From Betaproteobacteria bacterium (GTDB lineage: Bacteria; Pseudomonadota; Gammaproteobacteria; Burkholderiales; SG8-41): DNA of 64,000 nucleotides. This document shows positions 1 through 64,000 of this stretch, in pieces. How positions within the stretch are numbered: position 1 is the stretch's first letter; each line of letters starts with the position of its first letter. The notes below the pieces were generated by a model, which was not told the DNA's origin, made no database searches, and worked only from the letters and a program-made list of their open reading frames with translations. The translations under genes and the position numbers were made by a program. The stretch lies in NCBI GenBank assembly GCA_052389535.1, contig JBQTHU010000061.1, forward strand, positions 15,132-79,131, in the 5' to 3' direction.

Positions 1-240
1 CACGATGAGCCGTTTGTCGATGTGATGCCCGCGGGCACCCACCCCGACACGCGCTCGGTGCGCGGCGCGAATGTCTGCCGCATTGCCGTGCACCAGCCGC
101 ACGGCGGGGACATCGTCGTGGTGCTGTCGGTCATCGACAATCTGGTCAAGGGTGCGGCGGGGCAGGCGGTTCAGAACATGAACATCATGTTCGGGCTCGC
201 GGAAGACACGGGCCTCAACCAGATCGCGTTGTTGCCTTGA
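1..240 (+). CDS. argC: N-acetyl-gamma-glutamyl-phosphate reductase, C-terminal part (runs off the window start)
   Basis: Frame open from base 1; C-terminal signature [17 protein letters not shown]. Confidence 0.95.
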
Positions 241-249
241 CGACGGGTG

Positions 250-999
250 ATGGCACTGCTGCGCGCGCTCAAGCAACGGTTCGGTATTTCGGCGCCTCGC
301 GTTGCGGTGCGCGCGCATGTCCCGTGGTACTGGCGCTGGCTGGGCATCCTTTCGATGGCCGTACTGGCTGCGGGTATCGGCTGGTTCACGCTCCATCCCG
401 CCGTGGTGCTGTCCGGTTTCGCCGCAGTGGATAACGGCATTTCTTCCGAGAAGAGCAGTGAGGAATCAGCGCGCCAGCAGCAGGAGCTTGCTGAACTGCG
501 GGCGCGTGCCGCGGTGGCCGAGCGGCAATTTGCGATCGAGCGCGCCACTTACGACGACCTGGTCCGCCAGATCCGAGCGCTGACGGAGCAGAACGCGGCG
601 CTGAAAGAAGATCTCGCTTTCTTCCAGACGCTGATGCCCGCCGGCGGCGGCACGATGGGAATCATGGTAGACCGCTTCCGGCTCCAAAAGGACATCCTGC
701 CCGGCGAGTACCGCTATCGACTGTTCCTGGTGCAGACCGGGCCGCGCGACAGGAACTTCCAGGGCCGTTTGCAGTTCGTGGTCAATCTGACCGAGAACGA
801 ACGCACGACGGCGCTCACCGTGCCCGCCGAATCCGAGCGCGACGCCCGGGAGTACAGGCTCGACTTCAAGTTTTTCCAGCGCGTGGAAGGAACGTTCAGG
901 GTAAACCCCAATGCCGTTGTGAAGAGCCTGCAGGTTCGGGTCTATGAGAAAGGCAGCGACACCCCCCGACTTGCGCATACCGTCCAAGCTTCATCATGA
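250..999 (+). CDS. DUF6776-like membrane-anchored coiled-coil protein
   Basis: N-terminal TM (PWYWRWLGIL...), coiled coil ending LKEDLAFF, C-terminal FKFFQRVEG; usual position between argC and bactofilin. Confidence 0.75.
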   Translation: MALLRALKQRFGISAPRVAVRAHVPWYWRWLGILSMAVLAAGIGWFTLHPAVVLSGFAAVDNGISSEKSSEESARQQQELAELRARAAVAERQFAIERATYDDLVRQIRALTEQNAALKEDLAFFQTLMPAGGGTMGIMVDRFRLQKDILPGEYRYRLFLVQTGPRDRNFQGRLQFVVNLTENERTTALTVPAESERDAREYRLDFKFFQRVEGTFRVNPNAVVKSLQVRVYEKGSDTPRLAHTVQASS

Positions 1000-1012
1000 G
1001 AGGAGCATGACC

Positions 1013-1420
1013 ATGTTCGGAACGAAACGCAGCAAGCCGCAAAGCCGCATCGATTGCCTGATCGGCGCCGGTACCGTGGTCGAGGGCAACATCAATTTCA
1101 GCGGCGGTCTCAGGATAGATGGCCAAGTGAGAGGCAACGTCGTGGCGACGCCCGACAAGCCCGGCACCCTTGTGCTGTCGGAGCAGGCGCGGGTGGACGG
1201 CGAAATCCATGTCTCCCACGCGGTTATCAACGGCACGGTATGCGGGCCCGTACACGCGCTGGAGTACGTTGAACTGCAAGCAAAAGCCAATGTCACAGGA
1301 GACGTGCATTATCAGGCGCTCGAAATGCACCTCGGCGCGGTGATGCAGGGGCGGCTGGTGCACGAAGCGCCAGGGAAATCCGACAAGGTGGTGAAATTCA
1401 AGCCCGCTGCAGCGGATTGA
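1013..1420 (+). CDS. Bactofilin (polymer-forming cytoskeletal protein, CcmA family)
   Basis: LIGAGTVVEGNINFSGGLRIDGQVRGNV beta-helix repeats; AGGAG RBS at 1001-1005. Confidence 0.9.
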   Translation: MFGTKRSKPQSRIDCLIGAGTVVEGNINFSGGLRIDGQVRGNVVATPDKPGTLVLSEQARVDGEIHVSHAVINGTVCGPVHALEYVELQAKANVTGDVHYQALEMHLGAVMQGRLVHEAPGKSDKVVKFKPAAAD

Positions 1421-1477
1421 CCGGCGTTCAGGGGCGCCGGATAATTGGTTATTGATGGCAGATTCCCAGGAGCAGAG

Positions 1478-1831
1478 ATGAATGCGGTAAGCGAAAAACT
1501 GCCGGATCCGCTGGTGTTCACTGACAGCGCGGCACACAAGGTGAAGCAACTGATCGACGAAGAGGGCAATCCGGACCTCAAGCTGCGGGTGTTCGTGACG
1601 GGCGGCGGGTGCTCGGGATTCCAGTACGGCTTCACGTTCGAAGAAAGCGTGAACGAGGATGACACCCCCATGGAAAAGGGCGGCGTCACGCTGCTGATCG
1701 ATCCGATGAGCCTGCAGTATCTCGCGGGTGCCGAGATCGACTACCAGGAAAACGTCGAAGGGGCGCAGTTCGTGATCAAGAACCCGAATGCCACCTCGAC
1801 CTGCGGTTGCGGCTCTTCTTTCAGCGCCTGA
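1478..1831 (+). CDS. erpA: Iron-sulfur cluster insertion protein ErpA
   Basis: [11 protein letters not shown] and TCGCGSSF motifs; AGGAG RBS. Confidence 0.95.
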
Positions 1832-1847
1832 GAGCGAACTATCATCG

Positions 1848-1878
1848 CGAAAAAGGCGGCCTCACGCCGCCTTTTTCG
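1848..1878. terminator. Bidirectional rho-independent terminator
   Basis: CGAAAAAGGCGGC-ctcac-GCCGCCTTTTTCG perfect inverted repeat between convergent genes. Confidence 0.9.
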
Positions 1879-1905
1879 TTGCAGTCCCGCCGGGCCTTTC
1901 GAAAT

Positions 1906-3180
1906 CTAATCCAGGCGTGCCAGGTTGGTTCCGCGCAGCGCTTCGAGCCGCAGCGAGAGCGGTTGCGTGGCGGAATCGAACGGCGGTTTCAGCTCGGCGG
2001 TGATGGGCGGTGCGGAAGGCAGCACGACGCGCAACGGATCCTGATGCACATCGTTGATGCGGAATTCGTAGTGCAGGTGAGGACCGGTCGCAAGCCCGGT
2101 GGACCCTACGTAGCCGATGATATCGCCCTGTGTGACTCGCGCTCCCTTGCGCACGCCCGTGGCGATGCCTGACAGGTGACCGTACCAGGTGCTGTAGCGC
2201 GACTGGTGCCGCAATACCACCAGATTTCCGTACCCGCCACTGTGCACCCCGGCGAACTCGACCACGCCGTCGCCGGTAGCCTTGACGCGCGTCCCGGTCG
2301 GTGCCGCGTAATCTATGCCCTTGTGCGCCCGCCAGCGCTTCAACACCGGATGAAAACGGGCGGTGGTAAAGCCCGAAGATATGCGCGAGAACTCGAGCGG
2401 CGAGCGCAGGAAAGCCTTGCGGATGTTGCGGCCGCTCAGGGTGTAATAGCCGCCCTTGCCCTCGCTGTTCTCGAAATATACCGCCTGGTACGTCTTGCCG
2501 GCATTGACGAATTCAGCGGCCACCACGCGACCGGTCTTTACCAGATCACCTTGGTGGTAATAGGTTTCGTAAACCACGGAAAATCGGTCGCCCTTCCGCA
2601 GGTCCCGATGGAAGTCGATATCGGTGGAGAAGATATCTGCGATCTGTATCGCAACGGCGTCGGAGAGATTGGCCGCGTCGGCGGCGGCGAACAGTGAACT
2701 CGTGATGACCCCGGACGCCATCAGGGTGCGCGTCTCGAGCTGCGCCGGCTGACGGCGCACGTTCAAGGCCTCGCCCTCGCGTTCCACGGAATAGAGATCG
2801 CTGCCCGAAAGATAGCGCAGGCCGAGCAGCCTGCCTTCGCTGCTCACGCGTGCCCGGATGAACTTGCCCGGAACCAGCTGATAGAGGCCGCGCGCGTCCC
2901 GGCTTGCCCTCAGATACTGCAACGCCTCGGGGTCGTCCACCTGGAGCCTGGTCAGCACGCTCGCGATGGTATCGCCCCGCTGAATGCGGCCCTCGTGCCA
3001 GTATCCGTCGTGCAGTTCCGCTCCCGCAGGGAGTTCCGGCAGCGGAATGGCCTCCACCACCTTTTCCACCACCACGGTGTCCGTGATGGTGTGCGGTGCA
3101 ACGCCGAAAGCGGCGACCACCCCGACAAAAGGCAGTACGGCGGCGAGTACGAGCCTGCGGTATTTCTTGTTATGGGTCAT
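1906..3180 (-). CDS. M23 family peptidoglycan DD-metalloendopeptidase (MepM-like)
   Basis: HKGIDY and GPHLHYEF Zn motifs; N-terminal anchor; divergent from tyrS. Confidence 0.9.
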   Translation of the reverse strand: MTHNKKYRRLVLAAVLPFVGVVAAFGVAPHTITDTVVVEKVVEAIPLPELPAGAELHDGYWHEGRIQRGDTIASVLTRLQVDDPEALQYLRASRDARGLYQLVPGKFIRARVSSEGRLLGLRYLSGSDLYSVEREGEALNVRRQPAQLETRTLMASGVITSSLFAAADAANLSDAVAIQIADIFSTDIDFHRDLRKGDRFSVVYETYYHQGDLVKTGRVVAAEFVNAGKTYQAVYFENSEGKGGYYTLSGRNIRKAFLRSPLEFSRISSGFTTARFHPVLKRWRAHKGIDYAAPTGTRVKATGDGVVEFAGVHSGGYGNLVVLRHQSRYSTWYGHLSGIATGVRKGARVTQGDIIGYVGSTGLATGPHLHYEFRINDVHQDPLRVVLPSAPPITAELKPPFDSATQPLSLRLEALRGTNLARLD

Positions 3181-3330
3181 GAATCAGGTGTAGCAAGATT
3201 TGCGCTAAAATGGGCTGCCCTGCTTGCTACATGATTTCCCTGCTTTTTTTGGAGTAGCAAGCTTATCAGAACCTGAAAATCTGACAAGACGTCCAGTTTG
3301 GCGTTCCGAGCTGCCGCCCGTCCAGGAAAT

Positions 3331-4530
3331 ATGCCCTCCCCCGAAGCGCAACTCGAAGTCATCAGCAGGGGCTGCGACGAGCTGCTCATCGAATCGGAGC
3401 TGGTGGAAAGGCTCAAGACCGGCCGCCCCCTCCGCGTCAAGGCGGGTTTCGATCCCACCGCCCCGGATCTGCACCTCGGGCATACCGTGCTGATCAGCAA
3501 GCTGCGCCAGTTCCAGGAACTGGGCCATCATGTCGTATTCCTGATCGGGGATTTCACCGGCATGATCGGCGATCCGTCCGGCAAGAACGCCACGCGGCCG
3601 CCGCTCACACGGGAGGAAATCGCCCACAATGCCAGGACCTATACCGACCAGGTGTTCAAGCTCCTGGACCGTGACCGTACCGAGATTGCATTCAACTCCG
3701 CCTGGATGGACAGGTTTTCGGCGGCCGACATGGTCCGGTTGGCTGCCACCCACACGGTTGCCCGCATGCTGGAGCGGGACGATTTCAGCAAGCGCTACCA
3801 GGCCAACCAGCCGATCGCCATCCACGAGTTCCTGTATCCGCTGGTGCAGGGATACGACTCCGTGGCGCTCAAGGCCGACGTCGAACTCGGCGGCACCGAT
3901 CAGAAGTTCAACCTGCTCATGGGGCGCGAACTGCAGAAGCACCACGGGCAGCCGCCGCAGGTCATCGTGACGATGCCGCTCCTGGAAGGACTCGACGGCG
4001 TCAACAAGATGTCCAAATCGCTGGGCAATTACGTCGGCATCAGCGAGCCGCCGGCAGAAATATTCGGCAAGCTCATGTCCATATCGGACGAGCTGATGTG
4101 GCGTTACATCGAGCTGTTGTCGTTCGAGTCGCTCGCAACCATCCGGTCGTGGAAAGCGGAAGTCGCGCAGGGCAGAAATCCGCGCGACATCAAGGCGGGA
4201 TTCGCGCGCGAAATAGTGGCCCGCTTTCATGGACAGCAGGCCGCCGCGGCGGCGCTCACGGATTTCGAGGCGCGTTTCCGGCAGGGCGAAATACCGAGCG
4301 ACATTCCGGAGTATCGAATTGCCTCGGAGGACACCGGCGTGCCGATCGCGCAGGTGCTGAAGCAGGCGCAGCTTGTGGCGAGCACCTCGGAGGCGCTGCG
4401 GCTCGTTCAACAGGGCGGTGTAAAAATCGACGGTGAAAAAGTGAGCGACAAGACGCTGCGGCTCGCGAAGGGCGTGAGCGCGGTACTCCAGGTGGGGAAG
4501 CGCAAGTTCGCGCGCGTGACGATCTTCTAG
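3331..4530 (+). CDS. tyrS: Tyrosine--tRNA ligase
   Basis: [13 protein letters not shown] (HIGH), KMSKS, C-terminal S4 domain. Confidence 0.97.
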
Positions 4531-4542
4531 GTCCGCGCAAAA

Positions 4543-5691
4543 TCAGAGGACCCGATCGCGTCCTGGGTTGCTCCGATATCTTGCCACGAACCGGCGGTCG
4601 ATACTGTCCTTCCAGCGCCATACCCACGCGCCTGCGAATGACAGCCCACGCCAGGACGCGACCGCGCAGCGATCGCCGGTGCTGATCAGCGCCAGGGAGT
4701 TCTTCTGAGGGGTATAGGCTACGAGCGGTCGTGCATTGAGCGCACGGCGCAGGTTTTCTGCAAGCGGAGGACCTTCGCGCACCGCGTACACGCCGGACTT
4801 CGGCACGGTCGCGCCGTCGATGGTCGCCACGTCGCCCGCTGCAAACACGTCCGGGTGCGAGAGCGACTGCAAGTTCGTATTGACGAGCACGAACCCTCGC
4901 GCGTCGGTCCGCAGTCCCGTGGCAGCAAGCCACTTCGGCGCCGCCGCGGTTGTCGCGAGAAGCGCGTGGTCGAACGGCAGCGGGCCTTCGCGATCCCGGT
5001 GTAGCGTGCCGGCGTCGATGCGCGTAACACGGTTTTCGAGATGAACGGCGATCCCGCGCGTGCGCAGGATGCGGTCAAATCTGCGGGCCGCCCCCGGCGC
5101 ATGACCCGAGAGGATACTGGACTTGTCGGTCAGCAGATGAAGCACCGGACCCGCGTCGCCGCCCGGTCGCTTACCCAGACCGAACCGCATCGCCAGGGCG
5201 AGCTCAACGCCGCCCGCACCCGCGCCGATCAGGGCGATGACGGACTGCTTCTGGCTGCGCTGCACGTTGCGCTTGAGCCCGTGCCAGGCTTGCACAAAGC
5301 GGGCCAGCGGCTTCACCGGCACGCCGTGCTCGAAAGCGCCGGGGATGGTGTCCCAATCCGGTGTCGATCCGATGTTGAGCGAGAGTACGTCGTAATCGAG
5401 CAGCGTCCCGTCGCTGCACTGCACGCGCCGGGCAACCGGATCGATACGATTTGCTGCCGTACGATGCAGCCGGGCGCCAGCCGCCCGGCAAAGCGCTTCG
5501 AGATCGATCGAGCATTGCGATAGTTCGTAATGCCCGGCGATCCATCCGGGGAGCATTCCGGAATAGATCGCGTGTCGGTCCGGACTCACCAGGGTGACTT
5601 GCACGCCGCTCAAGGGATGCAGCGCAAGTCGCCGTATGACTTCGACATGGCTGTGCCCGCCGCCCAGCAGCACCAGTCGGCTTATGGCCAC
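4543..5691 (-). CDS. FAD-dependent pyridine nucleotide-disulfide oxidoreductase (resembles the N-terminal domain of SelD fusion proteins)
   Basis: [41 protein letters not shown]. Confidence 0.8.
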
Positions 5692-5766
5692 GGTTCACCA
5701 TCAGTGATGCAAACAGACTGTGGAAGTCCCATAATTGGAAGCCCGTGCGTGTACCAGGAGACTCTC

Positions 5767-6765
5767 ATGCGGCGCGTCACACTCACCCAGTATCTCATCG
5801 AGCAGCAGCGCAATCATGGCAGCGTCTCGCCGGAACTGCGACTGTTGATCGAAATCATCGCGCGCGCGTGCAAAGCGATCAGTCACGCGGTCAGCAAGGG
5901 GCCGCTGACCGGCGTGGGTGAGGCGGTCGGCACGCAGAACGTGCAGGGCGAAGCGCAGAAAAAACTCGACGTCATCGCGAACGAAGTGCTGGTCGAGGCG
6001 AACGAATGGGGCGGACAGCTCGCCGCGATGGTATCGGAAGAGATGGACATGCCCTATCAGATCCCCAATCGCTATCCGAAAGGGGGGTTTCTGCTGCTGA
6101 TGGATCCGCTGGACGGCTCGTCGAACCTCGATGTCAACATCTCCGTCGGAACCATTTTCTCGGTACTGCGCTGCCCGGAGGGCGTGACGGAGCCCGACGA
6201 AAAGGCGTTTCTGCAGCCCGGCAGCAAGCAGGTTGCGGCCGGCTTTGCCGTCTACGGCGCCGCGACGATACTGGTGCTCACCGTCGGCAGTGGCGTCGTT
6301 GGCTTCACCCTGGACAGGGAACTCGGTTCTTTCATCCTGACGCAGGCGCGCATCGTGATCCCCGAGGACACGCAGGAGTTCGCAATCAACGCGTCCAATG
6401 CCCGCAACTGGGACCCCGCAGTGAGGCGCTATATCGAAGAATGTCTGGCCGGCACGACCGGTCCGCGCGGCAAGGATTTCAATATGCGCTGGGTCGCCTC
6501 GATGGTTGCCGATGTGTACCGGATTCTGTCGCGCGGCGGTATCTTCATGTATCCGCGCGATGCCAAGCACAAGGAGGGCAGGTTGCGGTTGATGTACGAG
6601 GCAAATCCGATGTCCTTCATCATCGAGCAGGCAGGCGGTGCGGCGACCAACGGCTGCGAGCGCATACTGGACGTCCGTCCCAAAGCGCTGCACCAGCGCA
6701 TGGGCGTGATACTCGGGTCAAAAAACGAGGTGGAGCGCCTCACCCGCTACCATGCCGAGAGCTGA
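5767..6765 (+). CDS. fbp: Class 1 fructose-1,6-bisphosphatase
   Basis: [29 protein letters not shown]; AGGAG RBS. Confidence 0.95.
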
Positions 6766-6780
6766 TCGCCCGGGCCGCGA

Positions 6781-7404
6781 TCAACCCCAGAGTTCCTTGA
6801 GCCGCGCGGCGCGGCCGCATCCCGTCTTGTAGTATTTGTAGCGGACCGGGTTCTTCCTGTAGTAGTCCTGGTGGTAGTCCTCTGCGGGATAGAACTCCGC
6901 AGCCTTCGTGATCTCCGTCACGATCTCACCCTTGAACGGCTTGTTCTTCACGATTGCCGCGCGCGACGCCTCGCCAAGTCGCCGCTGCTCCTCGTCATGA
7001 TAGAAAATTCCGCTGCGGTACTGCGATCCGTGGTCGCAGAACTGGGCGTCGCGCTGCGTGGGATCGATGTTGCGCCAGAAGACCTCGAGCAGCTTTTCGT
7101 AGCTCACCTTCTTCGGGTCGTATTCGATCTGCAGCACCTCGGCATGCCCGGTGCGACCGGTGGATATCTGCTCGTAGGTCGGGTTCCTGGTCTTGCCGCC
7201 CATGTAGCCGGACACGGTCGCGATCACGCCCGGCACCGGGTCGAAGGCCTCCTCCATGCACCAGAAACAGCCACCCGCGAAGGTGGCCTTTGCCGTCGCC
7301 ATCGGCTTCGTTGCGGGCTTGGCGGACTGCGCAAGCCCGGGCCCCGCTCCCATGGTGCCGAGGGCGTAAACAAGCGCAAGAACTGCGGTGCGGAACGAAA
7401 TCAT
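6781..7404 (-). CDS. msrA: Peptide-methionine (S)-S-oxide reductase with signal peptide (exported)
   Basis: AGGCFWCME, GHAE, FYPAEDYHQDYY; N-terminal signal ending GLA-Q. Confidence 0.93.
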   Translation of the reverse strand: MISFRTAVLALVYALGTMGAGPGLAQSAKPATKPMATAKATFAGGCFWCMEEAFDPVPGVIATVSGYMGGKTRNPTYEQISTGRTGHAEVLQIEYDPKKVSYEKLLEVFWRNIDPTQRDAQFCDHGSQYRSGIFYHDEEQRRLGEASRAAIVKNKPFKGEIVTEITKAAEFYPAEDYHQDYYRKNPVRYKYYKTGCGRAARLKELWG

Positions 7405-8228
7405 GGCATCTCCTGGTTGGACGCGAGTGTGGACCGGACAGGCATTGGTCGCGCCGGGTGCGGCTTCATTACACCGACCGCCATCGGTGGGCGCTTCCCG
7501 CGCCGCAGGTCGGCAAACGCCTCAAGTTCCCAGTGCCGGATGGCGACCAGCAGGCTCATCGCGGAACGCTTTGCGAGCGGTGCGCTCACGTCCTCGCTGT
7601 GCCGCTCCGAGAATTCCTTCGCGATGCGCTTCAGTTTCTCCACGACGCCGACGCTCGAGGCTTCCGTCAGCATGCCGTTCACCACCAGCATGAATTCGCC
7701 CGGGCGGTCGAAGCGCGAGCGGAAGTACTCGTTATGCGCCTGCTCGTTGAAGAAGCGCTGGATCGGCCCGTCCGGACGCCACGAAAATGTTCTGGAAACG
7801 AGCAGCTTGATGCGGTTGTTGGGCAGCAGTTCCAGAAATTTCAGATGATCGAGGCGGGTAAGCAACTGGATGCATTCGGCGCGGGAGAGTTCGAAAGCCT
7901 GCACGATCTGCTCGAACGTCACGTGATTCAACGCGCACACCGCCACCAGGAACAGCTTTTTGCTGGCGATGATCTGCTTTTCCTGCTCGTAGGTGAGTTG
8001 CGTGATCTCTGCGCCCTCGCGGTGCAGGATGCGCGTGAGCTCGGAGAATTCGATGCCCGCGATCCGGCATATGGCGTCGACCCGGCCGAGCGTGAAATTG
8101 CGCCGCGAGAACATCCGCTTGACGCTTGCCTCGCTCATGTCGAGGCCGCGCGCTACCTGCGCATAGGTGATCCCCCGCGCCTTGAGTTCGCGCTTCAGGA
8201 CATCGACGAGCGCTCCGCTACCCGCCAT
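7401..8228 (-). CDS. XRE/Cro-C1 type HTH transcriptional regulator
   Basis: LKRELKARGITYAQVARGLDMSEASVKRMFS HTH; stop overlaps the msrA start (ATGA). Confidence 0.85.
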   Translation of the reverse strand: MAGSGALVDVLKRELKARGITYAQVARGLDMSEASVKRMFSRRNFTLGRVDAICRIAGIEFSELTRILHREGAEITQLTYEQEKQIIASKKLFLVAVCALNHVTFEQIVQAFELSRAECIQLLTRLDHLKFLELLPNNRIKLLVSRTFSWRPDGPIQRFFNEQAHNEYFRSRFDRPGEFMLVVNGMLTEASSVGVVEKLKRIAKEFSERHSEDVSAPLAKRSAMSLLVAIRHWELEAFADLRRGKRPPMAVGVMKPHPARPMPVRSTLASNQEMP

Positions 8229-8398
8229 CCGTTCCCCCGTGCGGCCGCCCGGCCGCGGACGCCAAAGTAGCACTGAATAATACCGTCAGGCAAATCGCCG
8301 GCAACCTTTGGCGTCTTGCTTGCGGCGTCGTACGGTTTGCGGTCACATGACGCTCATGCGCCGGGAGGAGGCGCGTTCCCACCGGCAGGAGGATCCGC

Positions 8399-9238
8399 AT
8401 GGCACCACCGAAAACGGAAGACGCTCTCGCCCGTCACGCTGCCTCGACCACGCCAAAAGTCATGACACGCCACAACGGCCTCATATTTTACGGCCTTGCC
8501 GCCGCCTCTTTCCTCGAGACGGCAATCCCGCTCCATGCAAACGCCCTGCTGCAGGTTTTCGCTGATGATGCGGAGATCGAGCGCTGGATCGAGTGCTGCT
8601 GGTGGCCCGCGAAATGCGAGCATGCCCGGAACAAGCGCGCCTACATCGAAGCGACGTGGCCGGAATTCGACTGGAGCGCGGCGTACGGAGAGTTCTACGA
8701 TGCCTACCGGCCGCTTGCCGCGCCGCAGCGCCCGCCATGCGGCCCGGCCCGGGAGGCGCTCGCGCGCAGCGCTGCCGCCGCGCAGGCGAGCGCGTTCTAC
8801 CGGTGCCTCGGAACGGCCGCCGACGATAATGAATTGCGCTGCATGCTCTACCGGATGGCGTCCGATGAATCGGGGCATTTCGCCTGTTTCCGGCGGCTCT
8901 TCGTGCGGCTCAACCGGGGCGATCGCCTCGGGCTGCTCACCACGTATCGCACCATAGTTGCCTGCGCCACCCGGGCGCGCGATGTAGACGTGCAGCTCGC
9001 GTTCACGCATCTCGGCTCGAAGCACTGGTATGGCGAGACGCCGTTTCCGCAACTCGAATACCGTGAGTTCGTGCTGCGCATGGGGGAGGTCGTGCGTCGA
9101 CACTTGCCGCTTGGCGTTGCGCAGCGCGTCCTCTTCCGCCCGTGGTGGCAGGCTCGCGCCTTGCGCCCGCTGCCGGCACGCAGGCCGGCGAGCCGTTCCC
9201 GCGTGGTGGCGGGCCGTCAGGTCCAGGCAAACGCATAG
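8399..9238 (+). CDS. Ferritin-like (di-iron four-helix) domain protein, apparently degenerate
   Basis: SFLE, WPEFDW, DESGH motifs; AGGAGG RBS. Confidence 0.7.
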   Translation: MAPPKTEDALARHAASTTPKVMTRHNGLIFYGLAAASFLETAIPLHANALLQVFADDAEIERWIECCWWPAKCEHARNKRAYIEATWPEFDWSAAYGEFYDAYRPLAAPQRPPCGPAREALARSAAAAQASAFYRCLGTAADDNELRCMLYRMASDESGHFACFRRLFVRLNRGDRLGLLTTYRTIVACATRARDVDVQLAFTHLGSKHWYGETPFPQLEYREFVLRMGEVVRRHLPLGVAQRVLFRPWWQARALRPLPARRPASRSRVVAGRQVQANA

Positions 9239-9324
9239 CGAGTAAGGTTTCGCTGAACCGGGCGACTATAATCGCCGGAACGGGCTCGCGCATTTGCGGG
9301 CCCGCTTCATCAGCAGGAGCCTAT

Positions 9325-9897
9325 ATGGAATCGAGTGCAGCAAGCCGTGTGTCCGGCGCGAAGGAAGTCGCCACACTGGGCGGCGGCTGTTTCTGGTGCC
9401 TGGAGGCGGTATACCTCGGCTTGCGCGGCGTGGAATCGGCGGTGTCCGGGTACATGGGCGGCAGCCAGGCCCATCCGACCTACGAAGCGGTGTGCCGCGG
9501 CGACACCGGACATGCCGAAGTGGTTCAGGTGACGTTCGATCCGGCGGCGGTGTCGCTCGAGGAAATACTCGAGGTGTTCTTCGTCATCCACGACCCGACC
9601 ACCAGGGACCGGCAGGGGAACGACGTGGGAACGCAGTACCGCTCGGTGATCTTCTACCATACCTCCGGGCAGAAAGCCGTGGCCGAGAAAGTGATGGGCC
9701 GGTTGAGCGCTGCAGGACTATGGCGCAAGCCGGTGGTGACCGAGGTGGCCCCCGCCGCGATGTTCTATCGCGCGGAGGAGTATCACCAGAGTTATTTCGA
9801 GCGCAATCCGTATCAGCCGTACTGCCAGTTCGTGGTGGCGCCCAAGGTCGCCAAGTTCAGGAAGGAGTTCCTGGGAAAACTGAAGAAGGCCGGATAA
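9325..9897 (+). CDS. msrA: Peptide-methionine (S)-S-oxide reductase, cytoplasmic
   Basis: GGGCFWCLE, GHAEVV, GNDVGTQYRS, AEEYHQ, QPYC. Confidence 0.95.
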   Translation: MESSAASRVSGAKEVATLGGGCFWCLEAVYLGLRGVESAVSGYMGGSQAHPTYEAVCRGDTGHAEVVQVTFDPAAVSLEEILEVFFVIHDPTTRDRQGNDVGTQYRSVIFYHTSGQKAVAEKVMGRLSAAGLWRKPVVTEVAPAAMFYRAEEYHQSYFERNPYQPYCQFVVAPKVAKFRKEFLGKLKKAG

Positions 9898-9909
9898 CGG
9901 CTCGGGCGG

Positions 9910-10878
9910 CTACCAGCTGCCGGAACTGCCACCGCCTCCCGAGCGGCCGCCGCCTCCGGAAAAGCTGCTCGACCGTGAACTGGAACTCCACGAGGAGCTG
10001 CTGCTCGAGCTGGAACGCCCGAGCGAAAAGCCGCCTATGCCCGCGTGGCCCTTGGTTGTCAGATCGTTTTTCGCTTTTTCATACCACTTCGAGCGGGCAA
10101 ATATGAGCTTTGCGAGGGGAAAGCCGACGAGGTAGCAGCCGAGGAGGACAAGCGCTCCTTCTGTTCCGACGACAACGATCGGGAACATCGCCCAGAAGGG
10201 GATCAGGAAGAGGTAGAGGAACCATCCCATGCCCGGCGTGACGACCCCTATTATCGTGAAGAGACCGATGATGCCGAAGATGAAAGCGCCGAACAGAATG
10301 CGCTCGGTGAGCGGCAGGTCGGGCACCTGGAGTCCGGAGGACCCGGAAGTCGAATCGGACGATGCGGCATCGCCTGCCAGAGCGGACGGGGAGGCGCGCC
10401 CCTCGAGCTGCGCCACCACGGCCGTGACGCCTTCCTCGACGCCGCGGTCGAAATCGTTCTCCTTGAACCGGGGCGTCATGATGTTCCGGACGATACGCGC
10501 GGCCGCGAGGTCGGTGAGCGTGCCTTCGAGGCCGTAGCCGACCTCGATACGCATGCGGCGGTCCTGGGGGACGACCACGACCAGCACGCCGTTGTCCTTG
10601 CCGCGCTGGCCGAGTTTCCATCTCTCGAATACCGCTAGCGCGTACTCTTCGATGCTCTCGCCCTGTATCGTCGGCACCGTCAGCACGGCGATCTGATTGG
10701 TGGTGCGCTGCTCGTGTTCCCGCAGCACCGTGGTAAGGCGGCTGCGCGCTGCCGATGAAAGAATCTCGGCATCGTCCACCACCCGACCGCTGAGGTACGG
10801 AATGTCCGCCCCGGCTGCACCCGCCGCGATAGCGAGGAACAGCGTGCCCGCCGCGAGACGGGTCGTCAGGGCGCTCAT
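9910..10878 (-). CDS. TPM domain protein (YgcG family) with TM helices and Ser/Gly-rich tail
   Basis: GRVVDDAEIL, WKLGQRGKDNGVL, RIEVGYGLEG, FSGGGGRSGGGGSSGSW. Confidence 0.9.
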   Translation of the reverse strand: MSALTTRLAAGTLFLAIAAGAAGADIPYLSGRVVDDAEILSSAARSRLTTVLREHEQRTTNQIAVLTVPTIQGESIEEYALAVFERWKLGQRGKDNGVLVVVVPQDRRMRIEVGYGLEGTLTDLAAARIVRNIMTPRFKENDFDRGVEEGVTAVVAQLEGRASPSALAGDAASSDSTSGSSGLQVPDLPLTERILFGAFIFGIIGLFTIIGVVTPGMGWFLYLFLIPFWAMFPIVVVGTEGALVLLGCYLVGFPLAKLIFARSKWYEKAKNDLTTKGHAGIGGFSLGRSSSSSSSSWSSSSRSSSFSGGGGRSGGGGSSGSW

Positions 10879-11516
10879 GCCCCGCGCTCCTGCACGAGCG
10901 TGTCCGCGATCTCGTTCGCCGCCCGGGAAGGCGTAAGCCGCCCCTCCAACTGCAGCGTGATCGCGTTGAGGCACGCGGCGCAGGCGCTTGCCATGCTATT
11001 GCGGGCGAGCAGCGGCTTGACCTGTGCCGCCGCCGCAGCGAGCTGGTCGTCCGGGATGTAACTCCGGATGGCGGCGTCCGCTACGAGTGCAGCCTCGCGC
11101 TCGAAGCGGGCGATGAGCAACAGCAGGCCGATGCGTTCTCGGGTCTCGAACAACCCGCGCTGCAGAAACACGGCTTCGGCATATTGCCGCACCTCGGCCT
11201 CGGCGCGCGGACGCGCGACGAACAGGCGCGCAAGGCCGGGCACAAAGAGGGTAAGCGCGGCAAGGCTTGCGCCCGCGATCGTGACCGACGACACGAGCAC
11301 AGCGGCATGCGCGGCCGCCCCGGCCGGAAATTGGATTGCATACGCCGTGGCGAGGAGGGCGCTGAAAACCGCCCCGATGGCGAACGCCTTCCACGGGATT
11401 TCCGGGTAGGCGTCCGCCCTGGAGACGATGACGATCAGCACCTGGATGCCGCTCTTCGCCTCCACTTCTGCGACTAGCCTGTTGATTTGGCTTTGCTCTT
11501 CTTCTGAGACGTGCAT
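10875..11516 (-). CDS. TPM-domain membrane protein (partner of YgcG)
   Basis: VAEVEAKSGIQV, two TMs, F...GLFETRERIGLLL, NEIADTL; ATGA overlap with the downstream gene. Confidence 0.8.
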   Translation of the reverse strand: MHVSEEEQSQINRLVAEVEAKSGIQVLIVIVSRADAYPEIPWKAFAIGAVFSALLATAYAIQFPAGAAAHAAVLVSSVTIAGASLAALTLFVPGLARLFVARPRAEAEVRQYAEAVFLQRGLFETRERIGLLLLIARFEREAALVADAAIRSYIPDDQLAAAAAQVKPLLARNSMASACAACLNAITLQLEGRLTPSRAANEIADTLVQERGA

Positions 11517-11766
11517 GCGCGCGCCCTCCCTCTCGCGCGCATATTCTGTACGCCCCGCGCGGCACTTGCAAACAAAGCGCTCGCGCAGCACGCAGTGACG
11601 GGATTGAAACACGCTCGCGAGCAGTGCGCGTCCAGAGCGCAAAAGAGATTGACATTTGGATTTCGGCTCGGCATTCTTGCCTCACCGTGCCAACGGTACA
11701 GGCAAGGCGTATACGGCAGGCGAAGACACCGGTACTAACCATAGAACCACTAACGGGAGACGATCA

Positions 11767-12075
11767 ATGGCTGCAAAGAAAAAAAGCAGGAAAACCGCCG
11801 CGAAGAAGAAGAGCGGAGCGAAACGCAAACCGAATGCCGCTTTCATGAAAGCGATGCAACCCAGCGCATCGCTGGGGGCGGTGATCGGTAACAGCGCGAT
11901 GCCGCGCACGGAAGTCACGAAGAAGATCTGGAACTACATCAAGCGCAACGGTCTGCAGGACAGCAAGAACAGGCGCATGATCAATGCCGATGACAAGCTG
12001 AGAGAGGTGTTCGGCGGCAAGCGCCAAGTGTCGATGTTCGAGATGACGAAGCTCGTCAACAAGCACCTCAAGTAG
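11767..12075 (+). CDS. Standalone SWIB/MDM2 domain protein with Lys-rich N-terminus
   Basis: PRTEVTKKIWNYIKRNGLQD...RMINADDKL...VSMFEMTKLV. Confidence 0.9.
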   Translation: MAAKKKSRKTAAKKKSGAKRKPNAAFMKAMQPSASLGAVIGNSAMPRTEVTKKIWNYIKRNGLQDSKNRRMINADDKLREVFGGKRQVSMFEMTKLVNKHLK

Positions 12076-12089
12076 TTCTCCACTTTTCG

Positions 12090-12124
12090 ACGACCGGCCC
12101 CGCTGCGGCGGCGCCGGTCGTTTT
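12090..12124 (+). terminator. Probable rho-independent terminator
   Basis: ACGACCGGC...GCCGGTCGT stem followed by T-run. Confidence 0.65.
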
Positions 12125-12140
12125 CATTTGGAGGCGCGCT

Positions 12141-13088
12141 TCAGCGCGGCGCGCGCACCGGGCGCCAAACTGTCAGCGCCACGCCGCAGCAGGTGGTCGC
12201 GATGCCGATGATGCTGAGCTCCGACGGAATGACGTCGAACATGAGCCACTCCAGCACGACGGCGAATATCGGCGTCAGGTAAATCAGGCTCGTCACGCGG
12301 GCGGCCTGCCCGCGCCGCATCAGCAGATGCAACGCGCTTACCGCGAGCATTGAGGCGCCGATCACCAGGAACGCAATGGCTGCCGCGAGCCCCCACGACC
12401 AGCGCACCTGGGTGTCCTCGACCGCCATCGCGAGCGGCGCAATGACCGCGAGCGTCGCGAGAAACTGAATGAGCGTGGAGGAGCGCAGATCGACCAGCGG
12501 GCAGAACACGCGTTGATAGAGGGTCCCGGCGGTCACCCCCGCCAGCGCGATCGTTACCGCGGCAAGGCTGCCGACGGTGGCCTCGCGCACGTCTACCTTG
12601 TGCCAGACGACCAACGTGACGCCGCCCAGCCCCACCAGGATCCCGAGCCATTGCCGACCGGCGAGCGGTTCGTTCATCCAGCGCGCCGCGATGAGCGCGG
12701 TGACGAGCGGCTGGATCGCCAGGAGCAACGCCGTGATTCCGGCCGACATGCCGAGGTATTGCGTGTAATGGCTGCCGCCGAGATGCACGGCATGCATGAG
12801 CAGCCCGGCGACGACGACGTGGCCGAACTCCACGCCCGAGGCCGGGAAGCGCGGCCTGGCAATGACCAGCACCGGAATCAGGCACGCGACGCCGAACAGG
12901 AAGCGCAGCGTCAGAAAGGTGAGCGGCGCGGCGTGCTGCAGCCCCACCTTGGTGGCCAGGAAACCGGAACCCCAGACGCTCACGAAATACCATGCGAGCA
13001 GCCAATCGAACCAATGACGCCCCGACCCCGATGCCGCCACCTGCGTGCCGTGTGCAAAAAAGGTGCGAGAGTATAAACCGCTTTTCAT
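12141..13088 (-). CDS. DMT/EamA family transporter (start uncertain)
   Basis: About 10 TMs; WGSGFLATKVGL, PLTFLTLRF. Confidence 0.88.
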   Translation of the reverse strand: MKSGLYSRTFFAHGTQVAASGSGRHWFDWLLAWYFVSVWGSGFLATKVGLQHAAPLTFLTLRFLFGVACLIPVLVIARPRFPASGVEFGHVVVAGLLMHAVHLGGSHYTQYLGMSAGITALLLAIQPLVTALIAARWMNEPLAGRQWLGILVGLGGVTLVVWHKVDVREATVGSLAAVTIALAGVTAGTLYQRVFCPLVDLRSSTLIQFLATLAVIAPLAMAVEDTQVRWSWGLAAAIAFLVIGASMLAVSALHLLMRRGQAARVTSLIYLTPIFAVVLEWLMFDVIPSELSIIGIATTCCGVALTVWRPVRAPR

Positions 13089-13194
13089 CGGTTTGAGCCG
13101 AAGCCGCCGGCGGGTACACTACGGTACTTCACCACCGCAATAGGACATCCGTGCGTTCGCGCGCGGAGTCGCCACCTTCCGAAAGAGAGGGTCC

Positions 13195-13821
13195 ATGCTC
13201 GGCCGTCTGTTGCCACGCGAATCCAGGTTCTTCGACTACTTCAACGAACACGCCGAACTCATCGTGCAGGGCAGTCACGAACTCGCGGCATTGATGGCAA
13301 GCGGCGAAGACCACGAGAGGCGTGCCTACAACATCGAGTCCATTGAAAAACGCGCAGACAGGGTCACTCGCAGTACCATAGAGCTGCTGCACAAGTCGTT
13401 TATCACGCCGCTTGACCGTGACGATATACACCAGCTCATCACCAAAATGGACGATATCCTGGATCTGCTGGAAGATTCAGCCCAGCTCATGTTTCTCTAC
13501 GGCGTACGCCGTACGACCGAGGAGGGCAAGAAGCTGGCGGAGATCTGTGTCGCCTGTTGCGAAAAGGTGAGAAGCACCGTCGCCTTGCTGTCGAACATGA
13601 AAAATGCCCCTCAGATCATGGCGCTGTGCTCGGACATGGATCGCCTGGAATCGGAAGCCGATCACGTGATGCGCGCCGCAATAGCGCGTCTGTTCAGGGA
13701 AGAGCCTGACGTGCGGGAGCTGATCAAGCTGCGTTCGGTCTACGAGCATCTCGAGACGGTGACCGACCGTTGCGAGGACGTGGCGAACATCATCCAGGGC
13801 ATCGTGCTGGAAAACGCCTGA
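13195..13821 (+). CDS. DUF47 phosphate transport regulator (PhoU-like)
   Basis: IEKRADRV, SFITPLDRDDI, TDRCEDVANII; upstream of pit. Confidence 0.92.
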   Translation: MLGRLLPRESRFFDYFNEHAELIVQGSHELAALMASGEDHERRAYNIESIEKRADRVTRSTIELLHKSFITPLDRDDIHQLITKMDDILDLLEDSAQLMFLYGVRRTTEEGKKLAEICVACCEKVRSTVALLSNMKNAPQIMALCSDMDRLESEADHVMRAAIARLFREEPDVRELIKLRSVYEHLETVTDRCEDVANIIQGIVLENA

Positions 13822-13856
13822 ACATCGGCCAGAAGCAACAACAAGAAGAGGGAGGC

Positions 13857-14849
13857 ATGAGTTTCGAGGTTCTGGTGTTTCTGATCGTCGTTGCCCTGGC
13901 ATTCGACTTCATGAACGGCTTTCACGACGCGGCGAACTCCATCGCGACCGTGGTTTCCACACGGGTGTTGAAGCCTCATCAGGCGGTGCTTCTGGCTGCG
14001 GCGTTCAACTTCATCGCGCTGTTCGTCTTTCATCTCAAGGTGGCCACAACCGTGGGAAAGGGAATCATCGATCCGGGTGTCATCGATCACTACATCGTGT
14101 TCGGCGCGCTGGCAGGCGCTATCGCCTGGAATCTCATCACTTGGTATTACGGCATCCCGTCCAGCTCTTCCCACGCGCTGATCGGCGGTCTGATCGGTGC
14201 GGCTCTTGCCAAAGCCGGAAGCTGGGCGCTTGTCCCGAGCGGCATTTTCAAGACCATTGCCTTCATCTTTATTTCGCCCATCGTCGGATTCCTTCTAGGT
14301 GCGCTGCTCATGCTGATAGTGTCGGCGCTTTTCATACGAGCGACGCCACAGCGGGTCGACCGCTGGTTCCGGCGCCTGCAGCTGTTATCGGCATCGCTCT
14401 ACAGCCTGGGCCACGGCGGTAACGACGCGCAGAAGACCGCCGGCATCATATGGATGCTGCTGCTGGCTGGCGGAGTATTGAGTGCTCACGACCCAATTCC
14501 GACCTGGGTGGTCGTCGCCTGCTACGTTACGATCGCGCTCGGCACGGCGTTCGGCGGCTGGCGCATCGTCAAGACCATGGGCCAGCGTATCACCAAGCTC
14601 AAGCCGGTCGGCGGTTTCTGCGCCGAGACGGGCGGCGCGATGATGTTGTTCGTAGCAACGGGGCTCGGCATTCCCGTATCGACCACTCACACCATAACCG
14701 GCGCCATAGTCGGAGTGGGGTCGATGAGCAAGTTCTCCGCGGTTCGTTGGGGAGTCGCCGGGAACATCGTGTGGGCCTGGATATTGACCATACCGTGCTC
14801 CGCCGTAATGGCTGCCATTGCGTGGTGGTTGGCATTGCACATCCTGTAG
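13857..14849 (+). CDS. pit: Inorganic phosphate transporter (PiT family)
   Basis: NGFHDAANSIAT, HGGNDAQK, GIPVSTTH; GGAGG RBS. Confidence 0.93.
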   Translation: MSFEVLVFLIVVALAFDFMNGFHDAANSIATVVSTRVLKPHQAVLLAAAFNFIALFVFHLKVATTVGKGIIDPGVIDHYIVFGALAGAIAWNLITWYYGIPSSSSHALIGGLIGAALAKAGSWALVPSGIFKTIAFIFISPIVGFLLGALLMLIVSALFIRATPQRVDRWFRRLQLLSASLYSLGHGGNDAQKTAGIIWMLLLAGGVLSAHDPIPTWVVVACYVTIALGTAFGGWRIVKTMGQRITKLKPVGGFCAETGGAMMLFVATGLGIPVSTTHTITGAIVGVGSMSKFSAVRWGVAGNIVWAWILTIPCSAVMAAIAWWLALHIL

Positions 14850-15176
14850 CGGCCTTGCGAACGTCGGGAACCGCTGTACCTTGCGCACGGCTGGGAAGCG
14901 GCTCGCACGTAGCGGAACGATAAGCCGCAATCCGGGTCAAGCCAGAGTCGCTACTCAAGCCGGCCACCCGGCCAACGAACGAGGAGGTAATCATGCTGCT
15001 GCCCGCCGGTGACTCAGCGCGCTCCGTGGGATCACCCGGCCGCCCGCGCAGGCTGACGTGCTGCGCGGCGGGTCGTGCGCCACGCCGGGCTCGCACATTC
15101 GCCCGACGTACCGGAATTTTTTCCCGGCCGCGGCACGCCGGCAGTTCAGCGGCATACGGCTCGCCCGCGACTGCAG

Positions 15177-15857
15177 CTAATATGGCGGCGCGCCGAACAC
15201 GGGCGCATGCAGCCACAACGTGACGCAGTAGAGGAGGATTGCGAGCAGCGGACGGCTCCAGCCTATCTCGGCCAGACTCAAGCGGTTTCTGCCGCTCAGT
15301 ATGGCGAGAAACGGAACGTTGGACGTGGCGCTTGAGAAGCGCAACCAGTGTTCGCCAAGCGCCGCGCCCTTCCGGCGGTCGATGAGCACCGTGCCGCTCA
15401 GCGCGAGCACCAGCATGCTGCCAAAGAAGAGCGCCGCGGCGGCGTCGCCCCGCGCGGCGATATGGCTGCCGGCCCACAGCGCGATTCCCCACATCACCGG
15501 ATGGCGTGTGATGCGCAGCACGCCGCGCGCCGCATCGCCGCCGCGCAACAGCTTCTCAAAACCCACAGCGGTGGGGTTGCGCATCAGCACGCCGCACACG
15601 ACCAGGATCAGTGCGAGCGGCATGGTGACCAGTGGCGCATAGCGCAGCGCGGGAACGTGCCACAGGCCGAGGAAAGGGGCACGATAATAGGCCCATGCCA
15701 TTCCGCCCAGTGCCGTAAATGCGACCGCGCTATAGAGCAGCACATAGCCGTTTGCGCCGAGCAGCCGCACCAGCCGTGCGCGCAGCGGGGTGCTCGAGAC
15801 GTAATGCGCGATCAAAAATGCGCCTGCTGCAAGCAGCAGGCGGGTCATGGGGTTCAT
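15177..15857 (-). CDS. NnrU family membrane protein
   Basis: LRARLV..LG..GY...[18 protein letters not shown]. Confidence 0.85.
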
Positions 15858-15863
15858 ACGGTT

Positions 15864-17090
15864 TTACCGGCTGACTTGGTTACGCCCGCGATTTTTCGCG
15901 CGATACAGCGCCTGGTCCGCGGCCTGTACCACTTCTTCGGCGCTGGTAGCGCGCTCCTGCCGGTCCGCGACGCCGATGCTGATCGTCACTGACACCGGGC
16001 GGCCCGCTGGCCCCTCGCCCCGTCTTTTCCTGCCTGCTTGCGGCTCTTCCACCCGCTCGGGATCGCGCAGCGATAGTCTGTAGTCGGCGATGTCGCGCCG
16101 GAGCACTTCCAGGTGGGGAAGCGCGTCGTCGGCCGACTTTCCCGCAAAGAGAACGGTGAACTCCTCGCCGCCGTAGCGGTATACCTTGCCGCCGCCCCCT
16201 ACGCGCGCCAGGCGCGTCGCGACCAGCCTGAGCACCTGATCGCCTACGTCATGGCCGAAACGGTCGTTGAGGCCCTTGAAGCGATCGACGTCGATCATGG
16301 CGATGGCATAGCGCCGGGGCAGGCGTGCGAGCCGCTCGTTGAGCGCGCGGCGGCTGGGGAGTCCCGTAAGCTCGTCGCGGAAAGCCATGCGGAAGGTATC
16401 CTGCATCACGCCCGCCGTCACGATGAGCGCGCCCGCCGCGATGAACATCTCGAAGCCGTTCGGGGTGGTCACACTGTTCGCGGCAAGCGCGAAAGCGAGG
16501 ATTGCGCCGGCGAGCCCCAGATCGAGCGCAGTTCGCCGGTACAGCCAGGCCGCCAGGCTCACTGCCAGGGCCAGCGCTATCGCGACGAGCCCCAGTTGGG
16601 GAACGGGCGATGACGCGAACAGTCGCGTCTCGACCACAGTCAGGTAGACGGCGGCAGCAAAGCCGGTTTTGCCCCAACGCAGCAGCCAGAGGCAGAACAC
16701 GAGCTGCGCAAGCAGAATTCCCGCGCGCTGAACGCCGTGCAGATTGAATATGCCGCGCTCCTGCAGCGTGCTCAACGCGGCGAGATTGAACGGTACGAAC
16801 ACGCATAAGGCGGCAAAGGCAGTGTAGGCAGTGGGGGAAGGCGTGCCGGCCTGCAGGTAGAGCTGGCGTGCCAGCTGCGCGGCGGCAAGCGTAAGCAGCG
16901 CGAACAAGGCCCGTCCGCGCTGAAACGCGATGGTGACGGCGAGACCAAGCGCGATCACGAAGTAAGGGCCGTGATCGCGCAGCCCGGCGAGCGAAGCGGG
17001 CAATGCCGCCATGTACGGAATCAGAAGCTGGGCCGCGATCAGTATTGCGGCCGGCATGATGAGATGGAGCAGGGCCGGGTTCGGCATCAT
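15864..17090 (-). CDS. Membrane-bound diguanylate cyclase
   Basis: Multiple N-terminal TMs; DELTGLPSRR, DVDRFKGLND, RYGGEEF; no RxxD I-site. Confidence 0.9.
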   Translation of the reverse strand: MMPNPALLHLIMPAAILIAAQLLIPYMAALPASLAGLRDHGPYFVIALGLAVTIAFQRGRALFALLTLAAAQLARQLYLQAGTPSPTAYTAFAALCVFVPFNLAALSTLQERGIFNLHGVQRAGILLAQLVFCLWLLRWGKTGFAAAVYLTVVETRLFASSPVPQLGLVAIALALAVSLAAWLYRRTALDLGLAGAILAFALAANSVTTPNGFEMFIAAGALIVTAGVMQDTFRMAFRDELTGLPSRRALNERLARLPRRYAIAMIDVDRFKGLNDRFGHDVGDQVLRLVATRLARVGGGGKVYRYGGEEFTVLFAGKSADDALPHLEVLRRDIADYRLSLRDPERVEEPQAGRKRRGEGPAGRPVSVTISIGVADRQERATSAEEVVQAADQALYRAKNRGRNQVSR

Positions 17091-17277
17091 CCGCTGCACC
17101 GGCTGAATCCGCGTTGTATCGGCATCCGCTGCGGGCGAGCTTCCCGTAGAGCAGGGCCGGATAACGATGTCATGTCTGGTCCGATGATAGCACGCTGCCC
17201 GGTCGCCGCATCCGCGTTCGGAAGTGCTGCCCGTGTGATCGATTATGATGGCGATAACCATCCATAGCGGAAGCGAT

Positions 17278-18642
17278 ATGCCTCGATATGATTACGATCT
17301 CTTTACCGTCGGCGCCGGGTCGGGAGGCGTGCGTGCCGCGCGGTGGGCGGCGGGCTTCGGCGCGCGCGTTGCCATCGCCGAGGAGCGCTATCTCGGCGGC
17401 ACCTGCGTCAACGTCGGTTGCATTCCTAAAAAACTTCTGTCCTATGCGGCGCATTTCCACGAGGACTTTGAGGACGCGGCGGGCTACGGCTGGCAGTCCC
17501 GTGACGCCCGTTTCGATTGGCCGGCGCTCATCGCAAACAAGGATCGCGAGATCGCGCGCCTCAACGGGGTGTACGAAAGGATACTCAGGGCGTCCGGAGT
17601 CGAGATCCTGCGCGCACGCGCGCGCATCACCGACCCTCACACCGTGGAGGTGGACGGCAGGCAGATCACCAGTGCGCACATCCTTGTCGCCACGGGGGGC
17701 TGGCCAGTCAAGCCTGACATCGCCGGGGCCGAACTGGGCTTCACGTCCAACGAGGCGTTTCATCTGCCGCGGCTGCCGGCGCGGGTGGTAATCATCGGCG
17801 GCGGGTACATCGCCGTCGAATTCGCATCCATCTTCAATGGGCTCGGTGCGGAAACCACGCTGGTCTATCGCAGCGAGCGCCTGCTCAAATCCTTCGACGC
17901 CGATCTCGGACGTTTTCTGGGGGAACAGATGACGGCGAAAGGCGTACGGATCGTTTACAACCGGAACATCGGAGCCATCGCGCGCGCTACGGCGTATGCC
18001 GTCACATTGAGCGACGGCAGCACGCTGGAGGCGGACGGCGTGATGCTCGCCACCGGGCGCGCGCCGAACACCCGCAACCTGGGCCTGGAGGAAGCGGGCG
18101 TGAGGCTCGGTGAAAACGGCGCCGTCATCGTCGATGACGGATTTCAGTCGAGCGTGCCGTCGATACACGCGATCGGTGATGCAATCGATCGCGTGCTGCT
18201 GACGCCGGTGGCGCTCGCCGAGGGCATGGTGATTGCCGAGCGCCTGTTCAACCCCGGGTCCCGCGTGGTCAATTATGAAAACATCCCGACCACGATATTC
18301 AGCCATCCCAACGTCGGGACCGTGGGCCTTTCCGAATCCGAGGCGCGCCGCCGCGGCTTCAAGGTAACGATCTACCGCACTGCTTTCACGCCGCTCAAGC
18401 ACACGCTCACGGGAAGGACGGAAAAGGTGCTGATGAAACTCGTGGTCGATCAGGCGAACGACCGCGTGCTCGGGGTGCACATGGTGGGGGCGGAAGCGGG
18501 TGAGATCATCCAGGGATTCGCGGTGGCGCTCAATTGCGGCGCGACCAAGCGCCAGCTCGATGCCACGATCGGCATCCATCCGACCGCCGCGGAGGAGTTC
18601 GTGACCCTGCGCGAACCGGTGACCGCGGCGGCGTCAGGATGA
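17278..18642 (+). CDS. gor: Glutathione-disulfide reductase
   Basis: [37 protein letters not shown]. Confidence 0.95.
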
Positions 18643-18679
18643 AAGATCGCCGGGCGGAAGGACCGTTACCCGGTTCCCG

Positions 18680-19294
18680 CTAGGGCGCGAGACGCTCGAG
18701 CCGCCAACTGCCGTCGCGATTGCGCCGGTAGCGCAGCCGGTCATGCAATCGATCCGCGCGTCCCTGCCAGAACTCAACCGTGGCTGGCAGCAGACGGTAA
18801 CCTCCCCAGTGCGGCGGGCGCTTTATCGCGCCGGGGTAGCTCTCGGACACGAGGGCGTAGCGCGATTCGAGCGCCGCGCGGTCGGCGATGACTTCGCTCT
18901 GGGGGGAAGCGCAGGCCGAAAGCTGGCTGCCGCGCGGGCGCGTCCGGAAATACTCGTCCGATTCGCGCGCGACCGCTTTCGCGATGCGCCCTTCGATGCG
19001 CACCTGGCGTTCCAGCGTGCCCCAGTAGAACAGCAGGCTCGCTCGATTGTTCCGTTCCAGTTCGCGGCCCTTGCGGCTGTAGTAATTGGTGTAGAACACG
19101 AAACCATGTGCGTCGAAGCCTTTGAGCAGTACCATGCGCACCGACGGCATGCCTCCCGGTGTTGCCGTGGCGAGCGCGGCGGCATGCGGTAGCGGTTTTT
19201 CGACCGCGCACGCCTGCTCGTACCACGATGAGAACTGCGCGATCGCGTCGCGTTCGACGGCCGTTTCGATGAGCGCTCGACTGTCCCGTTCCAC
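18680..19294 (-). CDS. pdxH: Pyridoxamine 5'-phosphate oxidase
   Basis: RMVLLK, FYTNYYSRKG, EFWQGRADRLHDR, ERLAP. Confidence 0.95.
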   Translation of the reverse strand: MERDSRALIETAVERDAIAQFSSWYEQACAVEKPLPHAAALATATPGGMPSVRMVLLKGFDAHGFVFYTNYYSRKGRELERNNRASLLFYWGTLERQVRIEGRIAKAVARESDEYFRTRPRGSQLSACASPQSEVIADRAALESRYALVSESYPGAIKRPPHWGGYRLLPATVEFWQGRADRLHDRLRYRRNRDGSWRLERLAP

Positions 19295-19311
19295 GCCCCG
19301 ATTGTACCCGG

Positions 19312-19800
19312 TCAGGGCTTGGCCCCGGTGGCGCCGGAAACGCGCCGGAATCTCGCGCTGTGCCGGTCATCGATCAGCATCAGCGTGTCGCCGTCCAGGC
19401 GATACACCGGCTGGGCGCGCAGCAGGTTGAAATAGCGGGTTTCAAAGGTGTTGAGCGGCTCGGCGCAGGCGCGGCGCGTTGCCGTCAATGCAGAAATCTC
19501 GAGTCGGCCTTCCGCGTGTTGCGCGACACCGCTGGCGCGGTTGCAGCCGCTGTAGGCCGAAATCCGGCCTTCCTCGAACGTGAGCGTGGCGCGCGGCACG
19601 CCGGGGATGCGCCCGGCGCCGATGAAGCTGGAATCGGTCATCTCCCACGCGCCGTCCTCTCTGGACACGGGAATTTTGAGCACGGTCGGTGCGGCTGGCT
19701 CGCGGGGCGGCTCGTGGGGCCGGGGAACCGTGCAGCCGACGACCAGAATTGCCGCCGCAACACCGGCGCACGTTTTGAGTTTTCCACCGAAACGGGACAT
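19312..19800 (-). CDS. META domain lipoprotein (HslJ-like)
   Basis: Lipobox VVGC; YSGCNR and TRRAC motifs; AGGAG RBS. Confidence 0.8.
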   Translation of the reverse strand: MSRFGGKLKTCAGVAAAILVVGCTVPRPHEPPREPAAPTVLKIPVSREDGAWEMTDSSFIGAGRIPGVPRATLTFEEGRISAYSGCNRASGVAQHAEGRLEISALTATRRACAEPLNTFETRYFNLLRAQPVYRLDGDTLMLIDDRHSARFRRVSGATGAKP

Positions 19801-19873
19801 GGCGTTTCTCCTGGAGAGGGCGCGTTTCGAAGCTGTGGGCGTGCCTTCCTTATGCCATCGGCCAAGCCGGCAA

Positions 19874-22800
19874 TCATGCCGCACGCCGCCTTTCGCTGAG
19901 AAATTCCGCGAGCACCTGTGCGGTGTGCGAGCGCGGTCCCGTGCCGGGGCGCGATGGCTTGACGATGTCTTCCGGTGCGCCCATCGCGACGATGCGGCCG
20001 CCGCCGTCACCGCCTTCCGGGCCGAGATCGAAGATCCAGTCGCTTTCGGCGATGATGTCCAGATTGTGCTCGATCACGACCACCGTATTTCCCGCATCGA
20101 CCAGCTGGTGCAGGACGCGGATCAGCTTTTCGACATCCGCCATGTGCAGCCCCACCGTCGGCTCGTCCAGCACGTAAAGCGTCGGCGTTTCCGTGCGAGC
20201 GGTGCGCACTTTCGCGAGTTCGGCGACCAGCTTGATGCGCTGCGCCTCGCCGCCCGAAAGCGTCGGGCTCTGCTGACCCAGCGCGAGATAGCCGAGTCCC
20301 ACTTCTTGCAGCAGCTTCAGGCAGTGATGGATCGAGGGGTGCGCGCTGAAAAACTCGACCGCCTCGTCCACGCTCATCGCCAGCACTTCGCCGATCGATT
20401 TCTCCTTGAACCTGACGCTCAGGGTTTCGGCATCGAAACGCTCACCCCGACACGACTCGCAGAGCACTTTCACATCCGGCAGGAAGCTCATTTCTATCTT
20501 CCGCAGACCCTGGCCTTCGCAGGTCTCGCACCGCCCGCCTTTGGTGTTGAAGGAAAAACGGCTTGCGCCGTAGCCGCGCATGCGCGCCTCAGGCAGCTCG
20601 GAGTAGAGCCTGCGCACGCTATCCCAGAATCCCACGTAAGTGGCGGGACACGAACGCGGCGTTTTGCCGATCGGCGTCTGGTCGACCTCCAGCACGCGCC
20701 CGATGGCCTCCCATCCCGTGACGCCGCTGCATCCCAGAATTTCCGGACTGCGATTGCCCCTTGCTTTTCGATGACGCGCATCCCGTCCGGCCAGCAACTG
20801 CTGGAGGTTGCGGTACAGCACATCCCGCGCAAGAGTTGATTTTCCCGAACCGGACACACCGGTGATCGTGACGAGCCTGCCGAGCGGAATGCCGACATTC
20901 AGGCCCTTGAGGTTGTGCAGCGTGGCTTCCAAGACACTGAGGCAGGCCGTATCCCGCCCCACGGCGCGGCGCGGATGCAGCGGATGCAGCAGCGGGGAGA
21001 CGAGGAATTTCCCGGTGATCGAGTGGGGCTGCCGCACGAGCTCCTGCGCGGAGCCCGACGCGATGACGTGGCCGCCCCGTTTACCGGCGCCGGGCCCGAG
21101 ATCGATGACGTGCGAAGCACGCCGTATGGTTTCCTCGTCGTGTTCCACCACCACCAGCGTGTTTCCCTTTTCCCGCAGGCGCGCCAGGGTTTCGAGCAGG
21201 ACGCGGTTGTCGCGAGCATGAAGACCGATGGTCGGTTCGTCGAGGATGTAGCAAACACCGCGCAGGTTCGATCCGAGTTGTGCCGCAAGCCGTATGCGCT
21301 GTGCCTCGCCGCCCGAAAGCGTCGGCGCGGAGCGATCCAAGGCGAGGTAAGAGAGCCCGACTTCCTCCAGAAAGCCCAGCCGCGAGCGCAGCTCCACGAG
21401 AATGTCGCGTGCAATCTCGGCATCGCGGCCTTCGAGCGCGATATCCCTGAAGAAACCGCTCACGCGCGAGACGGGGAGCGCGGTCAGTTCCGCGATCGAC
21501 AGTCCCTGATAGCGTACCGCGAGCGCCACCCGGTTCAGGCGCTTGCCCTGGCACGCCGGGCACGGCTTCTCGACTTCGAGCCACTCCAGCCATGAATCGA
21601 GCACGTGATCCTCCGTGCCGGTTCGTCGCCGCTCCTCTTCCCACCCGACTTCGTCGAGCGCGAGTCCGGTGCCGTAGCACTCGGCGCACCAGCCATGCTT
21701 GGAGTTGAACGAGAAAAGCCGCGGGTCCGGCTCGGGGAAGCTTGCCCCGCAGGCGCCGCATGCGCGCCTCGTGGAGAACACGGCTTCGCTCATCACGGCG
21801 AGCGACGGGTCGCCTTTCTCCATCGCCTGTGCCAGCGAATCGAGGTTCCCGAGCACGTGCACCATGCCGCGCCCCGCCTCCAGCGCGGTCGCGAGCCCGG
21901 CGCGCAGTGCGCGCTCGTTCTCGGAAACGACGCGTACGTCGGCGACCGGCAGCTCGATGGTGTGCTCCTGAAAGCGCGAAAGCCGCGGCCAGGCGGCCGT
22001 AGTCAGGAATGCCCCGTCCACCCGCAGATGGCTATAGCCGCGACCCGCCGCCCAGCGCGCGAGATCCGTGTAATAGCCTTTGCGTGCGGACACGAGCGGG
22101 GCGAGCAGGCCCACGCGTGCGCCGCGGTAATCGCGCAGGATGCGCGCCGCGATGGCATCTTCGCTCTGGGGCTCGATCGGAACGTTGCAATCCGGACAAT
22201 GCTGGCGTCCCAGCTTCACATAGAGCAGGCGCAGGAAGTGATAGACCTCGGTAAGCGTCGCGACGGTGCTCTTGCGCCCGCCGCGGCTCACCCGCTGCTC
22301 GATCGCCACCGTCGGGGGAATGCCGAAAATGGCGTCGACGTCGGGTCGCGGGGCAGCCTGCACGAACTGCCTTGCGTACGCGTTGAGGGACTCCAGGTAG
22401 CGGCGCTGTCCCTCGGCAAACAGGATGTCGAAGGCGAGCGTCGATTTGCCCGACCCGGACACGCCGGTGATCACCGTGAAGCTGCCGCGCGGCAGCGTCA
22501 CGTCTATGTTCTTGAGGTTGTGCTCGCGCGCGTTATGTATATGAATGGCGTGGTTGGCAGAACGCGCGGTCGCCCCTATACCGTGTATGCGAGCCGCCTT
22601 CCTTTCTGCTGCGTGTGGGCTGCTCGTCAGCGCATGCTCGTAGTCGCGCAACGCCGCGCCGGTATGCGAGCGTGGGCTCGACTTCACCGCCTCGCGCGTG
22701 CCGGCGCACACCAGTTCGCCGCCGGCATCGCCGCCTTCGGGCCCCAGATCGACGATCCAGTCTGCGCTGCGCACCACGTCGAGATTATGCTCGATGACGA

Positions 22801-25543
22801 CCAGCGAATTCCCGGCCGCGACCAGCTGGCGGAAGGCCTGCAGCAGCTTGCTCACGTCGTCGAAGTGCAGACCCGTCGTGGGCTCATCGAAGAGGAACAG
22901 CAGGCCGCCGGGTGCCGTCTTCGCCGGACCGCTGGCCGGCCTGATGATATCTCTGCGCGTCGGTGTTGTCGCCGCGAGGTGGCCCGCAAGCTTGAGCCGC
23001 TGCGCCTCTCCGCCTGACAGGGTCGGCACCGGCTGGCCCAGCCGCAGATAGTCGAGGCCCACGTCGGCGAGCGGCTGCAGGGCATGCAGCACCTGCGGCT
23101 CGGAGGCGAAAACGGCAAGTGCCTCGTTCACGGTCAGGTCGAGCACGTCGGCAATGGAGCGCCCGTCGATCGCAAGCTCCAGGATCTCGCGGCGATAGCG
23201 GCGGCCGTCGCAATCGGGGCAGCGCAGGTAGACGTCGGAGAGAAACTGCATCTCGACGTGCTCGAAGCCGTTGCCGCCGCAGGCCGGACAGCGACCGTTT
23301 CCCGAGTTGAAGCTGAAGGTGCCGGCGCTGTATCCGCGCTCGCGTGCAAGCGGCAACGCGGCGTAGAGGTTACGTATCGCATCCAAGGCGCCAACATAGC
23401 TCGCCGGCGTGGAGCGCGTGGTGCGGCCGATCGGCGATTGATCCACCAGCACGACGTCCGTCACATGCTCGTGACCCCGCAGTCCGCGGTGAAGACCGGG
23501 TGTCTCGGTAGGCCTGCCCTTTGCCCGCAGGAGCGCCGGGTACAGCACGTCCTGGACCAGCGTGGACTTTCCCGATCCGGATACGCCGGTGATGCAGACG
23601 AGGCATCCCAGCGGAATGGCGACGTCGATGCCCTTGAGGTTGTGATGCGCAGCCCCCAGCACCTGGAGCGCGCGGCCGCTCGGTACGGTCTTGGCTGTCA
23701 TCGCGTCCGCACCGGCGCGCCGCCGTCCGGAAAGATAATCCGCCGTGAGCGTGCGCGTTCTCTTGAGCTCCTCCGGCGTGCCGAAGTGGACCACTTCGCC
23801 GCCGCGCGCGCCGGGTCCCGGGCCCATGTCGAGCACGCGATCGGCTTCGAGCATGACCTGCGGATCGTGCTCGACGACGACCAGCGTATTGCCGGCATCG
23901 CGCAGCCGGTGCATGACCTCCACCACGCGGCCCATGTCACGCGGATGGAGACCGATCGAGGGCTCGTCCAGCACGAACAGCGTATTGACGAGCGACGTGC
24001 CGAGCGCGGTGGTGAGATTGATGCGTTGCACTTCGCCGCCGGACAGCGTGCGCGACTGCCGGTCGAGCGTGAGGTAACCGAGCCCTACCGTCGCGAGGTA
24101 AGCGAGCCGCGTTCTCACTTCCTTCACCAGCAGGACGGTGGCCTCGTCGTTCGCGACGCCGCCCAGGCGGTCGATGAATGCGCGGCAGCGCTCGATGGGC
24201 AACAGCATGAGGTCGTGCAGCGTAAGGCCCGGCAGCCGCTCGAGCACCGTCGTGTCGAACCGCGCGCCATGCGGCATGAACCGGGTGCGTCCGCCGAGCG
24301 CGCGATCCGCATCTTCCCGCGTCCCGAGCCGCCAGTACAGCGCCTGCGGCTGCAATCGGGCGCCGCCGCAGGTATCGCACAACGTATACGCGCGATACTT
24401 CGAGAGCAGCACGCGGATGTGCATTTTGTAGGCCTTGGTTTCCAGCCACTGGAAAAAGCGCCTCACGCCGTACCAGATGCCCGGCCAGGACTTGCGCCAG
24501 CTCAGCCAGTCGTTCTCGCCTTCCAGAACCCACTGGCGTTGCTCCGCCGTGAGGTCGCGCCACGGCGTGTCGAGCGGTATGCCTCTTTTCTTCGCGTACT
24601 GAACGAGGTCGTCCTGGCATTCGCTGTTGCTTGCCGTCTGCCAGGGTCGTATCGCGCCGCCGCGCAGCGTCCTGCTCTCATCCGGCACCACCAGGCCGAA
24701 ATCGATGCCGATCACACGGCCGAAGCCCCGGCAGGTGTCGCAGGCGCCGATCGGGGAATTGAACGAAAAGGCGCTCGGCGTCGGATCGCGATAGTGGATA
24801 TCGCAATCCGCGCAGTGCAGGTCGGACGAAAAGCGCCAGACATGAGCGCCGTCCTCCACGTGGATGTTGAGCCGTCCCTGGCCGATTTTCAGCGCGGTTT
24901 CGTACGCTTCCATCAAGCGCGCGCGGTCCGCAGATCCGGCACGCAGTCGGTCCTGAACGACTTCCAGCGCGTTGCGCTCCTCGCGCACGAAGCGCGTATA
25001 GCCTTGCGCGGCGAGCAACCCCTTCACTTCCTCGGTTGAAAAGTTCTTCGGTACCGGCACCGGAAATCCAATGGTGAGCCGCGGATCGCCGCCCTCGTGG
25101 GCCCGGCGCTTCACTTCCTCGTATAGCGACTCCGGCGTGTCGCGCCGTACCGGCATGCCGCAGCCGCTGCAGTAGAGACGGGCGCTCCGCGCGTAGAGCA
25201 GCTTGAGGTGATCGTTGAGCTCGGTCATGGTGCCCACCGTCGATCGCGACGTGCGCACCGGGTTTACCTGGTCGATTGCGATCGCGGGCGGGACGCCTTC
25301 GATCGCGTCCACCTGGGGCTTGTCCATGCGATCGAGAAACTGCCGGGCGTACGGCGAAAAGGTTTCCACGTAACGCCGCTGCCCTTCCGCGTAGAGCGTG
25401 TCGAACACGAGCGAAGACTTGCCGGAGCCGGAAACGCCGGTTACGACAATCAGCTCGTTGGTGGGCAACTCAAGGGTCAGGTTCTTGAGATTGTTCTGGC
25501 GGGCGCCGCGGATGAGGATGGATTCTTTGGGGAAACGCGGCAT
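19874..25543 (-). CDS. uvrA: Double-length excinuclease ABC subunit A (tandem UvrA, four ABC domains, about 1889 aa)
   Basis: Four GVSGSGKS Walker A, four LSGGExQR signatures, four DEP(S/T)xGLH Walker B, several CxxC zinc fingers. Confidence 0.93.
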   Translation of the reverse strand: MPRFPKESILIRGARQNNLKNLTLELPTNELIVVTGVSGSGKSSLVFDTLYAEGQRRYVETFSPYARQFLDRMDKPQVDAIEGVPPAIAIDQVNPVRTSRSTVGTMTELNDHLKLLYARSARLYCSGCGMPVRRDTPESLYEEVKRRAHEGGDPRLTIGFPVPVPKNFSTEEVKGLLAAQGYTRFVREERNALEVVQDRLRAGSADRARLMEAYETALKIGQGRLNIHVEDGAHVWRFSSDLHCADCDIHYRDPTPSAFSFNSPIGACDTCRGFGRVIGIDFGLVVPDESRTLRGGAIRPWQTASNSECQDDLVQYAKKRGIPLDTPWRDLTAEQRQWVLEGENDWLSWRKSWPGIWYGVRRFFQWLETKAYKMHIRVLLSKYRAYTLCDTCGGARLQPQALYWRLGTREDADRALGGRTRFMPHGARFDTTVLERLPGLTLHDLMLLPIERCRAFIDRLGGVANDEATVLLVKEVRTRLAYLATVGLGYLTLDRQSRTLSGGEVQRINLTTALGTSLVNTLFVLDEPSIGLHPRDMGRVVEVMHRLRDAGNTLVVVEHDPQVMLEADRVLDMGPGPGARGGEVVHFGTPEELKRTRTLTADYLSGRRRAGADAMTAKTVPSGRALQVLGAAHHNLKGIDVAIPLGCLVCITGVSGSGKSTLVQDVLYPALLRAKGRPTETPGLHRGLRGHEHVTDVVLVDQSPIGRTTRSTPASYVGALDAIRNLYAALPLARERGYSAGTFSFNSGNGRCPACGGNGFEHVEMQFLSDVYLRCPDCDGRRYRREILELAIDGRSIADVLDLTVNEALAVFASEPQVLHALQPLADVGLDYLRLGQPVPTLSGGEAQRLKLAGHLAATTPTRRDIIRPASGPAKTAPGGLLFLFDEPTTGLHFDDVSKLLQAFRQLVAAGNSLVVIEHNLDVVRSADWIVDLGPEGGDAGGELVCAGTREAVKSSPRSHTGAALRDYEHALTSSPHAAERKAARIHGIGATARSANHAIHIHNAREHNLKNIDVTLPRGSFTVITGVSGSGKSTLAFDILFAEGQRRYLESLNAYARQFVQAAPRPDVDAIFGIPPTVAIEQRVSRGGRKSTVATLTEVYHFLRLLYVKLGRQHCPDCNVPIEPQSEDAIAARILRDYRGARVGLLAPLVSARKGYYTDLARWAAGRGYSHLRVDGAFLTTAAWPRLSRFQEHTIELPVADVRVVSENERALRAGLATALEAGRGMVHVLGNLDSLAQAMEKGDPSLAVMSEAVFSTRRACGACGASFPEPDPRLFSFNSKHGWCAECYGTGLALDEVGWEEERRRTGTEDHVLDSWLEWLEVEKPCPACQGKRLNRVALAVRYQGLSIAELTALPVSRVSGFFRDIALEGRDAEIARDILVELRSRLGFLEEVGLSYLALDRSAPTLSGGEAQRIRLAAQLGSNLRGVCYILDEPTIGLHARDNRVLLETLARLREKGNTLVVVEHDEETIRRASHVIDLGPGAGKRGGHVIASGSAQELVRQPHSITGKFLVSPLLHPLHPRRAVGRDTACLSVLEATLHNLKGLNVGIPLGRLVTITGVSGSGKSTLARDVLYRNLQQLLAGRDARHRKARGNRSPEILGCSGVTGWEAIGRVLEVDQTPIGKTPRSCPATYVGFWDSVRRLYSELPEARMRGYGASRFSFNTKGGRCETCEGQGLRKIEMSFLPDVKVLCESCRGERFDAETLSVRFKEKSIGEVLAMSVDEAVEFFSAHPSIHHCLKLLQEVGLGYLALGQQSPTLSGGEAQRIKLVAELAKVRTARTETPTLYVLDEPTVGLHMADVEKLIRVLHQLVDAGNTVVVIEHNLDIIAESDWIFDLGPEGGDGGGRIVAMGAPEDIVKPSRPGTGPRSHTAQVLAEFLSERRRAA

Positions 25544-25664
25544 CGGAAGGGCGAGGTGACGGCGTGCGGCAAAGTCCGCTATTTTACTGCAGCGCGACGA
25601 TGAGCAGCCGCGCAAAGCACAACGGTGCAGCATCGGCTGCCCCGCGGCGGTCAGCGTGCCGTCC

Positions 25665-27872
25665 TTAAGCGGACTTCAACGCCGCCAGGACCTTGTCCGG
25701 CGTGAACGGCACCGAGCGCATGCGCACGCCGACCGCATCGTAGATCGCGTTGGCAATGGCGGAAGGCACCACGGCGGCGGCGGGCTCGCCCGCTCCCCAT
25801 GGTCGCTCGGTGGGCCGATCGATGAGATCCATCACGACATCGGGCACATCGGGGAAGGTCAGGATGGGATAGCTCTTCCAGTCGAGGCTGGTGACGCGTG
25901 CGCTGTCCCACTGCAGGTCCTCGATCAGCGTGCGTGACACCGTCTGCACGATATTGCCCTCGATCTGATTTTTGAGCCCGTCCGGGTTGATGATCTGGCC
26001 GCAGTCGTGCGCGACGTAAAAGCGGTCCACCGCCACCTTGCCGGTCTTCCGGTTCACCGTCACGTCGGCCACGACGCCGACGTAGGTGCGCACCAATTCG
26101 TACTTGATGTACGACATGCCGCGCCCTTTCGCGATGTCCCCCGCCTGCCTGGAGGGGGCTTTGCGCGGCTGCCAGTTCGCCAGCTTCACCAGCCGGTCGA
26201 GCATCTCCAGCCCGCGCGCATCCTTGAGATAACGCCGGCGATACTCGATGGGATCGGCATTCGCGGCCGCCGCGCATTCGTCCATGAAGCACTCGTTGGC
26301 ATACGTGTTCTGCATCCTGCCGGGCGTGCGTATCCATGAGGGCCGGAACGGCGTCTCGGCGAGCCAGCGCGCGGTCGATCGAATGTTGGGCACGCCATAG
26401 GGAATCGCCATCCCCTGATGGATGTTTCCGGGGAAAGCGTCGTCTTTCGGCAAGCCCGCGTGCTCGGCCGTGGTGAGCGTGACCGCAAAAGGCTTCGCAC
26501 GGTCGGGCGCAAACAGCTCGCCTTCCCACGCGATCAGGTTGCCGTTCGCGTCCAGCGCCGCACGGTGCTGAATCAGCGTGGGCGGCCCCTTGGGGTCCCA
26601 GCCGTGCTCGTCGGCGCGGCTCCACTGCACCCGCACCGGCTTGCCGAGTTCACGGGCGATGAGTGCGGCATCGGCGGCCGCGTCTTCATGACCGTTGCGG
26701 CCGTAGCAGCCGGCGCCTTCAAGATACGAGCAGCGGATGTCTTCGGGCTTCATGGCGAGCATGTTGGCGAGCTGCTTGCGCAGGGTATGCGTCGCCTGCG
26801 AAGCGGTCCATACCCGCAGCTCGCCGTCCCGGTAGTCGGCGACCGCGCACGATGGCCCGATCGAGCCGTGCGTATGAACGGCGAAGTCGTAGGTGGCCGC
26901 GAGCCGGCGCGCCGCGCCCTTCATCGCCTCGGCGCTGTCGCCGGCCTTCTGCAATTCTTCCTCCTTCGCCACCTTGCTCTTGCGCACGTAGTCCCACAGC
27001 GTCGCCTTGTCGGGCAGTCCGCGCCAGTCGGACCAGCCGGTTCTCAGCGCTTCCGCAGCTTTGACAGCACCCCATTCGCTGCGCGCGACCACCGCGACGA
27101 AGTTGCCTTTGCGCACGCTGGTGACGTAGCCGGGCACCTGCTTTGCCGCCGAATCATCCACCGATTGCAGCGTAGCCTTCATCGCCGCCGGATGCACCAC
27201 GCGCGCATGCAGCATCCCCTTCAACTTGAAGTCGTGCATGTAGGTGAAGCGACCGGTTACCTTGTCCGGGATATCGAAGCGCGGGACGGACTGGCCGACG
27301 ATGGTATAGGTCGTCGGCGACTTGATCGGCGCCTTGGGATCGACTTTCATCTCGAACTGCTTGCCGCCGATCAGCTCGGCGTAGGAAATCCCTCTCTCGG
27401 ATCCGAGCACCATGACGCGCCCGTCCTTGGCGTAGAGATCCTTCTTCGGCGATTTGACTTGCGCTTCCGCTCGCTCGACGAGCGTTTCGCGCGCCGTGGC
27501 GCACGCCTGCCGGATCTGCATGCCGCCCGCCTGGATCGTGAGGCTGCCCCAGGTGATGCCCTGATCGGGCGTGAGCGCCGTGTCACCCTGGATGAGCGTC
27601 ACTTTCTCGAGTGGCACGCACAGCTCCTCGGCAGCCATCTGTGTGAGCGCGGTCTGGACGCCGGTTCCGAGGTCCACCTTGCCCGAGTACACGGTAACGT
27701 TGCCCTTGCCGTCGATGGCGATGAAGCCGTCCACCTGGTCGGTGGCGACGGTTCTTGCGGCGGCGCCTTTCCTGGCTGCGGCGCCGGCGAGCGGGCTGGT
27801 CGCGCCGAATACCACCACCAGTGCACCGGACGTTTTCAAGAAATCCCGGCGGGAAAATTTTTCCATCAACAT
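25665..27872 (-). CDS. Xanthine dehydrogenase family molybdopterin-binding subunit (IorB/NicB-like) with Tat signal
   Basis: SRRDFLK twin-arginine; GKVDLGTG, GCYGRNG, QIEG, GAGEP. Confidence 0.9.
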   Translation of the reverse strand: MLMEKFSRRDFLKTSGALVVVFGATSPLAGAAARKGAAARTVATDQVDGFIAIDGKGNVTVYSGKVDLGTGVQTALTQMAAEELCVPLEKVTLIQGDTALTPDQGITWGSLTIQAGGMQIRQACATARETLVERAEAQVKSPKKDLYAKDGRVMVLGSERGISYAELIGGKQFEMKVDPKAPIKSPTTYTIVGQSVPRFDIPDKVTGRFTYMHDFKLKGMLHARVVHPAAMKATLQSVDDSAAKQVPGYVTSVRKGNFVAVVARSEWGAVKAAEALRTGWSDWRGLPDKATLWDYVRKSKVAKEEELQKAGDSAEAMKGAARRLAATYDFAVHTHGSIGPSCAVADYRDGELRVWTASQATHTLRKQLANMLAMKPEDIRCSYLEGAGCYGRNGHEDAAADAALIARELGKPVRVQWSRADEHGWDPKGPPTLIQHRAALDANGNLIAWEGELFAPDRAKPFAVTLTTAEHAGLPKDDAFPGNIHQGMAIPYGVPNIRSTARWLAETPFRPSWIRTPGRMQNTYANECFMDECAAAANADPIEYRRRYLKDARGLEMLDRLVKLANWQPRKAPSRQAGDIAKGRGMSYIKYELVRTYVGVVADVTVNRKTGKVAVDRFYVAHDCGQIINPDGLKNQIEGNIVQTVSRTLIEDLQWDSARVTSLDWKSYPILTFPDVPDVVMDLIDRPTERPWGAGEPAAAVVPSAIANAIYDAVGVRMRSVPFTPDKVLAALKSA

Positions 27873-27884
27873 GGTTTTCTCCCT

Positions 27885-28355
27885 CTATGCCATCGATTCG
27901 GAGGCACGCTTGACCGCGCGCACGATGCGTACATGGGTCCCGCAGCGGCAGAGATTGCCGGCGAGCGCCTGCTTGATTTCGGCCTCCGTGGGACGCTTGT
28001 TCTCCTTGAGGAAGGCCGCCGCCTGCATGATCATGCCGTTGATACAGTAGCCGCACTGCACGGCCTGCTCCTCGATGAAAGCCTTCTGCAGCGGATGCGG
28101 CTGCTTTGCTGTGCCGATTCCTTCCAGCGTGACGATCGTTTTTCCCGCAGCCTGGGACACGGGATAGGTGCACGACCGGACCGCTTTGCCATCGACGTGC
28201 ACGGTGCACGCGCCGCACTGCGCCAGTCCGCAGCCGTAACGCGGTCCGTGTAGATCCAGGTCGTTACGCAGCGCATACAGCAACGGCATTTGCGCATCGT
28301 CTACGCGGACCTGGTGGGAACGCCCGTTGACGCGCAGGGTCATGGTGTTGGCCAT
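27885..28355 (-). CDS. (2Fe-2S)-binding small subunit (IorA/NicA-like)
   Basis: GCGLAQCGAC...C, QCGYC, NLCRC; GGAGGAG RBS. Confidence 0.92.
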   Translation of the reverse strand: MANTMTLRVNGRSHQVRVDDAQMPLLYALRNDLDLHGPRYGCGLAQCGACTVHVDGKAVRSCTYPVSQAAGKTIVTLEGIGTAKQPHPLQKAFIEEQAVQCGYCINGMIMQAAAFLKENKRPTEAEIKQALAGNLCRCGTHVRIVRAVKRASESMA

Positions 28356-28475
28356 AGTCTCCTCCCTGAGATTGGCGGTGGCAGGCCAATTTATGCCTCT
28401 CCCATGACCTTGGCAAGGGACGGCCATCCTGGCCGGCTGGTATAAGATGCCTCACCTCACGAAAAGGAGGGCTCG

Positions 28476-29507
28476 ATGAAAGCGATGGTGCTCAAGGCGG
28501 CCGACACGCCGCTGGTGCTCGAGACGGTCCCTGATCCGGTTCCCGGACCCGGCGAGGCGGTTGCGAAAGTGCTCGCCTGCGGGGCCGGGCTCACCATACA
28601 CCATGCCCGCGCCGGCCGCGTGCCGGTCGGCTACCCCCGCATACTGGGTCATGAGATCGCAGGGGAGATCGTGGCCGTGGGTTCCGGCGTCGATCGGCTC
28701 AAGCCCGGCGACCCGGTCACGGCGTACTTCTACCTCACCTGCGGGCGCTGTCACTGGTGCCGTATCGACCGCGAGACGCTGTGCGAGAACTTCGGCGGCT
28801 ATGTCGGCCGCGAGATCGACGGCGGCTACGCCGAGTACATCAAGCTTCCGGCCCGAAACTTTCTGAAGCTGCCGCCCGGGCTGGACTGGCGCAAGCACGC
28901 GGCAGAGGTCGGCGTGATCTGCGATGCGATTGCGACTCCGATCAAGGTGATACGCAGAGCGCGCGTTGCGGCGAGCGATACCGTGGCTGTCTTTGGCGCC
29001 GGCGGCGGCCTCGGCGTGCACATGCTCATGGTCGCCCGGTGGGCGCATGCGCGCAAGGTGATCGCGGTCGATATCATGGCCACGAAGTTCGAGACCTGCC
29101 TCAAGTGGGGCGCCGACGCCACGGTGGACGCCTCGGACGGGAACGTGGCGGACCGGTTGCGTGAGCTTACGGGCGGCAAGGGCGTGGACGTGGCGATCGA
29201 TTTCGTGTCCAGCAGCGCGACGCTGGAAGCGGCGCTGGGTGCGCTCGGCAGGGGCGGGCGGCTGGTCACGCTCGGTGGACACGGCGCGTCTTTCAAGGTG
29301 ACGCCGGGGATGCTGTTGCGCAGCGAGCTGGAAATCCTGGGCAGCCGCTACGCCACGAGACAGGAGGTCCTGGATTCGCTGGATCTCGTTGCGCGCGGTG
29401 AAATATGGCCGCTCGTGACCGAAGCAGTGCCGCTCGCACAGGCCGAGGCGATACACCAGCGGCTCGACAAGGGATTGATAACCGGCCGGGCGGCGCTGCT
29501 GATGTAG
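28476..29507 (+). CDS. Zinc-binding MDR alcohol dehydrogenase family protein
   Basis: GHE motif, structural Zn CGRCHWC...C, GAGGGLG Rossmann motif; AGGAGG RBS. Confidence 0.88.
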   Translation: MKAMVLKAADTPLVLETVPDPVPGPGEAVAKVLACGAGLTIHHARAGRVPVGYPRILGHEIAGEIVAVGSGVDRLKPGDPVTAYFYLTCGRCHWCRIDRETLCENFGGYVGREIDGGYAEYIKLPARNFLKLPPGLDWRKHAAEVGVICDAIATPIKVIRRARVAASDTVAVFGAGGGLGVHMLMVARWAHARKVIAVDIMATKFETCLKWGADATVDASDGNVADRLRELTGGKGVDVAIDFVSSSATLEAALGALGRGGRLVTLGGHGASFKVTPGMLLRSELEILGSRYATRQEVLDSLDLVARGEIWPLVTEAVPLAQAEAIHQRLDKGLITGRAALLM

Positions 29508-29608
29508 TCCGCGGTAGATCAGCTGGTGGTGCAGAAGCTGGCGAACCGGACGCGCCGTCTTATCCGACCTGCTCCAGCCGCGATGTGAGGCGTCGGTGTT
29601 CGATGCGG

Positions 29609-30151
29609 TCAGGAACCGCTCAGGACGCTGATCCGGTTGTTGACCGATCTCACGCCTTCCACGTCCGCCGCCGCACGCCCCGCTTTCTCGCGCGTATCGA
29701 CGTTGTCGGCGGTCCCTGACAGGGTCACTATGCCGTTCGAGACGCTGACGTTGAACATCAGCGCGGAGAGCGGTTGCGCGAGCACCGCGGTCTTGACCCG
29801 GCTTGCGAGGTCGGCATCGCTCGCCGGACGCGAGGACGGCTTCCCGGCCGCAGGGGGCTGCTTGGGTAGCGCGGGCCTGGGCTCAGGCTGCGCGGCCGGC
29901 TGTGTGGCGGAAGGCGCAACCGGCGTTTCGGGCTGGGCGCGGGCCTGTGCGACGAGCGCTTCCACCGTGGGCGGCTGCGCTCGCGCTTCGCCTCGCTGCG
30001 CCCCGGTTTTCGAGACCGGGCTCATCTGCAGATCGGCCTGGACGACGGGCACGCTCGAAGAGGTCCCGGAGTCGCATGCGGACAGCAGTATGATCAGCGC
30101 GCCTGCCGTTACGGCGCCCGTCCGCTTATGTCTGACACGAACATTGCTCAT
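29609..30151 (-). CDS. BON domain lipoprotein with Pro/Ala/Gln-rich linker
   Basis: Lipobox LSAC; DADLASRVK...VTLSG...[11 protein letters not shown]. Confidence 0.85.
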
Positions 30152-30288
30152 GGCTGCTCCTGAATGTCATAGGGTTGAGATTAGAGCGCCCCTGTACCGG
30201 AAGATTCAGCGGGCCGCATGCGACGCCGGCTCGACGGCTGCGACAGCGCTGCGCGTTTGCGCTATCCTCGCCAGTTTGCAGGCGCGTC

Positions 30289-31962
30289 ATGGCTCAATAC
30301 GTTTACACCATGCGCCGGGTCGGGAAGGTGGTGCCGCCCAAGCGCGTGGTTCTCGAAGACATCTCCCTGTCGTTTTTTCCCGGCGCCAAAATCGGCGTGC
30401 TCGGCCTGAACGGAGCCGGCAAGTCGAGCCTGCTGAAGATCATGGCGGGCGTCGATCGCGACTTCATCGGCGAGGCGCTGCCGATGCCCGACATGCGGAT
30501 CGGTTACCTGCCGCAGGAGCCGCAGCTCGACCCGGGCAAGGACGTCCGCGGCAACGTAGAGGAGGGTGTAGCGGACAGCATGGCGCTGATCAACCGCTTC
30601 AACGCGATCAGCGAGCGCTTTGCCGAGCCGCTGGAAGACGCGGAGATGAACCGGCTGCTCGAGGAGCAGGGCGAACTGCAGGCCAGGATCGACGCGGCGG
30701 ACGCCTGGGAGCTCGACCGTAAACTCGAAGTGGCTGCGGATGCTTTGCGGCTGCCCCCCTGGGACGCCGATGTGGAGCGTATCTCCGGCGGTGAGCGTCG
30801 CCGCGTGGCGCTGTGCCGGCTGCTGCTCTCGCGGCCCGACATGCTGCTCCTGGACGAGCCCACCAACCACCTCGACGCGTTGTCGGTGCAGTGGCTGGAG
30901 CAGTTCCTGGAGCGCTATCCGGGCACGGTGATCGCGGTCACGCATGACCGCTACTTCCTGGACAACGTGGCGGGCTGGATACTGGAGCTCGACCGGGGCC
31001 GTGGCATCCCGTGGGAGGGCAACTACTCGTCCTGGCTGGAACAGAAGGAGAAGCGCCTGGAGATCGAAGCGCGGCAGGAGTCGGCGCGGATCAAGGCGAT
31101 GCAGGCGGAGCTGGAGTGGGTGCGCGCCAATCCGAAAGCGCGTCAGGCGAAAAGCAAAGCGCGACTCGCGCGCTTCGAGGAGCTGGCCTCCGCCGACGTA
31201 CAGAAGCGCAGCGAAACGAACGAGATCTACATACCGCCGGGCCCCCATCTTGGTAACCTGGCGATAGAGGCCGAGGGCCTTTCCAAGTCGTTCGGCGACC
31301 GGCCGCTCTTCGCCGGACTGTCGTTCCGCTTGCCGCCGGGCGGTATCGTGGGAATTATCGGCCCCAACGGGGCCGGCAAGACCACACTGTTTCGCATCCT
31401 GGTCGGTCAGCAGCGGCCCGATGCGGGCACGCTGCGCATCGGCGAAACGGTCAGGATCGCGCACGTGGATCAGAGCCGGGACGCGCTCAATCCCGCGAAG
31501 ACGGTGTGGGAGGAGATTTCCGGTGGCCAGGACACCATACAGGTCGGAAACTACGCCACGGCAAGCCGCGGGTATGTGGCGCGTTTCAACTTCAAGGGGG
31601 CCGATCAGCAGAAGACGGTCGGCGAGCTTTCCGGCGGCGAGCGCAATCGCCTGCACCTCGCCAGGCTGCTGAAGAGCGGCGGTAACGTGCTGCTGCTGGA
31701 CGAACCCACCAACGATCTGGACGTCGAAACGCTGCGTGCGCTCGAACAGGCGCTGCTCGATTTCCCCGGATGCGCGGTCGTCATTTCACACGATCGCTGG
31801 TTTCTCGACCGGATTGCGACGCATATCCTGGCGTTCGAAGAGGACGGCCTCACGGTGTGGTTCGAAGGCAACTACGCCGAGTATCTCGCGGACCGCCGCA
31901 GGCGCCTTGGCGCGGATGCCGATCAGCCGCACCGTGCGCGATTCCGGCCGTTGACTGCCTGA
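30289..31962 (+). CDS. ettA: Energy-dependent translational throttle protein EttA (ABC-F)
   Basis: [28 protein letters not shown], two ABC domains, ELEWVR. Confidence 0.95.
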
Positions 31963-32069
31963 GCCGCCAGCGAGCACCTGTAATACTCGCGCGCTATCCA
32001 CGCGGGCTATCGTCGGGCAGATTACAAGCGCATAATAGCGCCAGGCACGCCGCCAACCAGGGGAGGTGA

Positions 32070-34190
32070 ATGGGCGCACTGCCGGAGCATCGAGTCGGAG
32101 ACCTAGTTCAGACAGCGCACACGCTGGTGCGCAACTTCCTCAACATTCTGCCCGACCCGGCGTGGGTCAAGGACACGGCCGGACGGTACCTAGCAGTCAA
32201 TCCCGCTTACAGGAGCCGTTACCAGCCGCTCGTCAACGGCGCAGCCGATGTCATAGGCCTGACGGACTTCGACCTGTTCTCACGCGAGCAGGCGGAAGCG
32301 GCGCTCGCGCAGGAGCGCGAGATCATGCAGACCCGCGGCGCATTGAGTGTCCGTCAGGCGCTGCAAGGCCCCAAGGGCAAGCTCTTCCACTTCGATGTGT
32401 ACAAGATCGCGCTGATCGGCGAAGCGGGAAACATCGAGGGCAGCGTCGGTCTTGCGCGCGAGGTAACCGAGGCGGCGGAAGTGGAAGCGCTGCGCGGCCG
32501 CGAGCGCTCCATCTCGACGCTCATCCACAACCTGCCGGGCATGGTCTACCGTTGTCACAACGATGTGGACTGGAAGTTCGATTTCGTGAGCGAAGGTTGC
32601 CGTCCACTCACCGGGTATCCACCCGAGGATTTCATCGACAACCGGGTCCGCACCTGGAACTCGCTCATCGTGCTCGAAGACCTCGAGCGCGTCTGGGAGG
32701 AGCGCCGCGAGCAGCTGCAGCTGCGAAACACCTACTCGATCGAGTACCGCATCCAGCACGCCGATGGCTCGCTGCACTGGGTGTGGGAACGCGGCAACGG
32801 AACGGCGCCGGAGCGGGGCGTTGCGAGCGCCGTGGAAGGATTCATCACCGACATCACGGACACGCGGCACTACCTGGACGAGCTGGTCTACCGGGCGACG
32901 CACGATACGCTTACCGGACTCGCCAACCGCACGCTGCTGATTGATCACATACGGCACGGCATCGCTTACGGACAGCGCTATCAACGGATGGTGGCCGTGC
33001 TGGTGCTCAACGTCGACAACTTCAAGTACGTCAACGAAAGCCTGGGGCACGATGCGGGAGACGAGTTGCTGAAGGAAATTGCCGGACGCCTGCGCAGCGC
33101 GCTGCGCGAGCACGACACGATCTCGCGCATCGGCGCCGACTCGTTTGCGATGGTGCTCATCGACCAGGAAAACCTGGGTGCCACTTCGCAGGTCATGAAC
33201 CGGCTGCTGAACGTGGTCCGCAAGCCGGTGCTGCTGCACGCGCAGGAAGCGTTCGTCACCTGCAGCGTGGGCTGCGCATTGCACCCTTCGGACGGCGACG
33301 ATCCCGAGACGCTGCTGCGGCGCGCCGATACGGCGATGCACCGGGCGCGCGCCCAGGGGCGCAACTGCTTCTATTTTTATTCGGCGGACATCGATCGCAA
33401 CACCGAAGAGCGCCTGCATCTGGAAGCGAATCTGCGGCGCGCGGCCGGACGCGGCGAGCTGTTCCTTCAGTATCAGCCCCAGCTGCGCCTGTCGGACAGC
33501 ACGCCGATCGGCATCGAGGCGCTGGTGCGCTGGCGGCATCCGGAGCTGGGCATCGTCTCGCCGGGCCGGTTCATCCCGCTCGCCGAGGAAACCGATCTCA
33601 TCGTCAGTATTGGCGACTGGGTCCTGCGCGAGGCGTGCAGCGAGACGAAACGCCTGCTGGAGGCCGGGGTCGCCATCGGGCACGTCGCCGTCAATCTGTC
33701 GGCCCGCCAGTTCCGCGACCGCCGGCTCGTCGCGCGTGTGGCCGAAATTCTCGAAGCCACCGGGCTAGACTCCAGCCACCTCGAGCTCGAGATCACCGAA
33801 AGTCTCGTCATGCAGGACGTCGAGGCGGTGATCGGCAAGCTGAAAGAACTCAAAGCGCTGGGGATCCAGCTTTCGATCGACGATTTCGGAACCGGTTATT
33901 CGAGCCTGAGTTACCTGAGACGCTTCCCCATCGACCGCATCAAGATCGACCAGTCCTTTACCCGCGAGGTGGACACTTCCCCGGACGCGGCAGCCATCGC
34001 CCGCGCAGTGATCCAGCTCGGGCACGCGCTCGGATTGCTGGTGATCGCGGAGGGAGTGGAGAACGAGGGACAGCTGCGCTTCCTGCGGGAGAACGCTTGC
34101 GACGAAATCCAGGGCTACCTCTACGCCCGGCCGCTGGATCCGGACAAACTGCAAGGCATGTTGAAGATGCCGCCGCCGCTGCCTGCATAG
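32070..34190 (+). CDS. PAS-PAS-GGDEF(degenerate)-EAL protein, probable c-di-GMP phosphodiesterase
   Basis: Two PAS domains; GADSF in place of GGDEF; intact EAL, ELEITES, DDFGTGYSSL, AEGVE, QGY. Confidence 0.9.
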   Translation: MGALPEHRVGDLVQTAHTLVRNFLNILPDPAWVKDTAGRYLAVNPAYRSRYQPLVNGAADVIGLTDFDLFSREQAEAALAQEREIMQTRGALSVRQALQGPKGKLFHFDVYKIALIGEAGNIEGSVGLAREVTEAAEVEALRGRERSISTLIHNLPGMVYRCHNDVDWKFDFVSEGCRPLTGYPPEDFIDNRVRTWNSLIVLEDLERVWEERREQLQLRNTYSIEYRIQHADGSLHWVWERGNGTAPERGVASAVEGFITDITDTRHYLDELVYRATHDTLTGLANRTLLIDHIRHGIAYGQRYQRMVAVLVLNVDNFKYVNESLGHDAGDELLKEIAGRLRSALREHDTISRIGADSFAMVLIDQENLGATSQVMNRLLNVVRKPVLLHAQEAFVTCSVGCALHPSDGDDPETLLRRADTAMHRARAQGRNCFYFYSADIDRNTEERLHLEANLRRAAGRGELFLQYQPQLRLSDSTPIGIEALVRWRHPELGIVSPGRFIPLAEETDLIVSIGDWVLREACSETKRLLEAGVAIGHVAVNLSARQFRDRRLVARVAEILEATGLDSSHLELEITESLVMQDVEAVIGKLKELKALGIQLSIDDFGTGYSSLSYLRRFPIDRIKIDQSFTREVDTSPDAAAIARAVIQLGHALGLLVIAEGVENEGQLRFLRENACDEIQGYLYARPLDPDKLQGMLKMPPPLPA

Positions 34191-34191
34191 C

Positions 34192-34217
34192 ACACGGGCG
34201 GCCCGCGCCGCCCGTGT
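34192..34217. terminator. Hairpin between convergent genes
   Basis: ACACGGGCGGC-ccgc-GCCGCCCGTGT perfect 11-bp stem; no strong T-run. Confidence 0.6.
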
Positions 34218-34239
34218 AGCCTTACCGTTGCGTTTACGT

Positions 34240-34467
34240 CTAGTCTACGCGACGCCGGATGTCGTCCCCGTACTGGTGACCGATGAATCCGCCGGCCGCA
34301 GCGCCACCCAGCGTGCCGAGCGCGCTTCCGCCGGACACCGCTGCGCCTCCTACGCCGCCAACCGCAGCGCCCACAGCAGCATCGCGTTCACGTGGGGTCA
34401 TGTTGGAACAGCCGGCGAGCGACGCCGCCAGCAGCACGACCAGTGCAGAAGCTTTCAAACTTGTCAT
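34240..34467 (-). CDS. OsmB-like glycine-zipper lipoprotein
   Basis: Lipobox LAGC; GAAVGGVGGAAV...GTLGGAAAGGFIGH; GGAGG RBS. Confidence 0.85.
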   Translation of the reverse strand: MTSLKASALVVLLAASLAGCSNMTPRERDAAVGAAVGGVGGAAVSGGSALGTLGGAAAGGFIGHQYGDDIRRRVD

Positions 34468-34671
34468 GAGTGCCTCCATCTGTCGAGTCGAAAAACGAAG
34501 GCCCGGATACAAACGGACCACACGACAGACTGACCGGCAGCGAGTAGCTGAAGTTCAGACAGCGCGGATCGTTATCAAATTTTTTCAGCTGTCGCCCTGT
34601 AATGCCGGCCGACGGCAATACATGGTCAAAAATAACTAGCGACGCATCGTCGCCGCACGGCGACGCGAATC

Positions 34672-35430
34672 TCAGCCGCGGCCCACAAACGGCATCCTGG
34701 TCGCCATGATCGTCATGAACTGCACGTTGACTTCGAGCGGCAGGCTCGCGAGGTAGCGCACGGCTTCACCCACATAAGCGACGTCCATCATGGGTTCGAC
34801 TTTGACGGAGCCGTCCGCCTGCTTCACCCCTTTCGACATGCGCGCGGCAAGTTCCGTCATGGCGTTGCCGATGTCGATCTGGCTGCAGGCGATGTCGTAC
34901 TTGCGGCCGTCGAGCGAAATCGTCCTGGTAAGCCCGGTGATCGCGTGCTTGCTCGCGGTATAGGGCGCGGAGTCCGGGCGCGGCACATGCGCGGAGATGC
35001 TGCCGTTGTTGATGATGCGGCCGCCGCGGGGCGACTGGTCCTTCATCGTCCGGAATGCCTCCTGCGCGCACAGGAACGAACCGGTGAGGTTGACGTCCAC
35101 GACGGTTTTCCACCGCTCGTAGGGCAGGTCCTCGAACGGAACGCCGGGCGCATTGGCGCCGGCGTTGTTGAACAGCACGTCAACCCGGCCGCAGACGTCT
35201 CTCACGCGCGCAAAGAGCGACTTGACGGCAGCGGGATCGCTGACATCTGTCGGCACGACCAGCGCGCGTTCTCCGGCCTCCTGCGCTCCCTTGGCTGTTT
35301 CCTCCAACGCGTCCTTGCGCCGCCCCGCGAGCGCCACCCGGAAACCGTCCTTCAGCAGCGCAAGCGCGGCGGCGCGACCGATGCCGCTGCCCGCGCCGGT
35401 TACGATTGCGACCCTGCTGTGTGCGGTCAC
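34672..35430 (-). CDS. SDR family oxidoreductase
   Basis: [17 protein letters not shown]; GGAGG RBS before GTG. Confidence 0.92.
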
Positions 35431-35578
35431 GGCATGCCTCCTCTTGATTATCGCAGGCGCTATGCTACCGCAGTGAGGCAGTCATAGTAGTTGTCGCTGC
35501 CGCCCCGGAACGCTGCCGACCAAAGCGTAAGCCGCCACTGGCATTTGTCGCCCCGGCACGACGCCTCCCGCCCGGCCG

Positions 35579-35603
35579 TTACAAATCCTTACAACAACTT
35601 ACA
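35579..35603. promoter_or_regulatory. Three TTACA direct repeats with 10-bp period; likely OmpR/CpxR-type regulator site
   Basis: TTACAaatccTTACAacaacTTACA, upstream of the small lipoprotein. Confidence 0.55.
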
Positions 35604-35677
35604 CACTGCACGGGGGCGGTTCCGCTATCGTACGCGTCGTGCACGAACAGCAGACTGAGGACTTTCAGGAGAATTCC

Positions 35678-35863
35678 ATGAAAAGCACGATCGCTGCGGT
35701 GCTGATGGCGATGACGCTCGCCGGATGTGTGGCGGTGCCCTATGATCCCTCGCCGGGTTACGGCTATTATGCGCCGGGCCCGTATTATTACGGCCCGCCC
35801 GCGACGTTTCACTTCGGATATCACCACTACGGTGGGCGACGCCATCACAGGCATCGTCACTGA
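35678..35863 (+). CDS. Small Tyr/Pro/Gly/His-rich lipoprotein
   Basis: AGGAG RBS; MKSTIAAVLMAMTLAG-C lipobox; His/Arg-rich tail. Confidence 0.8.
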   Translation: MKSTIAAVLMAMTLAGCVAVPYDPSPGYGYYAPGPYYYGPPATFHFGYHHYGGRRHHRHRH

Positions 35864-35872
35864 TGCCGCGCT

Positions 35873-36616
35873 TCAGCGGTAGGCGTTGAGCTGCCCCGCG
35901 CGTTCGACCTCGCCGCTGATCGTCCCGAGCGCGTCCAGGATGCGCGTTCCGGCCGCGCTTGCCGTTTGTTCGTCCCACAGGCCCGGCGGATCGACATGTG
36001 CTGCGATCCTCGCGCGCGAGCCGGCGTACTGCTGAAGAAGGTCGGCCAAAGCCGCGGTGGTAATCCGGTAGCGCCGAAAATCGGCCTCCAGCCGGGTCTT
36101 GTGGCGCACCGCCTGGCTGATCCACGCGCCGGTCCGGTTGTCTGCGCGCATGTGCGCGCGCAGCGTGCCGATGCTGGTGGCGACCTGCCCCCGGTGGCGG
36201 TACTCCGCCGCCCGACGCCGCAGAATCTCGCGGGCGGTGAGGAGATACTCATCCGCAGCGGACGCCAGTTCTTCGATCGACGCGGCATCGATATCGCGCA
36301 GCTTCATCAGGGACTGGTCCGCCGCTATGGCGTGGCGTTCCAGCGCCGTTATGATGGCGTCGTCGTGGGAGGACGAGTCGATTTCACCGCGCAGCGCGTC
36401 GGCCAGCCTGGTACTCGCATCGTGAACCAGCGCGATCACGAATTTGGGGAGGGTGTACTTGCGGTGCTGGCCGTAGCTCCAATAGGCCAGCCAGACGATT
36501 GCGAGCGCGATTGCCGCCCACGCTGCAGCGCGGGTGCAGACTTGTCGCAGCGAATGGCGCGGCCCGCGCCAGCTTTCCGCAAGATCTTCGGCTGCCTCCC
36601 CTTCGTGCCCGTTCAT
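35873..36616 (-). CDS. Hypothetical single-TM helical protein (paralog B)
   Basis: N-terminal TM; strong similarity to 37361-38050; ATGA overlap with the udgX stop. Confidence 0.8.
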   Translation of the reverse strand: MNGHEGEAAEDLAESWRGPRHSLRQVCTRAAAWAAIALAIVWLAYWSYGQHRKYTLPKFVIALVHDASTRLADALRGEIDSSSHDDAIITALERHAIAADQSLMKLRDIDAASIEELASAADEYLLTAREILRRRAAEYRHRGQVATSIGTLRAHMRADNRTGAWISQAVRHKTRLEADFRRYRITTAALADLLQQYAGSRARIAAHVDPPGLWDEQTASAAGTRILDALGTISGEVERAGQLNAYR

Positions 36617-37284
36617 GAGGCGATCACGCGCCGGGCTGCCTGAAGGTCGTCCACGAAGCGGCGGTACGCCTGAGCCTTGGAATCGTCGGGGATGCGCAGC
36701 AGCGCCGAGGGATGCACGGTGATCAGCAAGCGCATGTTCCCGGCCAGCGGCAGCAGCCGCCCGCGGTTGGCCTCCACCGGCGTGGAGCGCCCGAGCAGGG
36801 CGCGCGCCGCGGTGGCGCCGAGCGCCACCACGAGGCGGGGCGCGACGAACTCGAGTTCGCGTTCAAGCCATTGATGGCAGGCATCGATTTCGGCGTGAGC
36901 CGGCTTTTTGTGCATGCGCCGCTTGCCGCGCGGCACGAACTTGAAATGTTTCACCGCATTGGTCACGTAGGTACTCCCGCGTTCGATGCCTGCTTCCATC
37001 AGTGCCCGGTCGAGCAGTCTGCCCGCAGGGCCGACGAAGGGTTGACCGAGGCGGTCTTCCTTGTCCCCGGGTTGCTCGCCCACCAGCATGATGACCGCAT
37101 GCGGTTCGCCTTCACCGAATACGGTCTGCGTGGCGTCCCGCCAGAGCGGGCAGGCACGACAGCCCCGGGCTGCGCGACGTGCTTGCTCGAGTGTCTGGGC
37201 GGGGATGGCCGGCTGCGCCGTGCCCGTGGATCGGCTGACGGGCGGATCGGTGTGGGCCTTCGAGGGGCGGGGCAAGCGGTACAT
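36613..37284 (-). CDS. udgX: UdgX-family uracil-DNA binding protein (family 4 UDG-like, Fe-S); start uncertain
   Basis: CRACPLW, GEQPG, TNAVKHFKF, R-loop KRRMHKKP, HPSALLR. Confidence 0.88.
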   Translation of the reverse strand: MYRLPRPSKAHTDPPVSRSTGTAQPAIPAQTLEQARRAARGCRACPLWRDATQTVFGEGEPHAVIMLVGEQPGDKEDRLGQPFVGPAGRLLDRALMEAGIERGSTYVTNAVKHFKFVPRGKRRMHKKPAHAEIDACHQWLERELEFVAPRLVVALGATAARALLGRSTPVEANRGRLLPLAGNMRLLITVHPSALLRIPDDSKAQAYRRFVDDLQAARRVIAS

Positions 37285-37360
37285 CCGCGGGAAGGAGATG
37301 GAATATGGAGTGCCGCCGGGGACGCGGGTTCCATCGTGATTGCGGGCGCAGTCGGCGCGC

Positions 37361-38050
37361 CTAACGGTACACGCGCAATTGCCGCATGTGCTCCATCTCC
37401 TCACGGGCGTGCGCTGCTGCGGCAATGACGTCTCCCCGCACTGACGCGACCAGTTGCGCGTCGGTAAGCAGTGCGGAGTCTATCTGCGGCAGCATCTTGT
37501 CGCGCGCGACCGGAAAGCTGGCGAGCAGCGTGTCGAGCGCGTTCAGCGCCCGGCTGTAGTCGCGATAGTCCTCTTCGACACACTCCTTCAGACGTACCGC
37601 ACCGGTCACCCACTCGCCCGTGCGATCGTCGGTCCGCATGTGGGTGTCCAGCGTCCGCATGCTCGCCGTAAGGCGCACGCGATGGCGTTGGCTTGAAGCC
37701 CACCGCAGCAGGATCTCGCGACTCGTGAGCAGATAATCGTCCGCAGCGCTGGACAGCTCGGGCAGCAGCGCGCCGTCTGCGCTCTTCACCTTGCGGAAGT
37801 GTGCGTCCACGGTCTCTGCGTCATCGTAAAACTTGCGCAGCAATCCCGGGTTGTCGACCGCAGTCTTCGGCACCTGAGTCGTGAGTGCGGCACGCATCCG
37901 CGCACTGGCGTCCTGGACGAGACCCGAAATCTCTTGGCGTAACTGGTGTTCACGCAGTTCCGCATAGCCCCAGTATCCGAACGCGGACGTTGCCCCCAGC
38001 GCGCCTGCAACCACCAGTGCTGTCCGGGCTTTCAGGATCGAAAACGCCAT
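37361..38050 (-). CDS. Hypothetical single-TM helical protein (paralog A)
   Basis: AAGGAGG RBS; N-terminal TM; similarity to 35873-36616. Confidence 0.82.
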   Translation of the reverse strand: MAFSILKARTALVVAGALGATSAFGYWGYAELREHQLRQEISGLVQDASARMRAALTTQVPKTAVDNPGLLRKFYDDAETVDAHFRKVKSADGALLPELSSAADDYLLTSREILLRWASSQRHRVRLTASMRTLDTHMRTDDRTGEWVTGAVRLKECVEEDYRDYSRALNALDTLLASFPVARDKMLPQIDSALLTDAQLVASVRGDVIAAAAHAREEMEHMRQLRVYR

Positions 38051-38427
38051 GTGCAGCCTCCTTCAGTGGTGTTCATGAACTTTATACATTAAATCAACTT
38101 AGACCTACAAGCCTTTGTCTTAAAAAAGGACACGTTGCTTCAAATTTGCAACACTCGCGCTGTGACAAGCCGGCAGCAGGTCATTCGGTCGTTTGCTGTC
38201 GCCAGATTGCAACGATCCTGATTACGGCGTCGTGCACGCTGTCTTGGAAGCCCGGGGCGACGCCGGTGAAAAGTGAACTTCGCCCTGAAAACCGGCTCAC
38301 ACCGCTTATCCGGCTCGCGTGCCGATCAGGCGCAGAGCGCGCTCTCCAAGCGCGCCATAAATACGCAAGCCGCGCCTCGAAATTTCAAATGCCGTGCGGG
38401 CGCACGATCCAGCGAGAGGTTTGTTAC

Positions 38428-39828
38428 ATGCCGCATGCACTACTGGTGGACGACGACACCAATACGCTTTCGGGGCTGGCAGAGCTTGTCGCGCGCGAAG
38501 GGTTCACAGTCGCAACCGCCTCGAGCCTGCGGGAGGCGCGAGAAAGTTTGAACCAGCGCCACCCGGACGTGGTGGTGCTGGACCTGTGTCTTCCCGACGG
38601 CAGCGGCATGGATCTGTTCAACGACGTGAAGTCACGCGCCGTCACCGAAGTCGTGCTGATCACCGGACACGCAACCCTGGAAAGCTCGATCGAGGCGCTG
38701 CGGCTGGGCGCGGCCGACTATCTGATCAAGCCGGTCAACGTGAAGCAGTTGAAGGCGATCCTGTCGCGCGTGGCGCGCCCCGCCGACCTCAAATCCGAGA
38801 TCCGGGCGCTGCGCGAAGAGTTGCGCGAACTGGGACGGTTCGGGCGCCTGCTCGGCGCGGCGCCCGCCATGCAGCACGTCTACGACCAGATTCAGCGCGT
38901 TGCGCCGACCGCCGCCACGGTGCTCATCACCGGTGAGAGCGGCACCGGCAAGGAACTGGTGGCGCAGACGATCCATGACCTCAGCCGCCGCCGCAAGGAA
39001 CTGTTTCTGCCGGTCAACTGCGCGGCGATCTCGCCCCAGCTCATCGAAAGCGAGATGTTCGGCCACGAGCGCGGCAGTTTCACGGGCGCGACGCGCGAGC
39101 ATAAGGGCTATTTCGAGCGTGCCAGCGGCGGCACGGTGCTGCTCGATGAAATCACCGAAATGCCGGTGGAGCTCCAGGTGAAGCTGCTGCGGGTGCTCGA
39201 ATCGGGCGTATTCATGCGCGTGGGCTCGACCCGCGAAATCGACGTTGACGTCCGCATCATAGCGGCCACCAACCGCGTACCCGAGGAAGCGCTGGCCGAG
39301 GGGAAGCTGCGCGAGGACCTGCTCTACCGGCTGCGTGTCTTTCCGCTGCACCTGCCGCCGCTCCGTGAACGCGGAGAGGACATCGTGATCCTCGGCAATC
39401 ATTTCCTCGACGAAATGAACCGCATCGAGTCGGCGGGCAAGCGCTTCGCCCCGACCGTGCTCGAGCGGCTCAAGGCGTACGACTGGCCGGGGAACGTGCG
39501 CGAGCTGAGAAACGTGGTCCAGCGCGCCTTCATCATGGCCGACGAGGTTCTGGACGAGCACTGCCTGCCGCCGGAACTGAGCCAGGTACGGCCGGGCACG
39601 GGTCCTTTTTTTCAGGTTCGCGCAGGCAGCAAGGTGGCCGACGTCGAACGCCAGCTGATCCTGGCTACGCTCGAGCAGTGCGGCGGCACGAAGGAAAAGG
39701 CGGCGGCGATGCTGGGAATCAGCCTGAAGACACTCTACAACCGGCTGCGCGAGTACGATTCCCGGAAGGACACCCACGCGGGCTCGGCTTCCGCCTCCGG
39801 GTCGCCGGACACGGTGATGGCCGACTGA
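38428..39828 (+). CDS. Sigma54-dependent response regulator (NtrC family: REC-AAA+-Fis HTH)
   Basis: LLVDDD, DLCLPD, GESGTGKE, GSFTGA, WPGNVRELRN, LGISLKTLYNRL. Confidence 0.95.
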   Translation: MPHALLVDDDTNTLSGLAELVAREGFTVATASSLREARESLNQRHPDVVVLDLCLPDGSGMDLFNDVKSRAVTEVVLITGHATLESSIEALRLGAADYLIKPVNVKQLKAILSRVARPADLKSEIRALREELRELGRFGRLLGAAPAMQHVYDQIQRVAPTAATVLITGESGTGKELVAQTIHDLSRRRKELFLPVNCAAISPQLIESEMFGHERGSFTGATREHKGYFERASGGTVLLDEITEMPVELQVKLLRVLESGVFMRVGSTREIDVDVRIIAATNRVPEEALAEGKLREDLLYRLRVFPLHLPPLRERGEDIVILGNHFLDEMNRIESAGKRFAPTVLERLKAYDWPGNVRELRNVVQRAFIMADEVLDEHCLPPELSQVRPGTGPFFQVRAGSKVADVERQLILATLEQCGGTKEKAAAMLGISLKTLYNRLREYDSRKDTHAGSASASGSPDTVMAD

Positions 39829-39929
39829 GGCGATCGTGCGAGGCATGGGCGCCCGAAGCAGCGACCATGGTCCCGTTGGAACGGGTAGCCCAGCGCGTTC
39901 GCTTCAAGCGCCGACGGTAGCGTACGGGT

Positions 39930-40442
39930 ATGGACGCATGGAGCGTTGACTGGGCGCGTCTGTTCGTCCCGAGCGGCTCCGTGGCCGAGGTGATCGTTCG
40001 GGCGAGCGTACTTTTTCTCGTGCTGTTCTTCATCCTGCGGTTGCTTCCGCGCCGCCAGATAGGATCGCTGGGCGTATCGGATCTGCTGGTGATCGTGCTC
40101 ATAGCCGATGCGGCGCAGAACGGCCTCTCGGGCGAGTACAAGTCGATCACCGAGGGAGTGGTGCTGGTCGCCACGATACTGTTCTGGAACGGGGTGATCG
40201 ATACGGTCGATTACCGGTTTCCCGAACTCGGCGTCAACGGCAGTGCCCCGCGCTTGGTGGTGAGCAACGGCCGCCTGATGCGCAAGAACATGCAAAAGGA
40301 GGAGTTGTCTGAGGAACAACTGATGAGCCATTTGCGACAGCAGGGCGTAGACGATCTTACGCTCGTCGCAAGAGCGTACGTCGAAAGCGACGGCCGCATC
40401 AGCGTCATCAAGGCAAACCGGCGTCGTCGCCGGTCCGCGTGA
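39930..40442 (+). CDS. DUF421 (YetF) membrane protein
   Basis: RRQIGSLGVSDLLVIVLIADAAQN, LRQQGV, ESDGRISVI. Confidence 0.9.
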   Translation: MDAWSVDWARLFVPSGSVAEVIVRASVLFLVLFFILRLLPRRQIGSLGVSDLLVIVLIADAAQNGLSGEYKSITEGVVLVATILFWNGVIDTVDYRFPELGVNGSAPRLVVSNGRLMRKNMQKEELSEEQLMSHLRQQGVDDLTLVARAYVESDGRISVIKANRRRRRSA

Positions 40443-40466
40443 ATTCACATCGAAAGGAGACGAGTC

Positions 40467-40670
40467 ATGAACTGGGACCGCATCAAGGGCAACTGGAAGC
40501 AGTTTAAGGGCAGGGCGAAGGAGCAATGGGGAAAGCTGACGGATGATGATCTGGACCGCATCGACGGTCAGCGCGAGCAGCTCGCCGGCAAGATCCAGGA
40601 GACCTACGGCATCGGCAAGGACGAGGCCGAACGGCAACTGAGCGACTGGGAGCGCACTCTGGAGCGTTAG
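40467..40670 (+). CDS. CsbD family general stress protein (YjbJ-like)
   Basis: MNWDRIKGNWKQFKGRAKEQWGKLTDDDL; AAGGAG RBS. Confidence 0.95.
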   Translation: MNWDRIKGNWKQFKGRAKEQWGKLTDDDLDRIDGQREQLAGKIQETYGIGKDEAERQLSDWERTLER

Positions 40671-40801
40671 GGTACGCCCCCCTCGGCGCCGTTATCGACT
40701 TCGAAGCTCAACGTCGGGCGGGCCGCGCGCCCCACCCTCGGATTAACCGGGTGGACGCGGTCTGAACGGTGTGAGGTGCGCGCAGGTGCGGCGAGCGCAA
40801 G

Positions 40802-40817
40802 AGCAGTACTTGTGCCA
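40802..40817 (-). promoter_or_regulatory. Sigma54 -24/-12 promoter on the minus strand
   Basis: Minus strand reads TGGCACAAGTACTGCT; GG and GC exactly 12 nt apart. Confidence 0.6.
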
Positions 40818-40870
40818 CTTCACACAGGAACCTCCTACTTGCCTGGTATCTAATCCGACATGCAGGTGAT

Positions 40871-42001
40871 ATGGGACGCGCGCGCGCTGTGGCGCCGGCC
40901 GGTGTGCCGGGTGTCGCTGTGATCTCCGACGGCGGCGCGGCCGGCTGGCTCGAAGTCCTGTCGCGCATCATGAACGTCGGGATGCTCGTGGTCGGTCGCA
41001 CCGGCAGCGTGGAGTTCGCGAGCAACATGGCGCTCGAGCTACTCGCTTGCAAGGATCGAAAGCAGCTGCAGGAGCGCTGGCCTGAACTGCGCCGCCTGCT
41101 GCAGCTCGGAAGTGCTGCTTCGGCCGGCAAGCAGAGACGCGCAAGCGTGGAACTGCCGCAGGCGGGCGGCGTGCGCTTTCTGCGACTTGAACTGCACGCG
41201 CCGCCGGGCGCAACTCCCGGCGGCTGCCTCGTGCTCCTGCGCGACCGGCAGGCCGCGGATGCGCTCGAGACCGACTTGCTGCTCGCGAGCCGGATGCGTT
41301 CGCTCGTGCACGTCTACCGCGTGCTCGCGCACGATCTGAAGGCACCGCTCAACGCGATGCAGCTTACGCTCGAGTTGCTGGCCGACTCCAGCGCATATGA
41401 CGATGCGCTTGACGGTGCAGCCCGGCGCAGGCGGCACGTGGAAGTGTTGAGGGAAGAGCTTGCGCGGCTGAACCGCATTCTTCAGACGATGCTCGACCGC
41501 AAGGAGCCGCTGGAGATGCTGCGGCAGCGCTTCGACCTGCGCGAGGTGATCCGCGAAATCGTCGTGCTGCTCGCTCCGCAGGCACGCGGGCAGCGCGTGG
41601 ACCTGCGCATACTGCTGCCGGACAACGCGGTCTGGCTGCACGGGTACCGGGACCGGATCAAGCAGGCGCTGCTCAACATCGCGATCAACGGGCTGGAGGC
41701 CATGCCGGGCGGCGGGCGGCTCGAGTTGTACCTCAGCGCGGGTGACACGGAACTCAGCGTGAGGATCACGGATACGGGCTCGGGAATTCCCGACGAGCTG
41801 CTCGAAGCGGTCGAGCAGATTTACTTTACGACCAAAAGCGAGGGCAGCGGCATCGGCCTGTACGTGGCGCGGCTGGTGGTCGAGTCCCATGGAGGACAAA
41901 TGGCCGTGCAGAGCAGGACAGGTGCGGGAACGACGTTCACGGTCACGCTGCCGTTGCACAGCGAAATGCCGGCAAGCACGGCGGCTGGAGGGCTGTCATG
42001 A
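40871..42001 (+). CDS. Cytoplasmic sensor histidine kinase
   Basis: H-box AHDLKAPL, N-box NIAINGLEAM, DTGSGI, GSGIGL; no TM segment. Confidence 0.9.
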   Translation: MGRARAVAPAGVPGVAVISDGGAAGWLEVLSRIMNVGMLVVGRTGSVEFASNMALELLACKDRKQLQERWPELRRLLQLGSAASAGKQRRASVELPQAGGVRFLRLELHAPPGATPGGCLVLLRDRQAADALETDLLLASRMRSLVHVYRVLAHDLKAPLNAMQLTLELLADSSAYDDALDGAARRRRHVEVLREELARLNRILQTMLDRKEPLEMLRQRFDLREVIREIVVLLAPQARGQRVDLRILLPDNAVWLHGYRDRIKQALLNIAINGLEAMPGGGRLELYLSAGDTELSVRITDTGSGIPDELLEAVEQIYFTTKSEGSGIGLYVARLVVESHGGQMAVQSRTGAGTTFTVTLPLHSEMPASTAAGGLS

Positions 42002-42231
42002 AGACATCGAAAGAAGGCGATCTCGAGCAGCGCAAGCTGGACGAGCTGAAGCGCGAGTTCCGCTACTGGTGGGGAACGCTGAGCCGGGACGAGATGTTGC
42101 GGCTTGCCGGCAAGCGTGACGAGCTGCTCCTGCTGCTTCACGAAAAATACGGCTATGCCCATCATGAGGCGCAGGCCGAAATCGATCGTGCATTGAAGGA
42201 TCTAGACCCCAGGGTTCATCGCGGAGCATGA
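41998..42231 (+). CDS. Divergent CsbD-like small protein
   Basis: WGTLSRDE...AGKRDEL...LHEKYGYAHHEAQAEID aligns with the CsbD core; GGAGG RBS; ATGA overlap with the kinase. Confidence 0.7.
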   Translation: MKTSKEGDLEQRKLDELKREFRYWWGTLSRDEMLRLAGKRDELLLLLHEKYGYAHHEAQAEIDRALKDLDPRVHRGA

Positions 42232-42314
42232 CGTTGGTAAGTATTACAGCGCGGCCCGCAAATCGTGCACGGCGAAACCGGCGACGTGAGGCGGGCTGCC
42301 GCCGGCACCGCGAG

Positions 42315-42330
42315 CGGCATGGAAATTGCT
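42315..42330 (+). promoter_or_regulatory. Sigma54 -24/-12 promoter of the DUF883 gene
   Basis: CGGCATGGAAATTGCT matches YGGCAYG-N4-TTGCW; 41 nt upstream of the ATG. Confidence 0.7.
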
Positions 42331-42371
42331 CGCTGGCTGTTCAGGGAGTTCACTGATTGCAGGAGGCGCGC

Positions 42372-42674
42372 ATGAGAAACACGTTGCTCGGATCCGGTTC
42401 TGCGAGGCACGCCGACAAGGTCATTACGGGCTTGAACGAAATGGCCGCCAAGGCGCAGGATCTACTACGGGAGGTGAGTTCGGATATCGGCGACCGGGTC
42501 GATGATACGACCTCGCGGCTCGCGGATGCGGGTGCGAAGGCATCCGACCGCGCACGGTACGCCATCAGCGCGACCGACGACTACGTGCGCGAGAATCCGT
42601 GGAAAGTGCTCGGCGTGGGCCTTGCGCTGGGCGCAATACTGGCGGCGATGCTATTCAATCGGCGGGATACGTAG
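42372..42674 (+). CDS. DUF883 / ElaB-YqjD family tail-anchored protein
   Basis: TDDYVRENPWK followed by a C-terminal TM and RR; AGGAGG RBS. Confidence 0.9.
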   Translation: MRNTLLGSGSARHADKVITGLNEMAAKAQDLLREVSSDIGDRVDDTTSRLADAGAKASDRARYAISATDDYVRENPWKVLGVGLALGAILAAMLFNRRDT

Positions 42675-42681
42675 CCGCGTC

Positions 42682-43569
42682 TCATTCGGCGACGAGACCA
42701 TTGCGGCCCCCGGCCCGCCGCGCACGATACATCAGGTCGTCAGCGCGGCGCACCAGAGCATCGGCGTCATCGTCACCGTTGTATTCGCAGACGCCAAAGC
42801 TGCACGTGACCCGGGCGACCGTATCGAAGCTCGCGGAGCCGATGCGGGCGCGCAGCCTTTCGGCAAGCGTAGATGCGCGCTGGCCGGTCGTATTCGGGGC
42901 GATGATGAGAAATTCCTCGCCGCTGTAGCGCGCCAGGCGGTCGAGCCCGCGCAGTTCCTCGCGCACCAGTTCGGTGATCGCAACCAGCACGCGGTCGCCA
43001 GCCACGTGCCCATGGTCGTCGTTGATGTCCTTGAAATGATCGACGTCGAACATGATGACGGAGAGCGAGCCGCCGTGCCGGCGCAGCCGGTGAATCTCGC
43101 CCTCGAGAAAGTCGTAGAGCGCTCTGCGGTTGTAAGCGTTGGTGAGCGGATCGCGGTCCACCATGCCGCGCAGCTGATCCTCGACACGCTTGCGCTCGGT
43201 GATGTCGTGGTGAACCATGATAGCGCCCGCCACGCGGCCCTCCGCATCCGGGATGGGCAGCGCTGAATTGAGTATGGTCTTGCGAGAGCCGTCTGCAGAC
43301 TCGATCTCCAGTTCTTCATTCACGGAAATGTCGCCCGAGCGTATCGCCCGCACCACGGCCCATTCTTCGCTCGCGATCCGTTTGCCGCTCCCGACCCACC
43401 AGCCCTTGTACTGCGGGAGCGCATTGGTTCCCTGCGAAGCGCTGCCCCAGATGCGTTGTCCGGCAGGATTGCCATAGACGATCTTCCCCGCCTGATCGAC
43501 GATCCAGACGCCCACCGGCAGGATATCGATCACTTTCCGCAACACGTCGATGCGATCCAGTAGCGACAT
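42682..43569 (-). CDS. PAS-GGDEF diguanylate cyclase
   Basis: PAS domain; DPLT, DVDHFKDIND, RGLD I-site, SGEEF active-site variant; GGAGGAG RBS. Confidence 0.88.
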   Translation of the reverse strand: MSLLDRIDVLRKVIDILPVGVWIVDQAGKIVYGNPAGQRIWGSASQGTNALPQYKGWWVGSGKRIASEEWAVVRAIRSGDISVNEELEIESADGSRKTILNSALPIPDAEGRVAGAIMVHHDITERKRVEDQLRGMVDRDPLTNAYNRRALYDFLEGEIHRLRRHGGSLSVIMFDVDHFKDINDDHGHVAGDRVLVAITELVREELRGLDRLARYSGEEFLIIAPNTTGQRASTLAERLRARIGSASFDTVARVTCSFGVCEYNGDDDADALVRRADDLMYRARRAGGRNGLVAE

Positions 43570-43677
43570 CTCCTCCCCCCATGAGTGGAAAACGGCGTTC
43601 GTATGATGCGGAATATCGTGCGCTTCCCCTGCCGCCATTGCAACCGGCGGCTCGAAAACCGCCAGTCGATGCCGCCG

Positions 43678-45459
43678 CTAGCGCTCAGCCGCCCACGAAT
43701 CGCGCAGCGACACCGTGCGGTTGAAAACCGGCCGCTCCGGCAGTGAATCGCGCATGTCCGCCACGAAGTAACCGTGGCGTTCGAACTGAAAGCGCGCCTC
43801 CGGCGCGACGTCGTTCAGCGCGGGCTCGAGCTGTGCGGTGAACACTCTTCTCGAGCCGGGATTGAGGTCTTCGAGGAACGAGCGCTCGCTGCCGGGACGA
43901 GGCACTTTGAACAGCCGATCGTAAAGGCGCACCTCGGCACGGCAGGCGTGCCGTACCGAGAGCCAGTGGATGTTTCCCTTGACCTTCACCTTGTCGGCCC
44001 CGGGGGAACCGGAGCGGGTCCCGGAATCGTACTCGCAGTGGACGGCGATGATATTTCCCTGCGCATCCTTTTCCACGTGCGTGCACGTGACGACGTAGGC
44101 ATAGCGCAACCGCACGCGATTGCCCGGGAAAAGGCGGAAGTACCCCGACGGGGGGGACTCCATGAAATCCTCTCGCTCGATCCACAGCTCACGCGCAAAA
44201 GGCGCGGCGCGCCCGCCGAGTTCCGCGCGCCGGGGGTGATTGGGCGCCTGGCATTCCTCTTCCCGGTCGTCTGGATAGTTGTCGATCACCAACCTGATGG
44301 GGTCGAGCACCGCGATGCGCCGCTGCGCGGTCTCATTGAGATGCGTGCGCATGCAGTCTTCCAGCACGGAGTAATCGATCCACGAGTCGGCCTTGGCCAC
44401 ACCGATCCGCTCCGCGAACAGACGAAAGCCCTCGGGGGTGTAGCCGCGGCGGCGCGCGCCAACCAGCGTGGGCATGCGCGGATCGTCCCATCCCTCCACA
44501 TGGCCCTCCTCGACGAGCTGTATCAAGCGCCGCTTGGACAGCACGACATAGGTGAGGTTGAGCCGCGCGAACTCGATCTGCTGCGGCAGCGGGCGGAGCA
44601 GCAGCCCGCCGTCGGCGAGACGCTCCAGCAGCCAATCGTAGAACGGCCGCTGATCCTCGAACTCGAGCGTGCAGAGCGAGTGCGTCACGTTCTCCAGCGC
44701 GTCCTCGATCGGGTGGGCGTAGGTGTACATGGGGTAGACGCACCACGCGTCGCCGGTGCGGTGGTGAGCGGTTTTCCGGATGCGGTATATGACGGGATCG
44801 CGCAGGTTGATGTTGGGCGAGGCCATGTCGATCTTTGCCCGCAGCACCATGCTGCCTTCGGCGTGCCGGCCCGCGCGCATCTCGCGTAAAAGGCGCAGAT
44901 TTTCGTCCGCCGATCGGTCACGCCACGGACTGTCGCGCCCCGCCTCGGAGAGCGTCCCGCGCGCAATGCGTATTTCTTCCGCTGTCTGCTCATCCACGTA
45001 GGCGTGCCCCGCCCTGATCAGGTGCTCGGCCGCCTGGTACATGAAGTCGAAATAATCGCTCGCGTAATACAGATGCGGCCCCCAGTCAAAACCGAGCCAC
45101 TTTACCGATGCGAGTATCGAGTCCACATACTCGCGCTCTTCCTTCTCCGGATTGGTGTCATCGAACCGCATGTGGCACGCGCCGCCATACTCCTGCGCCA
45201 GGCCGAAATTGAGACATATCGACTTGGCGTGGCCGATGTGCAGGTAACCGTTCGGTTCGGGCGGAAAGCGGGTGCGTATACGCGCGGGGTCGCCGGGCGC
45301 GCCGCCTTGCACGGCCGCCGGACCGGGCCGTCCGGCCCACGTGCGCCCGGCATAGTTGCCGCGCGCAAGGTCGTGCTCTATCGCAGCGCGTATGAAATTG
45401 GAGACTGCGGGCGCCTGGGGCGGTGGCCTTGCGGGTTTGCGGGTAGGGTTTTCCGGCAT
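43678..45459 (-). CDS. glnS: Glutamine--tRNA ligase
   Basis: RFPPEPNGYLHIGHAKSICLNFG, VLSKR, QFERHGYF. Confidence 0.96.
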   Translation of the reverse strand: MPENPTRKPARPPPQAPAVSNFIRAAIEHDLARGNYAGRTWAGRPGPAAVQGGAPGDPARIRTRFPPEPNGYLHIGHAKSICLNFGLAQEYGGACHMRFDDTNPEKEEREYVDSILASVKWLGFDWGPHLYYASDYFDFMYQAAEHLIRAGHAYVDEQTAEEIRIARGTLSEAGRDSPWRDRSADENLRLLREMRAGRHAEGSMVLRAKIDMASPNINLRDPVIYRIRKTAHHRTGDAWCVYPMYTYAHPIEDALENVTHSLCTLEFEDQRPFYDWLLERLADGGLLLRPLPQQIEFARLNLTYVVLSKRRLIQLVEEGHVEGWDDPRMPTLVGARRRGYTPEGFRLFAERIGVAKADSWIDYSVLEDCMRTHLNETAQRRIAVLDPIRLVIDNYPDDREEECQAPNHPRRAELGGRAAPFARELWIEREDFMESPPSGYFRLFPGNRVRLRYAYVVTCTHVEKDAQGNIIAVHCEYDSGTRSGSPGADKVKVKGNIHWLSVRHACRAEVRLYDRLFKVPRPGSERSFLEDLNPGSRRVFTAQLEPALNDVAPEARFQFERHGYFVADMRDSLPERPVFNRTVSLRDSWAAER

Positions 45460-45518
45460 CGCGAATATCGACAACAAAGCGCCATTCTAGCGGAGCGGTT
45501 CGACCTGTCGCGAACGCG

Positions 45519-45872
45519 CTATCGGCGTACTTGCGCGGTTCTAATCCGGCGCTCCACGGCCTTCCGTCTCGAACGGCTCACCCGCCAGGCGCTTGCGCCA
45601 CGGCGGCTGCTAACGGCATGTGCCAGCTTGTCGCCGATGTAGTGCAGCGCTGCGCCATCGTCGGCCGCTACGCCGGGAAGCACCTCGCCGCGCGCGACGA
45701 GCCGGCGAAACGTCGGCCTGCGCTGCGCCTCGCCATCGTAGTGCGGACAGCAGCTTCCCGGTAGTAATCCCATGCACCCCATGGCCGTGAGCGGTCCGGC
45801 GATCGAATCGGTGATGCCCTGCTCGAACCAGCAGATGGCGCCGGCGCTGACGCCGCCGAGCACGACACCGCT
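45519..45872 (-). pseudogene. Peptidase E (S51) C-terminal fragment; 5' half absent
   Basis: GVVLGGVSAGAICWFE, SCCPHYD, AADDGAALH; family-like sequence stops upstream of about 45872, with only about 100 bp left before birA. Confidence 0.75.
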
Positions 45873-45976
45873 TGTTGCGCGCGCGGCCCGATGCGCAGTG
45901 TAGACAGTGCACGTACGCCTCGTCCACCGCGCCCTGTGACGCGCCGCTCGCCGTGCAGGTATCATTCGGCGACCCG

Positions 45977-46981
45977 ATGAAGCCGCTGACTTATCGCGTA
46001 CTGCAGTCGCTCGCCCCGGGCGGATTCCGTTCCGGCGCCGCCCTGGCGCAGGCCATGGGCGTATCGAGAGGCAGCATCTGGCACGCGATCCGGGAACTCG
46101 AAGAGGCCGGGCTGGGTGTCTATCGTGTGCGCGGCCGCGGCTACCGGCTGGAACAGCCGGTTTCCCTGCTCGACGCCGGGTCGGTGAAAAAGCTGCTCGG
46201 GGCGCATGCCGGCTCGCTCGCCCTGGAGTTCGCAAGCGCTGCCGAGTCCACCAGTACGCTCGCCATGCGACGGGCGCGCGAGGGCGCCCCGAGCGGCACG
46301 GTGATCGCCGCCGAATGGCAGACCGCAGGGCGTGGCCGGCATGGGCGGCCGTGGCACGTCGCTCTTGCGGGTGGACTCATTTTCTCGCTGGTGTGGCGCT
46401 TTGCGCAGGGCGCCGGAGTACTGTCCGGATTGAGTCTTGCGACGGGTGTCGCCGTGGTGCGGGCGGTCCGGTCATTCGGTGCAAGCGACGCGGGGCTCAA
46501 GTGGCCTAACGATGTGGTATGGCGCGGGCGCAAGCTCGCCGGCGTTCTCATCGAGATGCAGGGCGACGCGCTGGGTCCGACCTGCGCTGTGATCGGCATT
46601 GGCATCAACGTGAGGCTTTCGGCCGCGGTGCGCGCCCGCATCGATCAGCCGGCCGCCGACATGGAGAGCGCATGCGGGGCACCGGTCGACAGAAACGCGG
46701 TGCTGGCGCGGTTGCTGCTCGAACTCGCTGCCGTGCTGGCGCGCTTCGAAGGCGAAAGCTTCGGCCCTTTGCGCGCCGAATGGCAGCGCTACCACGCCTG
46801 GCAGGAACGCGCGGTCACCGTTTCGCTGCCCGACGGGCGAACCGAAAGCGGCGTGGCGCGCGGCGTGGATCAGGCGGGCGCATTGATCCTGTCCACCCGC
46901 AACGGCGTGCGGCACTATCACAGCGGCGAGGTCAGCCTGAGATTGCGGCGCTCGCCGTCGCGTGCAGGTGCGCGCAGGTGA
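45977..46981 (+). CDS. birA: Bifunctional biotin--[acetyl-CoA-carboxylase] ligase/repressor
   Basis: N-terminal HTH, QTAGRGRHGR, KWPND, KLAGVLIE, GIGINV. Confidence 0.94.
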   Translation: MKPLTYRVLQSLAPGGFRSGAALAQAMGVSRGSIWHAIRELEEAGLGVYRVRGRGYRLEQPVSLLDAGSVKKLLGAHAGSLALEFASAAESTSTLAMRRAREGAPSGTVIAAEWQTAGRGRHGRPWHVALAGGLIFSLVWRFAQGAGVLSGLSLATGVAVVRAVRSFGASDAGLKWPNDVVWRGRKLAGVLIEMQGDALGPTCAVIGIGINVRLSAAVRARIDQPAADMESACGAPVDRNAVLARLLLELAAVLARFEGESFGPLRAEWQRYHAWQERAVTVSLPDGRTESGVARGVDQAGALILSTRNGVRHYHSGEVSLRLRRSPSRAGARR

Positions 46982-47709
46982 AGGTGCTGGCAATCGACGC
47001 CGGAAATACCCGCATCAAGTGGGGTGTTGCGGACGAGCGGCGCTGGTTGCAGCTCGCTACGCTGGCGACCGCAGAAGCAGGCGCGTTACACGAAGCGCTC
47101 GCCGGCATTGCAAGACCGGACTGCATCGTTGTTTCCAATGTCGCCGGTAGCGCGGTCGGGACGCATCTCGAGGCCGTGCTCGCCCCGCTGCAGGCATCGT
47201 TGCACTGGGTGCGAGGCGCTGCGCAGCAGTGCGGCGTGCGCAGCAGTTACGCGGATCCCGCGCAACTGGGCCCGGACCGCTGGGCGGCCCTGATCGCGGC
47301 GCGAGACCTGTTCAGCGGCCCCTGTGTCATCGTTAATGCCGGCACCGCCATGACTGTTGATGCGTTATCCGGCGAGGGATTGTTTCTCGGCGGGTTCATC
47401 GTTCCCGGCGTGAAACTCATGCACGCTGCGCTGGCCTCCGGCACGGCTCATCTCAAAGGCGGCGCCGGTCACTTCAGCTATTTTCCCAGCAACACGGCCG
47501 ATGCCATCGTGAGCGGCGGCATCCACGCGCTCGCGGGCGCGGTGGAAAGAATGGCCCGGTTCATGGCGCATACCGGTGAAGGCGAAGCGCTGGTGGTACT
47601 GTCCGGCGGCGACGCCCAAGTGCTCGCCTCACAGCTTAACGCCCGCGTTGAGGTCGTGGATAATCTGGTGCTCGAAGGCCTGCTGTGCATTGCCTGCGAG
47701 TCCGGGTGA
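46978..47709 (+). CDS. coaX: Type III pantothenate kinase
   Basis: IDAGNTRIKW, LGPDRW, GTAMTVD; GTG start overlaps the birA stop. Confidence 0.93.
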   Translation: MKVLAIDAGNTRIKWGVADERRWLQLATLATAEAGALHEALAGIARPDCIVVSNVAGSAVGTHLEAVLAPLQASLHWVRGAAQQCGVRSSYADPAQLGPDRWAALIAARDLFSGPCVIVNAGTAMTVDALSGEGLFLGGFIVPGVKLMHAALASGTAHLKGGAGHFSYFPSNTADAIVSGGIHALAGAVERMARFMAHTGEGEALVVLSGGDAQVLASQLNARVEVVDNLVLEGLLCIACESG

Positions 47710-47722
47710 GACCGGCCGAACC

Positions 47723-48406
47723 ATGCGTACCGTCTTTCTGCTGCTCCTGCTCGCGAATCTCGCATTCTTTGCCTACGGTTCGATGGTGCGTGACCGTGCG
47801 CAAGCGCATCCGGCAGTCGAGCACCTGCAGCTCCATCCCGGAAAAATCCGCCTTATCGCGCCCGGGGATAAAGCACCGGCTGCTCCGAGGGAGCCGGCCG
47901 CATCCACGCCGGCGGTCGCAGTGGCATGCCTGGAATGGGGCGCGGTCGCGGGCGCTGACGTGGGACGTGCCGACGCCGCGATCGCCGTGCTCAACCTGCC
48001 CGAATCGCGCATTCAGCGCACCGTGCTCGACGCGGGCGGCTACTGGGTCTATCTGCCGCCGGCGAAAGCCAAGACGCAACTCGAGCGCAATCTCGCTGAG
48101 CTTTCCGCTCTGGGCGTCATGGATCACTTCGTGGTGCAGGATCCGACACCATGGCGCAACGCCATATCGCTCGGCATATTCAAGACCGAGGAGGCGGCAA
48201 AGGGCTTTCTCGCCGCGCTTCAGGCGAAAGGCGTGAAGACCGCCGTGGTCGGCCGGCGGGAAAACTTCCTCAGGCAGATCGCGTACTTCGTGCGCGAGCC
48301 GGACGCGGCGACGGTCGCGCGGCTTGCAGAGCTGCAGCGCGAATTTCCGGGAACGCAGATGAAGGCGGTGCCCTGTCCGGGGCCGACCGCTGCGCTATCG
48401 CCTTAA
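47723..48406 (+). CDS. SPOR domain protein
   Basis: MRTVFLLLLLANL anchor, YWVYLPP, NAISLGIF; usual position after coaX. Confidence 0.82.
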   Translation: MRTVFLLLLLANLAFFAYGSMVRDRAQAHPAVEHLQLHPGKIRLIAPGDKAPAAPREPAASTPAVAVACLEWGAVAGADVGRADAAIAVLNLPESRIQRTVLDAGGYWVYLPPAKAKTQLERNLAELSALGVMDHFVVQDPTPWRNAISLGIFKTEEAAKGFLAALQAKGVKTAVVGRRENFLRQIAYFVREPDAATVARLAELQREFPGTQMKAVPCPGPTAALSP

Positions 48407-48912
48407 CCGGCTTTCGAGCGTGACAGTTTTTCGACCAGCGCGGTGGTCGAGCGCGCGTGCTCGAACGGGATCGCGTGCACGGTTCCGCCCCAGCCCAGCA
48501 CTTCTTTCCCCCCGACGATAGCCTCGGAGGCCCAGTCGCCACCTTTGACCAGGACATCCGGCCGCAGGCCGAGGATGAGCTGCAGCGGCGTCGCTTCGTC
48601 GAACCAGGTGACCAGGTCCACCGCGCTCAACGCCGCCACCACCGCCACGCGATCGGCAAGCGGGTTGAGCGGGCGCTCCGGCCCCTTGCCGAGGCGCTTC
48701 GCCGATGCATCGGAGTTGAGCGCAACCACCAGACTCGCGCCGAGTTCGCGCGCGCGAGAGAGACATGTCACGTGTCCGCGATGAAGCAGATCGAACACGC
48801 CGTTCGTGAAAACGAGCGGGCGCGCAAGTCCGGGCAGACGCTGCGAAAGGGCTGCCGGTTCGCATATCTTGCGTTCGAAATCGGGCGGATTGGGCACGCT
48901 GTGCCGCAGCAT
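48403..48912 (-). CDS. rfaE2: D-glycero-beta-D-manno-heptose 1-phosphate adenylyltransferase
   Basis: FTNGVFDLLHRGH, NSDAS, KGPERP, VKGGDW. Confidence 0.92.
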   Translation of the reverse strand: MLRHSVPNPPDFERKICEPAALSQRLPGLARPLVFTNGVFDLLHRGHVTCLSRARELGASLVVALNSDASAKRLGKGPERPLNPLADRVAVVAALSAVDLVTWFDEATPLQLILGLRPDVLVKGGDWASEAIVGGKEVLGWGGTVHAIPFEHARSTTALVEKLSRSKAG

Positions 48913-48946
48913 GGCAGTCAGGCAGCGCCGGTGCGCCGGAACGCCT

Positions 48947-49510
48947 TCAGTCCAGGTATTCGAACACGCGCACAACCCGCTGCACCCCCCGCGTGGTGCG
49001 CGCGATCTGGGTGGCGGCGTCGGCTTCCTTGCGCGTCACCAGCCCGAGCAGGTAAACGACGCCCGCTTCGGTCACCACCTTGACGTGCACGGGACTGAAT
49101 CGCTGGGCGTCGACGAAGCGCGCCTTGACGACGGAAGTGAGATAGGTGTCGTTGGCGCGCGCCGAGAGCGCGCTGTTCGGGCCGACCGCCAGTTCGTTGA
49201 AGACGGTGCGCACGTTCTCGACGCCCTGCGCGGTTTTCTCGGCGGCGGACTTTGCTGCCGCATCCGCAACTTCTCCCGTCAGCAGCACCATGCGGTTGTA
49301 ACTCGTCACGTTGACGTGCGCGTTCTTCACGCGGTCGCCGATGCGATTGGCCGCCTTCAATTCTATCGCCTGGTCCTCGGTGATGGTCCCCACCGTGCGC
49401 CGGTCCTCTGCGACCATCACCCCGGTCGCCGCGGCGCCTCCGACGATGAGCGGCGCGCAACCGTTGACCAGAGGCACTGCCAGCAGCACGGCGAGGACGA
49501 GGCGTCGCAT
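48947..49510 (-). CDS. dolP: Dual-BON lipoprotein (DolP/YraP-like)
   Basis: Lipobox VNGC, DRRTVG, two BON domains; follows gmhA. Confidence 0.85.
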   Translation of the reverse strand: MRRLVLAVLLAVPLVNGCAPLIVGGAAATGVMVAEDRRTVGTITEDQAIELKAANRIGDRVKNAHVNVTSYNRMVLLTGEVADAAAKSAAEKTAQGVENVRTVFNELAVGPNSALSARANDTYLTSVVKARFVDAQRFSPVHVKVVTEAGVVYLLGLVTRKEADAATQIARTTRGVQRVVRVFEYLD

Positions 49511-49511
49511 G

Positions 49512-50114
49512 TCATTCCACTCCCAGTAACAGACAATCGATGGCATCGCAGAGGCAGTGCAGGGTGAGCAGGTGCACCTCCTGGATTCGGGCTGTGCTCT
49601 TGGCCGGAACGCAGATATGTATGTCCGTCGGCTGCAGCATCTCGCCCAGCTTTCCGCCGTTGCGTCCGGTGAGCGCGACCACGCTCATCTGACACTCGTG
49701 CGCCGCTTCGACACCGGCGATCACGTTGCGCGAGCTGCCGCTGGTCGAAATCGCGACCAGCAGGTCCCTCGCGCTGCCCAGTGCACGGATCTGTCTCGCG
49801 AACACCTGCTGGTAATCGTAATCGTTCGCGATGGCGGTCAGCGTGGAGGTGTCGGTCGTGAGCGCGATCGCGGCGAGCCCCGGACGCTCCATCTCGAAGC
49901 GATTGAGCAGCTCGGCTGAAAAATGCTGGCAGTCGGCCGCCGACCCTCCATTGCCGCAGGCGAGAATCTTTCCGTCGCCCCGCAGGCATTGCACCATGCG
50001 CTTGGCTGCCGCCGCGATCGGACCGGCGAGCGCGTCCATGCTCTGCAGCTTGAGGTGCGCGCTCTCCGAGAAGTTTTCGCTGATCCGGCTGATCAGATCC
50101 ATTTCGACCGCCAT
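49512..50114 (-). CDS. gmhA: Phosphoheptose isomerase (SIS domain; GmhA/DiaA family)
   Basis: [25 protein letters not shown]. Confidence 0.88.
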
Positions 50115-50141
50115 TGTACAGCAGCGCGCCTTCCGTACAAA

Positions 50142-50483
50142 TTACTCGCCGAATGCATTGCGTATCCATTCTATGCGCGGTTCATCGCCGCGAATCAGCA
50201 CCACGTCGAACCGGCACGGCGATGCGTCGCGGGAACGGGCGAGATAGTGGCGCGCGGCTGCGAGGAGTCGCGCGCGCTTGGCCGCGGTGATGCTTTCAGC
50301 AGCGCCGCCGAAGCTTTCGGAGCGGCGCTGGCGCACTTCGACGAACACCAGCGTGGCCCCATCGCGCGCGATCAGGTCTATCTCGCCGAACCGGCAGTGG
50401 TAATTGCGATGTGCTATGACGAGGCCGCGCGCGAGCAGGAAAGCGGCGGCAAGGGCTTCGGCAGCGGCGCCGCGCCGGTTCAC
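50142..50483 (-). CDS. yraN: YraN family (UPF0102) putative endonuclease
   Basis: RNYHCRFGEIDLI, VFVEVR, CRFDVV, WIRNAF; GTG start. Confidence 0.9.
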   Translation of the reverse strand: MNRRGAAAEALAAAFLLARGLVIAHRNYHCRFGEIDLIARDGATLVFVEVRQRRSESFGGAAESITAAKRARLLAAARHYLARSRDASPCRFDVVLIRGDEPRIEWIRNAFGE

Positions 50484-51598
50484 TGACCGCCCGCGAATAT
50501 GAGCAGCTTGCCGTCGGCGAAGTGCGCGCCCGTGAGTCCGCGGATGAACCGCTGATCCGGTCCGAGCCGCAATTGCCCGGTGACGCCATCCAGCGTCACG
50601 TTGCGCTCGCCCTTCATGATCGCCGCGCCCACGCGGAAGGCGTCGATGCCGAGCGCATAGAGCCGTTCGTGGTCGAGGGAGAACGCCGGGCGCGGATAGA
50701 CCATGACCGCGGGATGATCGGGCTGCAGCAGCCACGGCATGTCGAGGAAACGCACGCCGGCGAGATCGAATCCCGCGAGCGGCAGCCCCTGTCCCGGGTG
50801 AACCTGCGACGTTGCATAGACCGCAAGCGCGCCCACGTACGGCCGAACGAGTCTTGCCTGCGCGAAATCGAGCGCGAAGAACACCATGTCGGGCGCATCG
50901 GATCGTATGGCCTTGCGCAAGGTGGCGAGCGCGCCGAGATCCGCCGTATAAGCATACTCAGCAATGACCCTGCCGCCGAGCCTCGCGTAGGCCTCGGCGA
51001 ACCCCTGCTGGATGCGGCGCAGCAGCGGCGTGTCGCCGGCGATCGTGACCGCTTTCAGCCGGCCTTCATCGACTGCCAGCCGCGCGACCTGCGCCGCCTC
51101 CGCTTCGACGTGGAGGCTCAGCACGTAGAGGTTCGGGGGTAGCGGATAGTTGCCATCCGGCACGTTGAGCGCGACGGTCGGAACGGTCACCCGGCCGCTG
51201 GAGGAAAGCGCCGTCACGCCGTCGCGCGTAAGCGGCCCCACCACCAGGTGGGCGCCGTTGGCGACGGCCCGCCGGTACTCGAGCACGACGCTGTCGGGAT
51301 GATCCGCAAGCTCGTAGACGCGCAGCGGCAATGATGCGTCGCCGCCGAGTTTCGCTGCCGCGGCGAATCCGGATTTAACTGCGTCAGCGGCTCGCGCAAG
51401 CGCGCTGGAGCTTGCCGGCATGAGGAGCGCGATGTGAGCGACTGCGGGGACGAGCGGACGTCCTTCCGGTTGAGCGATGCCCGGCGCGGGAGCGGTAGCG
51501 GCAGGGCCTGCTTCGCTGGCGAACGCCGCCGCTCCTCCGTATAGTAGCGCCGTAACGGAAAGGACGAAAAACGAACGATGGAGCAGGCTGCAACGCAT
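50480..51598 (-). CDS. Penicillin-binding protein activator LpoA-like (C-terminal domain only); start uncertain
   Basis: IALLMP, VVGPLTR, FLDMPWLL, RLYALGIDA, GVTGQL. Confidence 0.82.
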   Translation of the reverse strand: MRCSLLHRSFFVLSVTALLYGGAAAFASEAGPAATAPAPGIAQPEGRPLVPAVAHIALLMPASSSALARAADAVKSGFAAAAKLGGDASLPLRVYELADHPDSVVLEYRRAVANGAHLVVGPLTRDGVTALSSSGRVTVPTVALNVPDGNYPLPPNLYVLSLHVEAEAAQVARLAVDEGRLKAVTIAGDTPLLRRIQQGFAEAYARLGGRVIAEYAYTADLGALATLRKAIRSDAPDMVFFALDFAQARLVRPYVGALAVYATSQVHPGQGLPLAGFDLAGVRFLDMPWLLQPDHPAVMVYPRPAFSLDHERLYALGIDAFRVGAAIMKGERNVTLDGVTGQLRLGPDQRFIRGLTGAHFADGKLLIFAGGQ

Positions 51599-52477
51599 CG
51601 CAGGACCGATAGCGGACAGAAGGGAACATTATATGTAGTGGGTACTCCCATAGGGAACCTTGGCGACATTACCCTGCGCGCGCTCGAAGTACTGAAAAAC
51701 GTCGATCTGGTTGCGGCCGAAGACACCCGCGTCACCTCCCGGCTGCTTCGCCACTACGGCATCACTGCGAAGCTGGTTTCGCTGCACGAGCACAACGAGA
51801 CGCGCGCAACAGCGCCGCTGTTGTCCATGCTGGACCGGGGCAGATCGCTGGCGCTGCTGAGCGATGCGGGTACGCCCGGCGTTTCCGATCCCGGCGCGCG
51901 TTTCACGGCGGCGGCCCGCACCGCGGGGTATCGCGTGAGCCCGATACCCGGCGCCAACGCGGCGGTGGCGGCGCTATCCGCGTCCGGCATCGCCGCCGCG
52001 CATTTTCTTTTTTACGGTTTCCTGCCGGCGCGCGCCGGGGAACGGCACAAGGAACTCGCGCGGCTTGCGTCTTGTCCGTTCACGCTCGTTTTTTTCGAGG
52101 CGCCGCATCGCATTCTGGAGAGCGTCGGGGACATGGCCGACATACTGGGCGCGGAGCGTGGAATCGTGATTGCGCGGGAGTTGACGAAGCTTTTCGAGGA
52201 CATCCACAGCTGCCCGCTGGGCGAGGCAGTCGAGTGGCTCGGCGGAGCAGAGGTCCGGCGCCGGGGTGAGTTCGTGCTGGTGGTGGAGGGCGCCGTGCCG
52301 CGACCGCCCGGGGACGAGGGCGTACAGCGCACGCTCGAAGCGCTGCTCGCGGAGCTGCCTCTCAAACAGGCGGTGTCGCTCGCGGCCAGGATCACCGGTA
52401 CCAGGCGCAACCGCGTGTATGAAATGGCGCTGGCGCTGGCCACCGGCGGATCCACGACGCCGGTCAAGGCCCGATGA
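51578..52477 (+). CDS. rsmI: 16S rRNA (cytidine1402-2'-O)-methyltransferase
   Basis: LYVVGTPIGNLGDIT, AEDTR, SDAGTPGVSDPG, RELTKLFE. Confidence 0.95.
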   Translation: MEQAATHRRTDSGQKGTLYVVGTPIGNLGDITLRALEVLKNVDLVAAEDTRVTSRLLRHYGITAKLVSLHEHNETRATAPLLSMLDRGRSLALLSDAGTPGVSDPGARFTAAARTAGYRVSPIPGANAAVAALSASGIAAAHFLFYGFLPARAGERHKELARLASCPFTLVFFEAPHRILESVGDMADILGAERGIVIARELTKLFEDIHSCPLGEAVEWLGGAEVRRRGEFVLVVEGAVPRPPGDEGVQRTLEALLAELPLKQAVSLAARITGTRRNRVYEMALALATGGSTTPVKAR

Positions 52478-53505
52478 AGACGATCACTATCACGCGCCCG
52501 GACGACTGGCATCTTCACTTGCGCGACGGCGCCCACCTTGGCGCTGTGGTGGGGCAGAGCGCACGGCGCTTCGCGCGGGCGATCGTCATGCCCAACCTCA
52601 AACCCCCGGTCACGACCACCGAACTGGCGCTGCGCTATCGCGACCAGATACGCACGGCGCTGCCACCGGGCACAACGTTCGAGCCCCTGATGACGCTCTA
52701 TCTCACCGACCACATGCGGCCTTCGGAAATCGAATCGGCGAGAGCGAGCGGCGCGGTGCACGCGGTGAAGTATTACCCCGCCGGTGCGACGACGAATTCC
52801 GAGTCCGGCGTGACCGATCTCGCGCGTTGTCACGGCGTGTTCGAGGCCATGGAAGCGTGCGGCATGCCGCTGCTGGTCCACGGGGAAGTGACCGATCCGC
52901 AGGTCGATGTCTTCGACCGCGAGCGCGTGTTTCTCGAACGGGTGTTGGCGCCGCTGCTTGCGCGCTACTCCCGGCTGCGTGTCGTGGTCGAGCACATCAC
53001 CACGCGCGAAGCCGTCGAATTCGTGGAGCGCGCGCCCGAGCGGGTCGCAGCGACCATCACCGCTCACCATCTGCTGCTCAACCGCAACGCCCTGTTCGCC
53101 GGCGGCGTGCGTCCCCATCACTATTGCCTGCCGGTGCTCAAGCGCGAGGAGCATCGCCGCGCGCTGGTCGAAGCCGCCACCAGCGGCAACCCGAAGTTTT
53201 TTCTCGGGACGGACAGCGCGCCGCACGCGCGCCATGCCAAGGAGGCGGACTGCGGGTGCGCCGGCGTATACACCGCGCATGCTGCAGTCGAGCTTTATGC
53301 CGAGGCATTCGCCGCGGCGGGCGCGCTCGAGCGCCTCAACGACTTCGCGGCTGTGTTCGGCGCGGCCTTCTACCGGCTGCCACGCAATGCGGACACACTC
53401 AGGCTGGCGGAAGACGAATGGCAGGCGCCGCGGGAGATGCCTTTCGGCCCCGATCGGCTCGTGCCTTTTCGCGCCGGCGAGGCGATACGCTGGAGGATAG
53501 TCTAG
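52474..53505 (+). CDS. pyrC: Dihydroorotase (type II)
   Basis: PDDWHLHLRDG, KYYPAGATTNS, GTDSAPH. Confidence 0.96.
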   Translation: MKTITITRPDDWHLHLRDGAHLGAVVGQSARRFARAIVMPNLKPPVTTTELALRYRDQIRTALPPGTTFEPLMTLYLTDHMRPSEIESARASGAVHAVKYYPAGATTNSESGVTDLARCHGVFEAMEACGMPLLVHGEVTDPQVDVFDRERVFLERVLAPLLARYSRLRVVVEHITTREAVEFVERAPERVAATITAHHLLLNRNALFAGGVRPHHYCLPVLKREEHRRALVEAATSGNPKFFLGTDSAPHARHAKEADCGCAGVYTAHAAVELYAEAFAAAGALERLNDFAAVFGAAFYRLPRNADTLRLAEDEWQAPREMPFGPDRLVPFRAGEAIRWRIV

Positions 53506-53511
53506 CGTGCC

Positions 53512-54138
53512 ATGAGTCGGAACCCGGATGCATCGTCACACATCGCGGTGGCGGGGCTTGTGCACCCGCGCTCGGCCTCTCAGATCGTGACGCATGCCGG
53601 CGAACTCTGGATCTTCGCCTACGGCTCGCTCATGTGGAATCCGGGATTTGCCTATGTCGAGTGGGCCCCGGCACTCATCTACGGCTACCACCGCGCGCTT
53701 TGCATTTCTTCGGACCGCTGGCGCGGCACGCCGCAGCGTCCGGGCCTGGTGCTGGGGCTCGCCCGCGGCGGCGCGTGCCGCGGCATCGCTTTCATGGTGG
53801 CGCGCGAGGACGTGAAACCGACGCTGGAAAACCTGTGGGCGCGCGAGATGCGGCGACACGTCTACCGCCCGCGGCTGGTGCGCGCCCGTCTGCCGGGCAG
53901 GGAGGTCCGTGCGCTTGCGTTTATCGCGGACCCGAACCATTACGCCTATACGGACGGCCTCTCCGTGCGGGTGATCGCCGCACGCATCGCGACCTGCTGC
54001 GGCTCTCGTGGGGACAATTTGGAGTATCTGGCGCGCACGGTGGTGCACCTGCGTGAACTGGGCGTGCGCGATCACCACCTGCAACGCGTGCTGGCGAGTG
54101 CGCGAGCCCTCGTTGCACGCCAGACCCGCGACTGCTGA
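53512..54138 (+). CDS. chaC: ChaC-family gamma-glutamylcyclotransferase
   Basis: WIFAYGSLMWNP, RGTPQRPGLVLGL, LWARE. Confidence 0.9.
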   Translation: MSRNPDASSHIAVAGLVHPRSASQIVTHAGELWIFAYGSLMWNPGFAYVEWAPALIYGYHRALCISSDRWRGTPQRPGLVLGLARGGACRGIAFMVAREDVKPTLENLWAREMRRHVYRPRLVRARLPGREVRALAFIADPNHYAYTDGLSVRVIAARIATCCGSRGDNLEYLARTVVHLRELGVRDHHLQRVLASARALVARQTRDC

Positions 54139-54155
54139 TAAACGTCCGGGGAGCG

Positions 54156-54671
54156 TTACGGAAAAACGAGCGTAGGTTCGAAGCCGCTCGGTATGGCATT
54201 GGGATGGCGGCGCGTCACCAGCTCGTTGATCTCGCTGATCTGGCCCAGCGGAACGTCAACCATCATGAGCACTTTCCCCCGCTGGAGTTCGGGGGCGAAG
54301 CGGGCGAGCCGCGAATTGGGCACCGCGCTGCCGGCAAGGCTCGACGCCCACGCTCCGAGAAGCGCGCCGAGCACCGCCGCGATGAGCACGGTGATGAACT
54401 GCAGGGAAGTACCTTCAGGCGGAAAGAAAACCGCGAGCAGTCCGCCCAACGTGCCGGCAACGCCGCCGATCACCATGCCGAGCTCTGCGCCGTGCACGAC
54501 GTCCGTCTTCTGAAATACCGTTGCCTCCGGAAGCTCGGACGGCAACGCGCCGCGATTGGCGAGAAAGTGCATGCGCCGCGCCTCGATGCGCGCGAGCAGC
54601 AGTTCGTTCATTATGTCGCGCGCGCTCGCGATGTCAGGGAGCAGGAAGTAGAGCCTCCGCCTGGTCAGCAT
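54156..54671 (-). CDS. DUF1269-like membrane protein
   Basis: RRRLYFLLPD, ELLLARIE, glycine-zipper TMs, GKVLMMVDVP; AGGAG RBS. Confidence 0.75.
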   Translation of the reverse strand: MLTRRRLYFLLPDIASARDIMNELLLARIEARRMHFLANRGALPSELPEATVFQKTDVVHGAELGMVIGGVAGTLGGLLAVFFPPEGTSLQFITVLIAAVLGALLGAWASSLAGSAVPNSRLARFAPELQRGKVLMMVDVPLGQISEINELVTRRHPNAIPSGFEPTLVFP

Positions 54672-54764
54672 ATCGCTCCTCCGTCGGTGTAAGCCTGTTC
54701 TCCTTGGAAACCCGGGAGGCACCTGGAGTTCGGGCGAGAGGCGGCAGCTGCTAAAATAAGCGGC

Positions 54765-55165
54765 GAAGCTGGCCAGACAGCCGCTGCGTATCTTGCGATA
54801 CGGAGAGGAAAGTCCGGGCTCCACAGGGTAGGGTGGCGGCTAACGGCCGTCCGCCGTGAGGCGAGGAACAGGGCCACAGAGACGAGTCTGCTGCGTTCCG
54901 CGGTCCGGGCTTCGCCGCCGCAAGGCGGCGAAGTCTCGAAAAAATGGGAAGGGTGCGGTAACGCATCCCGCCCTGAGTGTGGCATGCAGCAGGGTGAAAC
55001 GCGGCAACCTCCACCCGGAGCAACACCAAGTAGGCAAGCGATGACGCGACCCGCCGAGCTTGCGGGTAGGTGGCTTGAGCCCTGGAGCAATCCTAGGGCC
55101 TAGAGGAATGGCTGTCGGGGAGCTACGGCTCTTCACAGAACCCGGCTTATCGGCCAGCTTCCCCC
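54765..55165 (+). ncRNA. rnpB: RNase P RNA (class A)
   Basis: GAGGAAAGTCCGGGCTC and ACAGAACCCGGCTTAT conserved boxes; P1 helix GAAGCTGGCC/GGCCAGCTTC. Confidence 0.97.
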
Positions 55166-55172
55166 ATTCCAC

Positions 55173-55203
55173 GCATGTTGCATCCTCGCAACATGCCTGT
55201 TTC
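55173..55203 (+). terminator. Hairpin after rnpB
   Basis: GCATGTTGC-atcctc-GCAACATGC followed by ctgttt. Confidence 0.55.
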
Positions 55204-55369
55204 CCCGGCTTTTCCCGTACCGATTCGCCGGATCTTAAGGTATTACTTTTACAACATACTTTAATAGTTTGTATTTTAGGTTTTAGCTGATCGGGAAAAG
55301 GGACCTTCCCTGCAGTTGAACGATCAGACATAAGTCTTTGTCCGGTAAAAAGAAAACGCAATCCTCTGC

Positions 55370-55428
55370 TTGACCCCCGCGCACTCTTTGAAATATAGTG
55401 GGTTGAAGTGGTAGAAAGTGGGAGAAAG
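55370..55428 (+). promoter_or_regulatory. dcw promoter with MraZ boxes
   Basis: TTGACC-18 nt-TATAGT; AGTGG repeats at 55397, 55407 and 55417 (10-bp period). Confidence 0.8.
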
Positions 55429-55475
55429 CTGGCCAATTGGCTGTGGGTGGCCAGTGACCGCCCAAAGGGGGAAGT

Positions 55476-55922
55476 GTGTTCCGTGGCATCGCGCAGTTGA
55501 ATCTGGACAGCAAGGGACGGCTCGCGGTCCCGGCGCGCCACCGTGATGCGCTGCTGGAGCGCTGTGGGGGACACCTCGTTATCACTGCGGATGCCGATCG
55601 CTGCCTGCTCGTCTACCCCCTCCCGGACTGGGAACTCATCCAGCAGAGACTCGAGGGTTTGTCGAATCTGGACGCGCGTGTGCGTGACCTGCAACGACGC
55701 TTGATCGGTTTTGCTGTCGATGTGGACATGGATGCGGCAGGCCGCGTGCTGATCTCACCGGCGCTGCGCGAGTACGCGCAGCTCGACAGGAACGTCGTGC
55801 TCGTGGGGCAAGGAAGGAAATTCGAGTTGTGGAACAAGGACAGTTGGGATCAATTCATCGAGACAGCCGGCCGGCTCGGGTCCGGCGGGCTGCCTCCTGA
55901 GCTGGAGGGCTTCTCCTTGTGA
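55476..55922 (+). CDS. mraZ: Division/cell wall cluster repressor MraZ
   Basis: MFRG...[22 protein letters not shown]. Confidence 0.96.
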
Positions 55923-56875
55923 GCTTCGGCTCACATACCGCAGTTTTGCTGGAGCGGGCGGTAGAGGAACTGAAGGTGCGTGCGGGCGGAACTTATGTGG
56001 ACTGCACGTTCGGTCGCGGCGGGCACAGTCGCATGATCCTGTCCCGCCTCGGCGAGCGCGGCCGGCTGATTGCGCTCGACCGCGATCCGGACGCAGTTAG
56101 GGCAGGAGCGGCGATTGAAGATGCGCGGTTCACGATGGTGCACGGAGCGTTCAGCGGAATCGGTCGATTGCTCGAGCGGCGAGGCATCGATCGGGTCGAG
56201 GGCATCCTGCTCGATCTCGGCGTGTCCTCGCCGCAGCTCGAGGATACGGTGCGCGGCTTCAGTTTTCGCATCGATGCGCCACTCGACATGCGGATGGATC
56301 CAAGCCGCGGTCTCAGCGCCGCGCAGTGGCTGGCGAGTGCACCCGAGAACGAAATCCGGGAGGTCATAAGAAATCATGGCGAAGAACGGTTTGCTAAACA
56401 GATTGCAGCAGCGATTGTTGCGGCTCGAGCGCGACGAGCTCTGGACACCACAGAGCAACTTGCCGCGCTCGTGGCAGAGGCCGTTCCCACGCGCGAGCCA
56501 CGTCAGGACCCGGCGACGCGCACGTTTCAGGCTATACGGATTCACGTCAATCAGGAGCTTGAGGAGTTGTCGCTAGCCCTGCCCCAGTGCGTCGCGCTGC
56601 TCGCCGCGCGCGGGCGCCTGGTGGTGATCAGCTTTCACTCGCTCGAGGATCGCATCGTCAAGCGCGTCCTGCGCAGGTTTGCCGGGGGTGATGCGCCGCC
56701 CGCGCGCGTGCCCCTGCGCGCTCGTGACATCGCGCCGCCGATGCTGAGGCTCGTCGGCCGGGCGCAGCGCCCCGATGCGGCGGAGATCGCCGCAAACCCG
56801 CGTTCGAGAAGCGCGGTCATGCGCGTCGCGGAACGTCTCGGCGAGAGCCGGTCTTCGGGAAAGGGTGCGCGCTGA
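55919..56875 (+). CDS. rsmH: 16S rRNA (cytosine1402-N4)-methyltransferase
   Basis: [38 protein letters not shown]. Confidence 0.96.
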
Positions 56876-57150
56876 TGACGAGGCTCAACCTGCTGCTGTT
56901 CGCCGCCCTCATCGCATGCGCGCTTGCACTTGTGACGGCACAGCACAAGTCGCGCAAGCTCTATGTCGAGCTGGAGCGAGAACAGGAGCTTGCCAAGCGG
57001 CTGGAAGTGGAATGGGGCCAGCTGCAGCTGGAGCAGCAGACCTGGGCGATGCACGGTCGCGTCGAGAAGCTCGCTGCGGAAAAACTCGACATGCGAGTGC
57101 CTCCTCCCACGCGGATACAGCTGGTTCCGAAGACGGCGGACAGATGGTGA
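56875..57150 (+). CDS. ftsL: Cell division protein FtsL
   Basis: TM plus leucine zipper EWGQLQLEQ; position in the dcw cluster. Confidence 0.92.
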   Translation: MTRLNLLLFAALIACALALVTAQHKSRKLYVELEREQELAKRLEVEWGQLQLEQQTWAMHGRVEKLAAEKLDMRVPPPTRIQLVPKTADRW

Positions 57151-58868
57151 ACCCGACGATGCCGATCCGGCTGCCGGCATGGCGGGCCCGGTTTCTGATC
57201 ATGGCGCTGCTCGGCTGCCTAGCGGTGCTCGCCGCCCGCGCGCTGTACCTGCAGGGGCTGCACTACGATTTTCTCCAGCGCAAGGGTGAATCGCGCTACT
57301 CGCGCGCGATCGAAATCAGCGCGACGCGGGGCATGATCGTCGATCGCAACAACGAGCCGCTCGCGATCTCGACTCCGGTGGAGTCGGTTGCAGCGAGCCC
57401 GGCGGACGTCGAGATCACTCCGGAACAGGCGGCGAAGCTTGCGCGGCTGCTCGGCATGGACAAGGCCGAAATTGCGAGGAGACTCTCCGAGCGCAAGCGC
57501 GAGTTTGCATACCTCAAGCGGCAACTGCCGCCCGATGAGGCGGAAAAGGTGGTCGCGCTTGGCATCCCGGGAGTGTTTCTCCAGCGCGAACACCGGCGTT
57601 ACTACCCGGCTGGCGAAGTGACTGCTCACATAATCGGCTTCACCGGCGTCGATCAGAACGGTCAGGAGGCGCTGGAGCTCGCTTTCGACGACATGCTGAC
57701 CGGCAAGGCGGGCGCGCGGCGAGTCATCAAGGATCGACTCGGCCATATCGTTGAAGACATCGAAAGCATCCAGCACCCCCAGCACGGAGCCAGGCTGACG
57801 CTCGCCATCGATGCCAAGCTGCAGTACCTGGCGTACCGGGAACTCAAAAGGGCGGTGGCGGAACACCGGGCCAAAGCGGGCGGGCTGGTGGTGCTCGACG
57901 CGCGCACCGGCGAAGTGCTGGCGCTTGCCAATCTGCCGACCTATAACCCCAACAACCGCGTGCAGTTCGACCCCAGGCGCACGCGGAACCGCGTAGTGGT
58001 CGATCTTTTCGAGCCCGGCTCGACGCTCAAGCCGTTCACCGCCGCCGCTGCCATCGAGGCCGGCGCGGTGGGTCCCGAATCGGTGATCCAGACCGCGCCC
58101 GGCCACATGACGATCGGCAAGCGCACCATCCACGATGCCCATCCGCAGGGCGCGCTCACCGTGACCCAGGTGATCCAGAAATCTTCGAATATCGGCGCGG
58201 CGAAGATGGCGCTTGCGCTGCCATCCGAGACGTTGTGGACGCTCTTTCACCGGGTGGGCTTCGGCACGCCGCCGCGTTCGGAATTTCCAGGCGAAGTGTC
58301 GGGCCGGCTGCGCGCGCATGCGAGCTGGCGGCCGATCGAGCAGGCGACGATGTCGTACGGGCACGGCATCTCCGTTTCGCTGCTGCAGCTTGCGCGTGCT
58401 TACAGCATTTTCACATCGGACGGCGAGCTGAAACCGGTAACACTGATCAAGCGAGAGACTCCCGTAGAGGGTGTGCCCGTCATCTCGGCGCAGACGGCAC
58501 GCGCCGTTCGCAACATGCTGGAACTCGCCGTCCAGCCGGGCGGCACGGCCCCGCGCGCGCAGGTGCCCGGTTACCGCGTCGCAGGCAAAACCGGTACGGC
58601 GCGCAAGATCGAAGGCAAGGGCTACGCGATAGGCAAGTACATCTCTTCTTTCGTGGGCTTTGCGCCGGTCTCGTCACCGCGGCTGATCGTTGCCGTGATG
58701 ATCGACGAGCCCGGAGCCGGGCAGTACTACGGAGGTGCAGTCGCCGCCCCGGTGTTCAGCCGCGTCACCGCCGAGGCGTTGCGGCTCCTCGGGATTTCGC
58801 CCGATGCGCCAGTGAACAATGTAGTACTTCCTCCGGCGGCGGTTCCGGAGATCAGGGAGGAGGTATGA
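57144..58868 (+). CDS. ftsI: Peptidoglycan D,D-transpeptidase FtsI (PBP3)
   Basis: RGMIVDRN, EPGSTLK (SxxK), SSN, KTGT. Confidence 0.96.
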   Translation: MVNPTMPIRLPAWRARFLIMALLGCLAVLAARALYLQGLHYDFLQRKGESRYSRAIEISATRGMIVDRNNEPLAISTPVESVAASPADVEITPEQAAKLARLLGMDKAEIARRLSERKREFAYLKRQLPPDEAEKVVALGIPGVFLQREHRRYYPAGEVTAHIIGFTGVDQNGQEALELAFDDMLTGKAGARRVIKDRLGHIVEDIESIQHPQHGARLTLAIDAKLQYLAYRELKRAVAEHRAKAGGLVVLDARTGEVLALANLPTYNPNNRVQFDPRRTRNRVVVDLFEPGSTLKPFTAAAAIEAGAVGPESVIQTAPGHMTIGKRTIHDAHPQGALTVTQVIQKSSNIGAAKMALALPSETLWTLFHRVGFGTPPRSEFPGEVSGRLRAHASWRPIEQATMSYGHGISVSLLQLARAYSIFTSDGELKPVTLIKRETPVEGVPVISAQTARAVRNMLELAVQPGGTAPRAQVPGYRVAGKTGTARKIEGKGYAIGKYISSFVGFAPVSSPRLIVAVMIDEPGAGQYYGGAVAAPVFSRVTAEALRLLGISPDAPVNNVVLPPAAVPEIREEV

Positions 58869-60430
58869 GCACGGCGCTCAGCGGCGACGTCGGCGTACGG
58901 CCTTCCTTGTCGCGCTCCGCGATCACCGCGCTCAACACGCTGCCGATACGGCGGCTGGTGACGGACAGCCGTGCCGTGCAGCCGGGCGACACTTTCGTCG
59001 CTTTCCCGGGCGAAGTACGCGACGGTCGTCACTACATCGGCCAGGCGATCGCCCGCGGAGCCGCGTCGGTGCTGTGGGAAAGGCGCGGTTTCGCCTGGGA
59101 CCCGGCCTGGAAAATTCCGAACTACGGCGTGCTGACACTGCGGCGGCGCGCGGGCGAGATCGCGAGCCAGGTTTACGGCCGGCCCAGCGCGAAGTTGTGG
59201 ATGATAGGCGTGACCGGCACCAACGGAAAAACCTCCTGCAGCCACTGGATCGCGCACTCGCTCACCCGAACCGGCAGAAAATGCCCGGTGATCGGCACCC
59301 TGGGCAGCGGTTTTCCCGGCCGGCTCGACCCCACGCCGAACACCACGCCCGACGCCGTGACCTTGCACGGCGCACTGCGCGACTTCCTGCGCGACGGTGC
59401 ACGCGCCGCGTCCATGGAGGTCTCCTCCCACGGACTGGTGCAGCATCGGCTGTCCGGTGTGGAGTTCGACGTTGCGCTGCTGACCAATCTCACCCGCGAT
59501 CACCTCGACTATCACGGCACGATGCGAGCCTACCGCGCCGCCAAGGCCCGGCTGTTCGGTTGGCCGACGCTCAAGTGGGCGGTGCTCAATCTCGACGATG
59601 CGTTCGGTGCCGAACTCGCTACGCGTATTGACGGTGCCGGCGCACGGGTGATCGGTTACGGTCTCGGCAGCGGCGGCAAAAATAGGATCGGCAGATTCGC
59701 GCAGGTGCAGGGCCGCAATCTGCGGATAGGGCCGGAAGGTCTCTCGCTGGATGTGTGCACGCCCTGGGGGAATGCGTCCCTGTCGAGCGCGCTCATCGGC
59801 CGGTTCAATGCCGCAAACCTCCTCGCCACGCTGGCGGTACTGCTCGCGAGCGATACCGGCCTGGACGATGCCGTGCAGGCATTGGCGCAGGTGCGCGCAC
59901 TGCCCGGCCGCACCGAGCGCCACGGCGGGGGACGGGCGCCGCTGGTGGTGATCGACTATGCCCACACGCCGGATGCCCTCCAACAGGTGCTGAGCGCGCT
60001 GCGTGAAACGATGAACGCCCGCCGCGCCAGGACCACGGCTCGCAAGGCAGCGCGTCCGCACCAGCCAAAGCTCTTCTGTGTGTTCGGCTGTGGCGGGGAG
60101 CGCGACCGCGGGAAGCGGCCGCTGATGGGCGCGGTTGCAAGTCGCCTCGCCGATCTTACGGTCATCACCAGCGACAACCCACGGGGCGAAAACCCGCTTT
60201 CGATCATCGACGACATCGCGCGCGGCACGCTCGGGGAAGTGATCGTCGAGCCCGACCGGGCGCGGGCAGTCCGACTCGCGGTTCGCATGGCCCGGCCCCG
60301 AGACATCGTGCTGGTTGCAGGCAAGGGACACGAACGCTATCAGGAGGTCCGCGGTGTCAAACAGCCTTATAGCGACGCGGCGGAAGTGACCGCCGCCTTG
60401 CGCACCCGGAGCGCCGCCCCGTGCCGATGA
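58865..60430 (+). CDS. murE: UDP-MurNAc-L-Ala-D-Glu--meso-DAP ligase
   Basis: GTNGKTS, EVSSH, DYAHTPD, DNPR, AGKGHE. Confidence 0.96.
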   Translation: MSTALSGDVGVRPSLSRSAITALNTLPIRRLVTDSRAVQPGDTFVAFPGEVRDGRHYIGQAIARGAASVLWERRGFAWDPAWKIPNYGVLTLRRRAGEIASQVYGRPSAKLWMIGVTGTNGKTSCSHWIAHSLTRTGRKCPVIGTLGSGFPGRLDPTPNTTPDAVTLHGALRDFLRDGARAASMEVSSHGLVQHRLSGVEFDVALLTNLTRDHLDYHGTMRAYRAAKARLFGWPTLKWAVLNLDDAFGAELATRIDGAGARVIGYGLGSGGKNRIGRFAQVQGRNLRIGPEGLSLDVCTPWGNASLSSALIGRFNAANLLATLAVLLASDTGLDDAVQALAQVRALPGRTERHGGGRAPLVVIDYAHTPDALQQVLSALRETMNARRARTTARKAARPHQPKLFCVFGCGGERDRGKRPLMGAVASRLADLTVITSDNPRGENPLSIIDDIARGTLGEVIVEPDRARAVRLAVRMARPRDIVLVAGKGHERYQEVRGVKQPYSDAAEVTAALRTRSAAPCR

Positions 60431-61821
60431 TGCACCTCTCGGAAGCAGCGACTGCGATCGGAGCCGAAGTGCAGGGTTCCGACCTGACTTTCGACAGCGT
60501 CGCGACCGATACCCGCGCCATAACGCCTCGCGCACTGTTCGTCGCGCTGCGCGGCGAACGCTTCGACGGACATGACTTCATCGCGCAGGCGCTGCAGCAG
60601 GGGGCCGTCGCCGTCATGGCGCAGCGTTCGACCATGTCCGGCCGGGAAGCAAGCGCGCAGATTCCGGGAATCATCGTCGAGGATACGCGCAGGGCGCTCG
60701 GCCGGCTCGCCCAGCATTGGCGCCGCAAATTCACATTGCCCGTGGTCGCGTTGACCGGCAGCAGCGGCAAGACCACCGTCAAGGAGATGCTGGCGGAGAT
60801 ACTGCGGCGGGCGTGTGACGAGACGAAGGCCACGGCCTGCGTCCTGGCGACGCGCGGCAACCTCAACAACGACATCGGTATGCCCCTGATGCTGCTCGAA
60901 CTGAAGGGCACGCACCGCTACGCCGTCATCGAGATGGGCATGAACCACATCGACGAGATCCGCTATCTCGCGCAGCTTGCCGAACCGGACGTGGCGCTCG
61001 TGAATAACGCGGGCCGCGCCCATATCGGGCTGCTCGGGTCCGGGGAAGCGATTGCGCGCGCGAAGGGCGAGCTGTTCGAGGAACTGAAACCAGGGGGGAC
61101 CGCGGTGATCAATGCCGACGATCGTTACGCGCCGCTCTGGCGCAAGTTCGCAACGGGCAGAAGGCAGATCGATTTCAGTATCGAAGCACCGGCCACGGTG
61201 ACCGCCCGCTATCGGTTGCGCTACCTGGAGAGCGAGATCGTCGTGAAACTGCCGCGCGGCGAAGCGGCAATCACCCTGCGCGCCCCGGGGCTGCACAACG
61301 TGCGCAACGCCCTCGCTGCCGCGGCGGCCGCCAGCGCGCTCGACATCGACCCCGGGACGATAGCGTCGGGGCTCGCCGGATATGCAGGGGTAAAGGGCCG
61401 ATTGCAGAAGAAAGCCGGGCTGCGCGGCGCGACCCTGCTCGATGACACCTACAACGCGAATCCTGATTCGGTACGGGCCGCGATCGCGCTGCTTGCGCAG
61501 GCGCCCGGAAAACGGTTGCTGGTGCTGGGCGACATGGGAGAGCTGGGGCCGGAGGCTCCGCGCTATCACTACGAGGCAGGCGAAGCGGCGCGCGCGGCGG
61601 GCATCGAAGGACTGGTGACGCTCGGCGAGTTCTCGGCACAGGCCGCCACGGCTTTCGGACCGGCCGCGCGGCATTTCACCTGCATTGAAGATCTGCTCGC
61701 CGACATCGGCAATCGCCTGCAGCACGACGTGACCATGCTCGTCAAAGGCTCGCGTTTCATGCGCATGGAGCGCGTCGTGCAGGCGTTTGCCATCGACGAA
61801 AAAGGGGAGATGAAGCCGTGA
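60427..61821 (+). CDS. murF: UDP-MurNAc-tripeptide--D-Ala-D-Ala ligase
   Basis: [27 protein letters not shown]. Confidence 0.96.
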
Positions 61822-61876
61822 TGACGCGCCGGCTGGCCTTTCATTGCGCCGTGCCGTGCCCCGGCGGGAACGATTC

Positions 61877-62962
61877 ATGCTGCTAGAGCTCGCGCAATGG
61901 CTGGCGAAGGACATCCGTGCGTTCAACGTGTTCAATTACATCACGCTGCGGGCCGTGCTCGCGTGCCTCACGGCGCTCGTCATTTCGTTCGTCGTCGGCC
62001 CCGCGGTGATCCGTCGGCTCACCGCCTACAAGATAGGGCAGGCGGTGCGCGACGACGGTCCGCAGTCGCACTTCATCAAGGCCGGCACGCCCACCATGGG
62101 CGGCGCGCTGATCCTGGTGTCGATCGCCGTTACCACGCTGCTGTGGGCCGACCTGCAGAACCGGCTGGTGTGGATCGTGTTCTGGGTGACGCTTGCATTC
62201 GGCGCGGTCGGCTGGGTCGACGACTGGCGCAAGGTAGTGCAGCGCAATCCCCAAGGCCTTTCCGCGAAGGCGAAGTTCTTCTGGCAGTCGGTGATCGGCA
62301 TCGCGGCCGCCTGCTATATCGCATTCTCCACTCACCTGCCGGCGCAGACCGAGTTCATCGTTCCATTTTTCAAGCAGGTCGCCTACCCCCTTGGTGTCTT
62401 CGGCTTTGTTGCGATGACTTACTTCGTCATCGTCGGCACGAGCAACGCGGTCAATCTCACCGATGGGCTGGACGGCCTCGCGATCATGCCCACCGTGATG
62501 ATCGGGGGCGCGCTCGGAATCTTCGCTTACGTGGCGGGAAACGCGGTATTCGCGAAGTACCTGGGCTTTCCCTACATTCCCGGCGCGGGCGAGCTTACGG
62601 TGTTCTGCGGTGCACTGGCGGGTGCCGGCCTCGCGTTCCTGTGGTTCAACGCCTATCCCGCGGAAGTGTTCATGGGCGATGTCGGCGCGCTGGCGCTCGG
62701 CGCGGCGCTCGGCACGATCGCCGTCATCGTGCGCCAGGAGATCGTGCTCTTCATCATGGGTGGCGTGTTCGTGGTCGAAACGCTGTCGGTGATGCTGCAG
62801 GTCGCCTCGTTCAAGCTCACCGGCAAGCGGATCTTTCGCATGGCGCCGCTGCACCATCACTACGAGCTGAAAGGATGGAAGGAGAACCAGGTGGTGGTGC
62901 GCTTCTGGATCATCACCATGATGCTGGTGCTGGTGGGGCTGTCGACACTGAAGCTGCGATGA
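61877..62962 (+). CDS. mraY: Phospho-N-acetylmuramoyl-pentapeptide transferase
   Basis: [30 protein letters not shown]. Confidence 0.97.
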
Positions 62963-63044
62963 GATGCGCACGAGCCCGCACAGCAGCGACAGCAAAAAGC
63001 GGCATGTTGCCGATCGCGCGGGTGCTGCCGGCGCGCTGGTGATG

Positions 63045-64000
63045 ATGGATTTCGCCAACCGCAGGATACTGGTGCTGGGGCTGGGTGACACCGGTCTGTC
63101 GCTTGCGCGCTGGCTCGTGCGTCGTGGTGCGGAAGTTCATGTCGCCGACAGCCGGGCCGATCCGCCTCATGCCGACACGCTGCTGCGCGATTTCCCCGGC
63201 GTGGGAATCACGCGGGGCGGCTTCGTCGAGCGCGATTTCGCGCGTGCGGACGCTATCGCCATCAGTCCGGGAATCGATCGCCGCCAGCCGGCCGTGCGCT
63301 CAGCGCTGGGCCGCGGCGTTCCGGTCGTGGGCGACGTGGAACTCTTCGCGCTGGCGCTGTCCGCGCTCGCGAAACGGCCGATGGTGCTGGCGATCACCGG
63401 GTCCAACGGCAAAAGCACGGTCACCGCGATGGCGGGCGCGATGTGCCGGGAAGCGGGGCTTGCGACCGCGGTGGCGGGCAACATCGGACCGCCGGTACTC
63501 GACGCGCTTTCCGCGGTCGAGGACAGTGGTGTGGCAGCAGAGGTCTTCGTTCTCGAACTCTCCAGCTTCCAGCTCGAGAGCACGTCGAGTCTCGAGCCGG
63601 ACGCCGCGGCGATGCTCAACCTGTGCGAAGACCACATGGACCGTTACGACAGTCTCGAGGAGTACGCCGCCGCCAAGGCGCGCATATTCCAGGGCGGGGG
63701 CGTGCAGGTGCTGAACCGCGACGACGGGTGCAGCATGGGCATGGCGCTGTCCGGACGCGCAGTGACGACTTTCGGGCTGGGGGTCCCGCACGCCGAGACT
63801 GAGTGGGGTCTGAAGGGAGCGATCGGAAACCAGACGCTCGCCAATGGCGTGCGCCGCCTGATCCCCGTGAGCGAGATACCGCTTACGGGGCTGCACAACG
63901 CGGCCAATGCGCTGGCGGCGCTCGCGCTCGTGCGCGCCATCGACGTGCCGGAGGCGCCGGCGCTCGCTGCGCTGCGCCGCTTTCGCGGACTGCCGCATCG
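63045..64000 (+). CDS. murD: UDP-MurNAc-L-Ala--D-Glu ligase (runs off the window end)
   Basis: Manual translation gives MDFANRRILVLGLGDTG, SPGI, ITGSNGKST, ELSSFQLE, DHMDRY, GLPH. Confidence 0.95.
   Translation, partial: MDFANRRILVLGLGDTGLSLARWLVRRGAEVHVADSRADPPHADTLLRDFPGVGITRGGFVERDFARADAIAISPGIDRRQPAVRSALGRGVPVVGDVELFALALSALAKRPMVLAITGSNGKSTVTAMAGAMCREAGLATAVAGNIGPPVLDALSAVEDSGVAAEVFVLELSSFQLESTSSLEPDAAAMLNLCEDHMDRYDSLEEYAAAKARIFQGGGVQVLNRDDGCSMGMALSGRAVTTFGLGVPHAETEWGLKGAIGNQTLANGVRRLIPVSEIPLTGLHNAANALAALALVRAIDVPEAPALAALRRFRGLPH

Follow-up and report, generated by a model that had tools for sequence, protein, structure and literature searches.

A udgX-coupled gene for a membrane-anchored helical protein in uncultured Burkholderiales, a candidate two-gene stress operon

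The conserved unit in the genomic region studied here is a bicistron in which udgX is followed by gene B, and not a three-part system of gene A, udgX and gene B. On balance, we lean towards reading udgX–B as a lineage-specific two-gene stress operon, to which A, an independent paralog of B, merely adjoins. The region lies in a 64,000-nucleotide stretch of DNA (hereafter the window), for which the earlier note had proposed that A and B form a membrane complex working with UdgX; the link of UdgX to one of the two paralogs, B, was borne out, and the membership of A and the idea of a defence or sensor trio were not.

The three co-oriented genes, A (229 aa), udgX and B (247 aa), were confirmed as minus-strand open reading frames (Table 1), as was the ATGA overlap between the last two. 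The paralogy of A and B proposed earlier was confirmed by an alignment with 35% identity over 206 residues (E 4e-37), in which the shared motifs are visible. A hydrophobicity scan gave a single hydrophobic segment in each protein, in agreement with one N-terminal transmembrane segment apiece, and the AlphaFold2 model of the gene A product (pLDDT 87.4) is all-helical downstream of it. The ATG of gene A is preceded on its 5′ side by the Shine-Dalgarno sequence GAAGGAGG.

Table 1. Positions in the window of the genes and sequence elements of the udgX region.
Feature	Position	Strand	Remarks
Gene A	37361-38050	minus	229 aa; listed ORF
udgX	36613-37284	minus	223 aa from the likely ATG start at 37284; longer ORF 36613-37425
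Gene B	35873-36616	minus	247 aa; B-type paralog; Arg-rich N-tail, one TM segment, helical bundle
ATGA overlap, udgX stop and B start	36613-36616	minus	translational coupling
Putative sigma70-like promoter of A	38081-38110	minus	TTGTAG, 18 nt, TATAAA; read by eye
ECF/sigmaE-like motif	37305-37332	minus	GGAACCC-N16-TCCAT, in the 76-nt A-udgX spacer
Sigma54-type response regulator	38428-39828	plus	divergent; Pfam Response_reg + Sigma54_activat + HTH_8

UdgX removes uracil from DNA and remains covalently attached to the abasic site that results. By motifs and profile, the udgX product is a genuine UdgX, for which covalent DNA attachment is predicted: it scored 293.1 bits on TIGR03914 against the curated cut-off of 189.95, and aligned at E 1e-58 with 6ail, a solved chain of M. 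smegmatis UdgX. As the earlier note had recognised, GEQPG and the R-loop histidine (KRRMH) are kept, aligning with GEQPG and KRRIH of the M. smegmatis protein; HPSALLR also lines up, as do all three cysteines within the aligned stretch. Motif A, GEQPG, in which Q replaces the A/G found in family 4, is invariant in all six udgX orthologs, as are the K, R, R and H of the R-loop, and HPSALLR represents motif B of the class, HPS(S/A)(L/V)(L/V)R (class motifs as given in the available text of PMC10359453). If read from TTG at 37425, the udgX frame would encode 270 aa and overlap the end of A; the true start is likely the ATG at 37284, since the gene has 222-223 aa in four other loci and the match to M. 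smegmatis UdgX begins there. The absence of DUF4130 and radical SAM partners near udgX extends to the whole genome of the window, 100% complete by markers, in which neither DUF4130 (PF13566) nor the rSAM partner TIGR03916 was found. Two ORFs flanking udgX in G030 were set aside; they appear to be wrong-frame artefacts and gave no match in Pfam.

A and B represent a previously undescribed family whose members are single-pass membrane proteins, about 200-250 aa long, with an N-terminal anchor and, after it, a four- to five-helix bundle. The earlier reader had recognised no family for them, and indeed no Pfam or NCBIfam match was obtained at E <= 1 except for a 12-bit chance row, while a PDB sequence profile search gave a best E of 0.18. 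Foldseek against the PDB returned only generic helical bundles, none at E <= 1e-3, and the best VIA-align hits (Z 12.1, designed bundles and spectrin repeats) lie within the noise range of that tool for helical models. The ESM Atlas gave no usable match to either protein, and in PHROGs A had no match and B a single row at E 0.021. A few polar residues are conserved in the family (Y106, R111, H137 and W147, A numbering).

At E <= 1e-3 the family comprises about 269 representative clusters, and it is restricted to a few uncultured Burkholderiales lineages, where its genes are normally single. The expectation that A/B homologs would be tied to udgX does not hold for the family as a whole, as 94 of 102 A/B-family loci have no udgX nearby and eight do, with 47 of the 98 family genes without udgX flanked on either side by 800 nt or more. 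Likewise, the family occurs in 12 related genomes, and in ten of them udgX does not adjoin it, the two others being G006 (A-udgX-B) and G004 (udgX-B). By set, udgX is adjacent in one of 16 A/B loci among the genome contigs, in five of 79 from metagenomes and in none of six further genomes of the order. Gene A itself belongs to a 17-row clade of the tree, 13 members of which are without udgX, and is probably an ordinary A-type family copy outside the udgX unit. A loss of udgX through recombination of A with B was considered for G003, where the sequence turns to N beyond residue 205 of A and masks the adjacency.

For B, the link to udgX holds. B-type genes form their own clade (support 100/99), all five tree rows of which are udgX-linked, and they lie directly downstream of udgX in six of six loci, counting the partial copy of L055. 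In four of these six, the start of B overlaps the stop of udgX (ATGA in the window; also in L014, L022 and L105), and in L055 and L061 the two genes are instead 22 nt apart, with a Shine-Dalgarno sequence of the GAGG type in between. Metagenome contig L044 retains an intact A followed by a C-terminal udgX fragment and the last residues of B. Hence udgX and B are lost together, and A is gained or lost independently of them: in G004 and L105, udgX–B occurs without A, right after the same intergenic region and response regulator, which speaks against A as part of the system, as do the separate promoter motifs described below.

Such conservation could in principle be fortuitous, if udgX landed beside or between old paralogs in one ancestor and the order was then kept by close kinship, with no functional link. 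The narrow distribution of the family (7 of 401 genomes of the order), the occurrence of true UdgX in 6 of 41 relatives, three of which have no adjacent AB-family gene, and the fast divergence of B-type orthologs, which share 45-56% identity with each other and have no recognisable active site, are all compatible with such a history. We nevertheless consider it quite unlikely, because the overlap or tight spacing is kept in six of six loci despite this divergence, A on the one hand and udgX–B on the other come and go independently whereas udgX and B never do so separately, and the tree does not place the B-type clade as sister to that of the neighbouring A. As a counterpoint, the udgX–B loci all come from one narrow clade, made up of genus-level relatives and of similar contigs from metagenomes, so that gene order could reflect inheritance rather than selection.

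The upstream regions suggest separate promoters, a sigma70-like one for A and an ECF-like one for udgX. The sigma70-like block recurs ahead of A in L014 and L042; a scan for sigma70 consensus sequences and terminators did not list the A promoter and gave nothing useful between the genes on the minus strand. The putative ECF-like motif ends 21 nt before the udgX ATG in the window, precedes udgX by 38-39 nt in L022, L055 and L061, is found 30 nt past the stop of A in L042, and is missing from L105. Its general form, GGAACYY-N16-TCYNW, occurs upstream of udgX in five loci of three lineages, a count to be read with the motif having been derived post hoc from the very sequences in which it is counted. 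The loci, 1.27 Mb in all, contain 26 matches and the window two; 14 occur genome-wide when a leading G is included, one of which lies 42 nt upstream of rpoH; in E. coli, rpoH and rpoE are sigmaE targets. The sigma54-type response regulator is 88-96% identical and divergent in all five udgX loci having upstream DNA and is a possible regulator of the region, and a sigma54 promoter scan gave 18 matches against 30 expected by chance, none of them upstream of A or udgX.

The separate promoter motifs also bear on the model of the earlier note, in which A and B would form a heteromeric membrane complex with UdgX and serve as a uracil-DNA sensor or effector, for example against uracil-DNA phage. The A-udgX-B order does recur, in the window, G006 and L055 and, as A-udgX up to the contig end, in L042; in several other instances the contigs of A-type and B-type protein clusters match in length, which might reflect the same order, and tandem family paralogs without udgX (G001, L050, L052, L058) hint at two copies working together. 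Against this, udgX–B exists without A in the two loci mentioned and A without udgX–B at most loci, no PADLOC-DB 2.0 family matched A, UdgX or B at E <= 0.1, and the helical domain is probably periplasmic. Moreover, the locus is set among housekeeping and stress genes, with BON, CsbD, DUF883 (42357-42674), YetF and glycine-zipper lipoprotein genes as neighbours, and no mobile or defence genes were seen near it. We therefore regard the trio as highly improbable, and the alternative offered in the earlier note, stress-related control of deamination damage, would fit the locus better than a defence or sensor complex.

In 133 of 192 family members the N-side flank of the anchor has the more positive net charge, as against 19 for the C-side, and in three of 218 members the anchor is replaced by a lipobox-like signal. 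Both the charge bias and the lipobox variants suggest a periplasmic location for the helical domain, which the earlier note had named, together with a lack of predicted contact, as speaking against its model. K+R counts alone are nearly equal across the anchor (2.8 vs 2.6), which makes this topology tentative. By eye from translations, the N-tails of B-type proteins have 27-38 residues with 4-8 K/R, and that of B here is Arg-rich and 29 residues long.

If B instead faced the cytoplasm (N-out), it could bind UdgX or the UdgX-DNA adduct at the membrane, as a dedicated regulator, an antidote-like sequestering factor or a platform for crosslink processing. Such a controlling partner would make sense, since UdgX-DNA complexes inhibit growth when uracil is abundant and repair impaired, according to the available text of PMC4787834, and the exclusive udgX linkage with its start/stop overlap and the joint decay in L044 are in keeping with it. 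The basic bundle of B-type proteins (median pI 9.4) would likewise be in keeping with it, but basicity was discarded as a B-specific trait because most lone family members are equally basic. Furthermore, the Arg-rich N-tails would need to cross the membrane, both the net charge around the anchor and the lipobox variants speak for a domain in the periplasm, and no B-like neighbour occurs in any of 13 loci of UdgX homologs elsewhere (0 of 11 without the unpublished genomes L157 and L162), and thus we hold a cytoplasmic B to be unlikely. No longer proteins fusing UdgX and B were found, which is weak evidence, and a complex prediction for UdgX and B (alignments A2 and A3) scored 0.00 and carries no weight for or against binding.

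Taking these results together, it is reasonable to suggest that udgX and B would be transcribed, apart from A, from their own ECF/sigmaE-type stress promoter, that UdgX would work on uracil in cytoplasmic DNA, and that B would be an inner-membrane protein whose short Arg-rich tail reaches into the cytoplasm while its helical bundle lies on the periplasmic side. With UdgX cytoplasmic and the bundle of B periplasmic, the link between them would be common stress regulation, with at most a contact through the tail. As a counterpoint to this stress-operon reading, translational coupling usually suggests stoichiometric partners, and it is more in line with a physical complex than with co-regulation alone. 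One conjecture, which we hold to be distinctly unlikely, is that B-type proteins are the first dedicated UdgX accessory, membrane-anchored and made in a fixed ratio, which would restrain UdgX or help to clear its suicide crosslinks under envelope or nitrosative stress; udgX–B would then be a self-contained damage-marking module with built-in control. In both M. smegmatis and E. coli, phenotypes related to UdgX became stronger with acidified nitrite (PMC4787834, available text), and the literature on UdgX and its operons, in the portions available, describes neither a partner of the B kind nor any regulation. The udgX-coupled gene and the stress-type promoter motif thus offer two handles, on when UdgX is made and with what, and the family of A and B is defined as a small new group of helical proteins anchored in the membrane, although the practical weight of the module is limited by its confinement to one narrow group of uncultured Burkholderiales.

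The usual proteobacterial context of UdgX is the cassette of rSAM, DUF4130 and UdgX (TIGR03916, TIGR03915/PF13566 and TIGR03914), as set out in NCBIfam descriptions. The protein studied here has the same UdgX-type domain, but its gene stands alone, with B downstream and neither partner found in the genome; G019, a relative carrying the family, has a DUF4130-UdgX fusion behind an HhH-containing ORF. In architecture only, A and B may be likened to the DUF883/ElaB-YqjD-type stress proteins, which are also small helical proteins with a single hydrophobic inner-membrane anchor; that anchor is C-terminal in the latter, whereas it is N-terminal in A and B, and the two groups have no sequence match. 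The putative udgX promoter resembles E. coli sigmaE promoters in its -35 element, GGAAC(T/C)(T/C), in its 16-nt spacer and in the occurrence of the motif before rpoH here, but its -10 parts (TCCAT, TCTTA or TCCCA) are without the GTC found in the E. coli -10 element, the E. coli -35 being GGAACTT (PMC6648896, available text). The closest likeness in sequence is to M. smegmatis UdgX, with which the motifs GEQPG, KRR(M)H and HPSALLR are shared; as far as this comparison of sequences goes, the Burkholderiales gene differs in being translationally coupled to the gene for a membrane protein and in being preceded by an ECF-like promoter motif.

The arrangement described in the earlier note, in which udgX lies between the paralogous genes A and B, was confirmed in every particular: the three genes are all on the minus strand, A and B share 35% identity over 206 residues (E 4e-37), and a single ATGA holds both the stop codon of udgX and the start codon of B. 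The udgX start was set at ATG 37284, since orthologs at four other loci are 222–223 aa long with matching starts and the alignment with the solved M. smegmatis enzyme begins just past this codon; the spacer between A and udgX taken from this start is 76 nt. The product scored 293 bits against TIGR03914 (cut-off 190), and its GEQPG, KRRMH, and HPSALLR motifs align with their counterparts in M. smegmatis UdgX (E 1e-58), bearing out the reported retention of the first two. The reported absence of the known cassette partners also held, as no match to DUF4130 or to the radical SAM family linked with it turned up in a search across the window's own genome. In the related genome G006, the udgX ortholog (L014:8690–9255) is missing the N-terminal region with the CxxC cysteines, its first usable start being a GTG at the FGEGE motif; either the gene is truncated or the assembly is in error here.

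Genes and sequence elements of the udgX locus and its surroundings (window coordinates)
Feature	Position	Strand	Remarks
A	37361–38050	minus	ORF, 229 aa
udgX	36613–37284	minus	ATG start at 37284; frame open from TTG at 37425
B	35873–36616	minus	ORF, 247 aa
Small Tyr/Pro/Gly-rich lipoprotein gene	35678–35863	plus	signal ending LAGC; convergent with B
Sigma70-like block upstream of A	38110–38081	minus	TTGTAG, 18 nt, TATAAA; conserved; read by eye
GGAACCC-N16-TCCAT in A–udgX spacer	37332–37305	minus	pattern match
Palindrome GTGA[AG]CC-N13-GAAGTTCA	38274–38300	minus	between sigma54-type regulator gene and A
Sigma54-like CGGCATGGAAATTGCT	42315–42330	plus	2 mismatches to TGGCAC-N5-TTGCW; 27 nt upstream of DUF883 gene at 42357
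77-aa ORF	41998–42231	plus	starts at histidine kinase gene end

That A and B belong to no recognized family was upheld by searches of Pfam, NCBIfam, PADLOC, and PDB sequences, all without a match, and PHROGs gave nothing beyond one weak row. A profile of 20 members of this AB family retrieved 269 representative clusters from 1.84 billion proteins (E ≤ 1e-3), nearly all single-domain and 200–250 aa long, whose source labels, where present, read "hypothetical protein" and refer to metagenome bins of Burkholderiales or Betaproteobacteria; seven of 401 sampled genomes of the order carry the family. The AlphaFold model of A (pLDDT 87.4, pTM 0.79) is wholly helical, with one long helix reaching from the anchor to residue 57 and four further helices, and fold searches with it returned only designed bundles and spectrin-like repeats (best Z 12.1, inside the tool's noise range for helical models). 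The conserved polar or aromatic positions across 116 representatives are Y106, R111, H137, and W147 (A numbering).

The proposal that this family is a udgX partner was not sustained by the neighbors of its homologs. The family is present in 12 of 40 relatives, where udgX adjoins it only in G006 (A-udgX-B) and G004 (udgX-B); adjacency in the relative G003 cannot be judged owing to a run of N at the locus. Among contigs taken from one genome per species, udgX occurred at one of 16 loci, again the G006 contig, and udgX or a piece of it occurred at five of 79 metagenome loci and within 1.5 kb of a family gene in none of six additional genomes from the order. When the collections, which share some loci, are combined, udgX or a remnant of it is present at just 8 of 102 family loci; 98 family genes are without udgX, and for 47 of these the flanking sequence on each side runs to 800 nt or more. 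True UdgX was found in six of 41 relatives (a sample in which the unpublished G014 figures with a score below the cut-off) and, across the class, in 12 of 400 genomes, and none of the 13 UdgX loci outside this lineage had an AB-family member (0/11 without the unpublished-genome loci L157 and L162). It follows that partnership with UdgX is not a property of the AB family in general. G019, a relative from the same family, instead has a DUF4130–UdgX fusion (475 aa, behind an HhH-containing ORF at L121, G019:C10:424790–428473); it lies 9 kb from that genome's lone AB-family gene, so that this genome has both the classical cassette and the AB family, but not side by side.

The family members downstream of udgX (B-type) behave differently from the family at large. 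From 109 extracted family genes, 99 of at least 180 aa with an intact 3′ end were kept, and removal of rows with identical C-terminal 190 residues left 87 in the tree, with both partial genes of locus L055 excluded. Five proteins encoded downstream of udgX form one clade (support 100/99) with no udgX-unlinked member, and counting the partial L055 copy, all six B-type genes follow udgX, four overlapping its stop by ATGA and two starting 22 nt after it behind a GAGG-type ribosome site. Identity to the window proteins is 45–56% for B, 68–79% for UdgX, and 88–96% for the neighboring regulator. Because the B-type clade groups with lone copies of other genera and is not the sister group of A and its relatives, either the A/B paralogy is old or B came from outside.

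A and udgX-B also come and go independently, which speaks against the single three-part system put forward in the earlier note. In G004 and L105, which have no A, udgX-B directly follows the intergenic region and divergent sigma54-type regulator that the window also has, and many A-type genes without udgX-B are followed by the same lipoprotein gene as the window B. At the metagenome contig L044 (780–1250), an intact A precedes the last 70 udgX residues (69% identity), then the last B residues with the stop codon lost, then the lipoprotein gene; this is in-place decay of udgX and B by separate deletions, with A surviving. Homologs of this lipoprotein gene lie after the family gene in L014, L015, L016, L017, L043, L046, L051, and L105, whether udgX-B is present or not. 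Tandem family paralogs without udgX occur in G001 (L019:1284–3098), L050, L052, and L058, independently of the window pair; they represent a separate duplication whose upstream copies form their own clade, and such recurrent pairing may point to two family copies working together. The trio is best split into a lone ordinary family gene, A, and a lineage-specific bicistron, udgX-B.

The spacer ahead of udgX likely holds an ECF-type promoter, as suggested by a GAACYY-N16-TCYNW motif 21–39 nt ahead of udgX in the window, L022, L055, and L061, and 30 nt past the A stop in L042. These five loci represent three lineages with otherwise dissimilar spacers, and the motif is absent altogether from L105. 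The pattern was derived from the udgX spacers themselves, so counts there are post hoc; the background is two matches in the window versus 0.97 expected, 26 in 1.27 Mb of loci, and 14 in the window's whole genome when the leading G is required. In E. coli, sigmaE drives both rpoH and rpoE. The window's genome has GGAACTT-N16-TCTCA 42 nt ahead of rpoH (TIGR02392, 404 bits; contig C1 near 36768) and GGAACCC-N16-TCTAA 46 nt ahead of an MlaC/HpnM-like ORF scoring under its cut-offs (contig C148 near 18396), both being candidate sigmaE promoters; upstream of rpoE (TIGR02939, 335 bits) there is a looser GAACTAA...TCAGT. PMC6648896 gives the E. coli sigmaE elements as GGAACTT (−35) and GTC (−10); the −10 part of the present motif is without the G. 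A sigma54 scan of the window found no sigma54 site upstream of A or udgX; its matches overall, the CGGCATGGAAATTGCT site among them, were fewer than expected by chance. The palindrome upstream of A, present in all five udgX loci with upstream DNA (the window, L014, L042, L022, and L105), may be a binding site of the sigma54-type regulator.

Membrane topology bears on whether A, B, and UdgX could form a defense or sensor complex, as had been proposed. In a set of 192 family members, the 15-residue stretch preceding the anchor contains 2.8 K/R (with the N-terminus included) and 0.27 D/E, against 2.6 K/R and 1.73 D/E in the stretch of equal length that follows it; 133 of these proteins have the more positive net charge ahead of the anchor and 19 have it behind. 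The B-type N-tails, counted by eye, are 27–38 residues long with 4–8 K/R, and three of 218 members have a lipobox-like signal (LAGC, LAAC, or LTAC) in the anchor position. Together these features favor an N-in orientation, with the helical bundle fairly probably in the periplasm, in which case contact with UdgX or DNA would be out of reach for the conserved domain and open only to the short basic tail. By Pfam annotation, stress-type and housekeeping genes surround the locus (BON-domain protein, ABC-F protein, PAS-GGDEF-EAL protein, glycine-zipper lipoprotein, SDR, sigma54 regulator with YetF-like protein, CsbD, histidine kinase, DUF883, PAS-GGDEF protein, and GlnS), and no mobile or defense-like genes were seen around it. 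We consider such a defense or sensor complex unlikely. L014 and L022 both conserve the 77-aa ORF, to which no Pfam family corresponds.

The available text of PMC4787834 describes RecA-dependent handling of the UdgX complex and enhancement by acidified nitrite, and the openly readable UdgX literature surveyed, including the accessible parts of PMC4787834, PMC13705206, and PMC10359453, describes no UdgX partner protein or operon. The udgX-B bicistron, probably under ECF-type stress control judging from its upstream motif, is a new arrangement around the known enzyme UdgX.
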